A stretch of DNA of 54,779 nucleotides from Acidimicrobiales bacterium (GTDB taxonomy: Bacteria; Actinomycetota; Acidimicrobiia; Acidimicrobiales; SHLQ01), in contig JBPCTR010000304.1 in assembly GCA_051011575.1 (NCBI GenBank), positions 1-54,779 of the forward strand, given 5' to 3'. The first letter of the stretch is position 1; every line of letters begins with the position of its first letter. Below the pieces are notes generated by a model, which worked only from the letters and a program-made list of their open reading frames with translations, was not told where the DNA came from and searched no databases. The position numbers were made by a program, and so were the translations under genes. Below, in pieces: positions 1 to 54,779 of the stretch.

Positions 1-1065
1 GCCGAGCCCCATGATCGACACGCCAGTGGTCACGAGCGCTCGAGGTCCGACTCGGCTCAGCGTGGCCTGCGCGATTCCTGAGGCGACGACGATCGCACCG
101 GCGTTCGGAAGAACGAGCAGTCCGGCCTCCAGCGGCGACCGGCCCTGTACGAGCTGGAAGAACTGAGTCATGAAGAAGAACATGACGATGCCGGAGAAGA
201 AGAGAAGCCCGAGGACGACCACCGAGCCGGTGAAGTCCTTCTCCTTGAAGAAGTGAAGCGGGAGCATCGGGTGTTCCGCGGTGAGCTCGATTCGGCCGAA
301 CGCGGCGAGCATGATCGCTGCGATCACGAATGAACCGACGATTTCGAGGGAACCCCAGCCCGCCTCGCTTCCCTGAATCACGCCGTAGACCAGCGCAGTG
401 ATGCCGACGGTTGCGGCGACTGCGCCCTTCACGTCGAGACCGATGTTTCGAGGGTCTCGTGATTCGGGAACGATGAGCTGCCCGACGAGTGCAAGACCAA
501 TCACCGGAACATGGATCCAAAAGGCCGCCGACCAGTCCCACTGATCGACGAGCCATCCGCCGATCGCCGGGCCGAGGCCGATTCCGAGACCGCCGACCGC
601 CGTCCATATCGCGATCGCCTTCGATCGTTCGTCGCGCTCGAACACGTTCGTGACGATCGAGAGTGTGGCCGGGAGTACCAGGGCGGCGCCCAGGCCCTGG
701 ACGCCGCGAGCGGCGATGAGTGCCTCGATGTTGGTGGCGAGGGCGCCGAACACGGATCCGACAGCGAAGATGACGAGTCCGACCGTCATCCAGTTACGAC
801 GTCCGTATCGGTCTCCGATCGAGCCGCCGAGCATCAACAGGCCGGCCAGGATGAGAACGTATGAGTCGAGGACCCATTGCAGTTCCGACGTCGAGGCGCC
901 GAGGTCGGTCGCGATGTTCGGGATCGCCGTGTTCATCACGGTGGTGTCGAGGAACACGATGAGTGTTCCGACCGACATCACGGCCAGGACCCACCATCTC
1001 CTTGGGTCCTTTCCTGAGCGCGCGGATAATTCCGACGCTGATTCTGGGGTGGTGGTTGTGGTCAT
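1..1065 (-). CDS. MFS transporter, DHA2 (EmrB/QacA-type) drug:H+ antiporter; C-terminal part lies outside the window
   Basis: Absent from the ORF track because it runs off the window edge. The reverse complement starts at an ATG (cat at 1063-1065) preceded by a GGAGGG RBS. It reads MTTTTTPESASELSARSGKDPRRWWVLAVMSVGTLIVFLDTTVMNTAIPNIATDLGAS...GDRYGRRN...GVQGLGAALVLPATLSIV. These are typical DHA2 N-terminal motifs, and the TM-rich frame stays open to position 1. Confidence 0.85.
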   Translation of the reverse strand, partial: MTTTTTPESASELSARSGKDPRRWWVLAVMSVGTLIVFLDTTVMNTAIPNIATDLGASTSELQWVLDSYVLILAGLLMLGGSIGDRYGRRNWMTVGLVIFAVGSVFGALATNIEALIAARGVQGLGAALVLPATLSIVTNVFERDERSKAIAIWTAVGGLGIGLGPAIGGWLVDQWDWSAAFWIHVPVIGLALVGQLIVPESRDPRNIGLDVKGAVAATVGITALVYGVIQGSEAGWGSLEIVGSFVIAAIMLAAFGRIELTAEHPMLPLHFFKEKDFTGSVVVLGLLFFSGIVMFFFMTQFFQLVQGRSPLEAGLLVLPNAGAIVVASGIAQATLSRVGPRALVTTGVSIMGLG

Positions 1066-1089
1066 GATATTCCCTCCAGGAGGAGTTTC

Positions 1090-1137
1090 GAACCGGTCGG
1101 TTCAGTTCTTTGGTAGACACATTGAACCGTATGGTAC
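1090..1137. promoter_or_regulatory. Candidate TetR operator(s) in the divergent MFS/TetR promoter region
   Basis: A perfect 14-nt palindrome GAACCGGTCGGTTC lies at 1090-1103. A related imperfect site GAACCGTATGGTAC lies at 1124-1137. Both sit in the relatively AT-rich 136-bp intergenic region between the divergent genes. Confidence 0.35.
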
Positions 1138-1201
1138 AGAAATGTCAACCTATTTTCGACCGATAGTTCCAAATTTCGATGTTTCGTGTTACGGTCGAGG
1201 T

Positions 1202-1849
1202 ATGGGAACGGCCGCAAACACCGTCGAATCAACTGCGTCGGTCGCCACCTCGACGCGTGGTCGACCCCGAGAATTCGACGACGCCGCTGTTCTCGAGTCG
1301 CTCACCGACCTTTTCTGGGCCAAGGGATTCGAGGCGACCTCCATGGCCGACATCGTCGAGGCAACCGGCCTCAACAAGTCGAGTCTCTACAACGCGTTCG
1401 GGTCAAAGGAAGCCATGTTCGGCCTGGCGGTGAATCACTACGTCGACAACCGCGCGCAGATGCTCACCGACTTTCTCGAGCACGGTGAACAAGGCCTCGA
1501 CGACGTCATGATGATGTTCGACGTGATGTGGCGCGAGGTCGAGTCCGGCGACCAGCGGGGCTGTCTTGCTGTGAACACGTCTACCGAGCTCGGCCCGACC
1601 GACGAGCGAGCCGTGGAAATCAGCACTCGATACCGAGAGACACTGCGTGGTTCGTTTCGGGCCGCATTCGGGCGAGCTGCCGACCGCGGCGAAATCGACC
1701 CAACGCAGATCGACGCGTACGCGAACATGATCACCTCGATGGTGTTCGGCATGGCCGTCGTCGTACGAGGCGGTGCCCCGAAACACGAGATCAAAGCGCA
1801 TCTCGACGCCGCCCGCAGCGTCGTCGACGGGTGGCGGGTCGCAGCCTGA
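1202..1849 (+). CDS. TetR/AcrR family transcriptional regulator
   Basis: C-terminal 215 aa of ORF 650..1849, starting from the ATG at 1202. N-terminal HTH: GRPREFDDAAVLESLTDLFWAKGFEATSMADIVEATGLNKSSLYNAFGSKEAMF. It is divergent from the MFS efflux gene. Confidence 0.9.
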   Translation: MGTAANTVESTASVATSTRGRPREFDDAAVLESLTDLFWAKGFEATSMADIVEATGLNKSSLYNAFGSKEAMFGLAVNHYVDNRAQMLTDFLEHGEQGLDDVMMMFDVMWREVESGDQRGCLAVNTSTELGPTDERAVEISTRYRETLRGSFRAAFGRAADRGEIDPTQIDAYANMITSMVFGMAVVVRGGAPKHEIKAHLDAARSVVDGWRVAA

Positions 1850-1919
1850 CCCCCAGTCGCCGCTGGAACGCTCGCTAGCATCGCCGGATGGATGTCGAAG
1901 AGCAGAGGTTCATGTTCCG

Positions 1920-2501
1920 ATGAGTGGGCACGACGACGAGCGCGCCTGGATCGAGATTGTTCCCGATGAGGAATGGGCCACGACCGCGGGCCTCGACGAA
2001 AAATACAACGACGTGGTCGACCGCACGTTCGGCCGGGTCGACAACATCATGGCGATCCATTCTCTGAATCCGGCAGGGCTCGCCGCCCACAATGCGCTGT
2101 ATCGCTCTGCCATGACCGGAACGGCGACCCTTCGAAAGGTTGAACGCGAGCTGGTGGCATTCGTGGTGTCACTCGAGAACCACTGTCACTATTGAATCGT
2201 CCACCACGGGCGCGGTCTGCGCCGGCTTCTGAAGGACGACGAGCTCTTCCAGGCGATCGAGACCGACTGGCGAGCCGCTCCGATCTCCGCAAAACGAGCT
2301 GCGATGCTCCGCTATGCCCACAAACTCACCCACTCTCCAGGCGAAATGACACGCGCCGACGTGAACTCACTACGAGAGGCCGGGTACAGCGATCGAGACG
2401 TGCTCGACATCACCGAGGTGATCGGGTACTACGCGTATGTCAATCGAATCGCTGATGCGTTGGGCGTGCGAACCGAGAGCTGGATTCCTGATGACGACTG
2501 A
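1920..2501 (+). CDS. AhpD/carboxymuconolactone-decarboxylase-like peroxidase-related protein with an in-frame TGA (2193-2195): candidate selenocysteine, alternatively a pseudogene
   Basis: ORFs 1773..2195 and 2304..2501 are in the same frame. Read through the TGA, the sequence is ...ERELVAFVVSLENHCHY[TGA]IVHHGRGLRRLLKDDELFQAIETDWRAAPISAKRAAMLRYAHKLTHSPGEM.... That is a complete ~194-aa CMD/AhpD fold with the TGA exactly where the second Cys of the CxxC motif belongs. A hairpin follows the TGA. Confidence 0.6.
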
Positions 2502-3243
2502 CTTCGACGGACGTGTGGTGGTGATCACCGGCGCGGCATCGGGCATGGGTCGGGCCACCGCGATCGAGTTCGCACGCCGTGGTGCCATGGTCGGATTGAT
2601 CGATCGAAACGCTGACGGGCTCGAGGACATCGCCACCGACATCGGCGGCAGCGCTCACGAGGGCGACGTGACCGATAGCGCGTTCTGTGCGGCCGCAGTC
2701 GATGCGCTGGCCGGCCAGCACGGTCGAGTGGACGTTCTCGTCAACGCCGCCGGCGTTATTCACCGAGCCGGTGCACTCGGTACGACCGACGACGACTGGA
2801 GGCGGGTCATGTCGGTGAACGTCGACGGGATCTTCTTCATGTGTCGAGCCGCCATCCCGCACATGATTCGCAGCGACGGCGGCGCGATCGTGAACTTCGG
2901 ATCGATCTCGGGCACGGTCGGTTCCGCGGGCGGCCTGGCCTACTGCACCTCGAAGGGTGCTGTTCACCAGCTCACGCGGGCGATGGCGATGGACCATGTC
3001 GAGCAGGGCATCCGCGTGAATGCGGTCGCCCCCGGCGAGGTGAACACCCCCATGTTGCGCTCCGAACGCGACGAACCGATGACCGCCGACGACCTCCAGG
3101 CGCTCGCCGACGCGACGATTCCGATGAAGCGACTCGCCGAGCCCGAGGAGATCGCGCGGGTCGTGGCCTTTCTCGCGTCGGACGATGCGAGCTACATGAC
3201 GGGCGAGATCGTGCACGTCGATGCCGGGTACACGGCTCGCTGA
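2491..3243 (+). CDS. SDR family oxidoreductase (short-chain dehydrogenase)
   Basis: Motifs: TGAASGMG Rossmann motif, NAAG, and the catalytic S...YCTSK tetrad region. The ATG at 2491 overlaps the upstream stop by 11 nt. Confidence 0.9.
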   Translation: MTTDFDGRVVVITGAASGMGRATAIEFARRGAMVGLIDRNADGLEDIATDIGGSAHEGDVTDSAFCAAAVDALAGQHGRVDVLVNAAGVIHRAGALGTTDDDWRRVMSVNVDGIFFMCRAAIPHMIRSDGGAIVNFGSISGTVGSAGGLAYCTSKGAVHQLTRAMAMDHVEQGIRVNAVAPGEVNTPMLRSERDEPMTADDLQALADATIPMKRLAEPEEIARVVAFLASDDASYMTGEIVHVDAGYTAR

Positions 3244-3255
3244 GGAGGAAGAGAG

Positions 3256-4164
3256 ATGTATCTCGACGGCGGGCTGAGTACGGAAGCTCGGACCTATTTC
3301 GCCTCTCTCGTCCCGAACGACGATCCAACCGATTTCGAACGCATCGACGACGCTCGGGCCGACTATGCGGCCGACTGTTTTGCTGGGTCCGAGCGGGCGA
3401 TCGACCGCCACCAGCTCGAGCTGTCGGACGTCAGCTTCGGTGGCGTGCCCTGCACCCGCGTCGTGTCGAGCCGCGGCGGAACCTCGAACGGCACGCTGTT
3501 CTATGTGTTCGGCGGAGCCTTCATCGTGGGCAGTCCCTTTGCCGACCTGCCCATCGTCGGCGCCCTCGCAGACGTGTGCCAGGTCGAGGTGATCGCACCC
3601 CACTATCGGCTTGCGCCGGAGCACCCCGCTCCCGCCGCGCTCGAGGACTGCTTCGCGGCATATCGAGCGGTCGCCGAGGGAGGAAACCAGCGGCTCCTTC
3701 TGGCTGGCGAGTCGGCCGGAGGAAACCTTGCGCTGCTCGTCGGACAGGGCGCCATCCGAGATGGACTTCGCGCGCCGTCGGCCTTGGCGCTCTTGTCACC
3801 GGCCGTCGATCTTCGAACCGATCCGTCCCTCTTCGGCTCGACCCTGCATTCCGACCCCACGTTGAGTCACACGAGGGTGCTCGACGTGAGCCGGGCCTAC
3901 GTCGGTGGTCACCATCTCGATGATTCGGCGGTCTCGCCGATCTTCGGGTCCATGGACTCGCTTCCTCCCACGGTCATTACGACCGGAACAAGGGATCTGT
4001 TTCTGGGAATGTGCCTACGGCTCGAGCGAAAAATGCGCCGGTCTGGAGTAGACGTCGAGTGCCGCGTCTGGGACGGGCTCTGGCACGTCTTCGAGTTTTA
4101 CGATGACTACCCGGAGTCCGCCGAGTCGCTGGGTGAGATCGCTGCCTTCCTGAACGCCCGGTGA
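3256..4164 (+). CDS. alpha/beta hydrolase (fold-3, esterase/lipase-like)
   Basis: GESAGGNLA nucleophile elbow (GxSxG), an FGGAF oxyanion region, and a C-terminal D...H. A GGAGGAAGAG RBS precedes the ATG. Confidence 0.85.
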   Translation: MYLDGGLSTEARTYFASLVPNDDPTDFERIDDARADYAADCFAGSERAIDRHQLELSDVSFGGVPCTRVVSSRGGTSNGTLFYVFGGAFIVGSPFADLPIVGALADVCQVEVIAPHYRLAPEHPAPAALEDCFAAYRAVAEGGNQRLLLAGESAGGNLALLVGQGAIRDGLRAPSALALLSPAVDLRTDPSLFGSTLHSDPTLSHTRVLDVSRAYVGGHHLDDSAVSPIFGSMDSLPPTVITTGTRDLFLGMCLRLERKMRRSGVDVECRVWDGLWHVFEFYDDYPESAESLGEIAAFLNAR

Positions 4165-4202
4165 CCCGTCGTATGCTCGGCGGTTGAACGAGAGGAACCA
4201 CC

Positions 4203-5030
4203 ATGAAGATCGAGAACAGTTTCACCGTCGATGCCCCGATCGATGAAGCGTGGGAGCTCCTCACCAACATTCCCGAGATCACACCATGCCTTCCCGGTGC
4301 CAAGCTCACCGACGAGAGCGAGGGCGTGTACTCGGGTGGGGTGAAGGTGAAGGTCGGCCCTGTCACCGCCGAGTACAAGGGTTCGGCTGAGTTCGTGGAG
4401 AAGGACGGCGACGCCCACAAGGCCGTCATCAAGGGCAAGGGCCGCGACACCCGTGGCGCCGGCAACGCGCAGGCGCTCATCTCGGCGCAGATGGAAGCCG
4501 TGGGCGAGCAGACCCGAGTCGACATTGTGACCGATCTGAAGGTCAGCGGGAAGGTTGCGCAGTTTGGTCGTGGCGTCATGCAGGACGTGTCCGAGAAGTT
4601 GCTCGGTCAGTTCGCCGAGTGCCTCGAGGCCAAGATCGGCGAACCGGCTGCGGTCGACGCCATCGCAGCTGCGGGTGCCGCGGCCGAGGAGCCCGCGATC
4701 CCGAACTCGACGACCACACCAACCGCAGATGCTGCAGCTGAATCCGCCCCGTCAGGCGCTGAAGTCGCCGATGACGACTCGATGTTCGACAAGGTCACGG
4801 ATGCGGTGAGCGACACCGCCGGCGCCGTCGCCGACCAGGCATCGGCAATGGGTGGCGCTGCCGGCGCCAGCGTGAGCGATCTCGCCGACTCGATGCTCGG
4901 CAGGGACGATGACGACGATGCACTCGATCTGCTCGAGGTTGCGGGTGGAGCGGTGTTCAAACGCTTCCTGCCAGTACTGATCCTGCTCGTCATTCTTCTG
5001 GTGGTCGTGATCTGGGTTCTCGCATCGTGA
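4203..5030 (+). CDS. SRPBCC/CoxG-family protein with an acidic Ala-rich linker and a C-terminal TM anchor
   Basis: The N-terminal ~145 aa (MKIENSFTVDAPIDEAWELLTNIPEITPCLPGAKL...KVSGKVAQFGRGVMQDVSEKLLGQFAECLE) look CoxG-like. This is followed by low-complexity A/D/S sequence, and the protein ends in FLPVLILLVILLVVVIWVLAS. Confidence 0.8.
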   Translation: MKIENSFTVDAPIDEAWELLTNIPEITPCLPGAKLTDESEGVYSGGVKVKVGPVTAEYKGSAEFVEKDGDAHKAVIKGKGRDTRGAGNAQALISAQMEAVGEQTRVDIVTDLKVSGKVAQFGRGVMQDVSEKLLGQFAECLEAKIGEPAAVDAIAAAGAAAEEPAIPNSTTTPTADAAAESAPSGAEVADDDSMFDKVTDAVSDTAGAVADQASAMGGAAGASVSDLADSMLGRDDDDDALDLLEVAGGAVFKRFLPVLILLVILLVVVIWVLAS

Positions 5031-5160
5031 CCCGACCGGATTTCTGACCGCTCGCCGCTGTCGATCAGGCGGTCGGCGTCGTCTTGCTGGAATGCGCATG
5101 GAAGGATGTTCGGGCTTCGATGTCCGTAGTCACGTGACGACCGGTCGGGAGGTGGGGGAA

Positions 5161-7167
5161 GTGTTGCCGTCGAGAGGGGTTCAATCGGGCCTTCGGCATG
5201 CCGTGCTGATCGCCCCGACCATTGCCGTCGCCATCGGCGTCGAGTCGGCGCGCCGAGGCGATTGGACCTTCCCGATCCCGTTTCTGTTGCTCTACGCCGC
5301 GTCGTTGCTGGGTGCCGGGCTCGGCGGTCGAGTGGTCGGCGTGATCACCGGCGTCATAGCGGCGGGCTTCGTGTTGTACGCCAGCACGGTGCCCTTCGGA
5401 CCCACCACGCTCACGGGCGGGTCGGTTCAGGTGCTCTTCGGAATCAGCCTGTACGTGGGTACCGCGGGCCTGCTCGGCACGATTCGCACGGAGCGCGATC
5501 GACTCGTCTTTGCCCAGCGACAACACGAGGAAGACCTCGAACGCCTCGTCGCAGAACGGTCGGCGCAACTGTCGGACTCCGTGAGCTCACTCCGAGCTGA
5601 GGTGGAGAGTCATCGCCGGACAGGCCGAGACCTCTTGATGGCTCAGCAGATCGTGGGGTCCTCACGCGAATTGGTCGCTGTTGTTGACAGTACGCAGCGA
5701 TTGGAGTTCGTAAATCCGCAATTCGCGAGCTACTTCGAGTTGCCCGCAGACCAGCTCGTGGGGATGCGGCTTGGCGACCTCGACGGTGCGGACGAGCTGC
5801 GGGCGGTGGCGGAATCAGGCCCATCGGAAACGCAGGATCGGGGGGAAGATGGGCCGATTGTCACGATCAAGGTACCGCGGGGTCTTCGCACCCTCGAAGT
5901 GGAGGTGATACCGCTCGTCGATGACACCGGCGTACTGGTGGCCCTCGTTCTCGACGGACGAGATGTGACCGAGCGGATCGAGGCGCAGCTCGCACGCCAA
6001 GCGGCCGATGATCAACTTCAGACAGGTCTGAAACTGCAGGCCCTTGGCGGGTTGGCCGGCGGCGTCGCGCACGAGTTCAACAACCTTCTCACCGCCATCC
6101 TCGGCTACTCCGAGCAAGCTCGCTCGCGGATCGCCAGCCGCGAGGACTCCGCTTCGATCATGCGACAACTGGACGTGGTCATCAGTTCGGGCGAACGAGC
6201 CCGGGACATCATTTCGCAGATGCTCGCCTTCAGCCGCACGGGGCGATCGGGTTCGGCTCGGCCTCTCGACGTGTCGGCGGAGGTCCGCGAGGTCATGGAG
6301 CTGACCGAGCCGGTCCTTCCGGCCACTATTCAGCTCGAGGTCGATCTCCAGACCGACCTTTCTCCTGTTGTCGCGGACCCGATTCAATTCCAACAGGCGG
6401 TGATGAACCTGGTCATCAATGCTCGGGACGCCATCGAATCCGTCGGACAAATTCGTGTTCGATCTCGGCAAACCCTGATTCATGACGAGCGCTGCTCGTC
6501 GTGTGCAGCGCCCATCGAGGGCAATTTCGTCGAGCTGGTCGTCGAAGACAGCGGCCCGGGGCTTGACCAGGCGGTCGTCGAGAAGGCGTTCGAACCGTTC
6601 TTTTCGACGAAGGACATGGGAGAGGGAACCGGGATGGGTCTGTCGATCGTTCATGGGGTCACCCACTCCCATGACGGGCACGTGCAGGTGCGCGTGGGTG
6701 GGCTGGGCGGCGCTGGTGTTCGGCTGCTTCTGCCGGTAGCGCTGAACAAAATCATCGAGCCCGCCGACCGAAGCACCGAGGATCGAGCCGTTCGAGACGA
6801 GCGTTCGGTTCGGGCCACGATCGTGGTCGTCGACGATGATGTGGCGGTCGCAGAGCTCCTCGCGTCCTATGTGCGAGACCACGACCACCAGACTCTTGTG
6901 TTCACGGATCCGGTCGAGGCCGACCGATGGATGGAGCAGAACCATGCTGGATTCGACCTCTTGCTGACCGACCAGATGATGCCCGGACTCACCGGCGTCG
7001 ACCTCGCTGCGCGCGTTCGCGAGCGCCGGCCGGCTCTTCCGGTCATCGTATGCAGTGCCACGGCGGTCGATCTCGACGACAGGGCGCAAACGTATGGCTA
7101 CCTCGCCAAGCCCACCTCGTCGGATGCGTTGATCTCCGAGGTGAATGCGCAGTTGCTCGACGAGTGA
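5161..7167 (+). CDS. Hybrid sensor histidine kinase (membrane N-terminal region, coiled coil, PAS, HisKA, HATPase_c, receiver)
   Basis: H-box GGVAHEFNNLLTAILGYSE, N/G boxes (NLVINARDA, DSGPGL, GTGMGLS), and a C-terminal REC domain (VVVDDD...LLLTDQMMPGLTG...VIVCSA). The start is uncertain: the ORF opens at 5092, and I prefer the GTG at 5161 behind GGGAGGTGGGGG. Confidence 0.85.
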   Translation: MLPSRGVQSGLRHAVLIAPTIAVAIGVESARRGDWTFPIPFLLLYAASLLGAGLGGRVVGVITGVIAAGFVLYASTVPFGPTTLTGGSVQVLFGISLYVGTAGLLGTIRTERDRLVFAQRQHEEDLERLVAERSAQLSDSVSSLRAEVESHRRTGRDLLMAQQIVGSSRELVAVVDSTQRLEFVNPQFASYFELPADQLVGMRLGDLDGADELRAVAESGPSETQDRGEDGPIVTIKVPRGLRTLEVEVIPLVDDTGVLVALVLDGRDVTERIEAQLARQAADDQLQTGLKLQALGGLAGGVAHEFNNLLTAILGYSEQARSRIASREDSASIMRQLDVVISSGERARDIISQMLAFSRTGRSGSARPLDVSAEVREVMELTEPVLPATIQLEVDLQTDLSPVVADPIQFQQAVMNLVINARDAIESVGQIRVRSRQTLIHDERCSSCAAPIEGNFVELVVEDSGPGLDQAVVEKAFEPFFSTKDMGEGTGMGLSIVHGVTHSHDGHVQVRVGGLGGAGVRLLLPVALNKIIEPADRSTEDRAVRDERSVRATIVVVDDDVAVAELLASYVRDHDHQTLVFTDPVEADRWMEQNHAGFDLLLTDQMMPGLTGVDLAARVRERRPALPVIVCSATAVDLDDRAQTYGYLAKPTSSDALISEVNAQLLDE

Positions 7168-7201
7168 GGTCAGCCGGTCGGCGCTCTCCTACGATGCCGC
7201 C

Positions 7202-8848
7202 ATGAGAACGGGTGGAGAGTTGGTGGTTGCCTGCCTCGAGGCGCAGGGTGTGCACCACACGTTCGGCGTACCGGGCGAAAGTTATCTGGCGGTTCTCGAC
7301 GCGCTTCACGACTCCGACATGGGGTTCGTCACCTGCCGACAGGAGGGCGGAGTCACCTACGCCGCCGAGGCGTGGGGCAAGCTCACCGGTGAGCCCGGCA
7401 TCGCATTTGTGACGCGCGGCCCCGGTGCCACGAACGCGTCGGTCGGCCTTCATACGGCCATGCAGGACTCAACGCCAATGATCCTCTTCGTGGGGCAGGC
7501 GAGCACGGGGCATCTCGACCGGGAGGCGTTTCAGGAGATCGACTACCGGGCATTTCTCGGACCGATCGTCAAGTGGGCAACCCAGATCGACCACGTCGAG
7601 CGGATCCCGGAGATCATCAGCCGTGCGTTCGCGACCGCGCTGTCCGGCCGGCCCGGCCCCGTGGTTGTCGCCTTGCCCGAGGACGTTCTCACGGCCTCCA
7701 CCAGCGCGTCGCCGGGACGACCGGTGCGCATCGCCGAACCTTCGCCGGCGGCGACACAGATCGACGAGATCGTCGCGTTGATCGAATGGGCCGATCGGCC
7801 GCTGCTGCTCGTGGGCGGAGGTGGATGGAAGGCCGAGGGGCGAGCCGCGCTGCAGCGAATGGCGGAAGCAAACGACCTACCGGTCGCAGTGGTCTTCCGT
7901 TACCTCGACCTCATCGACAACCATTCACCGAGCTACGTCGGTGAGGCCGGTGTCGGCATGCAGCCACATGTACGCGAGCTCATCGCCGACGCTGACCTCG
8001 TGCTCGCCGTGGGCATCCGGTTCGGCGAGATGACAACGGCGGGCTACACGCTGTTCGACATGCCAGACGCCCGGCAGACGATCGTGCATGTTCACCCTTC
8101 CGACGGCGAGCTCGGCAAGCTGGTGCAGGCGGAGGTGCCCGTCCACGCGGGACCGAACACATTCTGCGCAATACTCGCCGAGGCGAAGATCCAATCGTCG
8201 GCGACTCGAGCAGCCTTCTGTGCCTCGGCGCGGGCTGCGCGCGTAGAGGCCGCAGCTCCGCCAACCCAGCCGGGCGAGCTCGATATGGCCGAGGTGATGC
8301 GCTGGCTACAGGACGCACTTCCCGACGACGCCGTGATCACCAATGGTGCGGGCAATTTCTCGGTCTGGCCGAACAAGTTCTTCAGCTACGGGCCGCACGC
8401 GCGGATCCTCGGGCCGCAGAGCGGCTCGATGGGATATGGGCTCCCGGCGGCGATCGCGGCGAAGGTTCACGACCCCGATCGTGAGGTTGTGTGTTTCGCC
8501 GGCGACGGCGACATTCAGATGAACATCCAAGAGCTCGGGACGGCGATGCAGGCCAACGCCCAACCGATCGTGCTCGTGATCAACAACGACATGTACGGAA
8601 CGATTCGGATGCATCAGGAACGTGAGTACCCCGAACGAGTGTCGGGCACCGAGATCGTCAACCCCGACTACGTCACGCTGGCGTCCGCTTACGGCTTCCA
8701 CGCAGAGCGGATCGAACGAACCTCCGACTTCCCGGCCGCATACGAACGGGCGCGGGCATCCGAGACGGGCGCTCTGCTCGAACTGATGGTCGAGCGCACG
8801 ATGCTCACCCCGACGATGTCGATCGACGACATCCGTTCCTCGTCATGA
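7202..8848 (+). CDS. Thiamine-diphosphate-dependent enzyme (acetolactate synthase / 2-hydroxyacyl-CoA lyase-like superfamily)
   Basis: N-terminal GGELVVACLEAQGVHHTFGVPGESYLAVLDAL...TRGPGATNA, and the ThDP motif GDGDIQMNIQELGT...VINND. Substrate cannot be assigned from sequence alone. Confidence 0.85.
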   Translation: MRTGGELVVACLEAQGVHHTFGVPGESYLAVLDALHDSDMGFVTCRQEGGVTYAAEAWGKLTGEPGIAFVTRGPGATNASVGLHTAMQDSTPMILFVGQASTGHLDREAFQEIDYRAFLGPIVKWATQIDHVERIPEIISRAFATALSGRPGPVVVALPEDVLTASTSASPGRPVRIAEPSPAATQIDEIVALIEWADRPLLLVGGGGWKAEGRAALQRMAEANDLPVAVVFRYLDLIDNHSPSYVGEAGVGMQPHVRELIADADLVLAVGIRFGEMTTAGYTLFDMPDARQTIVHVHPSDGELGKLVQAEVPVHAGPNTFCAILAEAKIQSSATRAAFCASARAARVEAAAPPTQPGELDMAEVMRWLQDALPDDAVITNGAGNFSVWPNKFFSYGPHARILGPQSGSMGYGLPAAIAAKVHDPDREVVCFAGDGDIQMNIQELGTAMQANAQPIVLVINNDMYGTIRMHQEREYPERVSGTEIVNPDYVTLASAYGFHAERIERTSDFPAAYERARASETGALLELMVERTMLTPTMSIDDIRSSS

Positions 8849-10050
8849 ACGTCCCTCCCCTTGATGGGATGCGAGTGGTCGAGGGCTCGGCGTTTGTCGC
8901 GGCACCGAGCGGAGGGATGACCCTGGCCCAGCTCGGTGCCGACGTGATCCGCTTCGATCAGATCGGTGGCGGAATTGATTACACGCGGTGGCCGCTCACC
9001 GCCGACGGGCACTCGTTGTACTGGGCCGGGCTCAACAAGAACAAACGATCGGTCGTGGCCGACCTGCGAAATCCCGAAGCTCAGGAACTCCTCGGCGCAC
9101 TGATCGCCGACGCCGGAAACTTTCTCACGAACTTTCCCGCCCGGGGTTGGATGGGGTGGGACGTGCTCTCGGCGCGGCGCCCCGATCTGAACATGGTGGC
9201 CATCACCGGGAATCGCGACGGTTCGACCGCGCTCGACTACACGGTGAACGCCGCCATCGGCTTTCCGGCAGTGACCGGCCCAGTCGATCACGACGAGCCG
9301 GTGAACAATGTGCTCGCTGCGTGGGATCTGATATGCGGGCAGACCGCTGCGCTTGGGATGCTTGCCGCCGACCGGCACAGAACCCGAACCGGCGAGGGAT
9401 CGAGCATGAGCCTGGCGTTGTTCGACGTCGCGCTGGCGGCGGCGTCGGCGCTCGGCCACGTCGCCGAAGCTCAGCTTCTCGGGACGGAACGCGAGCGGTT
9501 CGGAAACGATCTGTACGGGGCGTTCGGCGCGACGTTCGCGACCGCTGACGGCGAGCGGCTGTACGCGGTGGGGATCAGCCCGAAACAATGGCGCTCTCTG
9601 ATCGAGGCCGTCGAGGGTGTGGAGTCGATCGCACGACTCGCACTCGACCGTGGCCTCGACTTCGCCGATGAGGGCGCCCGATTCGCCGCCCGCGAGGAGA
9701 TCAAGGCGGTGGTGCAGGGATGGGTCGGACACCGACCACTTGAGGCTGTCGCCCGGCGATTCGATGAACTTGGCGTGTGCTGGGGTCGTTATCAGACCTT
9801 TGGTCAGCTGGTCGCAGAGGACCCGCGCTGCTCTCTCGACAACGAGCTCTTTCGCGAAATCCACGCGCCAAACATGGCGTCGCACCTCGCTCCGGGCTCG
9901 CCGGTTGCGTTCGACGGGATGCTCTGCATCGAACCCCGACCGGCGCCGGTGCTTGGCGCCCACACCGAAGAAGTCCTGGGCGAACTCGGGCTAACCGCAT
10001 CGGAGATCGGCCGATTGATCGACACGGGGATCGTGTCTACCGCCGGCTAG
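8845..10050 (+). CDS. Family III CoA-transferase (CaiB/BaiF family), canonical motif order
   Basis: N-terminal LDGMRVVEGSAFVAAPSGGMTLAQLGADVIRFD, and a later ATADGERLYAV small-domain motif. An ATGA start/stop overlap joins it to the ThDP enzyme gene. Confidence 0.85.
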   Translation: MNVPPLDGMRVVEGSAFVAAPSGGMTLAQLGADVIRFDQIGGGIDYTRWPLTADGHSLYWAGLNKNKRSVVADLRNPEAQELLGALIADAGNFLTNFPARGWMGWDVLSARRPDLNMVAITGNRDGSTALDYTVNAAIGFPAVTGPVDHDEPVNNVLAAWDLICGQTAALGMLAADRHRTRTGEGSSMSLALFDVALAAASALGHVAEAQLLGTERERFGNDLYGAFGATFATADGERLYAVGISPKQWRSLIEAVEGVESIARLALDRGLDFADEGARFAAREEIKAVVQGWVGHRPLEAVARRFDELGVCWGRYQTFGQLVAEDPRCSLDNELFREIHAPNMASHLAPGSPVAFDGMLCIEPRPAPVLGAHTEEVLGELGLTASEIGRLIDTGIVSTAG

Positions 10051-12014
10051 CCGACCCAGAGGTAAGCGGCGTAGGACGTCGTGCCGTAGGCGATCGCAAC
10101 GTCGCCATCACTTCGCTCACCGGGTACGACGACGCGAAGTAGAAGCACGTCCCCCTCAGCCAGCGACGTCGTCACCTCGCCCAGCTCGAGTGTCGCTTCG
10201 CGGAAGCCGGACGTGGAGCTGGCGCTCCAGTCGGCGACACCGAGTTGCACACACGATGCTGAACACGCATATGCACCGACCCTGAGTCCGATGCTCTCTC
10301 CGGAGTCAAGATCCTTGTCGGCCGCCCAGAGAGTCAGGATCATCCGTCCAGTGATCGCCGTCTCGACGGGTGCGACCCACTTCCACTCCTGCTTCTTTGC
10401 GAGATCGTTTGTCGACAGCCCGGCGGAGTCCTTCTTGACGGTCAGTCCGATCTCGGAGTCGCGGTCGGTGTCGTAGTTGTACAGCGTCGACCCACCCGGA
10501 CTGAACAGGGAAAAGGGCAGTGTCGGGGATGATTCGGTGTTTCCGGGCCCCGAGACCGACAGCCATCCTGTCGTGAACTCGCCCGACGGAGGGACCGTCG
10601 TGGTCGCCTTCGCTGTCGTTGTCGTGGGCGTGGTGGTGGTTGTTGTCGTCGACGTGGTGCTCGTGCTCGTCGATGTGGTGCTCGTGCTCGCCGGTGTGGT
10701 GGGGGTGCTGCTCGACGTTGTTGTGGAGCTCGTGGATGCGAGTGATGAGTTGGCTGTGGTTGCGGCCGTCGTGGTTGTTGAGCCCGGATTCGTTGCCGGC
10801 TCCGACGTCGCCGGGCCACCGTTGTTCCCGAGGATCGTCGACGTGGTCGGTGCCGCACTCGACGTGGGTGTCGTCTCGGCCATGGCGATGGCGGGCGGCG
10901 GGCTCTCGACAATCGGCGGTGCCTCGGCAAGCCCGCCAGCGAGTACTCCGAGGGTCGCCACGCCGGCCGCAGCCGTGGACGCTGAAGCGCCTGCGATGGC
11001 CGTTCGTACCTGCGCGAGGACCGGCATCTCCGTTAGCGCTGCCAACGGACCGGAGCGCTTGGCGCGGGCGAGCGAGACGTTCAACATCGCACGCACGACC
11101 TGAGGATCGAATTGGGTTCCGGCACAGCGCACGAGTTCGGCGCGAGCGGCGGTGTGACTCATCGGTGACTTGTAGGAGCGGGCGGAGGTGATCACATCCC
11201 ACGTGTCGGCAACGGCCGTGATCCGGCCGGCGAGCGAGATGTCTCGCCCCATGATGCCCGCGGGATAGCCCGTGCCATCGAATCGCTCGTGGTGTTCGGA
11301 TGCAGCAAGAAGCCAGTCACCCAGCCACTCGCGAAGCGGCTCGAGAATCGCGACGGCGGCTGCGGGATGCCTGCGCAGAATCTTCCATTCCTCGGGGCTG
11401 AGCGTTGTTTCCTTGTTCAGGATTTCTCCCGGAACCTCGATCTTCCCGACATCGTGGAGCATGACCCCCCACGCAAGTCGCAGCCGGTCTTCCTCGGATA
11501 GCCCCATCTCCTGCGCGATCGTGTCTGCGTACGCTCGAACCCGGTCGGTGTGGCCACGGGTGAGCCGGTCATGCCGGCTCAGTGATGCCACGAGTTCGAG
11601 CGCAGACTCCGCTGCCTCGGCAACGTTGTCGCCCAACCCTTCCGTTGAGATCCGGTCCAACCGTTTCTGGAGATTGCGTGTGGATCCGGCGCGAAGCGCC
11701 AGCCCGAACCGCGAGGGTGTGCTGTCGGGAAAGATCAACGTCTGGTCGAGGAGCGTCGCCAGGGGCAGAGCCCGTTTGGCGACGTTGTCGAGAACGTTCG
11801 ATGCAACCAATCCGACCACGATGGCCTGGGCGAGCCACACCAGCAGGCCGAGCAGGCCTTCGGGACGCCAGAGCGAATCGGAGACCCAACGAATGACCAG
11901 CCAGGCACCTATGAACGGCGCAATCGCTGACGCGCCCCGGACCGCGAATGCACCGAGACGCGATCGATTCCAGCGGTGATCCTCCCGCGCGCCCGTTGTC
12001 GGTCCGTGCTGCAC
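10047..12014 (-). CDS. Membrane-bound HD-GYP domain protein (putative c-di-GMP phosphodiesterase) with an S/T/P-rich linker and a C-terminal domain of unknown function
   Basis: Two N-terminal hydrophobic helices, then the HD-GYP signatures LHDVGK and HHERFDGTGYP. A third hydrophobic Ala/Gly-rich segment follows, then a ~110-aa Thr/Ser/Pro linker and a ~170-aa beta-rich C-terminal domain. Confidence 0.85.
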   Translation of the reverse strand: MQHGPTTGAREDHRWNRSRLGAFAVRGASAIAPFIGAWLVIRWVSDSLWRPEGLLGLLVWLAQAIVVGLVASNVLDNVAKRALPLATLLDQTLIFPDSTPSRFGLALRAGSTRNLQKRLDRISTEGLGDNVAEAAESALELVASLSRHDRLTRGHTDRVRAYADTIAQEMGLSEEDRLRLAWGVMLHDVGKIEVPGEILNKETTLSPEEWKILRRHPAAAVAILEPLREWLGDWLLAASEHHERFDGTGYPAGIMGRDISLAGRITAVADTWDVITSARSYKSPMSHTAARAELVRCAGTQFDPQVVRAMLNVSLARAKRSGPLAALTEMPVLAQVRTAIAGASASTAAAGVATLGVLAGGLAEAPPIVESPPPAIAMAETTPTSSAAPTTSTILGNNGGPATSEPATNPGSTTTTAATTANSSLASTSSTTTSSSTPTTPASTSTTSTSTSTTSTTTTTTTPTTTTAKATTTVPPSGEFTTGWLSVSGPGNTESSPTLPFSLFSPGGSTLYNYDTDRDSEIGLTVKKDSAGLSTNDLAKKQEWKWVAPVETAITGRMILTLWAADKDLDSGESIGLRVGAYACSASCVQLGVADWSASSTSGFREATLELGEVTTSLAEGDVLLLRVVVPGERSDGDVAIAYGTTSYAAYLWVG

Positions 12015-12089
12015 ATCTCCTCATCGGCAGGTCGTCAGCGAGTTTTGGGGTTTCGAGCCGATTTCTTCCCCGTCGTTAAGAGTTGAAAT

Positions 12090-12473
12090 GTGTCGGCCGA
12101 TGGAGTGGATATGAACTCGAGGCTGTTCACACGGACATCGCTTCGACGCGCGGGATCGATGGAATGGGACACGGGCTGTCGTGACGAAGAGTCCTCGTGG
12201 TCGAGCACCATCGATGTGCTCAATCTCTCCTTTGAAGGTGCGCTCATCAGCATCGAGAATGCGCACCTGGACGGGCTCGACGAGATGTCGACGGTCGTGA
12301 TCGAACTCGACGGGCACCAGGCCGTCGCCGAGATTCTCGAGCTGTCGTCGCACGATGGATGCCGGGCGAGAATCAGGTTCATCGAACAGGAGCGTGCCTT
12401 CACCGAGCACGTCCATCGGGTGCTCGTCGACGCGCCCGATACCGGTCTCGTGGAGCGCGACTGGCCGGAGTAG
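12090..12473 (+). CDS. PilZ domain protein (putative c-di-GMP receptor)
   Basis: RTSLRR (RxxxR) is followed ~25 aa later by NLSFEG ((D/N)xSxxG). GC3 is high in this frame. Start is the GTG at 12090 or the ATG at 12111. The competing minus-strand ORFs lack motifs. Confidence 0.65.
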   Translation: MSADGVDMNSRLFTRTSLRRAGSMEWDTGCRDEESSWSSTIDVLNLSFEGALISIENAHLDGLDEMSTVVIELDGHQAVAEILELSSHDGCRARIRFIEQERAFTEHVHRVLVDAPDTGLVERDWPE

Positions 12474-12483
12474 CGTCCCACGA

Positions 12484-13629
12484 ATGAGTGACGACGACCT
12501 GAACGATCAGATCGTGGACGCAGTAGCCACGTGGATCGATCGCGAGGTCATCGGCTACGCCGCTGCGTTCGAGCATGCCGATGAGTTCCCGCAGGCGATG
12601 TTCGAGCAGATGTGCGAGTTCGGTTTATTCGGCGCGACGATCCCCGAGGAGTACGGCGGGCTAGGTCTCGACGCCACGACCTACGCGCGGATCATCGTGG
12701 AACTCAGCCGGGGGTGGATGTCGCTGGCCGGCATCGTCAACACCCACAAGATCGCGGCGACGATGATCGGTCGGAATGGCACAGATGAGCAGAAGCGACG
12801 CTTCCTCCCGCGCATGTGCGATGGGGCCTTTCGAGCAGCGTTCTCGTTGAGCGAACCCGACGCCGGGAGCGACGCCCGATCGATGCGTGCCCGAGCCGTG
12901 CGCGACGGCAACGAATGGGTTGTGAACGGAACGAAGATGTGGGTCACCAACGGTGTTCGCGCTTCGCTGGTGATGCTGCTCGCGAAGAGCGCCGACGACG
13001 AGATCACCTGCTTTCTCGTCGAGAAGGAGCCCGGCGACTCGTTTGGGGGGATCACGGCCAGCAGAAAGATCGACAAGCTCGGCTATCGCGGTCTCGAGAC
13101 CGTGGAGATGAGCTACGTCGACCACCGAGTGTCACACGACAACGTGCTCGGCGGCGACGCCGGCATCGGCCACGGTCTGCGCTATGCGCTCAGCGCGCTC
13201 GAGCTCGGTCGCATCAACATCGCCGCTCGAGCGGTTGGCGTGGCCCAGGCCGCGCTCGACGACGCCATCGCGTATGCAAAGGAACGCGAGACGTTCGGCA
13301 AACCAATCGCTCATCATCAGGCGATCGCGTTCAAACTCGCCGAAATGGCCACGAAAGTGCAGGCTTCGCGGCTGATGACACTCGACGCCGCTCGTAAATT
13401 CGACGAGGGCGAGCGGATCGACATCGATGCCGGAATGGCCAAACTGTTCGCCAGCGAGGCGGCGTTCGAGGTAGCGATGGATGCGGTGCGGATCCACGGC
13501 GGGAACGGCTTCACGACCGAGTACCGGGTCGAGCGCTACCTGCGCGACACGCCGCTCATGATCATCGGTGAGGGAACGAACGAGATACAGAAGATGGTGA
13601 TCGCACGGCGTCTCCTCGCCGAATCCTGA
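12484..13629 (+). CDS. Acyl-CoA dehydrogenase
   Basis: ACAD N-terminal, middle and C-terminal domain signatures: FSLSEPDAGSDA, KMWVTNG, and the catalytic-Glu region IIGEGTNEIQ. It starts 10 nt after the PilZ stop. Confidence 0.9.
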   Translation: MSDDDLNDQIVDAVATWIDREVIGYAAAFEHADEFPQAMFEQMCEFGLFGATIPEEYGGLGLDATTYARIIVELSRGWMSLAGIVNTHKIAATMIGRNGTDEQKRRFLPRMCDGAFRAAFSLSEPDAGSDARSMRARAVRDGNEWVVNGTKMWVTNGVRASLVMLLAKSADDEITCFLVEKEPGDSFGGITASRKIDKLGYRGLETVEMSYVDHRVSHDNVLGGDAGIGHGLRYALSALELGRINIAARAVGVAQAALDDAIAYAKERETFGKPIAHHQAIAFKLAEMATKVQASRLMTLDAARKFDEGERIDIDAGMAKLFASEAAFEVAMDAVRIHGGNGFTTEYRVERYLRDTPLMIIGEGTNEIQKMVIARRLLAES

Positions 13630-13744
13630 GGTCTCGAGCCATACAACGTAAGCAGCCAGCCGACTTGCTACCGGTGGGTAGGGTGCACGACCATTGAGGC
13701 CGACGTGTTCCGCAGCGCGTCCGTCATCTGAGGGGGAACAACCC

Positions 13745-15487
13745 GTGCTTTCATCACGCCGTTTCGGCCGCATCGTCGCCGTGCTCCTGGCACTCGTTCT
13801 GGTCGCGTCTGCATGTGGGGGAGGCGACGACGGTGGCTCCACCGATTCGTCGGGATCCGACACGACCGCCGCACCGACCGACGGGGGAGACGACGATGTC
13901 GCCACCGACGACGGGGTCGACGAGACGGCCGATGGTTCCGACGCGGTTACGTCCGAGGACGTCGAGGCCAAGGCGGGCGGCACGCTCCGCATCGGCATGC
14001 AGACCGAAGCCGGGTCGCTCAATCCCACGAACACCGGCCTCAACCGCGGACCGATCATGTTGGCCACCGCAGTGTTCGACACCCTCACGCTCGTCGATGC
14101 CAACGGGGACTGGCAGAACAACCTCACGGAAAGCTGGACCCCGTCTGACGACCTTTCGTCGTGGGACGCAACGCTCCGCGACGGCATCACGTTCACAGAC
14201 GGCAACGTCATGAACGCCGACGCGGTCATCCGGACGATCGAGGCGTTCCTCGCCGACCCGCTCACCTCGCTGGTATTCAAGCCGGCCTTTGACCCCGACA
14301 ACCCGATCGAGAAGGTCGACGAGATGACCTTCCGCATCAATGCGTCGGGTCCCAGCTCGGCCATGCCCTTCTACTTCTCGACCCAGCTGGGCATGATCGG
14401 CTCACCGGCATGGCTCGACGCCCGAGACGCCGACCCGGGGCTTGACCAAACGCCCATCGGCTCGGGTCCGTTCCTCATCTCGGAGCGCACTCAGGATCAG
14501 AAGACGGTGGTCGTCCGCAACGAAAACTGGTGGCGCACCGACCAGGAGATCTTCCTCGACTCGATCGAGTTCTTCCCCAACAGCCAGGATGCGTCTCGCA
14601 CCGATCAGTTCCTCGTGGGCGATCTCGACATCACCCACGGCACCGATGCCGAGTCGATCATCCGACTCCGCGAAGAGACCGGCTTCACCCGGGTTGAAGA
14701 TCAGTCCGGCGAGGAGTTCAACATTCTCATGAACGCCGAGCAACCGCCGTTCGACGACATTCGCGTGCGGCAAGCGGCAACACATGCCTTCCCGAAGGCC
14801 CAGTACATGGACTTCATCAACGAAGGAACCTCGCTCGAAGCCGACACGCTCTTTTCGATCGACACCCCCTGGCACGTTCCGTCGATCGAGCAGCCCGACG
14901 ACATGCCCGAACTCTCGGGTCCGCTCATCGAGAGCTATTGCGGCGACAATCCCGACAACTGCACCGACGGAAAGGTGAACATCGAGTACCAGCATGATGG
15001 CCCCAGCCTGGCGCTGGAGCGCATCGCGACGCTCGTCACCGATGCGTGGTCGCCGTTCTTCAACGTCGAGGTGCAGGTGATCCCGAATGACGCCCATATC
15101 AACGAGGTGATCTTCGGTCTGTACGACTCGGCGACGTGGCGGTACCACGGCTTCCCGGACCCCGACATCGACTCGGCCTTCCTCACCTGTTCGACGATCA
15201 CCGCCCTGTCGATCAACTGGTCGCGCAACTGCAACGAGGAACGCGACGCGCTGTTCCTGGAGCAGCGGTCGACCGAGGACTTCGACGAGCGCTATGCGAT
15301 CTGGGCCGAGATTCAGGAGAACCTGCGGGACTCCTACCAGTACATCACGATCACCCACACCAACTGGATGGTCGCAGCCAACGAGACGGTGGGCGGGTTG
15401 TGTGATGGCACCGCTCCGGGCGGCGCGCCCTTGCCATGTCAGGACAAAGGCGTCGTGTACCTTCCACAGCTCTTCATGAACAACTGA
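13745..15487 (+). CDS. ABC transporter substrate-binding lipoprotein, family 5 (peptide/nickel, DppA/OppA-like)
   Basis: Lipobox signal VLLALVLVASAC followed by a D/G/T-rich linker. Family-5 SBP length and motifs are present. The GTG start at 13745 is inferred, and the ORF is open from 13694. Confidence 0.85.
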   Translation: MLSSRRFGRIVAVLLALVLVASACGGGDDGGSTDSSGSDTTAAPTDGGDDDVATDDGVDETADGSDAVTSEDVEAKAGGTLRIGMQTEAGSLNPTNTGLNRGPIMLATAVFDTLTLVDANGDWQNNLTESWTPSDDLSSWDATLRDGITFTDGNVMNADAVIRTIEAFLADPLTSLVFKPAFDPDNPIEKVDEMTFRINASGPSSAMPFYFSTQLGMIGSPAWLDARDADPGLDQTPIGSGPFLISERTQDQKTVVVRNENWWRTDQEIFLDSIEFFPNSQDASRTDQFLVGDLDITHGTDAESIIRLREETGFTRVEDQSGEEFNILMNAEQPPFDDIRVRQAATHAFPKAQYMDFINEGTSLEADTLFSIDTPWHVPSIEQPDDMPELSGPLIESYCGDNPDNCTDGKVNIEYQHDGPSLALERIATLVTDAWSPFFNVEVQVIPNDAHINEVIFGLYDSATWRYHGFPDPDIDSAFLTCSTITALSINWSRNCNEERDALFLEQRSTEDFDERYAIWAEIQENLRDSYQYITITHTNWMVAANETVGGLCDGTAPGGAPLPCQDKGVVYLPQLFMNN

Positions 15488-15512
15488 TCGAGGTTTCGGG
15501 GGGCCACCACAC

Positions 15513-16466
15513 ATGAAGTTCATCCTCAGCCGGATAGCGCAGATGGTGCTGGTGGTTTTCGCCGTCACCCTCCTCGCATTCGGTGCGATGAACTTCCTGG
15601 GCGACCCCCTCTTCAACATCCTGGGGCCGATCGCCGACGAATCGGCGGGTCCCGAGTTTGCCGACGTTCGGGCCGAGGCCCGCGCCGAGTACCACCTCGA
15701 CGACCCCTTCGTCGTTCGCTACGGACGCTGGCTCGGGGACATGTTGCAGGGTGACTTCGGACGTAGCTTCAAGAACCAGACGAACGTGAGCACAGAGCTC
15801 TCCAACCGCCTACCCGTGACCATCCTGCTGATGGTCTACGCCCAGGTCCTCGCGCTCGTGATCTCGATTCCGTGGGCGGTGTGGAGTGCGGCCCGGGCCT
15901 ATCGACTTGGCGACAAGGTGAGCACGGTCGTGTCGTTCGGCATGTTGGGGGTGCCGGTGTTCGCGCTCGTCGTCGTGCTGTTCTGGCTCTTCGCGGTCCG
16001 ATGGCAGATCTTCCCGACCCGTTACGACGACAGCACGCTGTGGGCCCGGCTCGAATCCATGTTCCTGCCGGCGGTCTCGCTCGCCATCCCGCTGATTGCC
16101 ACCTACCAGCGACTCCTGCGCACCGACCTGATTTCTACGCTGCAGGAGGACTTCATCGCCGTCGCCCGGGCCAAGGGCATGAGCTCACGACACGTACTGT
16201 TCCGCCACGCGCTCCGTCCGTCGCTGTTCTCGATGCTCACCGTGTTCGGGATCCAGACCGGCGCCCTGATCGGAGGGTCACTCGTGGTCGAGCAGTACTT
16301 CGGGATCCCCGGTATCGGGCGCGCCGTCATCGAGGCGATCATCCGCGATGACTTCCCGGTTGTGTTGGCGGTGGTCGTGGTCGTCACGGTGATCTTCGTG
16401 CTCGTCAACTTCCTCGTCGACCTGCTCTACAGCTTCCTCGATCCTCGGGTACGGCGCGATGGCTGA
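15513..16466 (+). CDS. ABC transporter permease (DppB/OppB-like)
   Basis: Six TM segments and an EAA-type loop (FIAVARAKGMSSRHVLFRHALRPS). Confidence 0.9.
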   Translation: MKFILSRIAQMVLVVFAVTLLAFGAMNFLGDPLFNILGPIADESAGPEFADVRAEARAEYHLDDPFVVRYGRWLGDMLQGDFGRSFKNQTNVSTELSNRLPVTILLMVYAQVLALVISIPWAVWSAARAYRLGDKVSTVVSFGMLGVPVFALVVVLFWLFAVRWQIFPTRYDDSTLWARLESMFLPAVSLAIPLIATYQRLLRTDLISTLQEDFIAVARAKGMSSRHVLFRHALRPSLFSMLTVFGIQTGALIGGSLVVEQYFGIPGIGRAVIEAIIRDDFPVVLAVVVVVTVIFVLVNFLVDLLYSFLDPRVRRDG

Positions 16467-17367
16467 CGGCTCGGAGGCGATGACCCTCCCGCTCCCTGAA
16501 GAAGACGACGCCGGCGAGCCCGGCGCTCAGGAAGCGCCGCCCACCTGGCGTCGGCTCGGGTGGGGGTTCTGGTTGTGCATTGGATGGCTGACCGTGGTGG
16601 TCGGGCTGGCGCTTCTCGCCCCGATCCTCCCGATCGCCGAACCGACCAAGGTTGCCGTCGGCGGCAAATTCGAGTCTCCCCGCCCGGGGCTGTGGTTCGG
16701 TGCCGACTCGACGGGCCGCGATGTGTTCTCGCTCACGATCTGGGGGTCGCGCATCTCGCTGTTGGTCGGCTTCATCGCCATCGTTGTCGGGTTCCTGGTT
16801 GGCGGGACGGTCGGGATCCTCGCCGGCTACTTCCGGGGCTGGTTCGACAAGATCGTGTCGTTCATCTTCGTGACGCTGCTGTCGTTCCCGGCGCTCATCC
16901 TGGCGATCCTGATCACGACGCTGCTCGGCCGCACGGTCTTCTGGATCTCGATCAGCCTCGGCATCCTCGCCATCGCACCTGTCGGTCGACTTGCCCGGGC
17001 CCAAACGCTGGTCTTCGCCGAGCGCGACTTCGTGATGGCGGCCCGCATCCTGGGCGCCGACGACAAGCGAATCCTGGTGCGCGAGCTGCTGCCGAACGTC
17101 GTCATCCCGATGTCGGCGCTCGCACTTCTCGGAATGGGAATCGCGATCGTGGCCGAGGGAACACTCGCATTCCTCGGGATCTCGGTGAACGAAGGGTTGA
17201 GCTGGGGCAAGCAAATTCTTGAGTCCGGCAGCAGCGCACGCAACCTGCAGGACGGGCCCCACGCGGCACTCTTCCCGATCGGCGTCGTCTTCCTCACGGT
17301 GCTCGCGCTCAACTATGCCGGCGACAGGCTGCGCGAGGTCTTCGACGCCAAGGAACTGGCGTTCTGA
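16459..17367 (+). CDS. ABC transporter permease (DppC/OppC-like)
   Basis: TM-rich, with an EAA loop (FVMAARILGADDKRILVRELLPNV). It overlaps the upstream gene by 8 nt. Confidence 0.9.
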   Translation: MADGSEAMTLPLPEEDDAGEPGAQEAPPTWRRLGWGFWLCIGWLTVVVGLALLAPILPIAEPTKVAVGGKFESPRPGLWFGADSTGRDVFSLTIWGSRISLLVGFIAIVVGFLVGGTVGILAGYFRGWFDKIVSFIFVTLLSFPALILAILITTLLGRTVFWISISLGILAIAPVGRLARAQTLVFAERDFVMAARILGADDKRILVRELLPNVVIPMSALALLGMGIAIVAEGTLAFLGISVNEGLSWGKQILESGSSARNLQDGPHAALFPIGVVFLTVLALNYAGDRLREVFDAKELAF

Positions 17368-18377
17368 TGGTCGATTCCCTTCTCCGCCTCGAGAATCTGA
17401 GCGTCACGTTCAACACCCCCAAGGGGCCCGTGTACGCCGTCTCCGACGTGAGCCTGGAGATCGGCACCGGCGAAGCACTCGGCATTGTGGGGGAGTCGGG
17501 GTCGGGCAAGTCGGTCACGATGAAGTCGCTCATGGGCCTGCTACCTCGAACGGCCGATATCGGCGGAAGAGCAACCTTCGACGGTGTCGACGTCTTCGAC
17601 CTCCCCGTCGATCGGCGCAAACACTTCTACGGCGTCGACGTGGCGATGGTGTTCCAGAACCCGATGACCTCGCTGAATCCGGTCAAACGAATCGGCGCAC
17701 AGCTCACGGAGGGAATGCGATATCACCGTGGTGCGAGTCGCGCGGCTGCCGAGACCCGGGCACTCGAGCTCCTCGATCTGGTTCGGATGCCGGAGGCCGA
17801 AAAACGGATGCGGCAATACCCCCACGAACTGTCCGGCGGTATGCGTCAGCGCGTCGTGATCGCGATGGCGCTCGCAAACGACCCGTCGCTACTCATCGCC
17901 GACGAGCCCACCACCGCGCTCGACGTGACGGTGCAGCGCGACATTCTCGATCTGCTCGACGCACTCCGCGCCGATCTCGACATGGCGCTCATCCTGATCA
18001 CCCACGACCTGGGCGTGGTGAGCGATCGCACCGACCGGATCGCGGTGATGTACGGCGGCAGGATCATGGAGTCCGCCCCGACCGTGGACGTGTTCGCGGA
18101 TACGGAACACCCGTACACCGAGGCGCTCCAACGATCGATCCCGGACATGAGCACCCCGCGGGGGACGCGCCTCGACCCGATCCCGGGCAGCCCGCCTGAT
18201 CTCTCGGTCGCTCCTAGGGCGTGTCCTTTCGCACCACGGTGCACCCATGCCACTGAACGATGCACTGCCGAGATTCCGCCGATTCGAAACGTCCCGGGCA
18301 CGACCGATCATCGTTTCGCCTGCTTCAATCCGCGCGGTGTCGCGGCCGAAGCCGTCGACGCGGAGCCGGGGGCCTGA
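17367..18377 (+). CDS. ABC transporter ATP-binding protein (DppD/OppD-like)
   Basis: Walker A GESGSGKS, signature LSGGMRQR, Walker B LLIADEPTTALD, and an oligopeptide C-terminal Cys-rich tail. Confidence 0.9.
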   Translation: MVDSLLRLENLSVTFNTPKGPVYAVSDVSLEIGTGEALGIVGESGSGKSVTMKSLMGLLPRTADIGGRATFDGVDVFDLPVDRRKHFYGVDVAMVFQNPMTSLNPVKRIGAQLTEGMRYHRGASRAAAETRALELLDLVRMPEAEKRMRQYPHELSGGMRQRVVIAMALANDPSLLIADEPTTALDVTVQRDILDLLDALRADLDMALILITHDLGVVSDRTDRIAVMYGGRIMESAPTVDVFADTEHPYTEALQRSIPDMSTPRGTRLDPIPGSPPDLSVAPRACPFAPRCTHATERCTAEIPPIRNVPGTTDHRFACFNPRGVAAEAVDAEPGA

Positions 18378-19372
18378 TGGTCGGCGTCGGTACGGCTCCA
18401 CTCCGCGAGGATGGCTCACTCATTCGCGTCGAGAACCTGGTCGTCGAGTTCCCCGGTCCTGGCCGTTCGACGGTGCAAGCCGTGTCCGACGTGTCGTTCG
18501 ACGTGGTCGAGGGCGAGACGCTTGGCATCGTGGGCGAATCGGGTTGTGGCAAGTCGACGACCGCAAAGGCGATGATCCAACTTCCTCGTCCGACCGACGG
18601 CAGCGTGTGGTACCGCGGGCAGGATCTCACCGCGCTCGCGAAGGATGACCTCCGAAAGACCCGTAGCGATCTGCAGATGATCTTCCAGGATCCGATCTCG
18701 TCGCTGAACCCACGGCGGTCGATCTGGCAGATCATCAAGGAAGGTGTCGACATCTGGGGAACGTCCGAGAAGTGGTCGGACGCCAGGCTCATCGAACTGA
18801 TCGAGTCGGTCGGGATCGACCCCAAGTACCGCGACCGCAAGCCGTTCCAGTTCTCCGGTGGGCAGTGCCAGCGCATCAGCATCGCTCGAGCGCTTGCGCT
18901 CGATCCTCATGTCCTCATCTCCGACGAACCGGTGTCCGCGCTCGATGTGTCGGTTCAGGCGCAGATTCTGAACCTGCTCGACGATCTGAAGGCCGAACAT
19001 CAGCTCACGATGCTGTTCATCAGCCACGATCTCGCCGTCGTTCGCAACGTGTCCGACCGGGTCATGGTCATGTATCTGGGTCGGGTTGCCGAGATCGGCG
19101 ACGCCGACAGCATTTTCGACAATCCGGCGCACCCGTACACAAAGGCGCTCCTCGCAGCCGTTCCGGGGTCCGGGGTCATCGAAGACGGCTCGCTCACCGG
19201 CGAGCTCCCATCGCCTCTGAACCCTCCCGAAGGATGCCGATTCCACACCCGGTGTGCGTTCGCGACCGACGTGTGTCGAACAACGGTCCCGGAGTTTGGT
19301 CAGCACGGACCCGACCATTGGGTCGCCTGCCATCACCCCCAGTCGACCGCGGTCGCCCTCGACGGGGTCTGA
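18377..19372 (+). CDS. ABC transporter ATP-binding protein (DppF/OppF-like)
   Basis: Walker A GESGCGKS, signature FSGGQCQR, Walker B LISDEPVSALD. A TGATG overlap joins it to the upstream gene. Confidence 0.9.
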   Translation: MVGVGTAPLREDGSLIRVENLVVEFPGPGRSTVQAVSDVSFDVVEGETLGIVGESGCGKSTTAKAMIQLPRPTDGSVWYRGQDLTALAKDDLRKTRSDLQMIFQDPISSLNPRRSIWQIIKEGVDIWGTSEKWSDARLIELIESVGIDPKYRDRKPFQFSGGQCQRISIARALALDPHVLISDEPVSALDVSVQAQILNLLDDLKAEHQLTMLFISHDLAVVRNVSDRVMVMYLGRVAEIGDADSIFDNPAHPYTKALLAAVPGSGVIEDGSLTGELPSPLNPPEGCRFHTRCAFATDVCRTTVPEFGQHGPDHWVACHHPQSTAVALDGV

Positions 19373-19403
19373 CCCCCAATCCCGAAAAGGGGCCAGAGCG
19401 GTC
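19364..19403. repeat. Degenerate copy of the GGGGTCTGACCCC / AAAGGGGTCAGAG palindromic element
   Basis: Sequence GGGGTCTGACCCCCAATCCCGAAAAGGGGCCAGAGCGGTC. The arms TCTGACCCC and GGGGCCAGA pair at 8 of 9 positions. The TGA of the core is the stop codon of the DppF/OppF-like gene. Confidence 0.6.
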
Positions 19404-19442
19404 AAACACCGAACCGATCGACGATCGCGTACGATCGCCGCC

Positions 19443-20615
19443 ATGGTCGATGGGTTCGATGTCGCGATCGTTGGTGGTGGTATCGCAGGCGTCTCCGCCG
19501 GCGCCCACCTTGCCGAGGCCGGCCTTTCCGTGGTCCTGCTGGAGGCTGAGGCGACGCTCGCGCATCACACGACAGGCCGGTCAGCTGCGCAGTACCTGGA
19601 GAACTACGGCAACGACTCCGTCCGGCGTCTCACGATCGCGAGCAGGTCGTACTTGGAGGAGCCCGGCGAGCACGCCGACCAGTCGTTCCTGGGTAGCCGC
19701 CCACTCTTGAAGGTAGGCCGGGCCGCGAAGATCGATGCCATGAGGGCCGAGGTCGAGCATGCGAAAGAGCTCGTACCCACGACCACGTTCGTCGACGGCG
19801 ATGAAGCTCGAGGGATACTTCCGATTCTGCGCGACGACATCGCCTGCGGACTGTACGAACCCATGTCGATGGACATCGATGTCGCCGGTCTGCATCAGAG
19901 CTACGTTCGCCGGTTGCGGGCATCCGGTGGGGAGATTCGCCGATCCTGGCGCGTCGTCGGCCTGAACCGTCGCGGCGACAGCTGGCAGATCAACACCGGC
20001 TCCGATGAGCTTTCGGCGTCGGTCGTCGTGAATGCGGCGGGGGCGTGGGGTGATCTCGTCGGGGCAGAAGCCGGCGCGCTACCGCTGGGGCTCCATCCGC
20101 TTCGTCGCACGATCGCCATCGGGGCGATTCCCGACGGCCATGACCCGGGCGAGGTGGAACGCTGGCCGCTGACCTCTTTCGAGCCGGCCTCGGGGCCCAT
20201 GAACTGCTACTGCAAGCCCGAGCCGGGCGGACTGATGATCTCGCCGGCCGACGAGACGCCGTCCGAGCCGTGTGATGCCAAACCCGAGGAGATCGACGTC
20301 GCCCTCGCCCTCGCAAATCTCGCTGAGTTCACAACGTTGGACGTGCGCCATGTGCGCTCGACATGGGCGGGCCTGCGCACCTTCACATCCGATCGAACTC
20401 CGGTGGGCGGATTCGACAGCGATGTGGAGGGGTTCTTCTGGCTCGTCGGCCAGGGCGGCTACGGCATCCACACCGCAGAGGCGATGGCGCTCGCCACGGC
20501 GGGTCTGATCGTCGACGACGCCATTCCCACCCCTCTCACTGACGTCGGCCTCACAGCCGAAGATCTGTCTCCCGGTCGAGGCACCCTCGCTGGTCCTCTC
20601 GTCGGCGGCGCCTGA
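19443..20615 (+). CDS. FAD-dependent oxidoreductase (DAO family)
   Basis: N-terminal dinucleotide fold FDVAIVGGGIAGVSAGAHLAEAG and a DAO-like length. The ATG at 19443 lies within ORF 19254..20615. Confidence 0.85.
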   Translation: MVDGFDVAIVGGGIAGVSAGAHLAEAGLSVVLLEAEATLAHHTTGRSAAQYLENYGNDSVRRLTIASRSYLEEPGEHADQSFLGSRPLLKVGRAAKIDAMRAEVEHAKELVPTTTFVDGDEARGILPILRDDIACGLYEPMSMDIDVAGLHQSYVRRLRASGGEIRRSWRVVGLNRRGDSWQINTGSDELSASVVVNAAGAWGDLVGAEAGALPLGLHPLRRTIAIGAIPDGHDPGEVERWPLTSFEPASGPMNCYCKPEPGGLMISPADETPSEPCDAKPEEIDVALALANLAEFTTLDVRHVRSTWAGLRTFTSDRTPVGGFDSDVEGFFWLVGQGGYGIHTAEAMALATAGLIVDDAIPTPLTDVGLTAEDLSPGRGTLAGPLVGGA

Positions 20616-20675
20616 CTTGCACCGTTTGCTCCGAGGTGCGCTGCACCGCCGACGGCGGTAGGGGGCGAGCCCTCG

Positions 20676-21512
20676 ATGGCGATCCTCTTGGCGATGCTGT
20701 CCACGATCTCGATCGCGAGCGGCGAGTTCCTGGCCGGCGGCGTGACGAAACGCACTCGCGCCAACGAGGTGACGTCGGCCATGTTCGTGGCCGGCGTGGC
20801 GATGACCGCCGTGGTCGCGCTGGTCTGGCCTGGCGATCCCACCCAGCGCGACCTGATCTTCGGTGCGCTCGCGGGCCTCGCCAACGGAACCGGGATCCTG
20901 CTTCTCTATGTGGCGTACTCGCGAGGCTCGCTGCGCTCGGCCGCGCCGGCCGCCGCGGTGACGATGTCGAGTGTTCCCATCGCGTGGGATGTGGTCGTGA
21001 CCGGCACGAACCCATCGACCCTCAGCTGGGTCGGGATCGTGCTCGGCGTGGCCGCGATCGCCCTCTCGTCCTACGAGCGTGGCGAGGTCGAGGACGATCG
21101 ATACGGGCTGCCGATCGCCATGCTCGCCGGCGCCATCTTCGGCGTGTTGTTGATCTTCCTCGGTGAGATCGGGGATGACGCCGGCGGCACGCCACTCTTC
21201 GTGCAACGCGCATCAGCATTGGCCTTGGCAGTGATTGTGACGCGAGCGACCGGCCCTCGGATCCTGCCTGGTCGGCGAGCTGACCGAGCGACCTCGTTCG
21301 TGCTCGGTTTGTTCGCCACGACGGCGATCGTCCTCTTCGTCCTCGCCTTGCAGGCCGGTGGCTCGTTGGCGGTCGTGAGCGTGATCGGTTCACAGTATGC
21401 GGGGGTTGCGGTAGTTCTCGGAGTTCTTCTTCGCGGCCAACGAATGTGGTGGTGGCAGGCAGTCGGCCTGGCCGGGGCCAGTCTGGCCGTGGCCTTGATA
21501 AGTATTGGCTGA
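20676..21512 (+). CDS. DMT/EamA-like integral membrane transporter
   Basis: 278 aa with about 10 hydrophobic helices in two similar halves. Confidence 0.7.
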   Translation: MAILLAMLSTISIASGEFLAGGVTKRTRANEVTSAMFVAGVAMTAVVALVWPGDPTQRDLIFGALAGLANGTGILLLYVAYSRGSLRSAAPAAAVTMSSVPIAWDVVVTGTNPSTLSWVGIVLGVAAIALSSYERGEVEDDRYGLPIAMLAGAIFGVLLIFLGEIGDDAGGTPLFVQRASALALAVIVTRATGPRILPGRRADRATSFVLGLFATTAIVLFVLALQAGGSLAVVSVIGSQYAGVAVVLGVLLRGQRMWWWQAVGLAGASLAVALISIG

Positions 21513-21661
21513 CGGCCCCGCCTGACTTCCCGGAATGTTGTCTCACGGCGCGGTAGCAAACCACCCGCCGACGGTGAGAGCTGCGTAAACGCTGCTAGCC
21601 TCGTTCGCTTGATGGAGGCAGTGCAATGTTGCCTGCCGAAATAACCCTATGGAGGGGAACA

Positions 21662-22999
21662 GTGAAGAAGCTTCTCACGATCCTTGCCATGCTCCTGTCG
21701 CTCACAATGGTTGCAGCAGCATGCGGATCTGACGATCCCGTCGCCACAGACGACACGACGGCCGACGACGCCATGGCTGATGACGACGCCATGGCCGACG
21801 ACACCCACGACGCACTCGGTGACGGCTCGCTCGGAACCGTTGTCGTCGAAGAAGGCGCAGAAGTCCAGATCCGTTCGCTGAACGCGATCTCGGGTGACGT
21901 GGCCTTCCTCGGTGTCCCGAACCAGCGTGGCGTCGAAATCGCCATCGCTGACTACGGCTCGGTCAAGGGCTTTGACGTCAGCATGGGCACCGGTCTCGAC
22001 GACCTCTGCTCGGCCGACGGTGGCCAGGCTGCCGCCCAGACCATCGTTGCTGACGAGCAGGTCATCGGTGTCATCGGTACCTCGTGCTCGGGTGCAGCCA
22101 CCGCTGCTGCTCCGCTCATCAGCGAGGCCGGCATGGTCATGATCTCGGGTTCGAACACCTCGCCCGCGCTCACGTCTGACCAGCAGGGCAATCCTGGCGA
22201 GAACTACAACGTCGGCTACTACCGCACCGCCCACAACGACCTCTTCCAGGGCGCTGCCATGGCCGAGTTCGTGTTCAACGACCTGGGTCTCACCAGCGCC
22301 GCGGCCATCCACGACGGCGACCCCTACACCGAGGGTCTTGCCAACGCGTTCGCCAACAGCTTCACCGAGCTCGGCGGCACCGTGACCACCGTGGTTGGCG
22401 TTGCCAAGGAAGACACCGACATGGTGCCGGTCCTCACCGAGGTTGCCGCGGGTTCGCCCGAGGGCGTCTTCTTCCCGATCTTCCAGCCCGCTGGTGACTT
22501 CGTGGCCGCTCAGGCCCCCGGCGTCGCCGGTCTGGAAGACGCAGTGCTGCTCGCAGCCGACGGCCTTCTCGTCGACGGATTCCTCGAGATCCCCGATTCC
22601 GAGGGCATGCGCTTCTCGGGTCCCGACACTCGCTTTGGCACCAACGCCAACGAGAGCACGGGCACCACGGCCAACGACTTCCTCGCTGAGTACGAGTCAC
22701 AGTTCGGTGAGGCTCCCAGCGCTCCGTTCTGGGGTCACAGCTACGACGCCACGGCGATGCTGCTCGACGCGATCGACGCCGCTTCGCACGTGAACAGCGA
22801 CGGCGCCCTCGAGATCGACCGTGCCGGCGTGCGCGAGTTCCTCGACGGAATTCAGGGATACGGCGGCATCATCGGAACCATCAACTGTGATGACTTCGGT
22901 GACTGCGGTTCCCAGCGGATCACGATCATCGAGCACCTCGACTCCGGCGACGTGGAAGCGTCGAAAGAGAACGTGGTCTTCGAGTACGCCCCGGCGTAA
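21662..22999 (+). CDS. Branched-chain/amino-acid ABC transporter substrate-binding lipoprotein (LivJ/K-like, type 1 PBP)
   Basis: Lipobox LSLTMVAAAC and an acidic linker. PBP1 motifs include VIGVIGTSCSGAA. The GTG start at 21662 is inferred. Confidence 0.85.
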   Translation: MKKLLTILAMLLSLTMVAAACGSDDPVATDDTTADDAMADDDAMADDTHDALGDGSLGTVVVEEGAEVQIRSLNAISGDVAFLGVPNQRGVEIAIADYGSVKGFDVSMGTGLDDLCSADGGQAAAQTIVADEQVIGVIGTSCSGAATAAAPLISEAGMVMISGSNTSPALTSDQQGNPGENYNVGYYRTAHNDLFQGAAMAEFVFNDLGLTSAAAIHDGDPYTEGLANAFANSFTELGGTVTTVVGVAKEDTDMVPVLTEVAAGSPEGVFFPIFQPAGDFVAAQAPGVAGLEDAVLLAADGLLVDGFLEIPDSEGMRFSGPDTRFGTNANESTGTTANDFLAEYESQFGEAPSAPFWGHSYDATAMLLDAIDAASHVNSDGALEIDRAGVREFLDGIQGYGGIIGTINCDDFGDCGSQRITIIEHLDSGDVEASKENVVFEYAPA

Positions 23000-23050
23000 T
23001 CGAGTGTGATCTGGAGCGAAATTCTCGCTCCACAATTTGAATTGCCGAGC

Positions 23051-23091
23051 GACCCCGCCCATTCTTTCCGGGCGGGGTCGTTCCGCTTTTT
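23051..23091 (+). terminator. Rho-independent terminator/attenuator between the SBP gene and the permease genes
   Basis: Perfect 10-bp GC-rich stem GACCCCGCCC (23051-23060) / GGGCGGGGTC (23070-23079) with a 9-nt loop, followed by GTTCCGCTTTTT. Confidence 0.7.
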
Positions 23092-23130
23092 ACGACCTTG
23101 CGCGTTCGCCCAACCAAGGAGGGGTGGTCA

Positions 23131-24258
23131 GTGACGACTGCCGTACGCGTGAAGGGTGCCCGGAAGACCAACGTCGACCGGTTCCTCACGCTCATCAGGA
23201 TCGTTCTCATCGGGGTGATCACCATCGGGTTGCTCGCCTTCGTGGCGCAGCAGATCGATCCGGGGAACCCGTTCGCCGATTGGACGCATGGCGACAAGGA
23301 CGCGAACTCCCTGAGCGGTGCCGCCTTCAAGGGGCTTGTCGTGTCGGGCCTGAGCACCGGGGCCATGTACGGCCTCATCGCTCTCGGCTATTCGATGGTC
23401 TACGGCGTACTCGGGTTCATCAACTTCGCGCACGGCGAGGTGTTCATGGTGGGCGGGTTCACGGCGTGGATTGCGTCGAACAAACTCGATGAGGCCGGAT
23501 TGTGGAATACCGACGGCTTCATCCTGTCACTGGTGTTCGTGATCATCCTGGCCACATTCATGTCTGCCTTTACTGCGCTGCTGATGGAACGGGTTGCCTA
23601 CCGCAAGCTGCGTGGTGCCCCAAGGCTCATCCCGCTGATCACCTCGATCGGCGTGAGCTTCTTCCTGCAGAACGCGTCGATCCTCCTGTTCGGTCCCGGC
23701 GCCAAGAGCTATCCCCGCAACCCTGACTGGCTCACCGAACGCCGAACCTTCCTGAACATCGAGGTGTCCAAACTCCTCGTGATCGTGGTGGCGGCCCTCG
23801 CGATGGCCGGACTCTGGTACATCGTCGAGCGCACCAGGACAGGGAAGGCCATGCGGGCTGTTGCCGAGGACAAAGAAATTGCCTCGCTCATGGGCATCAA
23901 CGTGAACCGCACGATCGTGACCACGTTCGCCGTCGGTGGTGCGATGGCCGGTGTCGCGGGCGTGATGTGGGGGCTCCTTTTCCCTCGGGTGATCGCCACG
24001 ATGGGCTTTCTCCCGGGCATCAAGGCCTTCACCGCCGCCGTGGTCGGCGGGGTGGGCAACCTCGGTGGCGCCATGGCCGGCGGCGTGGCGTTGGGCAGTG
24101 CCGAATCGCTCGCGCCACTGATGCTGCTCGAACCCCTGGGAATCGACGGTGCCTCGCAGTTGAAGGATGCCGTGTCGTTCACCCTGTTGATCCTCGTCCT
24201 TCTTGTGAAACCAACCGGCCTGTTCGGTGAACGACTCTCCTCGGAGGACCGGGCATGA
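23131..24258 (+). CDS. Branched-chain amino acid ABC transporter permease (LivH-like)
   Basis: LivH-type motifs GAMYGLIALGYSMVYGVLGFINFAHGEVFM. GTG start at 23131, 7 nt after an AAGGAGGGG RBS. Confidence 0.9.
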   Translation: MTTAVRVKGARKTNVDRFLTLIRIVLIGVITIGLLAFVAQQIDPGNPFADWTHGDKDANSLSGAAFKGLVVSGLSTGAMYGLIALGYSMVYGVLGFINFAHGEVFMVGGFTAWIASNKLDEAGLWNTDGFILSLVFVIILATFMSAFTALLMERVAYRKLRGAPRLIPLITSIGVSFFLQNASILLFGPGAKSYPRNPDWLTERRTFLNIEVSKLLVIVVAALAMAGLWYIVERTRTGKAMRAVAEDKEIASLMGINVNRTIVTTFAVGGAMAGVAGVMWGLLFPRVIATMGFLPGIKAFTAAVVGGVGNLGGAMAGGVALGSAESLAPLMLLEPLGIDGASQLKDAVSFTLLILVLLVKPTGLFGERLSSEDRA

Positions 24259-26135
24259 CCGACATCGACGCCAACGCACTCATCGCAGAAGCCGCCGACA
24301 GCATCGACGATCTTGCCGAGGTCACAAAGGGCGCTCTCGATCTGGACTGGAACCGGGTCGTTCGCACCGGCGCTCTGCTGGCCCTCGGTCTTGTATTCAT
24401 CAGCCTCGCAGGTATGCCGGTCGGCCTCGATGGGCGGACCGTGGTCGACAAGCGGCTGTCGCTCGGCGACCTCTCGTTGCTGTGGTTGCCCCTCGTGCTC
24501 GGGTGGGCGGTCGGCAAGGACGTCGTGCTCGAGGGTATGGCTGTCACCAAGAAGGGATCACGAGACGTGGTCGCCGGTGCCGCGGTCGGCGCTATCGGCG
24601 GGTTGGGGCTCTTCGTTCTCGCGGTCCTGATCGACACGTTCGACATTCGCGATCCACTCGTGAACTGGTCGCCTCAGCTGTTCGACTTCCTGACGTTCAG
24701 CGGAGACGACAGCAACGGCGTCGGGCTCGCTCTGCTGTGGGTGGTCATCGGGGCGGCCCTCGCTGGTTTCGGCTCGGCGCTGCATGTCGTGTCGAGGAAC
24801 GTGCGCAACGCACTCATCGCCGCAATTCTCACCTTTGTGAGCGCCGCGATCTTCGAGAGCTTCATCGTCGATCTGTTCGACTTCCTCACCGACGTGCTCT
24901 ACGCGAAGACCGGCGGGCTCACCGTGTGGTCGGCAGTAGCACTCGCTGTGATCGCAGGTGGGCTCAGCTACGTCGGGGTGGGTCGAAGGATCGGCGTGCA
25001 GAAGTCCGCCTATCAGGCGCGCACCGGTGCCGAGAAGGCCAGCCAGACCACGATGCTCATCGGCATCGCGGTCGCAGCGCTCATCATCATCCCGATGGTG
25101 ACCGGCAAGATCACCCAGGAGCTGCTCGCCAATGTGGGCATCTTCCTGCTTCTCGCTCTCGGACTGAACATTGTGGTGGGCCTCGCGGGCATCCTCGATC
25201 TCGGGTACGTGGCTTTCTTCGCCGTCGGCGGCTACACCACAGCGGTGCTCACGTCGCCGAATCGCGGCGAGGACTGGCCTGAATGGTTCCCCACCCTGCC
25301 GTGGTGGAGCGCGCTGCTCGTCACGATCGTCATGGCGGGGCTCGTGGGCTTGTTCATCGGTGCTCCCGTGATCCGAATGCGAGGCGACTACCTGGCCATC
25401 GTCACGCTCGGTTTTGGCGAGATCATCCGAATTCTGTTCCTGTCCGATTGGCTCAACGGCTACTTCAACGGTGCTCAGGGCATCACGAACGTGCCGCCCG
25501 CCGACTTCGGAATCTTCTCGGTCAAAGGCACCGACCCTCGTTCGGTCTTCTACCTCGTGCTCTTCTTCGCCGCCATCGCCATCTACGTGTCGTGGCGCTT
25601 GGAGCGCTCACGCCTGGGACGTGCGTGGATGGCGATCCGCGAAGACGAGAGCGTCGCTGAGGCCATGGGTATCAACACGGTGAACATGAAACTCATGGCG
25701 TTCGTCGTCGGTGCGGTGCTCGCCTCGTTCTCGGGAGCGATCTTTGCGGCCAAGGTCGGCTCGATCTTCCCGACATCGTTCCTCATCCTCGTGTCGATCA
25801 TCATCCTCGTCGTTGTGATCGTTGGTGGCATGGGGAACATCATGGGTGTGATCGTCGGTGCGGTTGTGTTGATCGGCGTGCTCGGTGGCCCGAAGCAGCC
25901 GGGCCTCCTCCAGGAGTTCAGCGAGTACAAGCTGCTCATCTACGGCGCCATCCTGATATGGATGATGCTGCAACGTCCCGAGGGTCTCGTCCCCAACGTG
26001 AGGCGCAGCCGTGAGCTTCATCAGGAGGAGTTCCTCCAGGATGCATGGCTCCGCGGTGAGGTCGATTCCGATGACGAGGACCCGGAAGGCATGGCTGCCA
26101 CGCCCCACGACTTCACACCGGGGGGTGAGTCATGA
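24255..26135 (+). CDS. Branched-chain amino acid ABC transporter permease (LivM-like) with a ~270-aa N-terminal membrane extension
   Basis: The C-terminal ~350 aa are LivM-like (LGLNIVVGLAGILDLGYVAFFAVGGY...). The N-terminal part has about 6 extra hydrophobic segments. An ATGA overlap joins it to the upstream gene. Confidence 0.85.
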   Translation: MTDIDANALIAEAADSIDDLAEVTKGALDLDWNRVVRTGALLALGLVFISLAGMPVGLDGRTVVDKRLSLGDLSLLWLPLVLGWAVGKDVVLEGMAVTKKGSRDVVAGAAVGAIGGLGLFVLAVLIDTFDIRDPLVNWSPQLFDFLTFSGDDSNGVGLALLWVVIGAALAGFGSALHVVSRNVRNALIAAILTFVSAAIFESFIVDLFDFLTDVLYAKTGGLTVWSAVALAVIAGGLSYVGVGRRIGVQKSAYQARTGAEKASQTTMLIGIAVAALIIIPMVTGKITQELLANVGIFLLLALGLNIVVGLAGILDLGYVAFFAVGGYTTAVLTSPNRGEDWPEWFPTLPWWSALLVTIVMAGLVGLFIGAPVIRMRGDYLAIVTLGFGEIIRILFLSDWLNGYFNGAQGITNVPPADFGIFSVKGTDPRSVFYLVLFFAAIAIYVSWRLERSRLGRAWMAIREDESVAEAMGINTVNMKLMAFVVGAVLASFSGAIFAAKVGSIFPTSFLILVSIIILVVVIVGGMGNIMGVIVGAVVLIGVLGGPKQPGLLQEFSEYKLLIYGAILIWMMLQRPEGLVPNVRRSRELHQEEFLQDAWLRGEVDSDDEDPEGMAATPHDFTPGGES

Positions 26136-26920
26136 CCCGCCTCCTCGACATCCGCCAACTGAGCGTGACCTTCGGCGGCCTCCATGCGCTCCGCGACCTC
26201 GATTTCCATGTCGACGAAGGCGAGATCGTCGGCGTGATCGGTCCGAACGGTGCCGGCAAGACCACATTCTTCAACATGATCTCGGGCATGGTCCGGCCGA
26301 CCGGCGGGGAGATCGTGTTCGAGGGTGAGTCTCTCATCGGGCTCGACCCGAACCAGGTCACCCAGCGCGGCATCGCTCGTACGTTCCAGAACGTTCGGCT
26401 GTTCGCCAACATGACGATCCTCGAGAACGTCATGGTGAGTCAGCACTGCCGTACGAAACAAGGCGTGTGGGGATCACTTCTCAATACGACTGGGTTCAAA
26501 AATGAGGAGGCTGAGATCCGTGAACACGCGGAGAAGGTGCTGGGCTTTTTCGGCTCTCGCCTCGTCGGCTATCGACTCGAACAGCCAGCCTCGGTATTGA
26601 GCTATGCGAACCGGCGTCGGCTAGAGATCGCCCGGGCGATGGCGACGAAACCCAAACTCATCCTGCTCGACGAACCGGTCGCGGGCATGAACCCGAAGGA
26701 GACCGCCGAACTCACCGGTCTGATCGGCAAGCTGCGAAGCGAATGGGGATTCACGATCGTGATGATCGAGCACGATATGAACGTGGTCCGCGACGTATCC
26801 GATCGAGTGGTGGTTCTCGATCACGGTGAGACGCTTGCACAAGGCAGCTTCGAGGAGGTCTCTTCGAATGCCGATGTGATCGAGGCGTATCTGGGCCGAC
26901 CTTTGGAGAAGCGGGCATGA
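26132..26920 (+). CDS. ABC transporter ATP-binding protein (LivG-like)
   Basis: Walker A GPNGAGKTT, signature LSYANRRRLEIARA, Walker B LILLDEPVAGM. Confidence 0.9.
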   Translation: MTRLLDIRQLSVTFGGLHALRDLDFHVDEGEIVGVIGPNGAGKTTFFNMISGMVRPTGGEIVFEGESLIGLDPNQVTQRGIARTFQNVRLFANMTILENVMVSQHCRTKQGVWGSLLNTTGFKNEEAEIREHAEKVLGFFGSRLVGYRLEQPASVLSYANRRRLEIARAMATKPKLILLDEPVAGMNPKETAELTGLIGKLRSEWGFTIVMIEHDMNVVRDVSDRVVVLDHGETLAQGSFEEVSSNADVIEAYLGRPLEKRA

Positions 26921-27663
26921 GCGACGACGGAAACACGGGCACTCCGCTGCTGGAGATGCGCGGCATCAACACCCACTACGGCGCCGTCCACATCCTGAAG
27001 GACGTGAACCTGTCGATCTATCCGGGTGAGATGGTGTCGTTGCTCGGTGGCAACGCGAGTGGCAAGTCGACCACCCTCAAGACATTGCTCGGCATGGTCA
27101 ACCCGACGTCGGGCGAAGTCGTGCTCGACGGCGAGGTCGTAAACGGCCAACCCACGTCGTATCTCGTCGAGCGGGGCGTGACCATGGTCCCCGAGAATCG
27201 GCGCTTGTTCAAACGTCTTTCGGTGAAGGAGAACCTTGAGCTTGGGGCGTACCTCCGAAGCGACAAGGACGGAATCGCCGAGGATCTCGAACGGATCTAC
27301 TCGATGTTCCCCCGGGTCAAGGAACGGCTCAACCAGAAGTCGGGCACCCTGTCCGGCGGCGAACAGCAGATGGTGGCCATGGGCCGCGCACTGATGGCCC
27401 GACCGCGCGTCTTGCTCATGGACGAACCGTCGATGGGACTTGCGCCCGCGTTGGTGCAGACGAACTTCGAGCTGATCCAACAGATCCACGAGGAGGGCAT
27501 CGCCATCTTCATGGTGGAGCAGAACGCCAACATGGCTCTCTCGATCGCCGATCGCGGTTGGGTACTTCAGACCGGGCGAGTCGTCCTCGATGACACCGCC
27601 GATGCGCTTCTCGCCAACCCGGATCTGCGGAAGTCGTACCTCGGAGAGTCGACCAGCCACTGA
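26917..27663 (+). CDS. ABC transporter ATP-binding protein (LivF-like)
   Basis: Walker A GGNASGKST, signature LSGGEQQM, Walker B VLLMDEPSMGL. Confidence 0.9.
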   Translation: MSDDGNTGTPLLEMRGINTHYGAVHILKDVNLSIYPGEMVSLLGGNASGKSTTLKTLLGMVNPTSGEVVLDGEVVNGQPTSYLVERGVTMVPENRRLFKRLSVKENLELGAYLRSDKDGIAEDLERIYSMFPRVKERLNQKSGTLSGGEQQMVAMGRALMARPRVLLMDEPSMGLAPALVQTNFELIQQIHEEGIAIFMVEQNANMALSIADRGWVLQTGRVVLDDTADALLANPDLRKSYLGESTSH

Positions 27664-28511
27664 TGGTCCGCGTGGCCGAGCCCGACGACGCTGCCGCCCG
27701 TCGGACGGTGCCACCGGTGGTCTGCTACGACCTCGAGAACCTTCCCCCGCTCGACGCCTCGTACGAGACGGCGCGGATGGAGCTGTCGAAGATAGACGAG
27801 ATCCTCGTTCCACCCCGCGAGGCGCGCACGTTTCGTGTTCCGGCAGGACACTTTTTCCGGATCGTCAGCGTCGAGGGGCCGCAGGTGGGCGACCTCAACC
27901 TGTGGAATCAACACGACCTGAGCGAACGATTCTTCAGCGGCAAGACGCGTCAGCTCCACGCCACCCATGTGACCCGTGGCGATCGACTGTGGAGCAGCAT
28001 TCCTCATCTGCGGCCGCTCGCCACGATCACGCACGACACCCTCGAGTGGTACGGCTTCGATGCCGACGGCGGTGGAGTCCACGACGTGATCGGGACACGA
28101 TGCGATCCCTACACCGAGGCGATGCTGAACGAACGCGACTACCACCACTGTTGCCATTCGAATCTGAGTCGCGCACTCGCCGACGAGACGGGCCTACCGA
28201 TTCACGACGTCGAAGCCGACGTCCACGATGTGCTCAACGTGTTCATGTGCACGGGGTTCACCCTCGATACGCATCAGTACTTCATGAAAGCGAGCCCCGT
28301 ACGACCCGGTGACTTCATCGAGTTCGTCGCCGAGCTTGACCTACTCGGAGCGTTGTCGGCTTGCCCGGGCGGCGATTGCGGCAGCACTCATTCCGACGAC
28401 CAGGCCGCGTGCCATCCCCTTCTCGTGGAGATCCACGAACCCCCGGCTTCGTTCCTCGCAGAGTGGACGAGCCGCCCGGCCAACAGCTACGACAGGAGCC
28501 ACGGGCGCTAG
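27663..28511 (+). CDS. DUF1989 / urea-carboxylase-associated family protein (function unknown)
   Basis: Motifs typical of this family as I recall it: FRIVSVEGPQVGDLNLWN, VIGTRCDPY, and a Cys-rich tail. The ATG overlaps the LivF-like stop (TGATG). Confidence 0.65.
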   Translation: MVRVAEPDDAAARRTVPPVVCYDLENLPPLDASYETARMELSKIDEILVPPREARTFRVPAGHFFRIVSVEGPQVGDLNLWNQHDLSERFFSGKTRQLHATHVTRGDRLWSSIPHLRPLATITHDTLEWYGFDADGGGVHDVIGTRCDPYTEAMLNERDYHHCCHSNLSRALADETGLPIHDVEADVHDVLNVFMCTGFTLDTHQYFMKASPVRPGDFIEFVAELDLLGALSACPGGDCGSTHSDDQAACHPLLVEIHEPPASFLAEWTSRPANSYDRSHGR

Positions 28512-28524
28512 CCCGCAATCGCGT

Positions 28525-28941
28525 TCAGCCCGTCTTCGCGATCAACACGGCGCAAGGCGCCCTGTGCGCGACGTCCTCGGCGACGCTCCCGAACACGCGG
28601 GCGACGCCCTGCACGTTCTTGTTGCCGACAACGATCACGTCGGCATCCAGCGATCGCGCCTCATTGATCAGCACACGGGCGGGTCCGCCCTCGACCGCGG
28701 CGGTGCTCACGCGGAGGTGTCGGAAGTCGTCGGCGACCCGATCGAGTCGATCGTTGGCGATTTCGACGTCGGACATGACTCGACGGTCGGAGCCGTCACC
28801 AAAATCGTGGACTTCGTCCTTCGGGACCGCAGTAACGACATGCATCGTCCCGCCGGACATCTCGGCGATGTTGCTCGCTTCCTGAACGGCGCGCATGGCC
28901 CTGTCGGTGCCGTCGTATCCGACAACGATCGTCTTGAACAT
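28525..28941 (-). CDS. Universal stress protein (UspA family)
   Basis: MFKTIVVGYDGTDRAMRA...DADVIVVGNKNVQG...GSVAEDVAHRAPCAVLIA. Confidence 0.9.
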   Translation of the reverse strand: MFKTIVVGYDGTDRAMRAVQEASNIAEMSGGTMHVVTAVPKDEVHDFGDGSDRRVMSDVEIANDRLDRVADDFRHLRVSTAAVEGGPARVLINEARSLDADVIVVGNKNVQGVARVFGSVAEDVAHRAPCAVLIAKTG

Positions 28942-29035
28942 GGTGATGACCTCGGTCTTTCGGGGGGATGGTCACGGAAGCACTCAAGGCTACGAACTAC
29001 CGCCGACTGCGGAGGTGAGTCCGGATTGGCAGCTG

Positions 29036-29047
29036 TCACATGTGACT
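29036..29047. promoter_or_regulatory. Perfect 12-nt palindrome GTCACATGTGAC in the USP / ornithine-cyclodeaminase divergent intergenic region (candidate operator)
   Basis: Read directly from the sequence. It lies in a 188-bp divergent promoter region. The cognate regulator is unknown. Confidence 0.25.
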
Positions 29048-29129
29048 CCGGGCGCAGTAGGTGTGATTCTCGGGCCTCGCGCCCTTCAGCGACTGGACGG
29101 GCACCGACCGAGCAACTACGACAGGACCC

Positions 29130-30071
29130 ATGCCAGACAGGACCCGATTCTTCAGCCCGAGCCAGGTGGCCGAGCTGCTGCCGTGGGACTCGCTCATCCA
29201 GGCGATCGAGACGGTCGTGCTCGAGGAGGGTGCCTTCTCTCCGGCCCGTACGGTGCACGTCGTTCCGGATGGGAAGGGCAACGACGCCGCCTTCCTGCTT
29301 AAGCCAGGGTGGGTCGCCGGAGACGTGATTGCGGTCAAGGCGGTCACGTTCTTCCCCGACAACGGCGAGCTCGGGTTGGCGACGATCAATGCGGGTGTCC
29401 TGCTCTTCAGCGGGGCCGATGGAACGTTTCTTGGCGCCTGCGACGGCAACGAGTTGACCACCCGCCGAACGGCGGCCGCCTCGGCGGTGGCGGCGAAGCG
29501 ATTGGCCCGAGAAGACGCAAAGCGCCTGCTCGTCGTTGGAACCGGCGCGCTTTCCCCGATGGTGGCGCAGGCACATTCAGCGGTGCGCGACTTCGATGTG
29601 GTCGAAGTGTGGGGGAGAAGCGCCTCCAAGGCGGCTGTGGTCGTCGACGATCTTCGGAAGCTCGGTCTCGTGGCTTCGGTCTCCAGCGACCTCGACTCCA
29701 GCGTTGCCCGAGCCGATGTGGTCACCTGCGTGACCGGGTCGACCTCGCCGCTGATCAAGGGCGCGCTGCTGTTGGAGGGTTCTCACGTCGATCTCATCGG
29801 AGCGTTCACGCCGGAGATGCGCGAAACCGACGACGACGTGATGGCGGGGGCGTCGATCTTTGTCGACACGCGCGACGACGGGATGCTGGCGGGAGACCTC
29901 GCCCAGCCTCTCGCGTCCGGCGTGATCAGCCCGCACAACATTCTCGCCGATCTTCGCGATCTGGTAGCAGGCGACCACCCCGGCCGGGCATCGCCAGCTG
30001 AACGAACGTTGTTCAAGAGCGCCGGATTCGCGCTCGAGGACGTCGCGGCCGCCCGTCTCGTATTCGCCTGA
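29130..30071 (+). CDS. Ornithine cyclodeaminase / mu-crystallin family protein
   Basis: Family-typical motifs LTTRRTAAASAVAAKRLA and Rossmann LLVVGTGALSP, at 313 aa. Confidence 0.85.
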   Translation: MPDRTRFFSPSQVAELLPWDSLIQAIETVVLEEGAFSPARTVHVVPDGKGNDAAFLLKPGWVAGDVIAVKAVTFFPDNGELGLATINAGVLLFSGADGTFLGACDGNELTTRRTAAASAVAAKRLAREDAKRLLVVGTGALSPMVAQAHSAVRDFDVVEVWGRSASKAAVVVDDLRKLGLVASVSSDLDSSVARADVVTCVTGSTSPLIKGALLLEGSHVDLIGAFTPEMRETDDDVMAGASIFVDTRDDGMLAGDLAQPLASGVISPHNILADLRDLVAGDHPGRASPAERTLFKSAGFALEDVAAARLVFA

Positions 30072-30103
30072 TCCACGCGACTCAACGCCGTCGCGGTCGA
30101 TGG

Positions 30104-31714
30104 ATGCCAATGCGGATCCTTCGAGTCTTCGTCCTGGCGGGTCTGCTCACAGCCGCGTGCGGGTCGACGCCACCAGGCGACGACGTGTCCGGGTCGACGA
30201 TCGACGAAGAGCCGGCATCGACTCCTGCATCCACCGCTGACACAGGCGTCGTCGCCGACCCAGATGGTGCCCGAGCCTCGGTGAAGGATCTGCTGGTCGC
30301 GGCCAATGCTGGTGACCCCCTCGGGTTTCTCGCGGCCGTCGACCCGGCCGAGCGCGAGGCCCTGTCGCAGATTTATGCCTCACTGGTGGAAGGCATCGAG
30401 CGCGACTGGCCACACGTCGCTGTTGAGACGGCGCTACCAGGCCTGGATCCGGCCATCGACGTGGGCCGTCTCGACGTCGAAGTACTGTCGTCCGACCTGG
30501 CGTGGGTCTCGACCGATTCGGTCTCCCTCTTCCTGAACGATCCCGCCGTGTTGGGCTACTTCACCACCCGCGATGGCGAGTGGTACCCGAGCGACGCCAT
30601 CGAAATCGATGATCTCGCCTTCGATGGCCCCGAGTTCGTCTCGCCGGGTGTGGTTGCCGTTCGGATCGACGGTGAGTGGCGAGTGTCGTTTGCCAGAACC
30701 GCGGCGGAGCTGATCAGGCGGGGTTACGGCCTGGCCGATCGGTACGGCGACACGACGATCGAGATCGGTCCGGGTGCCCCGTCACCGATCGATGCTGTCG
30801 CGCAGTTCTTCGAGGCGCTCGAGTCGGCCGACATCGACGCGATCCGGCGGACCGTGACACCCGGGGAGTCGGCGACCCTGGGCGACGTCGACGCTGCACT
30901 CGGACGCCTGTTCTCCGATATGACGTCCACCGGTAGATGGTCGGCACGAGTTGCAGATCTCACGCTCGTGGCCGAAGAGGACGGACGGGCCATCGTCGGA
31001 TCAGGGCGGCTCGAGCTGGGTTTGCGCGGCGCATGGGAGAGCCTTTCGGAATCCGGCGAATGGGTCAGCGGAGATGGTGACCACGTGGTCACCACCGACC
31101 GGGCCTGCGCGACGCTCGTCTGGCGGGTCGACGACTGGTCGGGCTGCGCCGGCAGCGGGATCGACGACGGTCTCGTCTTCGCCGGCGTGCACGACGACCT
31201 CGGGTGGGTGGGGCCGCGAATTGCTGTGGTGGAGGTCGACGGGGCCTGGTTCGTCTCGATCTTCGAGACAGTCCAGCTGGTCGCCGAGCCGCTCGCAGCG
31301 GAACCACTGTTCGCACTGGTCGAGTTTCCCGGATGGGAGGTCCCTGGCTACTGGGTTGCCATGGACGAGGCTGCACGGTCCTTGCCGTTGATCGAGCCGG
31401 GCGGACGCGAGATGCTCACGCCGCTGGCTGCCGGGCGCATCCAGATGGCGCGCGTGGCGACAGGCTCGGCCGGTGGGCGGATCGTGGTGGACGTTCCGGG
31501 AGAGCGCGATGACGACTGCGAACTCGGTGTGTGGCTGCACGAGCTCGTCCGGCAGGACCTGGATGAGGGAGACGAATTCCGCGAGTGGGCTGAGTGCGAC
31601 GAGCCCGTCGACGTGCCCGGCGGTGTCACCCTCGTCGTCCAAGTAGATCGCGGGATTGGCTACGGCACCGCTCCACCCGTTGGTGAGCGTGCGACCGTGT
31701 GGAACGACTCGTGA
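30104..31714 (+). CDS. Secreted lipoprotein of unknown function with two internally similar modules
   Basis: Lipobox LAGLLTAAC. There are two helix-then-sheet modules, ASVKDLLVAANAGDPLGFLAAVDP...VVAVRIDGEWRVSF and PIDAVAQFFEALESADIDAIRRTVTP...IAVVEVDGAWFVSIF. These resemble NTF2-like lipoprotein domains. Confidence 0.7.
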   Translation: MPMRILRVFVLAGLLTAACGSTPPGDDVSGSTIDEEPASTPASTADTGVVADPDGARASVKDLLVAANAGDPLGFLAAVDPAEREALSQIYASLVEGIERDWPHVAVETALPGLDPAIDVGRLDVEVLSSDLAWVSTDSVSLFLNDPAVLGYFTTRDGEWYPSDAIEIDDLAFDGPEFVSPGVVAVRIDGEWRVSFARTAAELIRRGYGLADRYGDTTIEIGPGAPSPIDAVAQFFEALESADIDAIRRTVTPGESATLGDVDAALGRLFSDMTSTGRWSARVADLTLVAEEDGRAIVGSGRLELGLRGAWESLSESGEWVSGDGDHVVTTDRACATLVWRVDDWSGCAGSGIDDGLVFAGVHDDLGWVGPRIAVVEVDGAWFVSIFETVQLVAEPLAAEPLFALVEFPGWEVPGYWVAMDEAARSLPLIEPGGREMLTPLAAGRIQMARVATGSAGGRIVVDVPGERDDDCELGVWLHELVRQDLDEGDEFREWAECDEPVDVPGGVTLVVQVDRGIGYGTAPPVGERATVWNDS

Positions 31715-32190
31715 CGCTGCCCTCCGATGTGACGCTTCGGATGGCGGCGGCTGCGCTGGCACTATCGGTGGCCGTGCTGCCCGCCTACACGGTGGGGAGA
31801 CAGGCATACGGTGCCAGGGCCTTCGCTGCGCGGGTCGGCGAGCTCGAATCGCTCACAATCGTGAATGCGACATGGGCATGGCCTGCAAGGGCGCTCCTCG
31901 GCGCTGCCCTCTTGGCCGCCATTGGTTCTGTCTCCCAGAAACGGGTTCTTCGGGCGTTCACGACTCTCGCGTTCGTCGTCGCGACAGGGGCTTCATTCCT
32001 GAGCTGGCGTCTCGTCGCCACGTCAGAGCTCATCGCGCCGGCCACAGGTCTCTTCGTCGCCATCATCGCATCGGCTGTTGGCCTTCTGTCGGCGGCACGG
32101 CCCCATCCCATGCGTTCGCACACTCTCGGACGGGGTCTGACCCCTTTCTTGAAAAAGGGGTCAGAGCCCGCCACGCCAAAAGGGGTCTGA
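31711..32190 (+). CDS. Small integral membrane protein of unknown function (about 4 TM)
   Basis: High GC3 and four hydrophobic segments. The GTG at 31711 overlaps the lipoprotein stop (GTGA); an alternative GTG lies at 31699. The last ~20 codons and the stop lie inside the palindromic repeat element. Confidence 0.55.
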   Translation: MTLPSDVTLRMAAAALALSVAVLPAYTVGRQAYGARAFAARVGELESLTIVNATWAWPARALLGAALLAAIGSVSQKRVLRAFTTLAFVVATGASFLSWRLVATSELIAPATGLFVAIIASAVGLLSAARPHPMRSHTLGRGLTPFLKKGSEPATPKGV

Positions 32191-32198
32191 CCCCTCGG
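32131..32198. repeat. ~62-nt composite palindromic repeat element (copy B)
   Basis: Sequence CGGGGTCTGACCCCTTTCTTGAAAAAGGGGTCAGAGCCCGCCACGCCAAAAGGGGTCTGACCCCTCGG. It has an 11-12 bp hairpin plus a third GGGGTCTGACCCC unit, and by eye is about 85% identical to 39054-39116. Confidence 0.75.
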
Positions 32199-32223
32199 AG
32201 CGTTGGGGTTTAGGTTGAGGGGA

Positions 32224-33573
32224 ATGGACTCGGGGTTGGTGCAGGCCGAAATCGACTCGTTCTGGGAGCTCACGGGCGGCGGGGAATCCCCAACGGTCGA
32301 GCTGACCGGTTCGGTGCCGGGGGATCGATCGGCCTTTCGTGTCGGACTGGCGGCATCAGCCGCCTCTTCCTCGGTACCCGCTGCCGTCGCGGACATCCTC
32401 GGTATGCCAAGCGCAACGCTCGATCCCGCGCTGGCGCTCGCCGGCTTCTGCGGTTACGTACGACGCGAGGGCGAGAAGGTTCCCGCCTGGGCGCCGCTGT
32501 CGGGGTACTACCGCACCGCCGACGACCGCCTCGTACAGCTTCACTGCAACTTCGCCCACCACGCGGCCGGTGTGGCGGCTCGCCTCGGCGTGCCGGAGGA
32601 CCGAGAGGCATTCGAGCGCGCGATCGCCACGTGGAAGGCCGAGGAGCTCGAGACGGCTCTGATCGACGACGGCATGATCGCCGCGGTCTGTCGGACCCTT
32701 GAGGAGTGGGACGATCACCCCCATGCCATGGCGGTGGCCGACCTGCCCCTGCTCTCCGTCGATCGGCTCGCCGTCGGGCCGCGGGGTGGACAGCTCGAAC
32801 TCGACGTTGACCTGCCGCTCGCGGGTGTACGCGTGCTCGATTGCTCACGGGTGCTTGCGGGTCCGGTTGCGGGTCAGACGCTCGCCAACCTCGGCGCCGA
32901 CGTGATGCGGGTGGGCGCGGAGCATCTCCCGTTCGTCGACATCGGCGTCATGGCAACTGGTACCAGCAAGAGGAACGTGAACATCGATCTGCGCACACCC
33001 GAAGGGCGTACGAGTTTCACCCAACTACTCGAACGTGCCGACGTGATGATCGACGGCTTCCGCCCCGGTGCGCTCGAGGACCATGGGTTCGGCCCCGACG
33101 AGGTCGCGCGCGTTGCGCCGCAGTGCTCGGTCGTCCAGATCAGCGCATTCGATCGAATCGGCTCGTGGGCGGGCCGCCGCGGCTACGACTCGATCGTGCA
33201 GTCGACCACCGGGATCGTGCGTGCCGGGATGGAGGCCGCGACGGCCGACATGCCCACACCTCTTCCAGTTCAAGCCCTCGACTACACGACCGGTTTCTTC
33301 GCGGCGGCAGCAGCCATCAGAGCGATCGAGCGGCAACGACGCACGGGGGAATCCGTCATCGCACAGCTGTCGCTGATTCGGACCCGCAACTGGCTCGTAG
33401 GCCTCGGCGGCCCGGCACCTTTCACTCCGCAGGCGATCACCCCGGAACAGAACCAGCTCGCGATCGTGTCCTCGGACTTCGGAGACCTCGAGCTCGTGCG
33501 GCCCTTTGTCGGCACATGGCGTTGGGGGCCGAGGCTTCTCGGTGCCGACACCGCTGCCTGGCAAGAGGCATGA
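32224..33573 (+). CDS. Family III CoA-transferase-like protein with non-canonical (apparently permuted) motif order
   Basis: The LAGVRVLDCSRVLAGPVAGQTLANLGADVMRV motif is normally N-terminal but sits at about aa 200. The YYRTADDRLVQLH...LEEWDDHPH region is normally central/C-terminal but sits at about aa 95-170. ATG at 32224 behind a GAGGGG RBS. Confidence 0.75.
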   Translation: MDSGLVQAEIDSFWELTGGGESPTVELTGSVPGDRSAFRVGLAASAASSSVPAAVADILGMPSATLDPALALAGFCGYVRREGEKVPAWAPLSGYYRTADDRLVQLHCNFAHHAAGVAARLGVPEDREAFERAIATWKAEELETALIDDGMIAAVCRTLEEWDDHPHAMAVADLPLLSVDRLAVGPRGGQLELDVDLPLAGVRVLDCSRVLAGPVAGQTLANLGADVMRVGAEHLPFVDIGVMATGTSKRNVNIDLRTPEGRTSFTQLLERADVMIDGFRPGALEDHGFGPDEVARVAPQCSVVQISAFDRIGSWAGRRGYDSIVQSTTGIVRAGMEAATADMPTPLPVQALDYTTGFFAAAAAIRAIERQRRTGESVIAQLSLIRTRNWLVGLGGPAPFTPQAITPEQNQLAIVSSDFGDLELVRPFVGTWRWGPRLLGADTAAWQEA

Positions 33574-36500
33574 GTGCGGCGGCCCACAGCGTGAACGACG
33601 CCGATGGTCTGGTCGAGACGGCGATCGACCTCGTCTCGACGTGGCTGAAGCGAGCGGACGAACTCGAGACCGCCGACGAGCGCGCCACCATGGCTCAGCT
33701 CGAGGGCGTGATCGTCGATCCTGACGGCGTCGACTTCGTGATGCGGTTCGTCGATCGGGTGGTCCGCCCCGACGACAATCGTGTGGCCGCCGACCAGCTG
33801 GCATCGATCGTGGCCGATCACCGCCTTCCCGGATTCCTCAGCACCATCGACCGGACTCTCCTTCGTGCCGGTGCGAAGCTCGGGCCGATCCTGCCCGGGG
33901 TGGTCATGCCCCTTGCCCGCCGCCGAATGCGTTCGATCGTGGGCCACCTCGTCGCCCCGGCCGAACCAGGGAGGCTCGAGGCACACCTCGCCGTCCAGCG
34001 CGAACATGGATACGCGCTGAACGTCAACCTGCTCGGCGAGGCGGTGCTCGGCGAGCGGGAGGCGACTCGGCGCCTCGACGAACTCCTCGCCGTGGTCGAT
34101 CAACCCGATGTCGACTACGTGTCGGTCAAGGTGTCCGCGGTTGCCAGCCAGCTGAACCACTTCGCACACGAGGCCAGCCTCGCTCGAATCATCGACCGCG
34201 TCCGGGTGTTGATTGATCAAGCCGCCCGGGTCGCGCCTCCAACGTTCGTGAACTTCGACATGGAGGAGTACCACGATCTCGACCTCACACTCGATGCCTT
34301 CATGCATGTGCTCGGCGAGCCGGAGTACGCCACCGTCGATGCCGGCATCGTCCTTCAGGCGTACCTACCCGACGCGCTGCCCGCGATGCAGCGCCTCGTC
34401 GCCTGGGCGAACGAGCGACACGACGCAGGTGGCGGGGAGATAAAGATTCGACTCGTAAAGGGCGCGAACCTCGCGATGGAACAGGTCGATGCGGCGATGC
34501 ACGGGTGGGTCCAGGCGCCCTTCGACACGAAGGTCGAGACCGACGCCAACTACGTGCGATGCCTCGACTGGTTGCTCCAGCCCGGTCTGATGCGTGGGGT
34601 GAGGCTCGGGCTTGCCAGCCACAACCTGTTCGACATCGCATGGACGCACCTGCTCGCCGCCGAACGCCGTGTGTCCGATCGGGTGCAGTTCGAAATGCTC
34701 CAGGGGATGGCGCCGAGCCATGCCAGGACGGTGGCCGAGGCGACACCCGACGCTCCAGCACCGCTTCTGCTGTACACGCCGGCGGTGCGCTCGGCCGACT
34801 TCGACGTGGCGATCAGCTACCTGTTCCGTCGCCTCGAAGAGAACGCAAGCGACGACAACTTTCTGCGTCACCTGTTCGGTCTCGCACCCGGGAGCGCACC
34901 GTTCGAGGAGCAGGCCGGGATCTTCCGCGAGTCGGTACGCCTCCGGGAGGGCGTGCAGCTGGGATCGCGACGACACCAGGACCGCGCCGCGCCCCCGACA
35001 GCTCCCTATGACATCGGCGAGCCGTTCGTGAACGAGCCCGACACCGATCCCACCGCACCGGCCAATCGTGCGTGGATCGAGATCGTGGCCGCCCGATCGA
35101 CCATGGATCCGAGCACGCCGATCACGACCGAGATCGCACACATCGAAACTGTTGTCGCTCGAGCCCGGGTCGCCTTCGAGCCGTGGTCTAGGACCGCCGC
35201 AGCCGAGCGTCAGACGATGCTCCACCGGGTGGCGCTCGAACTGTCGAACCGTCGAGGCGACCTGATCGCGACGATGATGCATGAGGCCAACAAGACCCTC
35301 GTCGAGGCCGACGTGGAGGTGTCGGAGGCCATCGACTTCGCTCGCTGGTACGGCGATCGCGCGCTCGAGCTGGTCGACGATCGGGCGACATTCCGTCCGT
35401 TCGGCGTGGTGGCCGTAGTGCCGCCGTGGAACTTCCCCGTCGCGATTCCGGCGGGAGGGGTACTCGCATCGCTTGCCGCCGGAAACGCGGTCGTATTCAA
35501 GCCGGCCCCCGAAACCCCGCGCTGCGCCGAGATCGTGGCCGAGGCCTGTTGGGCCGCGGGCGTGCCTCTCGACGCGCTCCAGTTCGTGCGAACCCCCGAC
35601 GACGAGGTCGGTGCCCGCCTGATCACGAGCGCCGATGCGGTGATCCTGACCGGCTCGACGGTCACGGCCGAGCTGTTCCGATCGTGGAAGCCAGAGATCA
35701 GGCTGTTCGCCGAGACCTCGGGCAAGAACGCAATCATCATCACTCCCAACGCAGATGTCGACCTCGCCGTTGCCGATCTCGTGGCGTCGGCGTTCGGGCA
35801 CAGCGGGCAGAAGTGCTCGGCCGCGAGCCTGGCGATTCTTGTGGGAGACGTGTACGACTCGCCTCGTTTCCGACGTCAGCTCGTCGATGCCGTCGAGAGC
35901 ATCGACATCGGGCCGGCCACCGATCTTTCAACCACGATGACGCCGATCGTGGGCCAGCTGAACGAACGCCTCGAACGTGGCCTGACCCAACTCGACCAGG
36001 GCGAACGATGGCTGGTCCAGCCCCAGCTTCTCGAGAGAGACTCGATCATGTGGTCGCCGGGTGTCCGGATCGGCGTGGAGCCGGGGTCGTGGTTCCACCG
36101 AACGGAGTGCTTCGGACCGGTGCTCGGCCTGATGCGAGCCGATGATCTCGAGCACGCGATCGAGCTGCAGAACTCGAGCGACTTCGGCCTCACCGGCGGA
36201 ATCCACTCTCTCGATCCGAACGAGATCGGAAGGTGGGATGAGCTGGTCGAGGTGGGCAACGCCTACGTCAACCGGGCGATAACCGGAGCGATCGTGCAGC
36301 GCCAGCCGTTCGGCGGCTGGAAGATGTCGTCCGTCGGACCCGGAGCGAAGGCGGGCGGGCCGAACTACGTGGCCCAGCTCGGCTCGTGGACGCCGACTGC
36401 CTCCGAGAACGGCGACGACTACGACGAATGGTGGCGTACCCACTTCTCGATCGACCACGACCCGACCGGCTTGTTCTGCGAGGCGAACATCTTCCGCTAT

Positions 36501-36848
36501 CGACCGCTCCGCCGTGTTCTCCTGCGTATCGGTGAGGGAGCGGACGCCGACGACCTCGATCTCGTACGGCGAGCAGCGGAGGTGTGCGGAGTAGAGCTGG
36601 TGGAGAGCACGTCGTCACACGAAACCACGGTCGAGCTCGCCGCCCGCCTCGCATCGCTTTGCATCGATCGCATTCGTGCCGTCGGATCTTCGGTGTCCGA
36701 TGAGCTTCGCATCGCCGCCCACGCGGCAGGTGTTCACATCGCGGATCAGCCGGTGACGGCTGCTGGTCGACTCGAGCTGCAGCACTATCTGCGAGAGCAG
36801 GCCGTGAGCCGCACCCTCCATCGTTTCGGAAACCTCGTCGCGTCCTGA
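33570..36848 (+). CDS. putA: Bifunctional proline dehydrogenase / L-glutamate-gamma-semialdehyde (P5C) dehydrogenase
   Basis: PRODH barrel motifs (VNLLGEAVLG, VSVKVSA, FDMEEY, QAYL, IRLVKGAN, LASHN, FEMLQGM, YTPAV...YLFRRLEENAS). These are followed by an ALDH domain (VVPPWNFP, FKPAPETP, ETSGKNAIII, GQKCSAAS, EPFGPV-like ECFGPVLG). The ATGA overlaps the upstream stop. Confidence 0.9.
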   Translation: MSAAAHSVNDADGLVETAIDLVSTWLKRADELETADERATMAQLEGVIVDPDGVDFVMRFVDRVVRPDDNRVAADQLASIVADHRLPGFLSTIDRTLLRAGAKLGPILPGVVMPLARRRMRSIVGHLVAPAEPGRLEAHLAVQREHGYALNVNLLGEAVLGEREATRRLDELLAVVDQPDVDYVSVKVSAVASQLNHFAHEASLARIIDRVRVLIDQAARVAPPTFVNFDMEEYHDLDLTLDAFMHVLGEPEYATVDAGIVLQAYLPDALPAMQRLVAWANERHDAGGGEIKIRLVKGANLAMEQVDAAMHGWVQAPFDTKVETDANYVRCLDWLLQPGLMRGVRLGLASHNLFDIAWTHLLAAERRVSDRVQFEMLQGMAPSHARTVAEATPDAPAPLLLYTPAVRSADFDVAISYLFRRLEENASDDNFLRHLFGLAPGSAPFEEQAGIFRESVRLREGVQLGSRRHQDRAAPPTAPYDIGEPFVNEPDTDPTAPANRAWIEIVAARSTMDPSTPITTEIAHIETVVARARVAFEPWSRTAAAERQTMLHRVALELSNRRGDLIATMMHEANKTLVEADVEVSEAIDFARWYGDRALELVDDRATFRPFGVVAVVPPWNFPVAIPAGGVLASLAAGNAVVFKPAPETPRCAEIVAEACWAAGVPLDALQFVRTPDDEVGARLITSADAVILTGSTVTAELFRSWKPEIRLFAETSGKNAIIITPNADVDLAVADLVASAFGHSGQKCSAASLAILVGDVYDSPRFRRQLVDAVESIDIGPATDLSTTMTPIVGQLNERLERGLTQLDQGERWLVQPQLLERDSIMWSPGVRIGVEPGSWFHRTECFGPVLGLMRADDLEHAIELQNSSDFGLTGGIHSLDPNEIGRWDELVEVGNAYVNRAITGAIVQRQPFGGWKMSSVGPGAKAGGPNYVAQLGSWTPTASENGDDYDEWWRTHFSIDHDPTGLFCEANIFRYRPLRRVLLRIGEGADADDLDLVRRAAEVCGVELVESTSSHETTVELAARLASLCIDRIRAVGSSVSDELRIAAHAAGVHIADQPVTAAGRLELQHYLREQAVSRTLHRFGNLVAS

Positions 36849-36899
36849 TGCGTCGGCCGATTGAGGGTGAACGCTGGGTGGCGGCGTAGCGTGCGGGCC

Positions 36900-37814
36900 A
36901 TGGTCAAGAGCACCCACGCCGCCGTCGCCGATGCCCGAAATGCCGACGTGCAGATCTGGATCAACGGCGAGTTCTTCCACCGCAGCGAGGCGAAGATCTC
37001 GGTATTCGACAGTGGCTTCCTCGTCGGCGACGGCATCTGGGAGGGCATCCGCCTGCACCATGGCACGTTTGCGTTTCTCGACCGGCACCTCGACCGGCTG
37101 TTCGCCGGCGCCACGGCCATCGACCTCGACATCGGAACCCGCGAGGAGATCACGGCCGCCCTCCAGGCCACCGTCGACCGCAACGACATGGACGACAACG
37201 TGCACGTCCGCCTGATGATCACCCGTGGCGACAAGAAGACGCCGTCGCAGCACCCCTCGAACGTGATCGGCGGCCCGAACGTGGTGATCATCGCCGAGCA
37301 CAAGCAGGCCGATCCCGAGGTGGCCAACCAAGGCATCTCGTTGTTCACCGCCACCGTGCGCCGTCCACCTCCTGACACGCTCGATCAGAAGCTGAATTGC
37401 CACTCGAAGCTCCACGAGGTCATCGCACTCATCCAGGCCGTGGGTGCCGGCGCTGACGAGGCGCTCATGCTCGACCCGAACGGTGCCGTGGCCACCTGCA
37501 ATGCCACCAACTTCTTCATCGTTCGCGACGGCGAGGTGTGGACCTCGACCGGCTTTTACAACCTACCCGGCATCACCCGAGCCCTCGTGATCGAAACGGC
37601 CCGCGCTGCCGGCATCGCTGCATATGAGAAGGATTTCTCTCTCACCGATGTGTACGCCGCCGACGAGGTCTTCGTGACCGGCACGTTCGGTGGGCTGACC
37701 CCGGTGAGCGAGGTCGATGGTCGCACGATCGGCGATGGTGCGGGCATGGGTCCGACGACCGCGCGTCTCGTCGAGCTGTATCGCGAAGCAATCGCCGCCG
37801 ACGTGGCCCGCTGA
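36900..37814 (+). CDS. Class IV (fold type IV) PLP aminotransferase (BCAT / D-amino-acid aminotransferase / ADC-lyase family)
   Basis: SVFDSGFLVGDGIWEGIR, KLNCHSKL-type Lys region, NFFIVRDGEVWT, and EVFVTGT near the C-terminus. Confidence 0.85.
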   Translation: MVKSTHAAVADARNADVQIWINGEFFHRSEAKISVFDSGFLVGDGIWEGIRLHHGTFAFLDRHLDRLFAGATAIDLDIGTREEITAALQATVDRNDMDDNVHVRLMITRGDKKTPSQHPSNVIGGPNVVIIAEHKQADPEVANQGISLFTATVRRPPPDTLDQKLNCHSKLHEVIALIQAVGAGADEALMLDPNGAVATCNATNFFIVRDGEVWTSTGFYNLPGITRALVIETARAAGIAAYEKDFSLTDVYAADEVFVTGTFGGLTPVSEVDGRTIGDGAGMGPTTARLVELYREAIAADVAR

Positions 37815-37864
37815 ACCGACGTACGATCTCGGATCCGCCCACAATCCGTTCGAGGAGCAACCCC

Positions 37865-38167
37865 ATGATTCTGATCGCCGGCACGGTCCGCATCGACCCG
37901 GCCAGTCGCGATGCCGCCATCGAGGCTGTCACCGAGATGATGGCGAATTCCGCCAAAGAGGATGGTTGCGTGAGCTATGACTTCAGCGCCGACTTCCATG
38001 ACCCCGGGATCCTCCATCTATTCGAGGAGTGGGAGACCGCCGAGTCGCTCCAGTCCCACCTCGAATCGCCCCACATGAAGGTGTATCGCGCGGCGCTGGC
38101 CGAGATCGGCCTGCTGGGGCGCAACATCCACAAGTACGAGGCATCCGAGAAGGTGCTGCTGCCCTGA
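37865..38167 (+). CDS. ABM (antibiotic biosynthesis monooxygenase-like) domain protein
   Basis: 100 aa with a ferredoxin-like ABM pattern: ...GCVSYDFSADFHDPGILHLFEEWETAESLQSHLESPHM. Confidence 0.75.
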   Translation: MILIAGTVRIDPASRDAAIEAVTEMMANSAKEDGCVSYDFSADFHDPGILHLFEEWETAESLQSHLESPHMKVYRAALAEIGLLGRNIHKYEASEKVLLP

Positions 38168-38186
38168 CCTTCGCCGAGGCTTCACC

Positions 38187-38900
38187 ATGACCCTGCGCAT
38201 CAACATGTGGTCGAGCCCACGCAATCTCTCGACGGCGATGATGTATTCGTGGCGGGAGCGCGCCGACACCGCCGTGGTCGACGAGCCGATCTATGCCCAT
38301 TACCTGCGCCACACCGGCCGTCGCCATCCGGGCGACGACGAGGTCCTCGCGAGTCAGGACGCCGACGGCGAGGCCGTGATTCGCGACGTGATGCTCGGCG
38401 AGTACGACACGCCCGTCGTCTTCTTCAAACAGATGGCCAAACACCTCGTGGGGCTCGACCGATCGTTTCTCCCCCAGTTCCGCAACGTGTTGCTGACCCG
38501 AGAGCCCCACGACATGCTCACGTCGTTCCAGGTGAACATCCCCGACGCCACCATCGACGACACCGGCTTCCCCGAGTTGGTCGAGATCCTCGACACACTC
38601 GTCGACGCGGGTGAGGAACCGATCGTGGTCGACACCAAGCGCCTCCTGATCGACCCGCCTGCCGTGCTCAGCGAATTGTGCGACCGGCTCGGACTCGACT
38701 TTGATCCTGCCATGCTCAGCTGGCCTCCTGGTCCCAAAGCGGAAGACGGTGTGTGGGCCGAGCACTGGTACGCAGGTGTCCATCGCTCGACCGGGTGGCA
38801 GCCGTACGTCCCAAAGGACGCGGAACTCCTCCCCGCCGTCGCCCCCGTTCTCGAGGAGATCATGCCCATGTACGAACGGCTCATGCCATACCGGATTTGA
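38187..38900 (+). CDS. Sulfotransferase-like P-loop family protein (tentative)
   Basis: The ORF has good GC3. The N-terminal MWSSPRNLSTAMMYSW resembles a PAPS-binding loop (PRxxST), which I recall from uncharacterised sulfotransferase-family proteins. No search was possible. Confidence 0.5.
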   Translation: MTLRINMWSSPRNLSTAMMYSWRERADTAVVDEPIYAHYLRHTGRRHPGDDEVLASQDADGEAVIRDVMLGEYDTPVVFFKQMAKHLVGLDRSFLPQFRNVLLTREPHDMLTSFQVNIPDATIDDTGFPELVEILDTLVDAGEEPIVVDTKRLLIDPPAVLSELCDRLGLDFDPAMLSWPPGPKAEDGVWAEHWYAGVHRSTGWQPYVPKDAELLPAVAPVLEEIMPMYERLMPYRI

Positions 38901-39053
38901 GGGGAGCGTCCACTTCCCGCTTCGCTCCCGGGCTCGGATCCGTCGCTGCGCTCCTCGACCTCGCGCCGGCTGCGCCGGAGGCGGGCTCCCACTCCTCGTC
39001 CCTCGTCGCTGGGGTGGCTTCTCGCTACCGATAGGGGCGGGGGCGGCCGGTTA

Positions 39054-39116
39054 CTCTGACCCCTTTTCGCAAAAAGGGGTCAGAGCACCTTCGCCGGAAA
39101 GGGGTCTGACCCCCAG
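39054..39116. repeat. ~62-nt composite palindromic repeat element (copy C)
   Basis: Sequence CTCTGACCCCTTTTCGCAAAAAGGGGTCAGAGCACCTTCGCCGGAAAGGGGTCTGACCCCCAG. It has a perfect 14-bp stem (CTCTGACCCCTTTT / AAAAGGGGTCAGAG) with a 4-nt loop, then a third GGGGTCTGACCCC unit. Confidence 0.8.
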
Positions 39117-39118
39117 TT

Positions 39119-39227
39119 TGTGGGTTTCCGCGGATGTCGGGCGGAAGCCCGACGTGTTGGGGGGGAGCGGAGCTCGCGAAGCGACCATGTGGGTTTCCGC
39201 GGATGTCGGGCGGAAGTCCCGACGTGT
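39119..39227. repeat. Direct repeat of a 39/40-nt hairpin-containing unit separated by a 30-nt spacer
   Basis: 39119-39157 is TGTGGGTTTCCGCGGATGTCGGGCGGAAGCCCGACGTGT. 39188-39227 is identical except for a 1-nt insertion. Each unit contains the GTCGGGC-GGAA-GCCCGAC stem-loop. Confidence 0.8.
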
Positions 39228-39243
39228 CATGAAGCCCCGACTT

Positions 39244-39954
39244 TTAATCGATCCTGAGGATCGAACCGAGCGCGAAGTCGGGGGCGGGGCCCGCCCCGAT
39301 GGCCTCGTAGACCGAGGGCGGTACCGAGATGTCGGCGACGTAGAGGTGACCGACCACGTCGTCGTTGCGCAGGCCGATCTTCGGAAGCGCGAGTGTGCAG
39401 GTGGCGTCGGCGCTCACATGCGGTGTGGCGTGAACGCCGGTGGTCGAGTCGAGACCGCTGGGCACATCCAGGGCGAGGACTTCGGTCGGCGCGCGGTCGA
39501 TTTGGCCGATCACGTCGGCGGTGCGGCCGCGCGGATCTCCCCGAAGCGAGTAGCCGATGACCGCGTCGATCACGAGGTCGACGCCAGCGGCGACCTCGCC
39601 GACCACCGGGATGCCCATCCGCTCCACGATGTCGAGCTGGTGAGCGGGCACCGGGCGAAGGCGATCGCGGTCGGTGGCGAGCACCACCTGGACGTCGACG
39701 CCGGCCACCGCCAGGTGGCGCGCCCCCACGAGCCCACCACCACCGTTCCCGCCCGAGCCGGCACACACGACCACCGAGTTCGGCATGAACCGTTTGATCG
39801 CCAGCCGAGCCAGGTTGCGGCCCGCGTTCTCCATCATCTGCACGAGGTCGATGCGCAGTTCGTCGATCATGATCCGGTCGACCTCGACCATTTGCTCGGT
39901 CGTGAGCCAGCCGATCGAGTCGGCCGAGATGACAGGAACGACGTCGACGTGCAT
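39244..39954 (-). CDS. NAD(P)H-hydrate epimerase (YjeF N-terminal domain, NnrE-like)
   Basis: YjeF_N motif VVVCAGSGGNGGGGLVGARHL and the later DAVIGYSLRG, at 236 aa. Confidence 0.8.
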   Translation of the reverse strand: MHVDVVPVISADSIGWLTTEQMVEVDRIMIDELRIDLVQMMENAGRNLARLAIKRFMPNSVVVCAGSGGNGGGGLVGARHLAVAGVDVQVVLATDRDRLRPVPAHQLDIVERMGIPVVGEVAAGVDLVIDAVIGYSLRGDPRGRTADVIGQIDRAPTEVLALDVPSGLDSTTGVHATPHVSADATCTLALPKIGLRNDDVVGHLYVADISVPPSVYEAIGAGPAPDFALGSILRID

Positions 39955-40032
39955 GTCTGCACGCTAGACGGCTCCCATCGTGTCGGCCCCCTGCGGTTGG
40001 GGATCGGCGCCGCGCGGGGCGAGAATGGGGGA

Positions 40033-40827
40033 GTGAACCTGATCGACGACCTTCGCTCGGAGCTGCGCGCACTCGACCGCGTGGTCGTGGCCTTCAGCGG
40101 TGGTGTCGACTCGGCGCTTCTCGCATACGTCGCCCACGAAACACTGGGTCCCAAGAACGCGATCGCGGTCACCGCGATCTCGCCCAGCCTCGCAGGCGCT
40201 GAGCGCGACGAGTGCGCTGTGCTCGCCGAACTGTGGGGGCTCGACTGGCGAGAGGTCACGACCCACGAGATGGAGAACGCGGCATACCGGGCCAACGATG
40301 GTGACCGCTGTTTCCACTGCAAGGACGCGCTCATGGATGCGGTCGAACCGCTCGCCACCGAACTCGGGGCCACCGTCGTACTCGGCGTGAATCTCGACGA
40401 CCTCGGAGACCACCGGCCCGGCCAGCGCGCCGCCGCCGAGCGAGGTGCTCGCTTCCCCATGGTCGACGCCGGCCTCGACAAGGAAGCTGTCCGCAAATCG
40501 TCGGCCGATCTGGGCCTACCCACGTGGGACAAGCCTGCGGCCGCGTGTCTGGCATCGCGCCTTCCCTATGGCACTACGGTGACCCTCGGTCGACTGACGA
40601 GTGTGGAAGGTGCCGAGTTTGCGCTGAAGCAGATGGGCTTCCCCGAGATCCGGGTCCGTCACTACGACGAGATCGCCCGGATCGAGGTCCCGGTCGAGTC
40701 GCTCGGGCGGATCGTCGAGCAGCGCGACGCCGTGGTCGCGGCCGTGAAACAGGCCGGGTATCGCTATGTCGCGCTCGACCTCGAGGGGTTCCGGTCGGGC
40801 AACCTCAACCAGGCACTTCGGGACTGA
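40033..40827 (+). CDS. larE: PP-loop ATP pyrophosphatase, LarE-type sulfur transferase homolog
   Basis: PP-loop VAFSGGVDS, the DRCFHCK motif, and ACLASRLPYG, which holds the Cys equivalent to the LarE sulfur-donor position. GTG start at 40033 behind GGGGGAG. It is the C-terminal part of artefactual ORF 38701..40827. Confidence 0.8.
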   Translation: MNLIDDLRSELRALDRVVVAFSGGVDSALLAYVAHETLGPKNAIAVTAISPSLAGAERDECAVLAELWGLDWREVTTHEMENAAYRANDGDRCFHCKDALMDAVEPLATELGATVVLGVNLDDLGDHRPGQRAAAERGARFPMVDAGLDKEAVRKSSADLGLPTWDKPAAACLASRLPYGTTVTLGRLTSVEGAEFALKQMGFPEIRVRHYDEIARIEVPVESLGRIVEQRDAVVAAVKQAGYRYVALDLEGFRSGNLNQALRD

Positions 40828-40935
40828 CGCGATCCACCGTTTACTCCCCGAACGAGCAGGAGTAGAACGGAAGTCACGGGCTATGGCCCCGGTTGCGCGC
40901 TGTCGCAGCCGCGGCGGCGGCACCGGGCCGGGGAG

Positions 40936-41325
40936 GTGCACGACATGACTCGTGCCGACACGGAAAGAGAAATAAAGGACACGCTCGGGCTGGTTCCCAG
41001 CTTCTTCGACGGCATCCCAACCGATGTCATCGAAGCGGAGTGGGAGCTGTTCAAGCGGTTCGAGTTCGGCGACACTCACATCCCGACGAAGTACAAACAG
41101 CTGATGGGTGTGGCGCTCCACTCGTACACACACTGCAGTTACTGCACGCTGTTCCACACCGAAGCCGCACGGCTGAACGGTGCAACGGATGCGGAGATCC
41201 AGGAGGCTGCGCACTTTGCGAAGCACTCTGCCGGATGGAGTACCTACATGAACGGGACGAGGCAGAGCTTCGACACGTTTGCGAAGGAACTCCACGAGGT
41301 CGAGGCGTACCTGTCGTCGAACTGA
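40936..41325 (+). CDS. Carboxymuconolactone decarboxylase / AhpD-like family protein (Cys form, HCSYC)
   Basis: CMD motif YKQLMGVALHSYTHCSYCTLFHTEAA. Start is the GTG at 40936 or the ATG at 40945. Confidence 0.85.
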   Translation: MHDMTRADTEREIKDTLGLVPSFFDGIPTDVIEAEWELFKRFEFGDTHIPTKYKQLMGVALHSYTHCSYCTLFHTEAARLNGATDAEIQEAAHFAKHSAGWSTYMNGTRQSFDTFAKELHEVEAYLSSN

Positions 41326-41385
41326 GCGATTCGTGGGTGCGGGAGGCGGCTCGCACCCCGAGCGCTTTCCCACGCGAACGTGGAG

Positions 41386-41414
41386 CGAACACTTGTTTGT
41401 CGAACGAGTGTTCG
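41386..41414. promoter_or_regulatory. Two adjacent LexA (SOS) box candidates upstream of radA
   Basis: CGAACACTTGTTTG (41386-41399) and TCGAACGAGTGTTCG (41400-41414). These compare with the actinobacterial / Gram-positive consensus TCGAAC-N4-GTTCGA. Confidence 0.55.
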
Positions 41415-41430
41415 TGTAGTGTTCGAAGCC

Positions 41431-41589
41431 ATGCATCACGTCCCGACCCCTGTCTCGAGTCCCTCTCAGCGCCGGCGCCGTCATCTCGACGTGTACCACC
41501 GGGCGCTGCGCTCGGCCCACACAGCCGAACAGCGGGCGGCCGTCGCCGCTCGTTACCGCCACCTCTTCGCTGTCACAGCCTCGTCGTAG
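41431..41589 (+). CDS. Hypothetical 52-aa basic micro-protein (possible leaderless ORF) immediately upstream of radA
   Basis: The ATG at 41431 lies 8 nt after a TAGTGT -10-like hexamer (41417-41422) and has no SD. GC3 is about 75%. The TAG stop is 10 nt before the radA ATG. No homology could be assessed. Confidence 0.3.
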   Translation: MHHVPTPVSSPSQRRRRHLDVYHRALRSAHTAEQRAAVAARYRHLFAVTASS

Positions 41590-41599
41590 CGTCTCGCCC

Positions 41600-43096
41600 A
41601 TGGCCAAGACAAAGACCGTGTTCGTGTGCTCGTCGTGTGGACACACCGCCCACAAATGGATCGGGCAATGTCCCGATTGCGAAGACTGGAACACCCATGA
41701 CGAGGAGGTCGCAGAGCGAACGTCAGCCGCCCCGATCGTCATCGCCGAGGCTCCGCGCCCGATCCGTATGATCGCGGCGGATTCGTGGACTGCCAGCCCC
41801 ACCGGTGTCGACGAGCTCGATCGTGTGCTCGGAGGCGGATTCGTCTCCGGATCGGTCACCCTCGTCGGCGGCGAGCCGGGCATCGGCAAATCCACCCTCC
41901 TCCTCCAGGCCGTGGCCAAGCTCGCCGAGTCGGGCGCCAAGTGTCTGTACGTGTCAGCCGAAGAGGCGAGCGAGCAGGTTCGGTTGCGGGCCGAACGTTT
42001 GGGTGCGGTCGTCGACAACCTGTGGCTGGTGTCCGAGACATCGCTCGTCGCAATCCTCGCCCACTGCGATCAGTTGAAGCCCGACTACGTCGTCGTCGAC
42101 TCGATCCAGACCGTTCACGACCCGGAGTTGCGGTCGGCGCCGGGCGCGGTGGGCCAGGTCCGGCACTGTGCCCATCGTCTTGTCACCGAGGCGAAGCGCC
42201 GCTCCATGACCACGATTCTGGTGGGCCACGTCACCAAGGAAGGCGGCCTTGCAGGCCCCCGGGTGCTCGAGCACGTGGTCGACACCGTGCTCGCATTCGA
42301 AGGAGATCGTCACCATGCACTCCGTCTTCTTCGTGCGGTGAAGCACCGCTTCGGTGCAACCGACGAGCTCGGTGTGTTCGAGATGTTGGGTGAGGGACTC
42401 GCATCGGTCGTCGACCCGAGCCGATTGTTCCTCGCCGATCGCGCACCGGGCGTTGCCGGGTCGGTCGTCGTGCCGATTCTCGATGGGCACCGCCCGCTGC
42501 TGGTCGAGGTCCAGGCGCTCGTCGCTCGGTCGGCGCTTCCTCAACCTCGGCGCGCTGCCACCGGGGTCGATGCCAAACGGCTCGCGCTCATCCTTGCGGT
42601 CATGGAACGTCGAGCTCAGCTCGGTTTCGGTGCCACCGATGTGTACGCCTCGGTGGTGGGTGGCGTGAAGATCACCGAACCGGCGGCCGACCTGGGTCTC
42701 GCGCTGGCCGTGGCCTCGTCGATCGTTGATCGCCCGCTCGATCAGGGTCTGGTGGCGTGCGGCGAGATCGGTCTTGCGGGTGAGCTCCGCCAGACCGCCC
42801 AGACCGAACGGCGTCTGGCCGAGGCTGCCCGTGTTGGGTTCACCAAGGCGGTCATTCCGGCCGGTTCGCCTCCCACCCCCGACGGCATCCTCGGCATACG
42901 CGCCGAAACCGTGAGCGAGGCTCTGCGGTTGGCGGGCCTCATCGGCTCGCCATCGGAGTCGCCGATGCCGCTCAGCGCCGACGGCATGAACGTGGTCCCG
43001 CTCCGTCCTGCTGATCGCGCATACGCGGGCGAAGAGTCGATCGACGACTCGACCGTTTTCGCCGACGAGCCCCCCTCGGGGTGGTTCGGTCAGTGA
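41600..43096 (+). CDS. radA: DNA repair protein RadA/Sms
   Basis: N-terminal zinc finger CSSCGHTAHKWIGQCPDCEDWNT, Walker A GEPGIGKST, a KNRFG-type motif (VKHRFGAT), and a Lon-like C-terminal domain. Confidence 0.95.
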   Translation: MAKTKTVFVCSSCGHTAHKWIGQCPDCEDWNTHDEEVAERTSAAPIVIAEAPRPIRMIAADSWTASPTGVDELDRVLGGGFVSGSVTLVGGEPGIGKSTLLLQAVAKLAESGAKCLYVSAEEASEQVRLRAERLGAVVDNLWLVSETSLVAILAHCDQLKPDYVVVDSIQTVHDPELRSAPGAVGQVRHCAHRLVTEAKRRSMTTILVGHVTKEGGLAGPRVLEHVVDTVLAFEGDRHHALRLLRAVKHRFGATDELGVFEMLGEGLASVVDPSRLFLADRAPGVAGSVVVPILDGHRPLLVEVQALVARSALPQPRRAATGVDAKRLALILAVMERRAQLGFGATDVYASVVGGVKITEPAADLGLALAVASSIVDRPLDQGLVACGEIGLAGELRQTAQTERRLAEAARVGFTKAVIPAGSPPTPDGILGIRAETVSEALRLAGLIGSPSESPMPLSADGMNVVPLRPADRAYAGEESIDDSTVFADEPPSGWFGQ

Positions 43097-43135
43097 GCTC
43101 GTTGGTGAGCTGGGGGGTCGGTGTGACCTCAGAGC

Positions 43136-43744
43136 TCACTCGATGATGGGCGGTACCTCGCCGGTCCATTCTTCAAGCGGAGCGCAGTGCCACACCCAGC
43201 GGCGGAGACGTGGTGCCCCGGGCAGCTCGATGCGGCCGTTGGCCCACAGGAGCGCGTGCCAGGGCTGATCGCCGGCGTCGACCCACGGGAACAAGCGTGC
43301 AAGCACGCTCCCGGCGATCGCATCGTCGGGGGCGAACGAGCTCGCCAGGCCGAGATGAGCGTCGTAGCTGTGAACGAGCATTTCGTCGCACGCCATGGCG
43401 GCAAATCCTGATGGGTCCGCGCTTCCAAATGGGTGAAACCCCCGTGCGCCGGGATCCGCCGTCTCGACAACCGCAGCCAGCATCGCCGCATACGTCTCGA
43501 GGGTGGCGATGAGCTCGGCCGGTGTGGCGTCGGTCTTCAACTGATTGTCGATGCACTCGAGGTCGGGGCCGCCGGCCGCGAGATCGATCGAGTACCACAG
43601 ACACGCCTGAGCCATGTGGGCGACGACCGCTGACACCGACATGTCGAGATCCGGAACCGGTGAAGTCCAGCTCTCGTGGTCGCTCTCGTTGAGAAGGCGA
43701 GCGCACTGCGCCGAGACGGTACGAACATCGGAGTCATCGATCAT
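43136..43744 (-). CDS. DinB-like / mycothiol-dependent maleylpyruvate isomerase N-terminal domain family protein (tentative)
   Basis: 203 aa from the ATG (cat at 43742-43744). The helical N-terminal region with a conserved His (AVVAHMAQA) and the overall length fit this family. This is motif-level evidence only. Confidence 0.5.
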   Translation of the reverse strand: MIDDSDVRTVSAQCARLLNESDHESWTSPVPDLDMSVSAVVAHMAQACLWYSIDLAAGGPDLECIDNQLKTDATPAELIATLETYAAMLAAVVETADPGARGFHPFGSADPSGFAAMACDEMLVHSYDAHLGLASSFAPDDAIAGSVLARLFPWVDAGDQPWHALLWANGRIELPGAPRLRRWVWHCAPLEEWTGEVPPIIE

Positions 43745-43973
43745 CTGACGACCATAGTGGCGAGGGTGGGGCTGTCCCGAGGGTGACGCTCGGGGTTTCC
43801 CCTCATGCCCGGGTCGGGGGTGGTCGTCCCGCGGTACCACTCGAGCTCATCCCGGTACCCACCCCACGAAGGAGGGCCGAACCACCCGTAGCCCGACGAC
43901 ATCCGCCGAGTGTTTCCGCACGCTGGATTGCACGGGATTCGCAACCGGCGTTCCCAGGCGAACGGAGGAAGCG

Positions 43974-44729
43974 ATGACCCTCATCGACACCCCAGTAATC
44001 ACCGAGTTGGCCGCTCGGACCGAAGCGGCAACACGCGTCTACGGCAGCGGAGACACTCGAGTTACTGCGCTCGACGCGGTTGACACCACCTTCACAAAGG
44101 GCCAGTTCACGGCGATCATGGGTCCCTCGGGCTCGGGCAAGTCGACGCTGATGCACTGCCTCGCAGGCCTCGACCGACTCTCGGACGGCCGGGTGGTCAT
44201 CGGCGACACCGATCTCTCGACGCTCTCTGAGAAGGAGCTGACGCTGCTCCGGCGTACGAAGATCGGCTTCGTCTTCCAGGCGTTCAATCTCGTGCCGACA
44301 CTCAGCGCGGCCGAGAACATCACCCTTCCACTCGATCTCGGACGAAACGGCCGCAATGAAGCCTGGATCGACGAGGTCGTGCAGGCGGTCGGCCTCGGTG
44401 ATCGACTTGCACACAAGCCCAACGAGCTCTCGGGCGGGCAGCAGCAGCGGGTCGCGGTTGCTCGTGCCCTCGCTTCGCGCCCCGAGGTCGTCTTCGCCGA
44501 CGAACCGACCGGCAATCTCGATTCGACCACCGGCGCCGAGATCCTCGACTTCATGCGTCGAGCGGTGAACGAGTATCGCCAGACCATCGTGATGGTCACC
44601 CACGACCCCGTCGCGGCGTCGTACGCCGACCGGGTTCTGTTCCTGGCCGATGGTCGGATCGAGTCGGAGCTGGACGATCCGAGCACCGACGAGATCTTGT
44701 CGACGCTTCGTACCGTCGGAACCCGCTGA
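43974..44729 (+). CDS. ABC transporter ATP-binding protein (MacB/LolD/FtsE-like)
   Basis: Walker A GPSGSGKST, signature LSGGQQQR, Walker B VVFADEPTGNLD. Confidence 0.9.
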   Translation: MTLIDTPVITELAARTEAATRVYGSGDTRVTALDAVDTTFTKGQFTAIMGPSGSGKSTLMHCLAGLDRLSDGRVVIGDTDLSTLSEKELTLLRRTKIGFVFQAFNLVPTLSAAENITLPLDLGRNGRNEAWIDEVVQAVGLGDRLAHKPNELSGGQQQRVAVARALASRPEVVFADEPTGNLDSTTGAEILDFMRRAVNEYRQTIVMVTHDPVAASYADRVLFLADGRIESELDDPSTDEILSTLRTVGTR

Positions 44730-44758
44730 GCGGGCGACGGCAGGGGAGGAACAACATC

Positions 44759-47290
44759 ATGTGGAACATCACCCGCAAAAACGTGGCGGCGAACAAGGTT
44801 CGACTGGCACTCACTGCGCTCGCCATCGTGCTCGGCGTGGGCTTCATCAGCGCCGCCAACATCCTGAGCGACGGCCTCCGTGATTCGTTCGGAGATCTCG
44901 CGACCGAGATCGTGCAGGGTACCGACCTCGAGGTCCGCGCGTCGGACGAGGACCGAGGTCTCAATGCGGTCCAAGTCGCCCAGATCAACGAGATCGGTGG
45001 CGTTCGAGCCGCAATCGGAAGCGTCGAAGGATGGGACAACACTGTCCTTCCTGTGAAACCCGATGGCGACACGATCAGCCAGCAGGGTCCGCCTCAGATC
45101 GCCTTCGGTTGGATCGATGACAACCAGCTCAATCCGAGCTCGATCGAATCGGGACGAGCACCCGAAGGTCCGGGGGAGTGGGTGATTGACTTCACGAGCG
45201 CTGAGAACCACGGGTTTGTGATCGGGGAGACCTACGACCTCGTTGTGCCGACAGAAGCCGGGATCACCCAGGCGACCCTGGTGGGAACACTCCGGTTCGG
45301 TCAGGACAACACGACCAATGGTGCCGTGCTGATGGCGATGGAGGCGACGACGGCGATGGCCGAGTTCGGCATCTCCGGCAACTTCGACAGCATCGTGATC
45401 GCAACCGACGGCTCTCGTGCTGTCGCCGATGTACAGGCCGACGTGGACCGGGCGATAGGCCCGGGCTTCGAGAGTCTCGACAACGCCGACCTCAACTCTG
45501 AGCAGCGGGCACAGTTCAATTCGTTCATCAATGTCTTCGCCTGGGTCCTGCGGACGTTTGCGATCGTGGCGCTGTTCGTGTCGATCTTCATCATCGCCAA
45601 CACCTTCAACATCGTTATGAGCCAGCGGGTTCGCGAGCTCGGTTTGCTTCGCGCAATCGGCGCGACGCCCCGGCAGGTCCAGCGAGCCGTGGTCGCCGAG
45701 GCCACGGTTGTGGGTCTGGTGGCATCGGTCGTCGGGCTGGCGGTCGGACTTGGTCTCGCCTACGGCATGGAGGCCGCGCTCAACGCAATCGGCGCCGAGC
45801 TTCCCTCCTTCGGCAAGCCGATAACCGTGGCGACGGCAGTCATCGGAGTCGGTGTGGGTGTTGGCGTCACGGTTCTCTCGGCGTGGGTTCCGGCCCGAAA
45901 GGCTGGTCGGGTCTCGCCGATCGCAGCGATCTCCGGGCACGACTCGGTGGAAGGTTCCGAGGGCAGGCGATCACTCATGATCGGCGCACTGCTCTCGGCC
46001 GTTGGTGCCGGTCTGACCGGTACGGCGCTGTTCGGCGGCATCGACAGCACGGCGAACGTCCTGATCATGCTGGGGATGGGGGCGGCCGTGCTCTTCGTGG
46101 GCATCACGCTCCTCAGCCCGATCGTGGCGGCGCCCATTTCGCGGACGATCGGCGCACCTCTTCGTGCGGTGTTCCGCAAGCCCGGTGCTCTCGCCACCGA
46201 GAACGCAGCTCGCAATCCACGGCGAACCGCGACGACCGCGGCCGCCCTGATGATCGGCCTGTCGCTGGTGTCGATGGCATTCGTGGTCGGCCAGTCGCTG
46301 AAGTCCGACCTCAACGAACTACTCGAGTCGACCGTGCAGGCCGACTATGCAGCGTTCGGAGCATCGGAGTCGGGTCTCGTTCCGCTTGCCGTCGGCGAGC
46401 AGCTCGCCGAGAGCGATCACCTCGTCGACGTGGCCGGCATGCGGTACTGGTCGACCGACATCGACGGCGTCGACACCGAGGTATCGACCCTTCCTCTCGC
46501 ATCGATCGACTCGGTGTTCGATCTCGGGTTGACCGAGGGAAGTTACGAGGCGATCACCGACGAGTCGCTCGGGCTGCGTCAGGCGGTGGCGGACGATCTC
46601 GGGGTCGGCCTCGGCGATTCGGTCTCGGTGGATCTCAGCAATGGATCCTCCGTCGAACTGGAGGTTGCTGCGCTGTTCGACGACGGGAACATCTTCGAGG
46701 GGGCGCTCGTCACGGGAGCCCGCTACGAGACGATCGGAGATCAGACGAGTTTCGACTGGGTCGCGGCATCGATCGCTCCTGGATCAACCGCGGAGCAGGC
46801 GCAAGCCGACATCGACGCCGTTTCGGCCGGGTTCCCCCAACTCGATGTGCAGTCGGCGGCCGGCTACCGCGAGAGCATCAGCGGGCAGGTCGACTTCTTG
46901 CTCCAGGTGCTTAGCGGATTCCTCGGTTTGGCGATCCTGATCGCCTTCATCGGCATCGTGAACACGATGGCGCTGTCGATCTTCGAGCGCACACGGGAAC
47001 TCGGACTGTTGAGAGCGGTTGGCATGACCCGCCGCCAGATGCACCGGATGGTTCGTTGGGAGGCGGCGATCGTGAGCGGCGTGGGTGCGATCCTCGGAGC
47101 TGTCGTCGGCATCGTGTTCGGCGTACTCGTGGTGACCGCAACTCCAAGCGACATCCTCGACAACCTGGCCGTGCCCTGGCTCTCGATCGGAGTGCTGGTC
47201 GTGGTCGCAATGGCCGCCGGACTGGTCGCCGGTTTCCTACCCGCCCGCCGTGCCGGAAAGCTCGACGTCCTCGACGCCATCGCCAGCTAG
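44759..47290 (+). CDS. ABC transporter permease with two FtsX/MacB-type domains
   Basis: 843 aa. There are two 4-TM FtsX-like blocks, each following a large extracytoplasmic domain (RVRELGLLRAIGATPRQV and RTRELGLLRAVGMTRRQM). Confidence 0.9.
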   Translation: MWNITRKNVAANKVRLALTALAIVLGVGFISAANILSDGLRDSFGDLATEIVQGTDLEVRASDEDRGLNAVQVAQINEIGGVRAAIGSVEGWDNTVLPVKPDGDTISQQGPPQIAFGWIDDNQLNPSSIESGRAPEGPGEWVIDFTSAENHGFVIGETYDLVVPTEAGITQATLVGTLRFGQDNTTNGAVLMAMEATTAMAEFGISGNFDSIVIATDGSRAVADVQADVDRAIGPGFESLDNADLNSEQRAQFNSFINVFAWVLRTFAIVALFVSIFIIANTFNIVMSQRVRELGLLRAIGATPRQVQRAVVAEATVVGLVASVVGLAVGLGLAYGMEAALNAIGAELPSFGKPITVATAVIGVGVGVGVTVLSAWVPARKAGRVSPIAAISGHDSVEGSEGRRSLMIGALLSAVGAGLTGTALFGGIDSTANVLIMLGMGAAVLFVGITLLSPIVAAPISRTIGAPLRAVFRKPGALATENAARNPRRTATTAAALMIGLSLVSMAFVVGQSLKSDLNELLESTVQADYAAFGASESGLVPLAVGEQLAESDHLVDVAGMRYWSTDIDGVDTEVSTLPLASIDSVFDLGLTEGSYEAITDESLGLRQAVADDLGVGLGDSVSVDLSNGSSVELEVAALFDDGNIFEGALVTGARYETIGDQTSFDWVAASIAPGSTAEQAQADIDAVSAGFPQLDVQSAAGYRESISGQVDFLLQVLSGFLGLAILIAFIGIVNTMALSIFERTRELGLLRAVGMTRRQMHRMVRWEAAIVSGVGAILGAVVGIVFGVLVVTATPSDILDNLAVPWLSIGVLVVVAMAAGLVAGFLPARRAGKLDVLDAIAS

Positions 47291-47307
47291 CGGAGCCCCC
47301 CAAAGGC

Positions 47308-47351
47308 GCCCGGCACTCTCGAGTCGAGAGTGTCGGGCTTCTTGCTTTTCC
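47308..47351 (+). terminator. Rho-independent terminator between the convergent FtsX-permease and crp-like genes
   Basis: 14-bp stem GCCCGGCACTCTCG / CGAGAGTGTCGGGC (one G-U pair) with a 3-nt loop, followed by TTCTTGCTTTTCC. Confidence 0.7.
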
Positions 47352-47354
47352 GTT

Positions 47355-48014
47355 CTAGCGCGAGCGGATCTCGAGCTGTTTGCGGTTGGTGATCGTGTAC
47401 CGGCGATCGGTCTGGGTGAGCCAGCCGAGTCGGATGAAGGCACTGATTGCCTTGTTCACCCGTTCACGGGAAGCGCCGACCATGCCCGACAGTTCTTCCT
47501 GAGTGATGGGCAGCGTGAACTCATCCGAGTCGCCCGCCAGTTCGAGTAGGCGTTTGGCCGTGCGCCCGGTGACGTCGAGGAAGACCGAGTCGGCGAGTGC
47601 TTCGTCCATCGATCGCAGCCGGCGGGCCAACATGTCGACCACGCGCCAGAGCGCCTCTGGGTGCGCCTCATATGTCGAGCGAACTGGGCCGTAGGGGATC
47701 TCGGCGACCTTCGAAGGTTCAAGTGCTCGAGCTTCCGCCGACCGCCCCAATCCGTCGAACAATCCCATCTCGCCGAAGAGATCGCCGTCCTCCATGAGTG
47801 CGACCACCGATTCCCGGCCGTCGATCGATTTATTGGCGATGGCGATACGACCACTGATGACGATGTACAGCGCGTCTGGTTCCTGCCCTTCGTCGAAGAG
47901 CACATCGCCGCGCCACAGCGACTTCTCCGTAGCGGAGGCGGCGAGCTCGTCGATCATTTCCGGATCTACATCCCGGAAGAGATCAGACGAGGTGAGAAGT
48001 GAGGTGTCAACCAT
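47355..48014 (-). CDS. Crp/Fnr family transcriptional regulator (cNMP-binding domain plus HTH)
   Basis: 220 aa from the ATG (cat at 48012-48014). cNMP-binding beta-roll (LFDEGQEPDALYIVISGRI...GDLFGEMGLFD...RSAEARA) and C-terminal HTH (QEELSGMVGASRERVNKAISAF). Confidence 0.9.
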   Translation of the reverse strand: MVDTSLLTSSDLFRDVDPEMIDELAASATEKSLWRGDVLFDEGQEPDALYIVISGRIAIANKSIDGRESVVALMEDGDLFGEMGLFDGLGRSAEARALEPSKVAEIPYGPVRSTYEAHPEALWRVVDMLARRLRSMDEALADSVFLDVTGRTAKRLLELAGDSDEFTLPITQEELSGMVGASRERVNKAISAFIRLGWLTQTDRRYTITNRKQLEIRSR

Positions 48015-48035
48015 GTCATCGGCGATGATAGTGAC

Positions 48036-48722
48036 ATGAACGCCGCCGATGTTGATCAGCAGCCAGCGCGCACCTCCGACGTGTGGACGATCGTCGTGGC
48101 CGGTGGCTCGGGACTCCGCTTCGGCTCCCGCAAACAGTTCGTCGAGCTCCACGGTCGATCGGTGCTGCAACGGTCCATCGATACGGCTGCTGGCTGCTCT
48201 TCGGGCGTGGTCGTCGTCGTCCCACAGGACGCGATCGATTGCACGGGCATCGAGTCCAGCGACGGCGTTGAGCTGCGCATCGTGGCCGGTGGCGATACGC
48301 GCGCCGCGTCGGTTCGGGCGGGCCTCGCCGAGGTACCGGCCACGACCGGTGTGGTCCTGGTACACGACGCTGCCCGCCCGCTCGCCAGCGCTGCCGTCTT
48401 CGAGCGGGTCATCGATGCGGTTCGTGCAGGCGCCGATGCGGCGGTTCCGGTCACCCCGCTTGCCGACTCGATCCGGACGCGCTCCGGCGACCCCGTCGAT
48501 CGAGCCGACCTCGTCGCCGTGCAGACTCCACAGGGGTTCCCGGTAGGCGCCCTACGACGGGCACACGCGGATGGGGCCGACGCGACCGACGACGCCACCC
48601 TCGTCCAGGCGACAGGCGGTACCGTCGCAATGGTCGACGGCGAACTGTGGAACCGTAAGATCACCGACCCCTCGGACCTCGCGGCCATCGAGGCGGTCCT
48701 TGAATGGAGAGCCTCCCAATGA
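48036..48722 (+). CDS. ispD: 2-C-methyl-D-erythritol 4-phosphate cytidylyltransferase
   Basis: IVVAGGSGLRFG, VLVHDAARP, VQTPQGF. The start may instead be the GTG at 48081. Confidence 0.9.
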   Translation: MNAADVDQQPARTSDVWTIVVAGGSGLRFGSRKQFVELHGRSVLQRSIDTAAGCSSGVVVVVPQDAIDCTGIESSDGVELRIVAGGDTRAASVRAGLAEVPATTGVVLVHDAARPLASAAVFERVIDAVRAGADAAVPVTPLADSIRTRSGDPVDRADLVAVQTPQGFPVGALRRAHADGADATDDATLVQATGGTVAMVDGELWNRKITDPSDLAAIEAVLEWRASQ

Positions 48723-49210
48723 GCGAACACCCCGAGATCCGGGTCGGCCAGGGCTTCGACATCCATCCATACGGCACCGACGCGGCCCGGCCGATGGTGC
48801 TCGGTGGAGTGCACTTTGATGGCCCCGGCCTCGCGGGTCACAGCGATGCCGATGTGATCGCTCACGCGGTCACAGACGCACTTCTCGGTGCTGCTGGTCT
48901 GGGGGACATCGGCTCGTTTTTCCCCGACACTGATCCGGCGCTCGAGAATGCCGACAGCATCGAGCTGCTCCGATCGGCGGCCTCCGCGGTTCGCCGGGCG
49001 GGTTGGGAACCGATGAACTCCGACTGCTCTGTCGTGCTCGACATGCCGAAACTTGCGCCAGTTCGTACCGACATGGAGGCTCGGCTCACCGCCGCGATCG
49101 GAGCTCCCGTCACCGTGAAGGGCAAGCGTCCCGAAGGAATCGGTGCACTCGGACGGGGCGACGGCGTGGCGTGTTGGGCGGTGGCGCTGGTGCGCCGAGC
49201 ACCTTCGTGA
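48719..49210 (+). CDS. ispF: 2-C-methyl-D-erythritol 2,4-cyclodiphosphate synthase
   Basis: IRVGQGFDIHPY, GHSDADVIAHAVTDALLGA. The ATGA overlaps the ispD stop. Confidence 0.95.
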   Translation: MSEHPEIRVGQGFDIHPYGTDAARPMVLGGVHFDGPGLAGHSDADVIAHAVTDALLGAAGLGDIGSFFPDTDPALENADSIELLRSAASAVRRAGWEPMNSDCSVVLDMPKLAPVRTDMEARLTAAIGAPVTVKGKRPEGIGALGRGDGVACWAVALVRRAPS

Positions 49211-49866
49211 TCGGCCTTGAAACCCGTCGCTTTGGGCCATTTCTGATCTATCGGATTCGGCCGCCGCGCGACAAGCGATTGGCGAACGTGATCATTGGAC
49301 TGGTGCTCTTCGGCTTTGCCTTGGGGCTCTCGGTGGAGGCCAGCCTCGGGGTGAACCCCTGGACTGTCTTCCACGGCGGACTTGCGAATCACACCCCTCT
49401 CACGATTGGGACCGCCACGATTGCCACGGGGCTGGTGCTCCTCGTGAGCTTCCCCGTTTATCAAGAGCCGATCGGCCTCGGAACGTTGCTCAACGTGGCG
49501 GTGATCGGCACCGTCACCGACCTCACCCTGTTTGCGATCCCTGATCTCGAGTCGATGGTCGCTCGTGTTCTTGCGCTGATCGCGGCGCCGATCCTGATCG
49601 GCCTCGCCTCGGGTCTGTACATCGGTGCAGGGCTGGGCCCGGGTCCGCGCGATGGCATCATGACGGCGCTCGAGCGGCGAAATCTCCCGGTGTGGTTCGC
49701 CCGAACCCTGATCGAGGTCACGGCGTTGAGCGTCGGTTGGCTCCTCGGTGGAAACGTCGGGTTCGGGACACTGTGGATGGCCGGGTCCGTCGGCTTTTGG
49801 GTTCACGTCTTCCTGCATCGGCTTCGGATCGATCACGCACCGGCACCCGTCGGCGAACGGCGCTGA
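49207..49866 (+). CDS. Integral membrane protein of unknown function (5-6 TM)
   Basis: The GTG at 49207 overlaps the ispF stop (GTGA). It has hydrophobic helices and high GC3. The family was not identified with confidence. Confidence 0.6.
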   Translation: MIGLETRRFGPFLIYRIRPPRDKRLANVIIGLVLFGFALGLSVEASLGVNPWTVFHGGLANHTPLTIGTATIATGLVLLVSFPVYQEPIGLGTLLNVAVIGTVTDLTLFAIPDLESMVARVLALIAAPILIGLASGLYIGAGLGPGPRDGIMTALERRNLPVWFARTLIEVTALSVGWLLGGNVGFGTLWMAGSVGFWVHVFLHRLRIDHAPAPVGERR

Positions 49867-49935
49867 TTGTCGCGGCATCAGGATCTGGATACCGTTCGGT
49901 GACGCATTTGTCGCGTCGTGTGAAGGAATCACAGC

Positions 49936-51030
49936 ATGAATGTCCGACGAAACTTCAGCGTGCTTGCTGCGGCGGCACTGGTGGCGGTTCTTCTGTCGAG
50001 CGCCCAGGCAACCGCGCAGCAGACCCACCTTTGCGACGGCGAGGTGGCCACCATCGTTGGTACACCCGGCGACGACGTGATCCGAGGCACCAATGGCCGC
50101 GATGTCATCGTCGGACTCGCCGGTAGCGACCGGATCATCGGCGGTCGGGGTCACGACCTGATCTGCGGCGGCAGCGGTCCCGACAAGCTCGCCGGGGGCG
50201 CCGGCCGGGATCGCGTGATCGGTGGAGGAGGCAGCGACCGAATCTCCGGCGGATCCGCCGCCGACACGGTGATCGGAGGCGGCGGAAACGACCGCCTTTT
50301 CGGCTCTGGCGGCGACGACACGATCATCGGCGGGCCCGGCAAGGATCGGATTTTTGGTGAGATCGGGAACGACACGTGCACGATCGACACCGACGATCTC
50401 CTCAACCGCACCTGTGAACTCGGCAACTACAGGACCTGGACCGGCGTCGGTGACGACGTTCTCCGGCCCCGGCTTCCCCGATCATTCATCGCGGCGACCG
50501 ATTGCCCCGCGACCGGCACGCTTTGCAGCAACTACTACGTGGCGAAGGTCGCGGTGGATGGGCCCGCGTCGTTCGACGCTCTCGGCCTCCAGGCGTTCAA
50601 CGCCGATGGCGAGCACATCATCGGATACGGGGATGCCGGCGATCGCTACGAGGGCGTCTTCCTCTTCCATGAGCGCCCGGCCGCCATCGAGTTCGACAGC
50701 GGCGGGTCCGGGTCGTGGTCGGTCACGTTTGTGCAGGCGAGCGGGGTCGTCGCGGCGCCGGCTCGGCTCACGAGCACGGGAAATCGCGTCTACCGCCTGC
50801 CACGCCCGCTGACCGGGCTCGTCACGACCGATGCGACATGGGACGGTTTCGGCAACTTTGCCGTGATCGGCGTGTCGCCCACCGACGGCAGGAGGTTGCT
50901 TGTGAACGAGGTTCGCTTCAACGGAACCCACACCCCGCCGTTCACCGTCGATCGGGTTGCGATTCCGGGTATCTCGCTGGTTCAGGTTCTCTCCGACGAA
51001 GGATCCTGGACCGTCGAGCTCGGCAACTAG
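49936..51030 (+). CDS. Secreted protein with about 10 RTX-like Ca2+-binding nonapeptide repeats and a C-terminal domain of unknown function
   Basis: Sec-type signal MNVRRNFSVLAAAALVAVLLSSAQATA. Tandem GxxGxDxhx repeats (GTPGDDVIRGTNGRDVIVGLAGSDRIIGGRGHDLICGGSGPDKLAGGAGRDRVIGGGGSDRISGG...). Confidence 0.8.
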   Translation: MNVRRNFSVLAAAALVAVLLSSAQATAQQTHLCDGEVATIVGTPGDDVIRGTNGRDVIVGLAGSDRIIGGRGHDLICGGSGPDKLAGGAGRDRVIGGGGSDRISGGSAADTVIGGGGNDRLFGSGGDDTIIGGPGKDRIFGEIGNDTCTIDTDDLLNRTCELGNYRTWTGVGDDVLRPRLPRSFIAATDCPATGTLCSNYYVAKVAVDGPASFDALGLQAFNADGEHIIGYGDAGDRYEGVFLFHERPAAIEFDSGGSGSWSVTFVQASGVVAAPARLTSTGNRVYRLPRPLTGLVTTDATWDGFGNFAVIGVSPTDGRRLLVNEVRFNGTHTPPFTVDRVAIPGISLVQVLSDEGSWTVELGN

Positions 51031-51032
51031 CG

Positions 51033-51935
51033 ATGGCTCGCCGCCCCCAGAACAAGGGTGGGAACCGTCGTGCCCGCCCACGCGCGCAAGGCCGCCCGAA
51101 CAACAACCGCCAGGGTCAGCGCGGGACAACGCCGATGCGTGCTGACGCTGCCTCGGCGGGCGGGGGTGCCGGCGGGGGTGAAGCCCGTCGGTCGAAGGGC
51201 CCTGGAGGCGAACGAGTGGAGGGTCGGCAGGCGGTGCGTGAGCTGCTGTTGGCGGGAGTGCGCCGCCCGCGCGAGATCGTGATGGCGGCCGGTGTGGACT
51301 CGGCGCCGATCCTCGAGGACATCGTCGAGCTGGCAACCGAGGCCCGAGTTCCCGTTCGTGAGGTTGCCCGGAAGGCCTTCGATGCGCTCTCCGACACCGA
51401 GTCGGCCCAAGGGGTGCTCGCCGAGGCGGCACCGCTCGAGACGGTGGAGATCGAAGACCTGATCGACGAACCTCTCCCGTTTCTCGTGATGGTCGACGGG
51501 GTCACCGATCCGCACAATCTGGGAGCGATCTTCCGGTCGGCGGACGCTGCCGGCGCGACGGGAATCGTGCTTCCCCGCCATCGTTCTGCACGGGTGAGTG
51601 CCACTGTCACCAAGACCGCCGCGGGCGCAGTCGAGCATGTGCCGATCGCGACGGTTGCCGGAATCCCAGCGGCGATCCAGCAGATCAAGTCAAACGATGT
51701 TTGGGTCGTCGGGCTGGACGAAGCCGGCACCCGGTCGATCTTCGATCTCGATCTGGCCGACCAGCCCCTCTGTCTCGTGTTGGGTGCGGAGGGCCCGGGG
51801 CTCTCCAGGCTCACACGCGAGCGCTGCGATCAACTCGTGTCGATTCCGATGCAGGGAGCGGTGGCGTCCCTCAATGTGTCGGCGGCGGCGACCGTGGCCA
51901 TGTTCGACGTGGCACGCCGGCGGATGAACGGCTGA
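51033..51935 (+). CDS. rlmB: 23S rRNA (guanosine-2'-O)-methyltransferase RlmB (SpoU/TrmH family)
   Basis: SpoU motifs DGVTDPHNLGAIFRSADAAG, LVLGAEGPGLS, IPMQGAVASLNVSAAATV. It has a basic low-complexity N-terminus. Confidence 0.85.
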   Translation: MARRPQNKGGNRRARPRAQGRPNNNRQGQRGTTPMRADAASAGGGAGGGEARRSKGPGGERVEGRQAVRELLLAGVRRPREIVMAAGVDSAPILEDIVELATEARVPVREVARKAFDALSDTESAQGVLAEAAPLETVEIEDLIDEPLPFLVMVDGVTDPHNLGAIFRSADAAGATGIVLPRHRSARVSATVTKTAAGAVEHVPIATVAGIPAAIQQIKSNDVWVVGLDEAGTRSIFDLDLADQPLCLVLGAEGPGLSRLTRERCDQLVSIPMQGAVASLNVSAAATVAMFDVARRRMNG

Positions 51936-51940
51936 CCGCG

Positions 51941-53149
51941 GTGCGCGCCGGAGTGATCTCCCTGCACACTTCGCCTCTCACGCAGGCGGGCGCGGGGGAC
52001 AGTGGCGGAATGAACGTCTACATCCGCGAGTTCGTCTCCTCGCTTACGCAGGCGGGCGTGCAGTGCGATGTGTTCGTTCGGCGCTGGCACGAGGAGCTCC
52101 AGCCCATCGTCGAGGTCGAGCCGGGTTTTCGGGTCATCCACGTTCCCGCGGGCGCCTGCGAGCTCGCGAAAGAGGATCTCCCAGGAATCGTCGACGAGTT
52201 CGTGACGTGGATGCGCGACTGGCTGGAGCGCGAACCGGTCGACGTGCTCCACGCGAACTACTGGCTGTCGGGCGTCGTCGGCCATCAGCTGAAACACGCG
52301 CTCGAGCTGCCGCTGATCACCACGTTCCACACCCTGGCTCGGGTGAAGGCCGAAATGGGCGACGAGGAACCACAGCGGCGAATCGATGCCGAAGCGACGG
52401 TCGTGAGCTGCTCCGACGTGCTCATCGCCAACGCTCCCCAGGAACGAATCCAATTGATCGAGCTGTACGGGGCCGAGTCGAGCCGCATCGAGATCGTCGC
52501 TCCGGGCGTCGACCGTGCCCTCTTTGCCCCGGGGCCTGCCGCCGGTGCCAGGGACGCGATCGGCTACGACGCCGGGCCGCTCATTCTCTTCGTCGGCAGG
52601 ATTCAACCCCTCAAGGGAGTTGACATCGCCGTCGGTGCGCTCGCGGAGCTCCAGGACCCAGCCGCGCGACTGATGATCGTCGGCGGCGCCAGCGGCGTCG
52701 AGGGTGAAGCCGAGATCGAGCGTCTCAACTCGATGATCGAAGGCCTGGACCTCGCCGGTCGCGTGATCTTCGTCGAGCCGCAGCCTCACTATGCGTTGTC
52801 GACGTTCTATCGAGCCGCGGACGTCGTCGTCATGCCCTCTCGCTCCGAGTCTTTCGGGCTCGTCGCGCTCGAGGCCGCCGCGTGCGGGCGGCCGGTCGTG
52901 GCGGCCGCCGTTGGTGGGCTTCGAACGCTCGTCGACGATGGTGTCACCGGGTACTTGATCGAGGAGAGAGACCCGGTCGCGTACGCAGAGGCAATCGAGC
53001 GGATCATCACCGATCCCCTCCACGCAGCTGCGCTGGGTGCGGCGGCGGCGGTTCACGCTGGCCGCTACCCGTGGTCCGGGCTCGCAAGCCGGCTTCGCTC
53101 GATTTACCACGACCTGGTCGAGGCCAGGTCGCTCGTCGACTGTTCGTAG
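51941..53149 (+). CDS. mshA: D-inositol-3-phosphate glycosyltransferase (mycothiol biosynthesis, GT4)
   Basis: Signature ISLHTSPLTQAGAGDSGGMNVY and GT4 C-terminal motifs (PSRSESFGLVALEAAACGRPVV). The GTG start at 51941 is inferred. Confidence 0.85.
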   Translation: MRAGVISLHTSPLTQAGAGDSGGMNVYIREFVSSLTQAGVQCDVFVRRWHEELQPIVEVEPGFRVIHVPAGACELAKEDLPGIVDEFVTWMRDWLEREPVDVLHANYWLSGVVGHQLKHALELPLITTFHTLARVKAEMGDEEPQRRIDAEATVVSCSDVLIANAPQERIQLIELYGAESSRIEIVAPGVDRALFAPGPAAGARDAIGYDAGPLILFVGRIQPLKGVDIAVGALAELQDPAARLMIVGGASGVEGEAEIERLNSMIEGLDLAGRVIFVEPQPHYALSTFYRAADVVVMPSRSESFGLVALEAAACGRPVVAAAVGGLRTLVDDGVTGYLIEERDPVAYAEAIERIITDPLHAAALGAAAAVHAGRYPWSGLASRLRSIYHDLVEARSLVDCS

Positions 53150-53157
53150 GAGCCACC

Positions 53158-53625
53158 GTGGACGACTGTGCACCGCCGACCGCCGAGGAGCGTGAGTCGG
53201 CGTTGGCTTCGCTCACCTCATGGCTGGTCGCAATCGCCGAGAACCCGGTTGTCGCCGCCGTGGTCGCCGACGACGAGTCCGAGCTCGACCGGTGGTTCGT
53301 GCGGGTCAATGGCGACTCGAAGGATGTGTACTCAGTGTGGTTCACCATGGGCCAACGAACCCTCGCGTACGAGACGTACGTGATGCCGGCGCCCGACGAG
53401 AATCACGCCCAGTTCTACGAGCAGCTCCTTCGTCGGAACGACAAGCTTCACCAACTGGCATTCACCGTCGGCGATGAGCATGCGGTGTTCCTGAAGGGAC
53501 GGATTGACATCCGCCACGTGACCCAGGATGCGCTCGATCAGGTGCTCGGGTCGGTCTACGCGGCGATCGAGCTTGCGTTCCTTCCCGCGATTCGGGTTGG
53601 CTTCGCGTCCAAATTCGGGACGTGA
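53158..53625 (+). CDS. YbjN-like domain protein (conserved hypothetical found downstream of mshA in actinobacteria)
   Basis: 155 aa, with the GTG at 53158 behind a TAGGAG RBS. The position after mshA and the alpha/beta pattern are consistent with the family. The assignment is tentative. Confidence 0.5.
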   Translation: MDDCAPPTAEERESALASLTSWLVAIAENPVVAAVVADDESELDRWFVRVNGDSKDVYSVWFTMGQRTLAYETYVMPAPDENHAQFYEQLLRRNDKLHQLAFTVGDEHAVFLKGRIDIRHVTQDALDQVLGSVYAAIELAFLPAIRVGFASKFGT

Positions 53626-53675
53626 CCGTCGTCGAGTTGCATTTCGGTATGTTTCATGTATTGTTGGCTGTCAAC

Positions 53676-53727
53676 GAGCCCTGTCGTTCGTGGCCATCGG
53701 GGAAGTTGGCCACACTCGGCAGGGCTC
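53676..53727 (+). other. Long nested hairpin in the 5' leader of the downstream solute-binding protein gene (candidate cis-regulatory RNA)
   Basis: Outer stem GAGCCCTG (53676-53683) / CAGGGCTC (53720-53727). Inner stem GTGGCCA (53690-53696) / TGGCCAC (53707-53713). A candidate promoter TTGCAT-16nt-TATTGT (53637-53664) precedes it. Confidence 0.3.
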
Positions 53728-53832
53728 GCTGCCGTTGACGCGAGAACGCCGCGGTTGCCGTCTCTCGTGGGGGCGCTAGCCTTTTCCCGTTCCATGCGGT
53801 CGAGCCTCGGCCGCCTGAGAGGGAGAACACAC

Positions 53833-54779
53833 ATGACTTCGAACGTCCTCCGGCGCGTCATCCGGCTCCTCGCCATGATGTTCGCGCTGACGCTCGTCGC
53901 CGCCGCTTGCGGTAGCGACGACACCGGCGAGACCGCCGACTCGACCACGACGACGGCAGCAGATGCCGGTACCGACGGTGGCGACGACGGCGCCGATGAC
54001 TCGGCATTGCCGGATCTTGGTGGCCGCAACGTGACGGTCGGTGTGGAGAACGCCTACCTGCCGTTCAACTACATCCCCGTCGGGGGCGACGAGGGTGAGG
54101 GTTGGGACTACGACGCGTGGAACGAGATCTGCCGTCTGCTGAACTGCACCGCCGAGTTCGTGGCCGCCGGTTGGCCCGACGTGATCGACCAGGTCGCTCA
54201 GGGTGAGCTCGACACGGCTGCCGATGGCATCTCGATCACCGATGAGCGCAAGGAGATCGTCGACTACTCCGACTCGTACATGACGGTGCAGCAGAAGTTC
54301 ATCGTCGGTCTCGACGACGACCGCTACGCGAGCGCCGACGACATCATCGACGGTGACGCGATCGTGGCTACTCAGGTGGGAACCACGAACTTCGAGCTGG
54401 CCGAGTCGCTGCTCGGTGGCACCGATCGCATCCAGGCCTACGACCAGTTCGGGCTCGCTGTTCAGGCGTTGATCACCGGCGATGTCGATGCGGTGATCAT
54501 CGACGACGCTGCCGGTGTGGGCTACATCGGTGAGAACGCTGATCAGGTGAAGACGATCGACGACGGACTCCAGTCCGACCCGCTCGGTTTCATCTACCCG
54601 CAGGGTTCTGACCTGATCGATCCGGTCAATGCCGCCATTGCCGAGATGAAGACGTCGGGCTTCTTCGAGGAGATCGGCCGCAAGTTCTTCGGCACCGAGT
54701 TCACCGTCACCTACGACGACATCGCTGATGTGGTGCTTCCGGGCGACGACGGCGCCGATGACTCGGCATTGCCGGATCT
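53833..54779 (+). CDS. Amino-acid ABC transporter substrate-binding lipoprotein (family 3), apparently with tandemly duplicated SBP modules; truncated by the window end
   Basis: ATG at 53833 behind a GAGAGGGAG RBS, and lipobox LTLVAAAC. SBP_bac_3-like core (VGVENAYLPFNY...DTAADGISITDERKEIVDYSDSY...). A second copy of the GDDGADDSALPD linker begins at 54742. Confidence 0.8.
   Translation, partial: MTSNVLRRVIRLLAMMFALTLVAAACGSDDTGETADSTTTTAADAGTDGGDDGADDSALPDLGGRNVTVGVENAYLPFNYIPVGGDEGEGWDYDAWNEICRLLNCTAEFVAAGWPDVIDQVAQGELDTAADGISITDERKEIVDYSDSYMTVQQKFIVGLDDDRYASADDIIDGDAIVATQVGTTNFELAESLLGGTDRIQAYDQFGLAVQALITGDVDAVIIDDAAGVGYIGENADQVKTIDDGLQSDPLGFIYPQGSDLIDPVNAAIAEMKTSGFFEEIGRKFFGTEFTVTYDDIADVVLPGDDGADDSALPD

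Follow-up and report, generated by a model that had tools for sequence, protein, structure and literature searches.

A probable selenoprotein of the AhpD-like (TIGR01926) family in an Acidimicrobiales-type genome

AhpD-like proteins are among the established selenoprotein families of bacteria. They were described in the Sargasso Sea survey of 2005, in which 27 sequences with a CXXU motif were assigned to COG2128 (Zhang, Fomenko & Gladyshev; PMC1088965). In the GOS survey of 2008, the family "AhpD-like 1" comprised 299 sequences and was the fourth most abundant prokaryotic selenoprotein family (PMC2398784). A 2026 review lists an "AhpD-like protein, TIGR01926, CxxU" (PMC13188914), and AhpD-like is a browsable family in BSepDB (PMC13326102). 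According to the 2005 survey, the SECIS element of bacteria is a stem-loop that follows the UGA directly and carries a G in its small apical loop (PMC1088965).

In AhpD of Mycobacterium tuberculosis, Cys133 is the exposed second Cys and attacks Cys61 of AhpC (PMC6626918). Residues of PA0269 have been equated to E118, C130, H132, C133 and H137 of this enzyme, which are its proton-relay and redox residues (PMC3141380). In Deinococcus radiodurans, loss of DR1765 leads to H2O2 sensitivity in a manner dependent on the CxxC motif (PMC8945050).

Here we analyse a stretch of 54,779 nucleotides from an Acidimicrobiales bacterium (contig JBPCTR010000304.1), referred to as the window, in which an AhpD-like gene is interrupted by an in-frame TGA. 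A sequence-only reading of this DNA had proposed the gene as a candidate selenoprotein and had noted that Sec-containing AhpD-like proteins were already known, which the literature bears out (PMC1088965, PMC2398784, PMC13188914). The proposal is supported by the conservation of the TGA, by selection on the codons downstream of it, by a SECIS-like hairpin, by the existence of Cys-form relatives, and by a selD gene in a related metagenome-assembled genome (MAG). On these comparisons, the UGA at 2193-2195 very probably encodes selenocysteine.

Reading frame, family and active site

Positions 1920-2501 of the forward strand form 194 codons in one frame with a single internal stop, which falls between VAFVVSLENHCHY and IVHHGRGLRRLL in the translation, in the local context NHCHY-TGA-IVHH. 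A mechanical list of open reading frames divides this region into 1773..2195 and 2304..2501, and translation confirmed the earlier statement that the two share one frame interrupted by the TGA. The accompanying claim of one protein of about 194 residues on read-through was right as to the single product, with a family match that spans the stop, but the length is 193 residues including Sec. Likewise, the second ORF, said to restart at 2304, does lie in the same frame, but 2304 is merely the first ATG after the TGA, and no restart codon is conserved in the orthologues. Crude scans of the window with a GC3 filter and a redox-motif filter gave no credible second candidate for an in-frame-TGA selenoprotein besides 2193. 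The features discussed below are collected in Table 1.

Table 1. Positions of the AhpD-like gene, its proposed recoding signals and related features in the window
Feature	Position	Strand	Remarks
Complete AhpD-like (TIGR01926) selenoprotein CDS, as proposed	1920..2501	+	193 residues including Sec92
In-frame UGA, proposed Sec codon	2193..2195	+	Residue 92; second position of CxxC/CxxU motif
Terminator of the gene, TGA	2499-2501	+	Overlaps start of SDR gene
Active-site segment	2148..2207	+	E77 2148-2150, C89 2184-2186, Y91, U92 2193-2195, H96 2205-2207
Proposed bacterial SECIS apical hairpin	2209..2223	+	GGCGC 2209-2213, loop GGUCU 2214-2218, GCGCC 2219-2223
Extended lower stem, in MFE fold of window only	2197..2239	+	2197-2202 pairs with 2234-2239
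SDR gene	2491..3243	+	adh_short_C2, 227 bits; ATG 2491 overlaps 3' end of selenoprotein gene
TetR-family regulator	1199..1849	+	TetR_N, 49.6 bits; upstream; start codon uncertain
Distant CMD-family paralogue	40945..41325	+	CMD, 41.6 bits; Cys-Cys motif HCSYC

Family searches were run on the 193-residue product with Cys substituted for the internal stop. This product matches the NCBIfam model TIGR01926, "peroxidase-related enzyme", with 135.1 bits (cutoff 81.8), and the match covers residues 32-185, that is, both sides of the TGA; Pfam CMD is matched as well. The solved homologues 2pfx (E = 2e-32), 3c1l, 2oyo and 6k40/DR1765 align over at least 150 residues, with E values from 2e-32 to 2e-25. 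The TGA column corresponds to the second Cys of CxxC in 2pfx (NKCFYC), 3c1l (NHCYYC) and 2oyo (NRCLYC). In BLASTP, the HCSYC motif of the CMD paralogue in the window was aligned to HCHY-TGA (shown as HCHYC). The observation that the TGA occupies the redox-active position at which the paralogue has Cys thus holds, and the PDB homologues align Cys there too.

The mycobacterial-type AhpD model TIGR00777 gave 21 bits against a cutoff of 191.95, and the protein is therefore not an AhpD orthologue. Two models of related AhpD-superfamily selenoproteins that carry C-x-Y-U were rejected as different families, namely NF041238, the AhpD_rel_CFYUT (seleno)protein (48.9 bits, cutoff 175), and NF053654, the YciW-related (seleno)proteins (18.2 bits, cutoff 310).

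The active site has the spacing E-x11-C-x-x-U-x3-H. Its residues E77, C89, Y91, U92 and H96 correspond, ungapped and with a constant offset of 41, to E36, C48, Y50, C51 and H55 of PA0269 (2ijc), and these columns are invariant in the orthologue alignment. By way of PA0269, the catalytic constellation Glu118/Cys130/Cys133/His137 has its counterparts in E77/C89/U92/H96. Because it is Cys133 that attacks AhpC in the mycobacterial enzyme, Sec92 would stand at the attacking and C89 at the resolving position, the arrangement expected for a CxxU oxidoreductase cycling via a selenenylsulfide. By homology, 1920-2501 would encode a single AhpD-like (TIGR01926/COG2128) thiol-selenol oxidoreductase of 193 residues, in which Sec92 attacks the oxidised partner, C89 resolves the intermediate as a selenenylsulfide, and E77 together with H96 forms a proton relay.

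Conservation of the TGA and selection across orthologues

A scan of species-representative genomes gave 583 relatives, and the best 80 were taken; all 80 come from Acidimicrobiia/Acidimicrobiales MAGs, at 60-75% identity. Together with the window and two further contigs that were retrieved individually, these loci provide 84 gene copies, since one locus holds a tandem pair; 80 species-representative MAGs of Acidimicrobiia account for 82 of the copies. The codon at the Sec column is TGA in every one (84/84). A second scan, seeded with a divergent subgroup at about 48% identity to the window protein, added 80 metagenomic loci, again with TGA throughout (80/80). Among the 164 orthologous copies recovered, therefore, TGA is found in 164, and TAA, TAG or a sense codon in none. 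Relatives with TGC or TGT at this column do exist (L083-L085). An alignment of homologues at the TGA column, which had been proposed as a check, thus finds Cys in the PDB homologues and in these three relatives, and TGA in all the orthologues. With none of the best 80 of 583 relatives carrying Cys, the Sec form appears to be fixed across the Acidimicrobiales representatives.

It is extremely improbable that a TGC or TGT was miscalled as TGA by a sequencing or assembly error; no feature of this locus points to one, and an identical TGA is present in 163 other independent assemblies, which come from many projects and sequencing platforms.

The gene might instead be a pseudogene, an AhpD-like gene disabled by a nonsense mutation and reduced to two decaying halves. 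Standard gene callers do break or shorten it at the TGA, and database entries end in ...CHY or start with HH[GR]RGL. However, the same TGA occurs in all 164 orthologues, from many species, which agrees with the earlier argument that a chance nonsense mutation at this codon is unlikely. Downstream of the TGA the frame stays open for about 100 codons in 84/84 copies, and its divergence is dominated by third positions, as it is upstream: the mean pairwise divergence at the three codon positions is 0.25/0.22/0.52 downstream compared with 0.24/0.17/0.52 upstream. The matching values indicate that the same purifying selection acts on both halves in this frame. Independent disabling mutations in close relatives, either frameshifts or stops, had been named as grounds for abandoning the selenoprotein reading, and none were seen. 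Together with the full-length family match that spans the stop, these results make decay of the gene very improbable, and they favour a UGA that is read as Sec.

Another explanation is a split AhpD-like protein, made as two polypeptides by termination at 2195 and re-initiation downstream. GTG or ATG directly follows the TGA in 21/84 orthologues, and the window has its ATG at 2304. On the other hand, the codon after the TGA is variable (ATC in the window; GTC, ATT, CTC, ACG and others in the orthologues), and neither a start codon nor a ribosome-binding site is conserved there across the 84 orthologues. A start at 2304 would remove the invariant H96 and the HHGRGLRRL segment, and a break inside the CxxC would separate the two redox residues from each other. 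We therefore regard two separate polypeptides as highly unlikely compared with one continuous selenoprotein.

Public databases contain many mis-called versions of the gene. The protein search returned three kinds of entries: full-length proteins with W at the Sec column, N-terminal parts that end in ...CHY, and C-terminal parts that start with [MV]-x-HH[GR]RGL. Mis-called forms include P0001-P0004, P0007-P0010, P0017-P0026 and P0011/12/14/16, as well as the loci L089-L091. Some continue in frame from unrelated sequence upstream, as in P0023 (an AMP-binding fragment) and P0024 (a PF00155/PF01053 fragment), and P0021 is an in-frame fusion with an unannotated N-terminal extension. On a 122-kb contig (L001:1-17300), the orthologue lies amid transposase genes (rve, DDE_Tnp_1_4, DDE_3, ISL3), is without its customary N-terminus and has an AMP-binding fragment joined to it in frame; the locus thus looks rearranged. 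The chromosome of Candidatus Poriferisodalis (L068) carries two Sec AhpD-like copies, at 7121 and 11123, about 4 kb apart, both with the TGA and the same hairpin.

The hairpin after the UGA and selenocysteine machinery

The hairpin proposed as a SECIS element has, in the window, a loop that begins at nt +22 from the U of the UGA, and its position and GGUCU loop fit the published description of bacterial SECIS elements (PMC1088965). In the clade of the window, the stretch CGG CGC GGT CTG CGC CG after the TGA is almost invariant, third positions included. A single top codon is used in 95% of copies at codons +5 and +6 (both Arg), in 99% at +7 (Gly) and +8 (Leu), and in 86% at +9 (Arg). By comparison, at other conserved Arg, Gly and Leu columns of the same genes the top codon accounts for 31-83% of copies and 4-6 codons are seen. 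GGT makes up 24% of Gly codons overall but 99% of those at +7, and third-position divergence is 0.10 in codons +5..+9 versus 0.52 elsewhere.

The hairpin occurs in 164/164 copies; counted from the U of the UGA, its loop begins at nt 20-24. It varies by subgroup both in its stem (CGGCGC/GCGCCG, ACGGAG/CUCCGU, CGGAGC/GCUCCG) and in its loop (GGUCU, GGG, CGGGU, CGGGCU). Over 68 in-register sequences of the divergent subgroup, pairing in the helix reaches 94.3%, compared with 27-52% when the register is slid. Three of its six helix pairs show compensatory changes, from C-G to U-A five times and from G-C to C-G three times, and the covariation score of 0.197 (shuffled mean 0.134) was reached by 0/500 shuffles. 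Pairing is 94.9% in the clade of the window, where the helix is nearly invariant, and no significant covariation was found there (RNAalifold keeps 4 pairs), because the hairpin hardly changes. Synonymous-site conservation therefore provides the support within this clade, and the divergent subgroup was used for covariation.

Folding energy does not distinguish the element: the 68 nt after the UGA fold no better than dinucleotide shuffles (z = 0), and in a sequence of 65% GC energy alone is no evidence for a hairpin. No Rfam covariance model matched positions 1800-2700 of the window at E <= 10; SECIS elements of bacteria reportedly have little coverage in that database (bioRxiv 10.64898/2026.04.03.716425). 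The extended lower stem of the minimum-free-energy fold, which is 64% paired across orthologues, was rejected and is probably not part of the SECIS element.

The element resembles the SECIS of fdhF in Escherichia coli (Sec140). The E. coli gene reads TGA CAC GGC CCA TCG GTT GCA GGT CTG CAC, and the window reads TGA ATC GTC CAC CAC GGG CGC GGT CTG CGC. In both, the UGA and six codons are followed by GGU CUG at +7/+8, the apical loop is closed by G-C and contains GGUC(U), and the loop encodes Gly-Leu. The stems are unrelated, being GGCGC/GCGCC in the window and a different stem in fdhF, and so are the host proteins. The fdhF stem carries a bulged U. An identical loop at identical spacing would predict that the element could be decoded by SelB of E. 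coli.

The GGUCU(G) loop, which lies within codons +6..+8 (window 2211-2219), forces Gly-Leu at +7/+8 after Sec in both FdhF and the AhpD-like family, whereas the homologous structures with Cys show Ala-Val or Ala-Leu at these positions (HGAAVRQL). In the segment that encodes the hairpin, the Sec forms read H-H-G/R-R-G-L-R and the Cys structures H-G-A-A-[VL]-R, so that the RNA element appears to shape the protein sequence. The RRGLRR peptide is kept, together with most of the hairpin stem, in two Cys-form relatives with TGC (L083:448 and L084:141), so the nucleotide conservation is partly protein-driven. In both of these (n=2) the loop Gly is encoded by GGG instead of GGT, a suggestive difference; their stem could be the "fossil" remainder of a SECIS from before a switch from Sec to Cys. 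The Tyr codon that precedes the UGA (window 2190-2192) is TAT in 68% of copies, compared with 25% of Tyr codons in these genes, perhaps because the Sec codon favours a particular 5' context.

As for the machinery, tblastn with E. coli SelA, SelB and SelD found no selA, selB or selD in the 54.8-kb window, and in the window plus 85 loci it found no selA or selB and a single selD match, in L055. ARAGORN found no tRNA-Sec in the window or in the window plus the 85 loci, and no tRNA gene of any kind in the window. In L055, an Acidimicrobiaceae MAG, the selD homologue lies at 4781-5714, with the AhpD-like orthologue about 4.5 kb downstream of it. The selD gene has its own in-frame TGA (4820-4822) at the column of the active-site Cys17 (SHGAG-TGA-GCK) and is, judged by this codon, a Sec-type SelD, a form that is well known. 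The tblastn matches in this gene are spread over three frames, and this points to frameshift errors, perhaps from long-read assembly, or to decay. A 2026 preprint reports selA, selB, selC and selD, with a Sec-type SelD, for all complete genomes of Actinomarinales, another order of Acidimicrobiia (bioRxiv 10.64898/2026.04.03.716425).

These observations also bear on the idea that the UGA is reassigned or read through as Trp, Gly or Cys, either under genetic codes 4 or 25 or by near-cognate suppression. W does stand at the column in the public proteins P0001-P0004 and P0007-P0010. However, the DNA behind three W proteins has TGA, and W is thus an artefact of the translation table of the source, a matter of gene calling and not of biology. 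In 70/84 copies, the window among them, this very gene also ends with TGA as its ordinary stop codon. Moreover, the column holds the catalytic Cys of the homologues, a site-specific hairpin follows the codon, and a related MAG has a Sec-type selD. Insertion of a standard amino acid is, in our assessment, scarcely credible. The conserved TGA, the intact downstream region, the lack of a restart codon and the use of TGA as terminator together leave practically no room for a pseudogene, a sequencing error, a split gene or a genome-wide change in the meaning of UGA.

With the UGA taken as a Sec codon, the anatomy of the sequence suggests how decoding would proceed. With a ribosome at the UGA, SelB-GTP-Sec-tRNA(Sec) would attach to the hairpin 14-31 nt further on by contacting its apical loop, which contains G; this complex would deliver Sec and prevent termination by the release factor. 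Lying within the coding sequence, the hairpin would at the same time fix the codons for R-R/G-R-G-L-R.

Gene neighbourhood and comparison with known systems

The TetR gene upstream of the selenoprotein gene is a possible local regulator. Downstream follow the overlapping SDR gene, Abhydrolase_3, CoxG and a hybrid histidine kinase. The 11-nt overlap with the SDR gene noted earlier was confirmed (ATG at 2491, stop TGA at 2499-2501), and the two genes are probably co-transcribed. Among the relatives, just the closest four (L003, L004, L005 and L007) show this overlap; three of them also have the hydrolase and CoxG genes in common with the window, and the TetR gene is not conserved beside the orthologues. 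The neighbours are therefore weak evidence for function.

The role of the protein is most likely antioxidant or peroxide-linked, as genetics has shown for DR1765, its closest characterised Cys homologue. A more far-reaching picture is that the Sec AhpD-like protein is a fixed, lineage-wide core enzyme of Acidimicrobiales and one main reason why the class keeps its Sec machinery, and that in the sub-lineage of the window it was recruited to a TetR-controlled operon, with the overlapping SDR and an alpha/beta hydrolase, to detoxify or reduce a specific organic (hydro)peroxide or similar compound. We consider this picture speculative and rather unlikely as a whole.

In practical terms, the region should be annotated as one selenoprotein of 193 residues, not as two ORFs or a pseudogene. 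It offers a well-documented example in which Acidimicrobiales-type actinobacteria would employ Sec as the attacking residue of the CxxC pair in a thiol oxidoreductase linked to peroxide. It opens no new question, as family, motif and SECIS were all known by 2005. We did not find it stated in the AhpD-like selenoprotein literature consulted that the Sec form occurs in all 80 best Acidimicrobiia relatives, or that the SECIS has an fdhF-like loop and spacing.

Compared with known systems, the window protein has the same catalytic spacing as M. tuberculosis AhpD (TIGR00777; Cys130-x-x-Cys133), E-x11-C-x-x-C-x3-H, with Sec92 in the place of Cys133; no ahpC adjoins the gene. With the Cys structures of TIGR01926 type (2pfx, 3c1l Mlr4105, 2oyo and 6k40 DR1765) it has the motif N-x-C-x-Y-C-x3-H in common, and these differ by Cys in place of Sec. 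Like the published AhpD-like family, it scores above the cutoff of the same NCBIfam model, would carry Sec in place of the second Cys of the motif (CxxU), and has, just 3' of the UGA, a SECIS-like hairpin whose apical loop contains G; its Cys homologues are widespread. Judged by model, motif and hairpin, the window gene is a member of this already known AhpD-like CxxU family (TIGR01926/COG2128). Its host is an Acidimicrobiales-type genome, and nothing essential separates the window copy from the published family.
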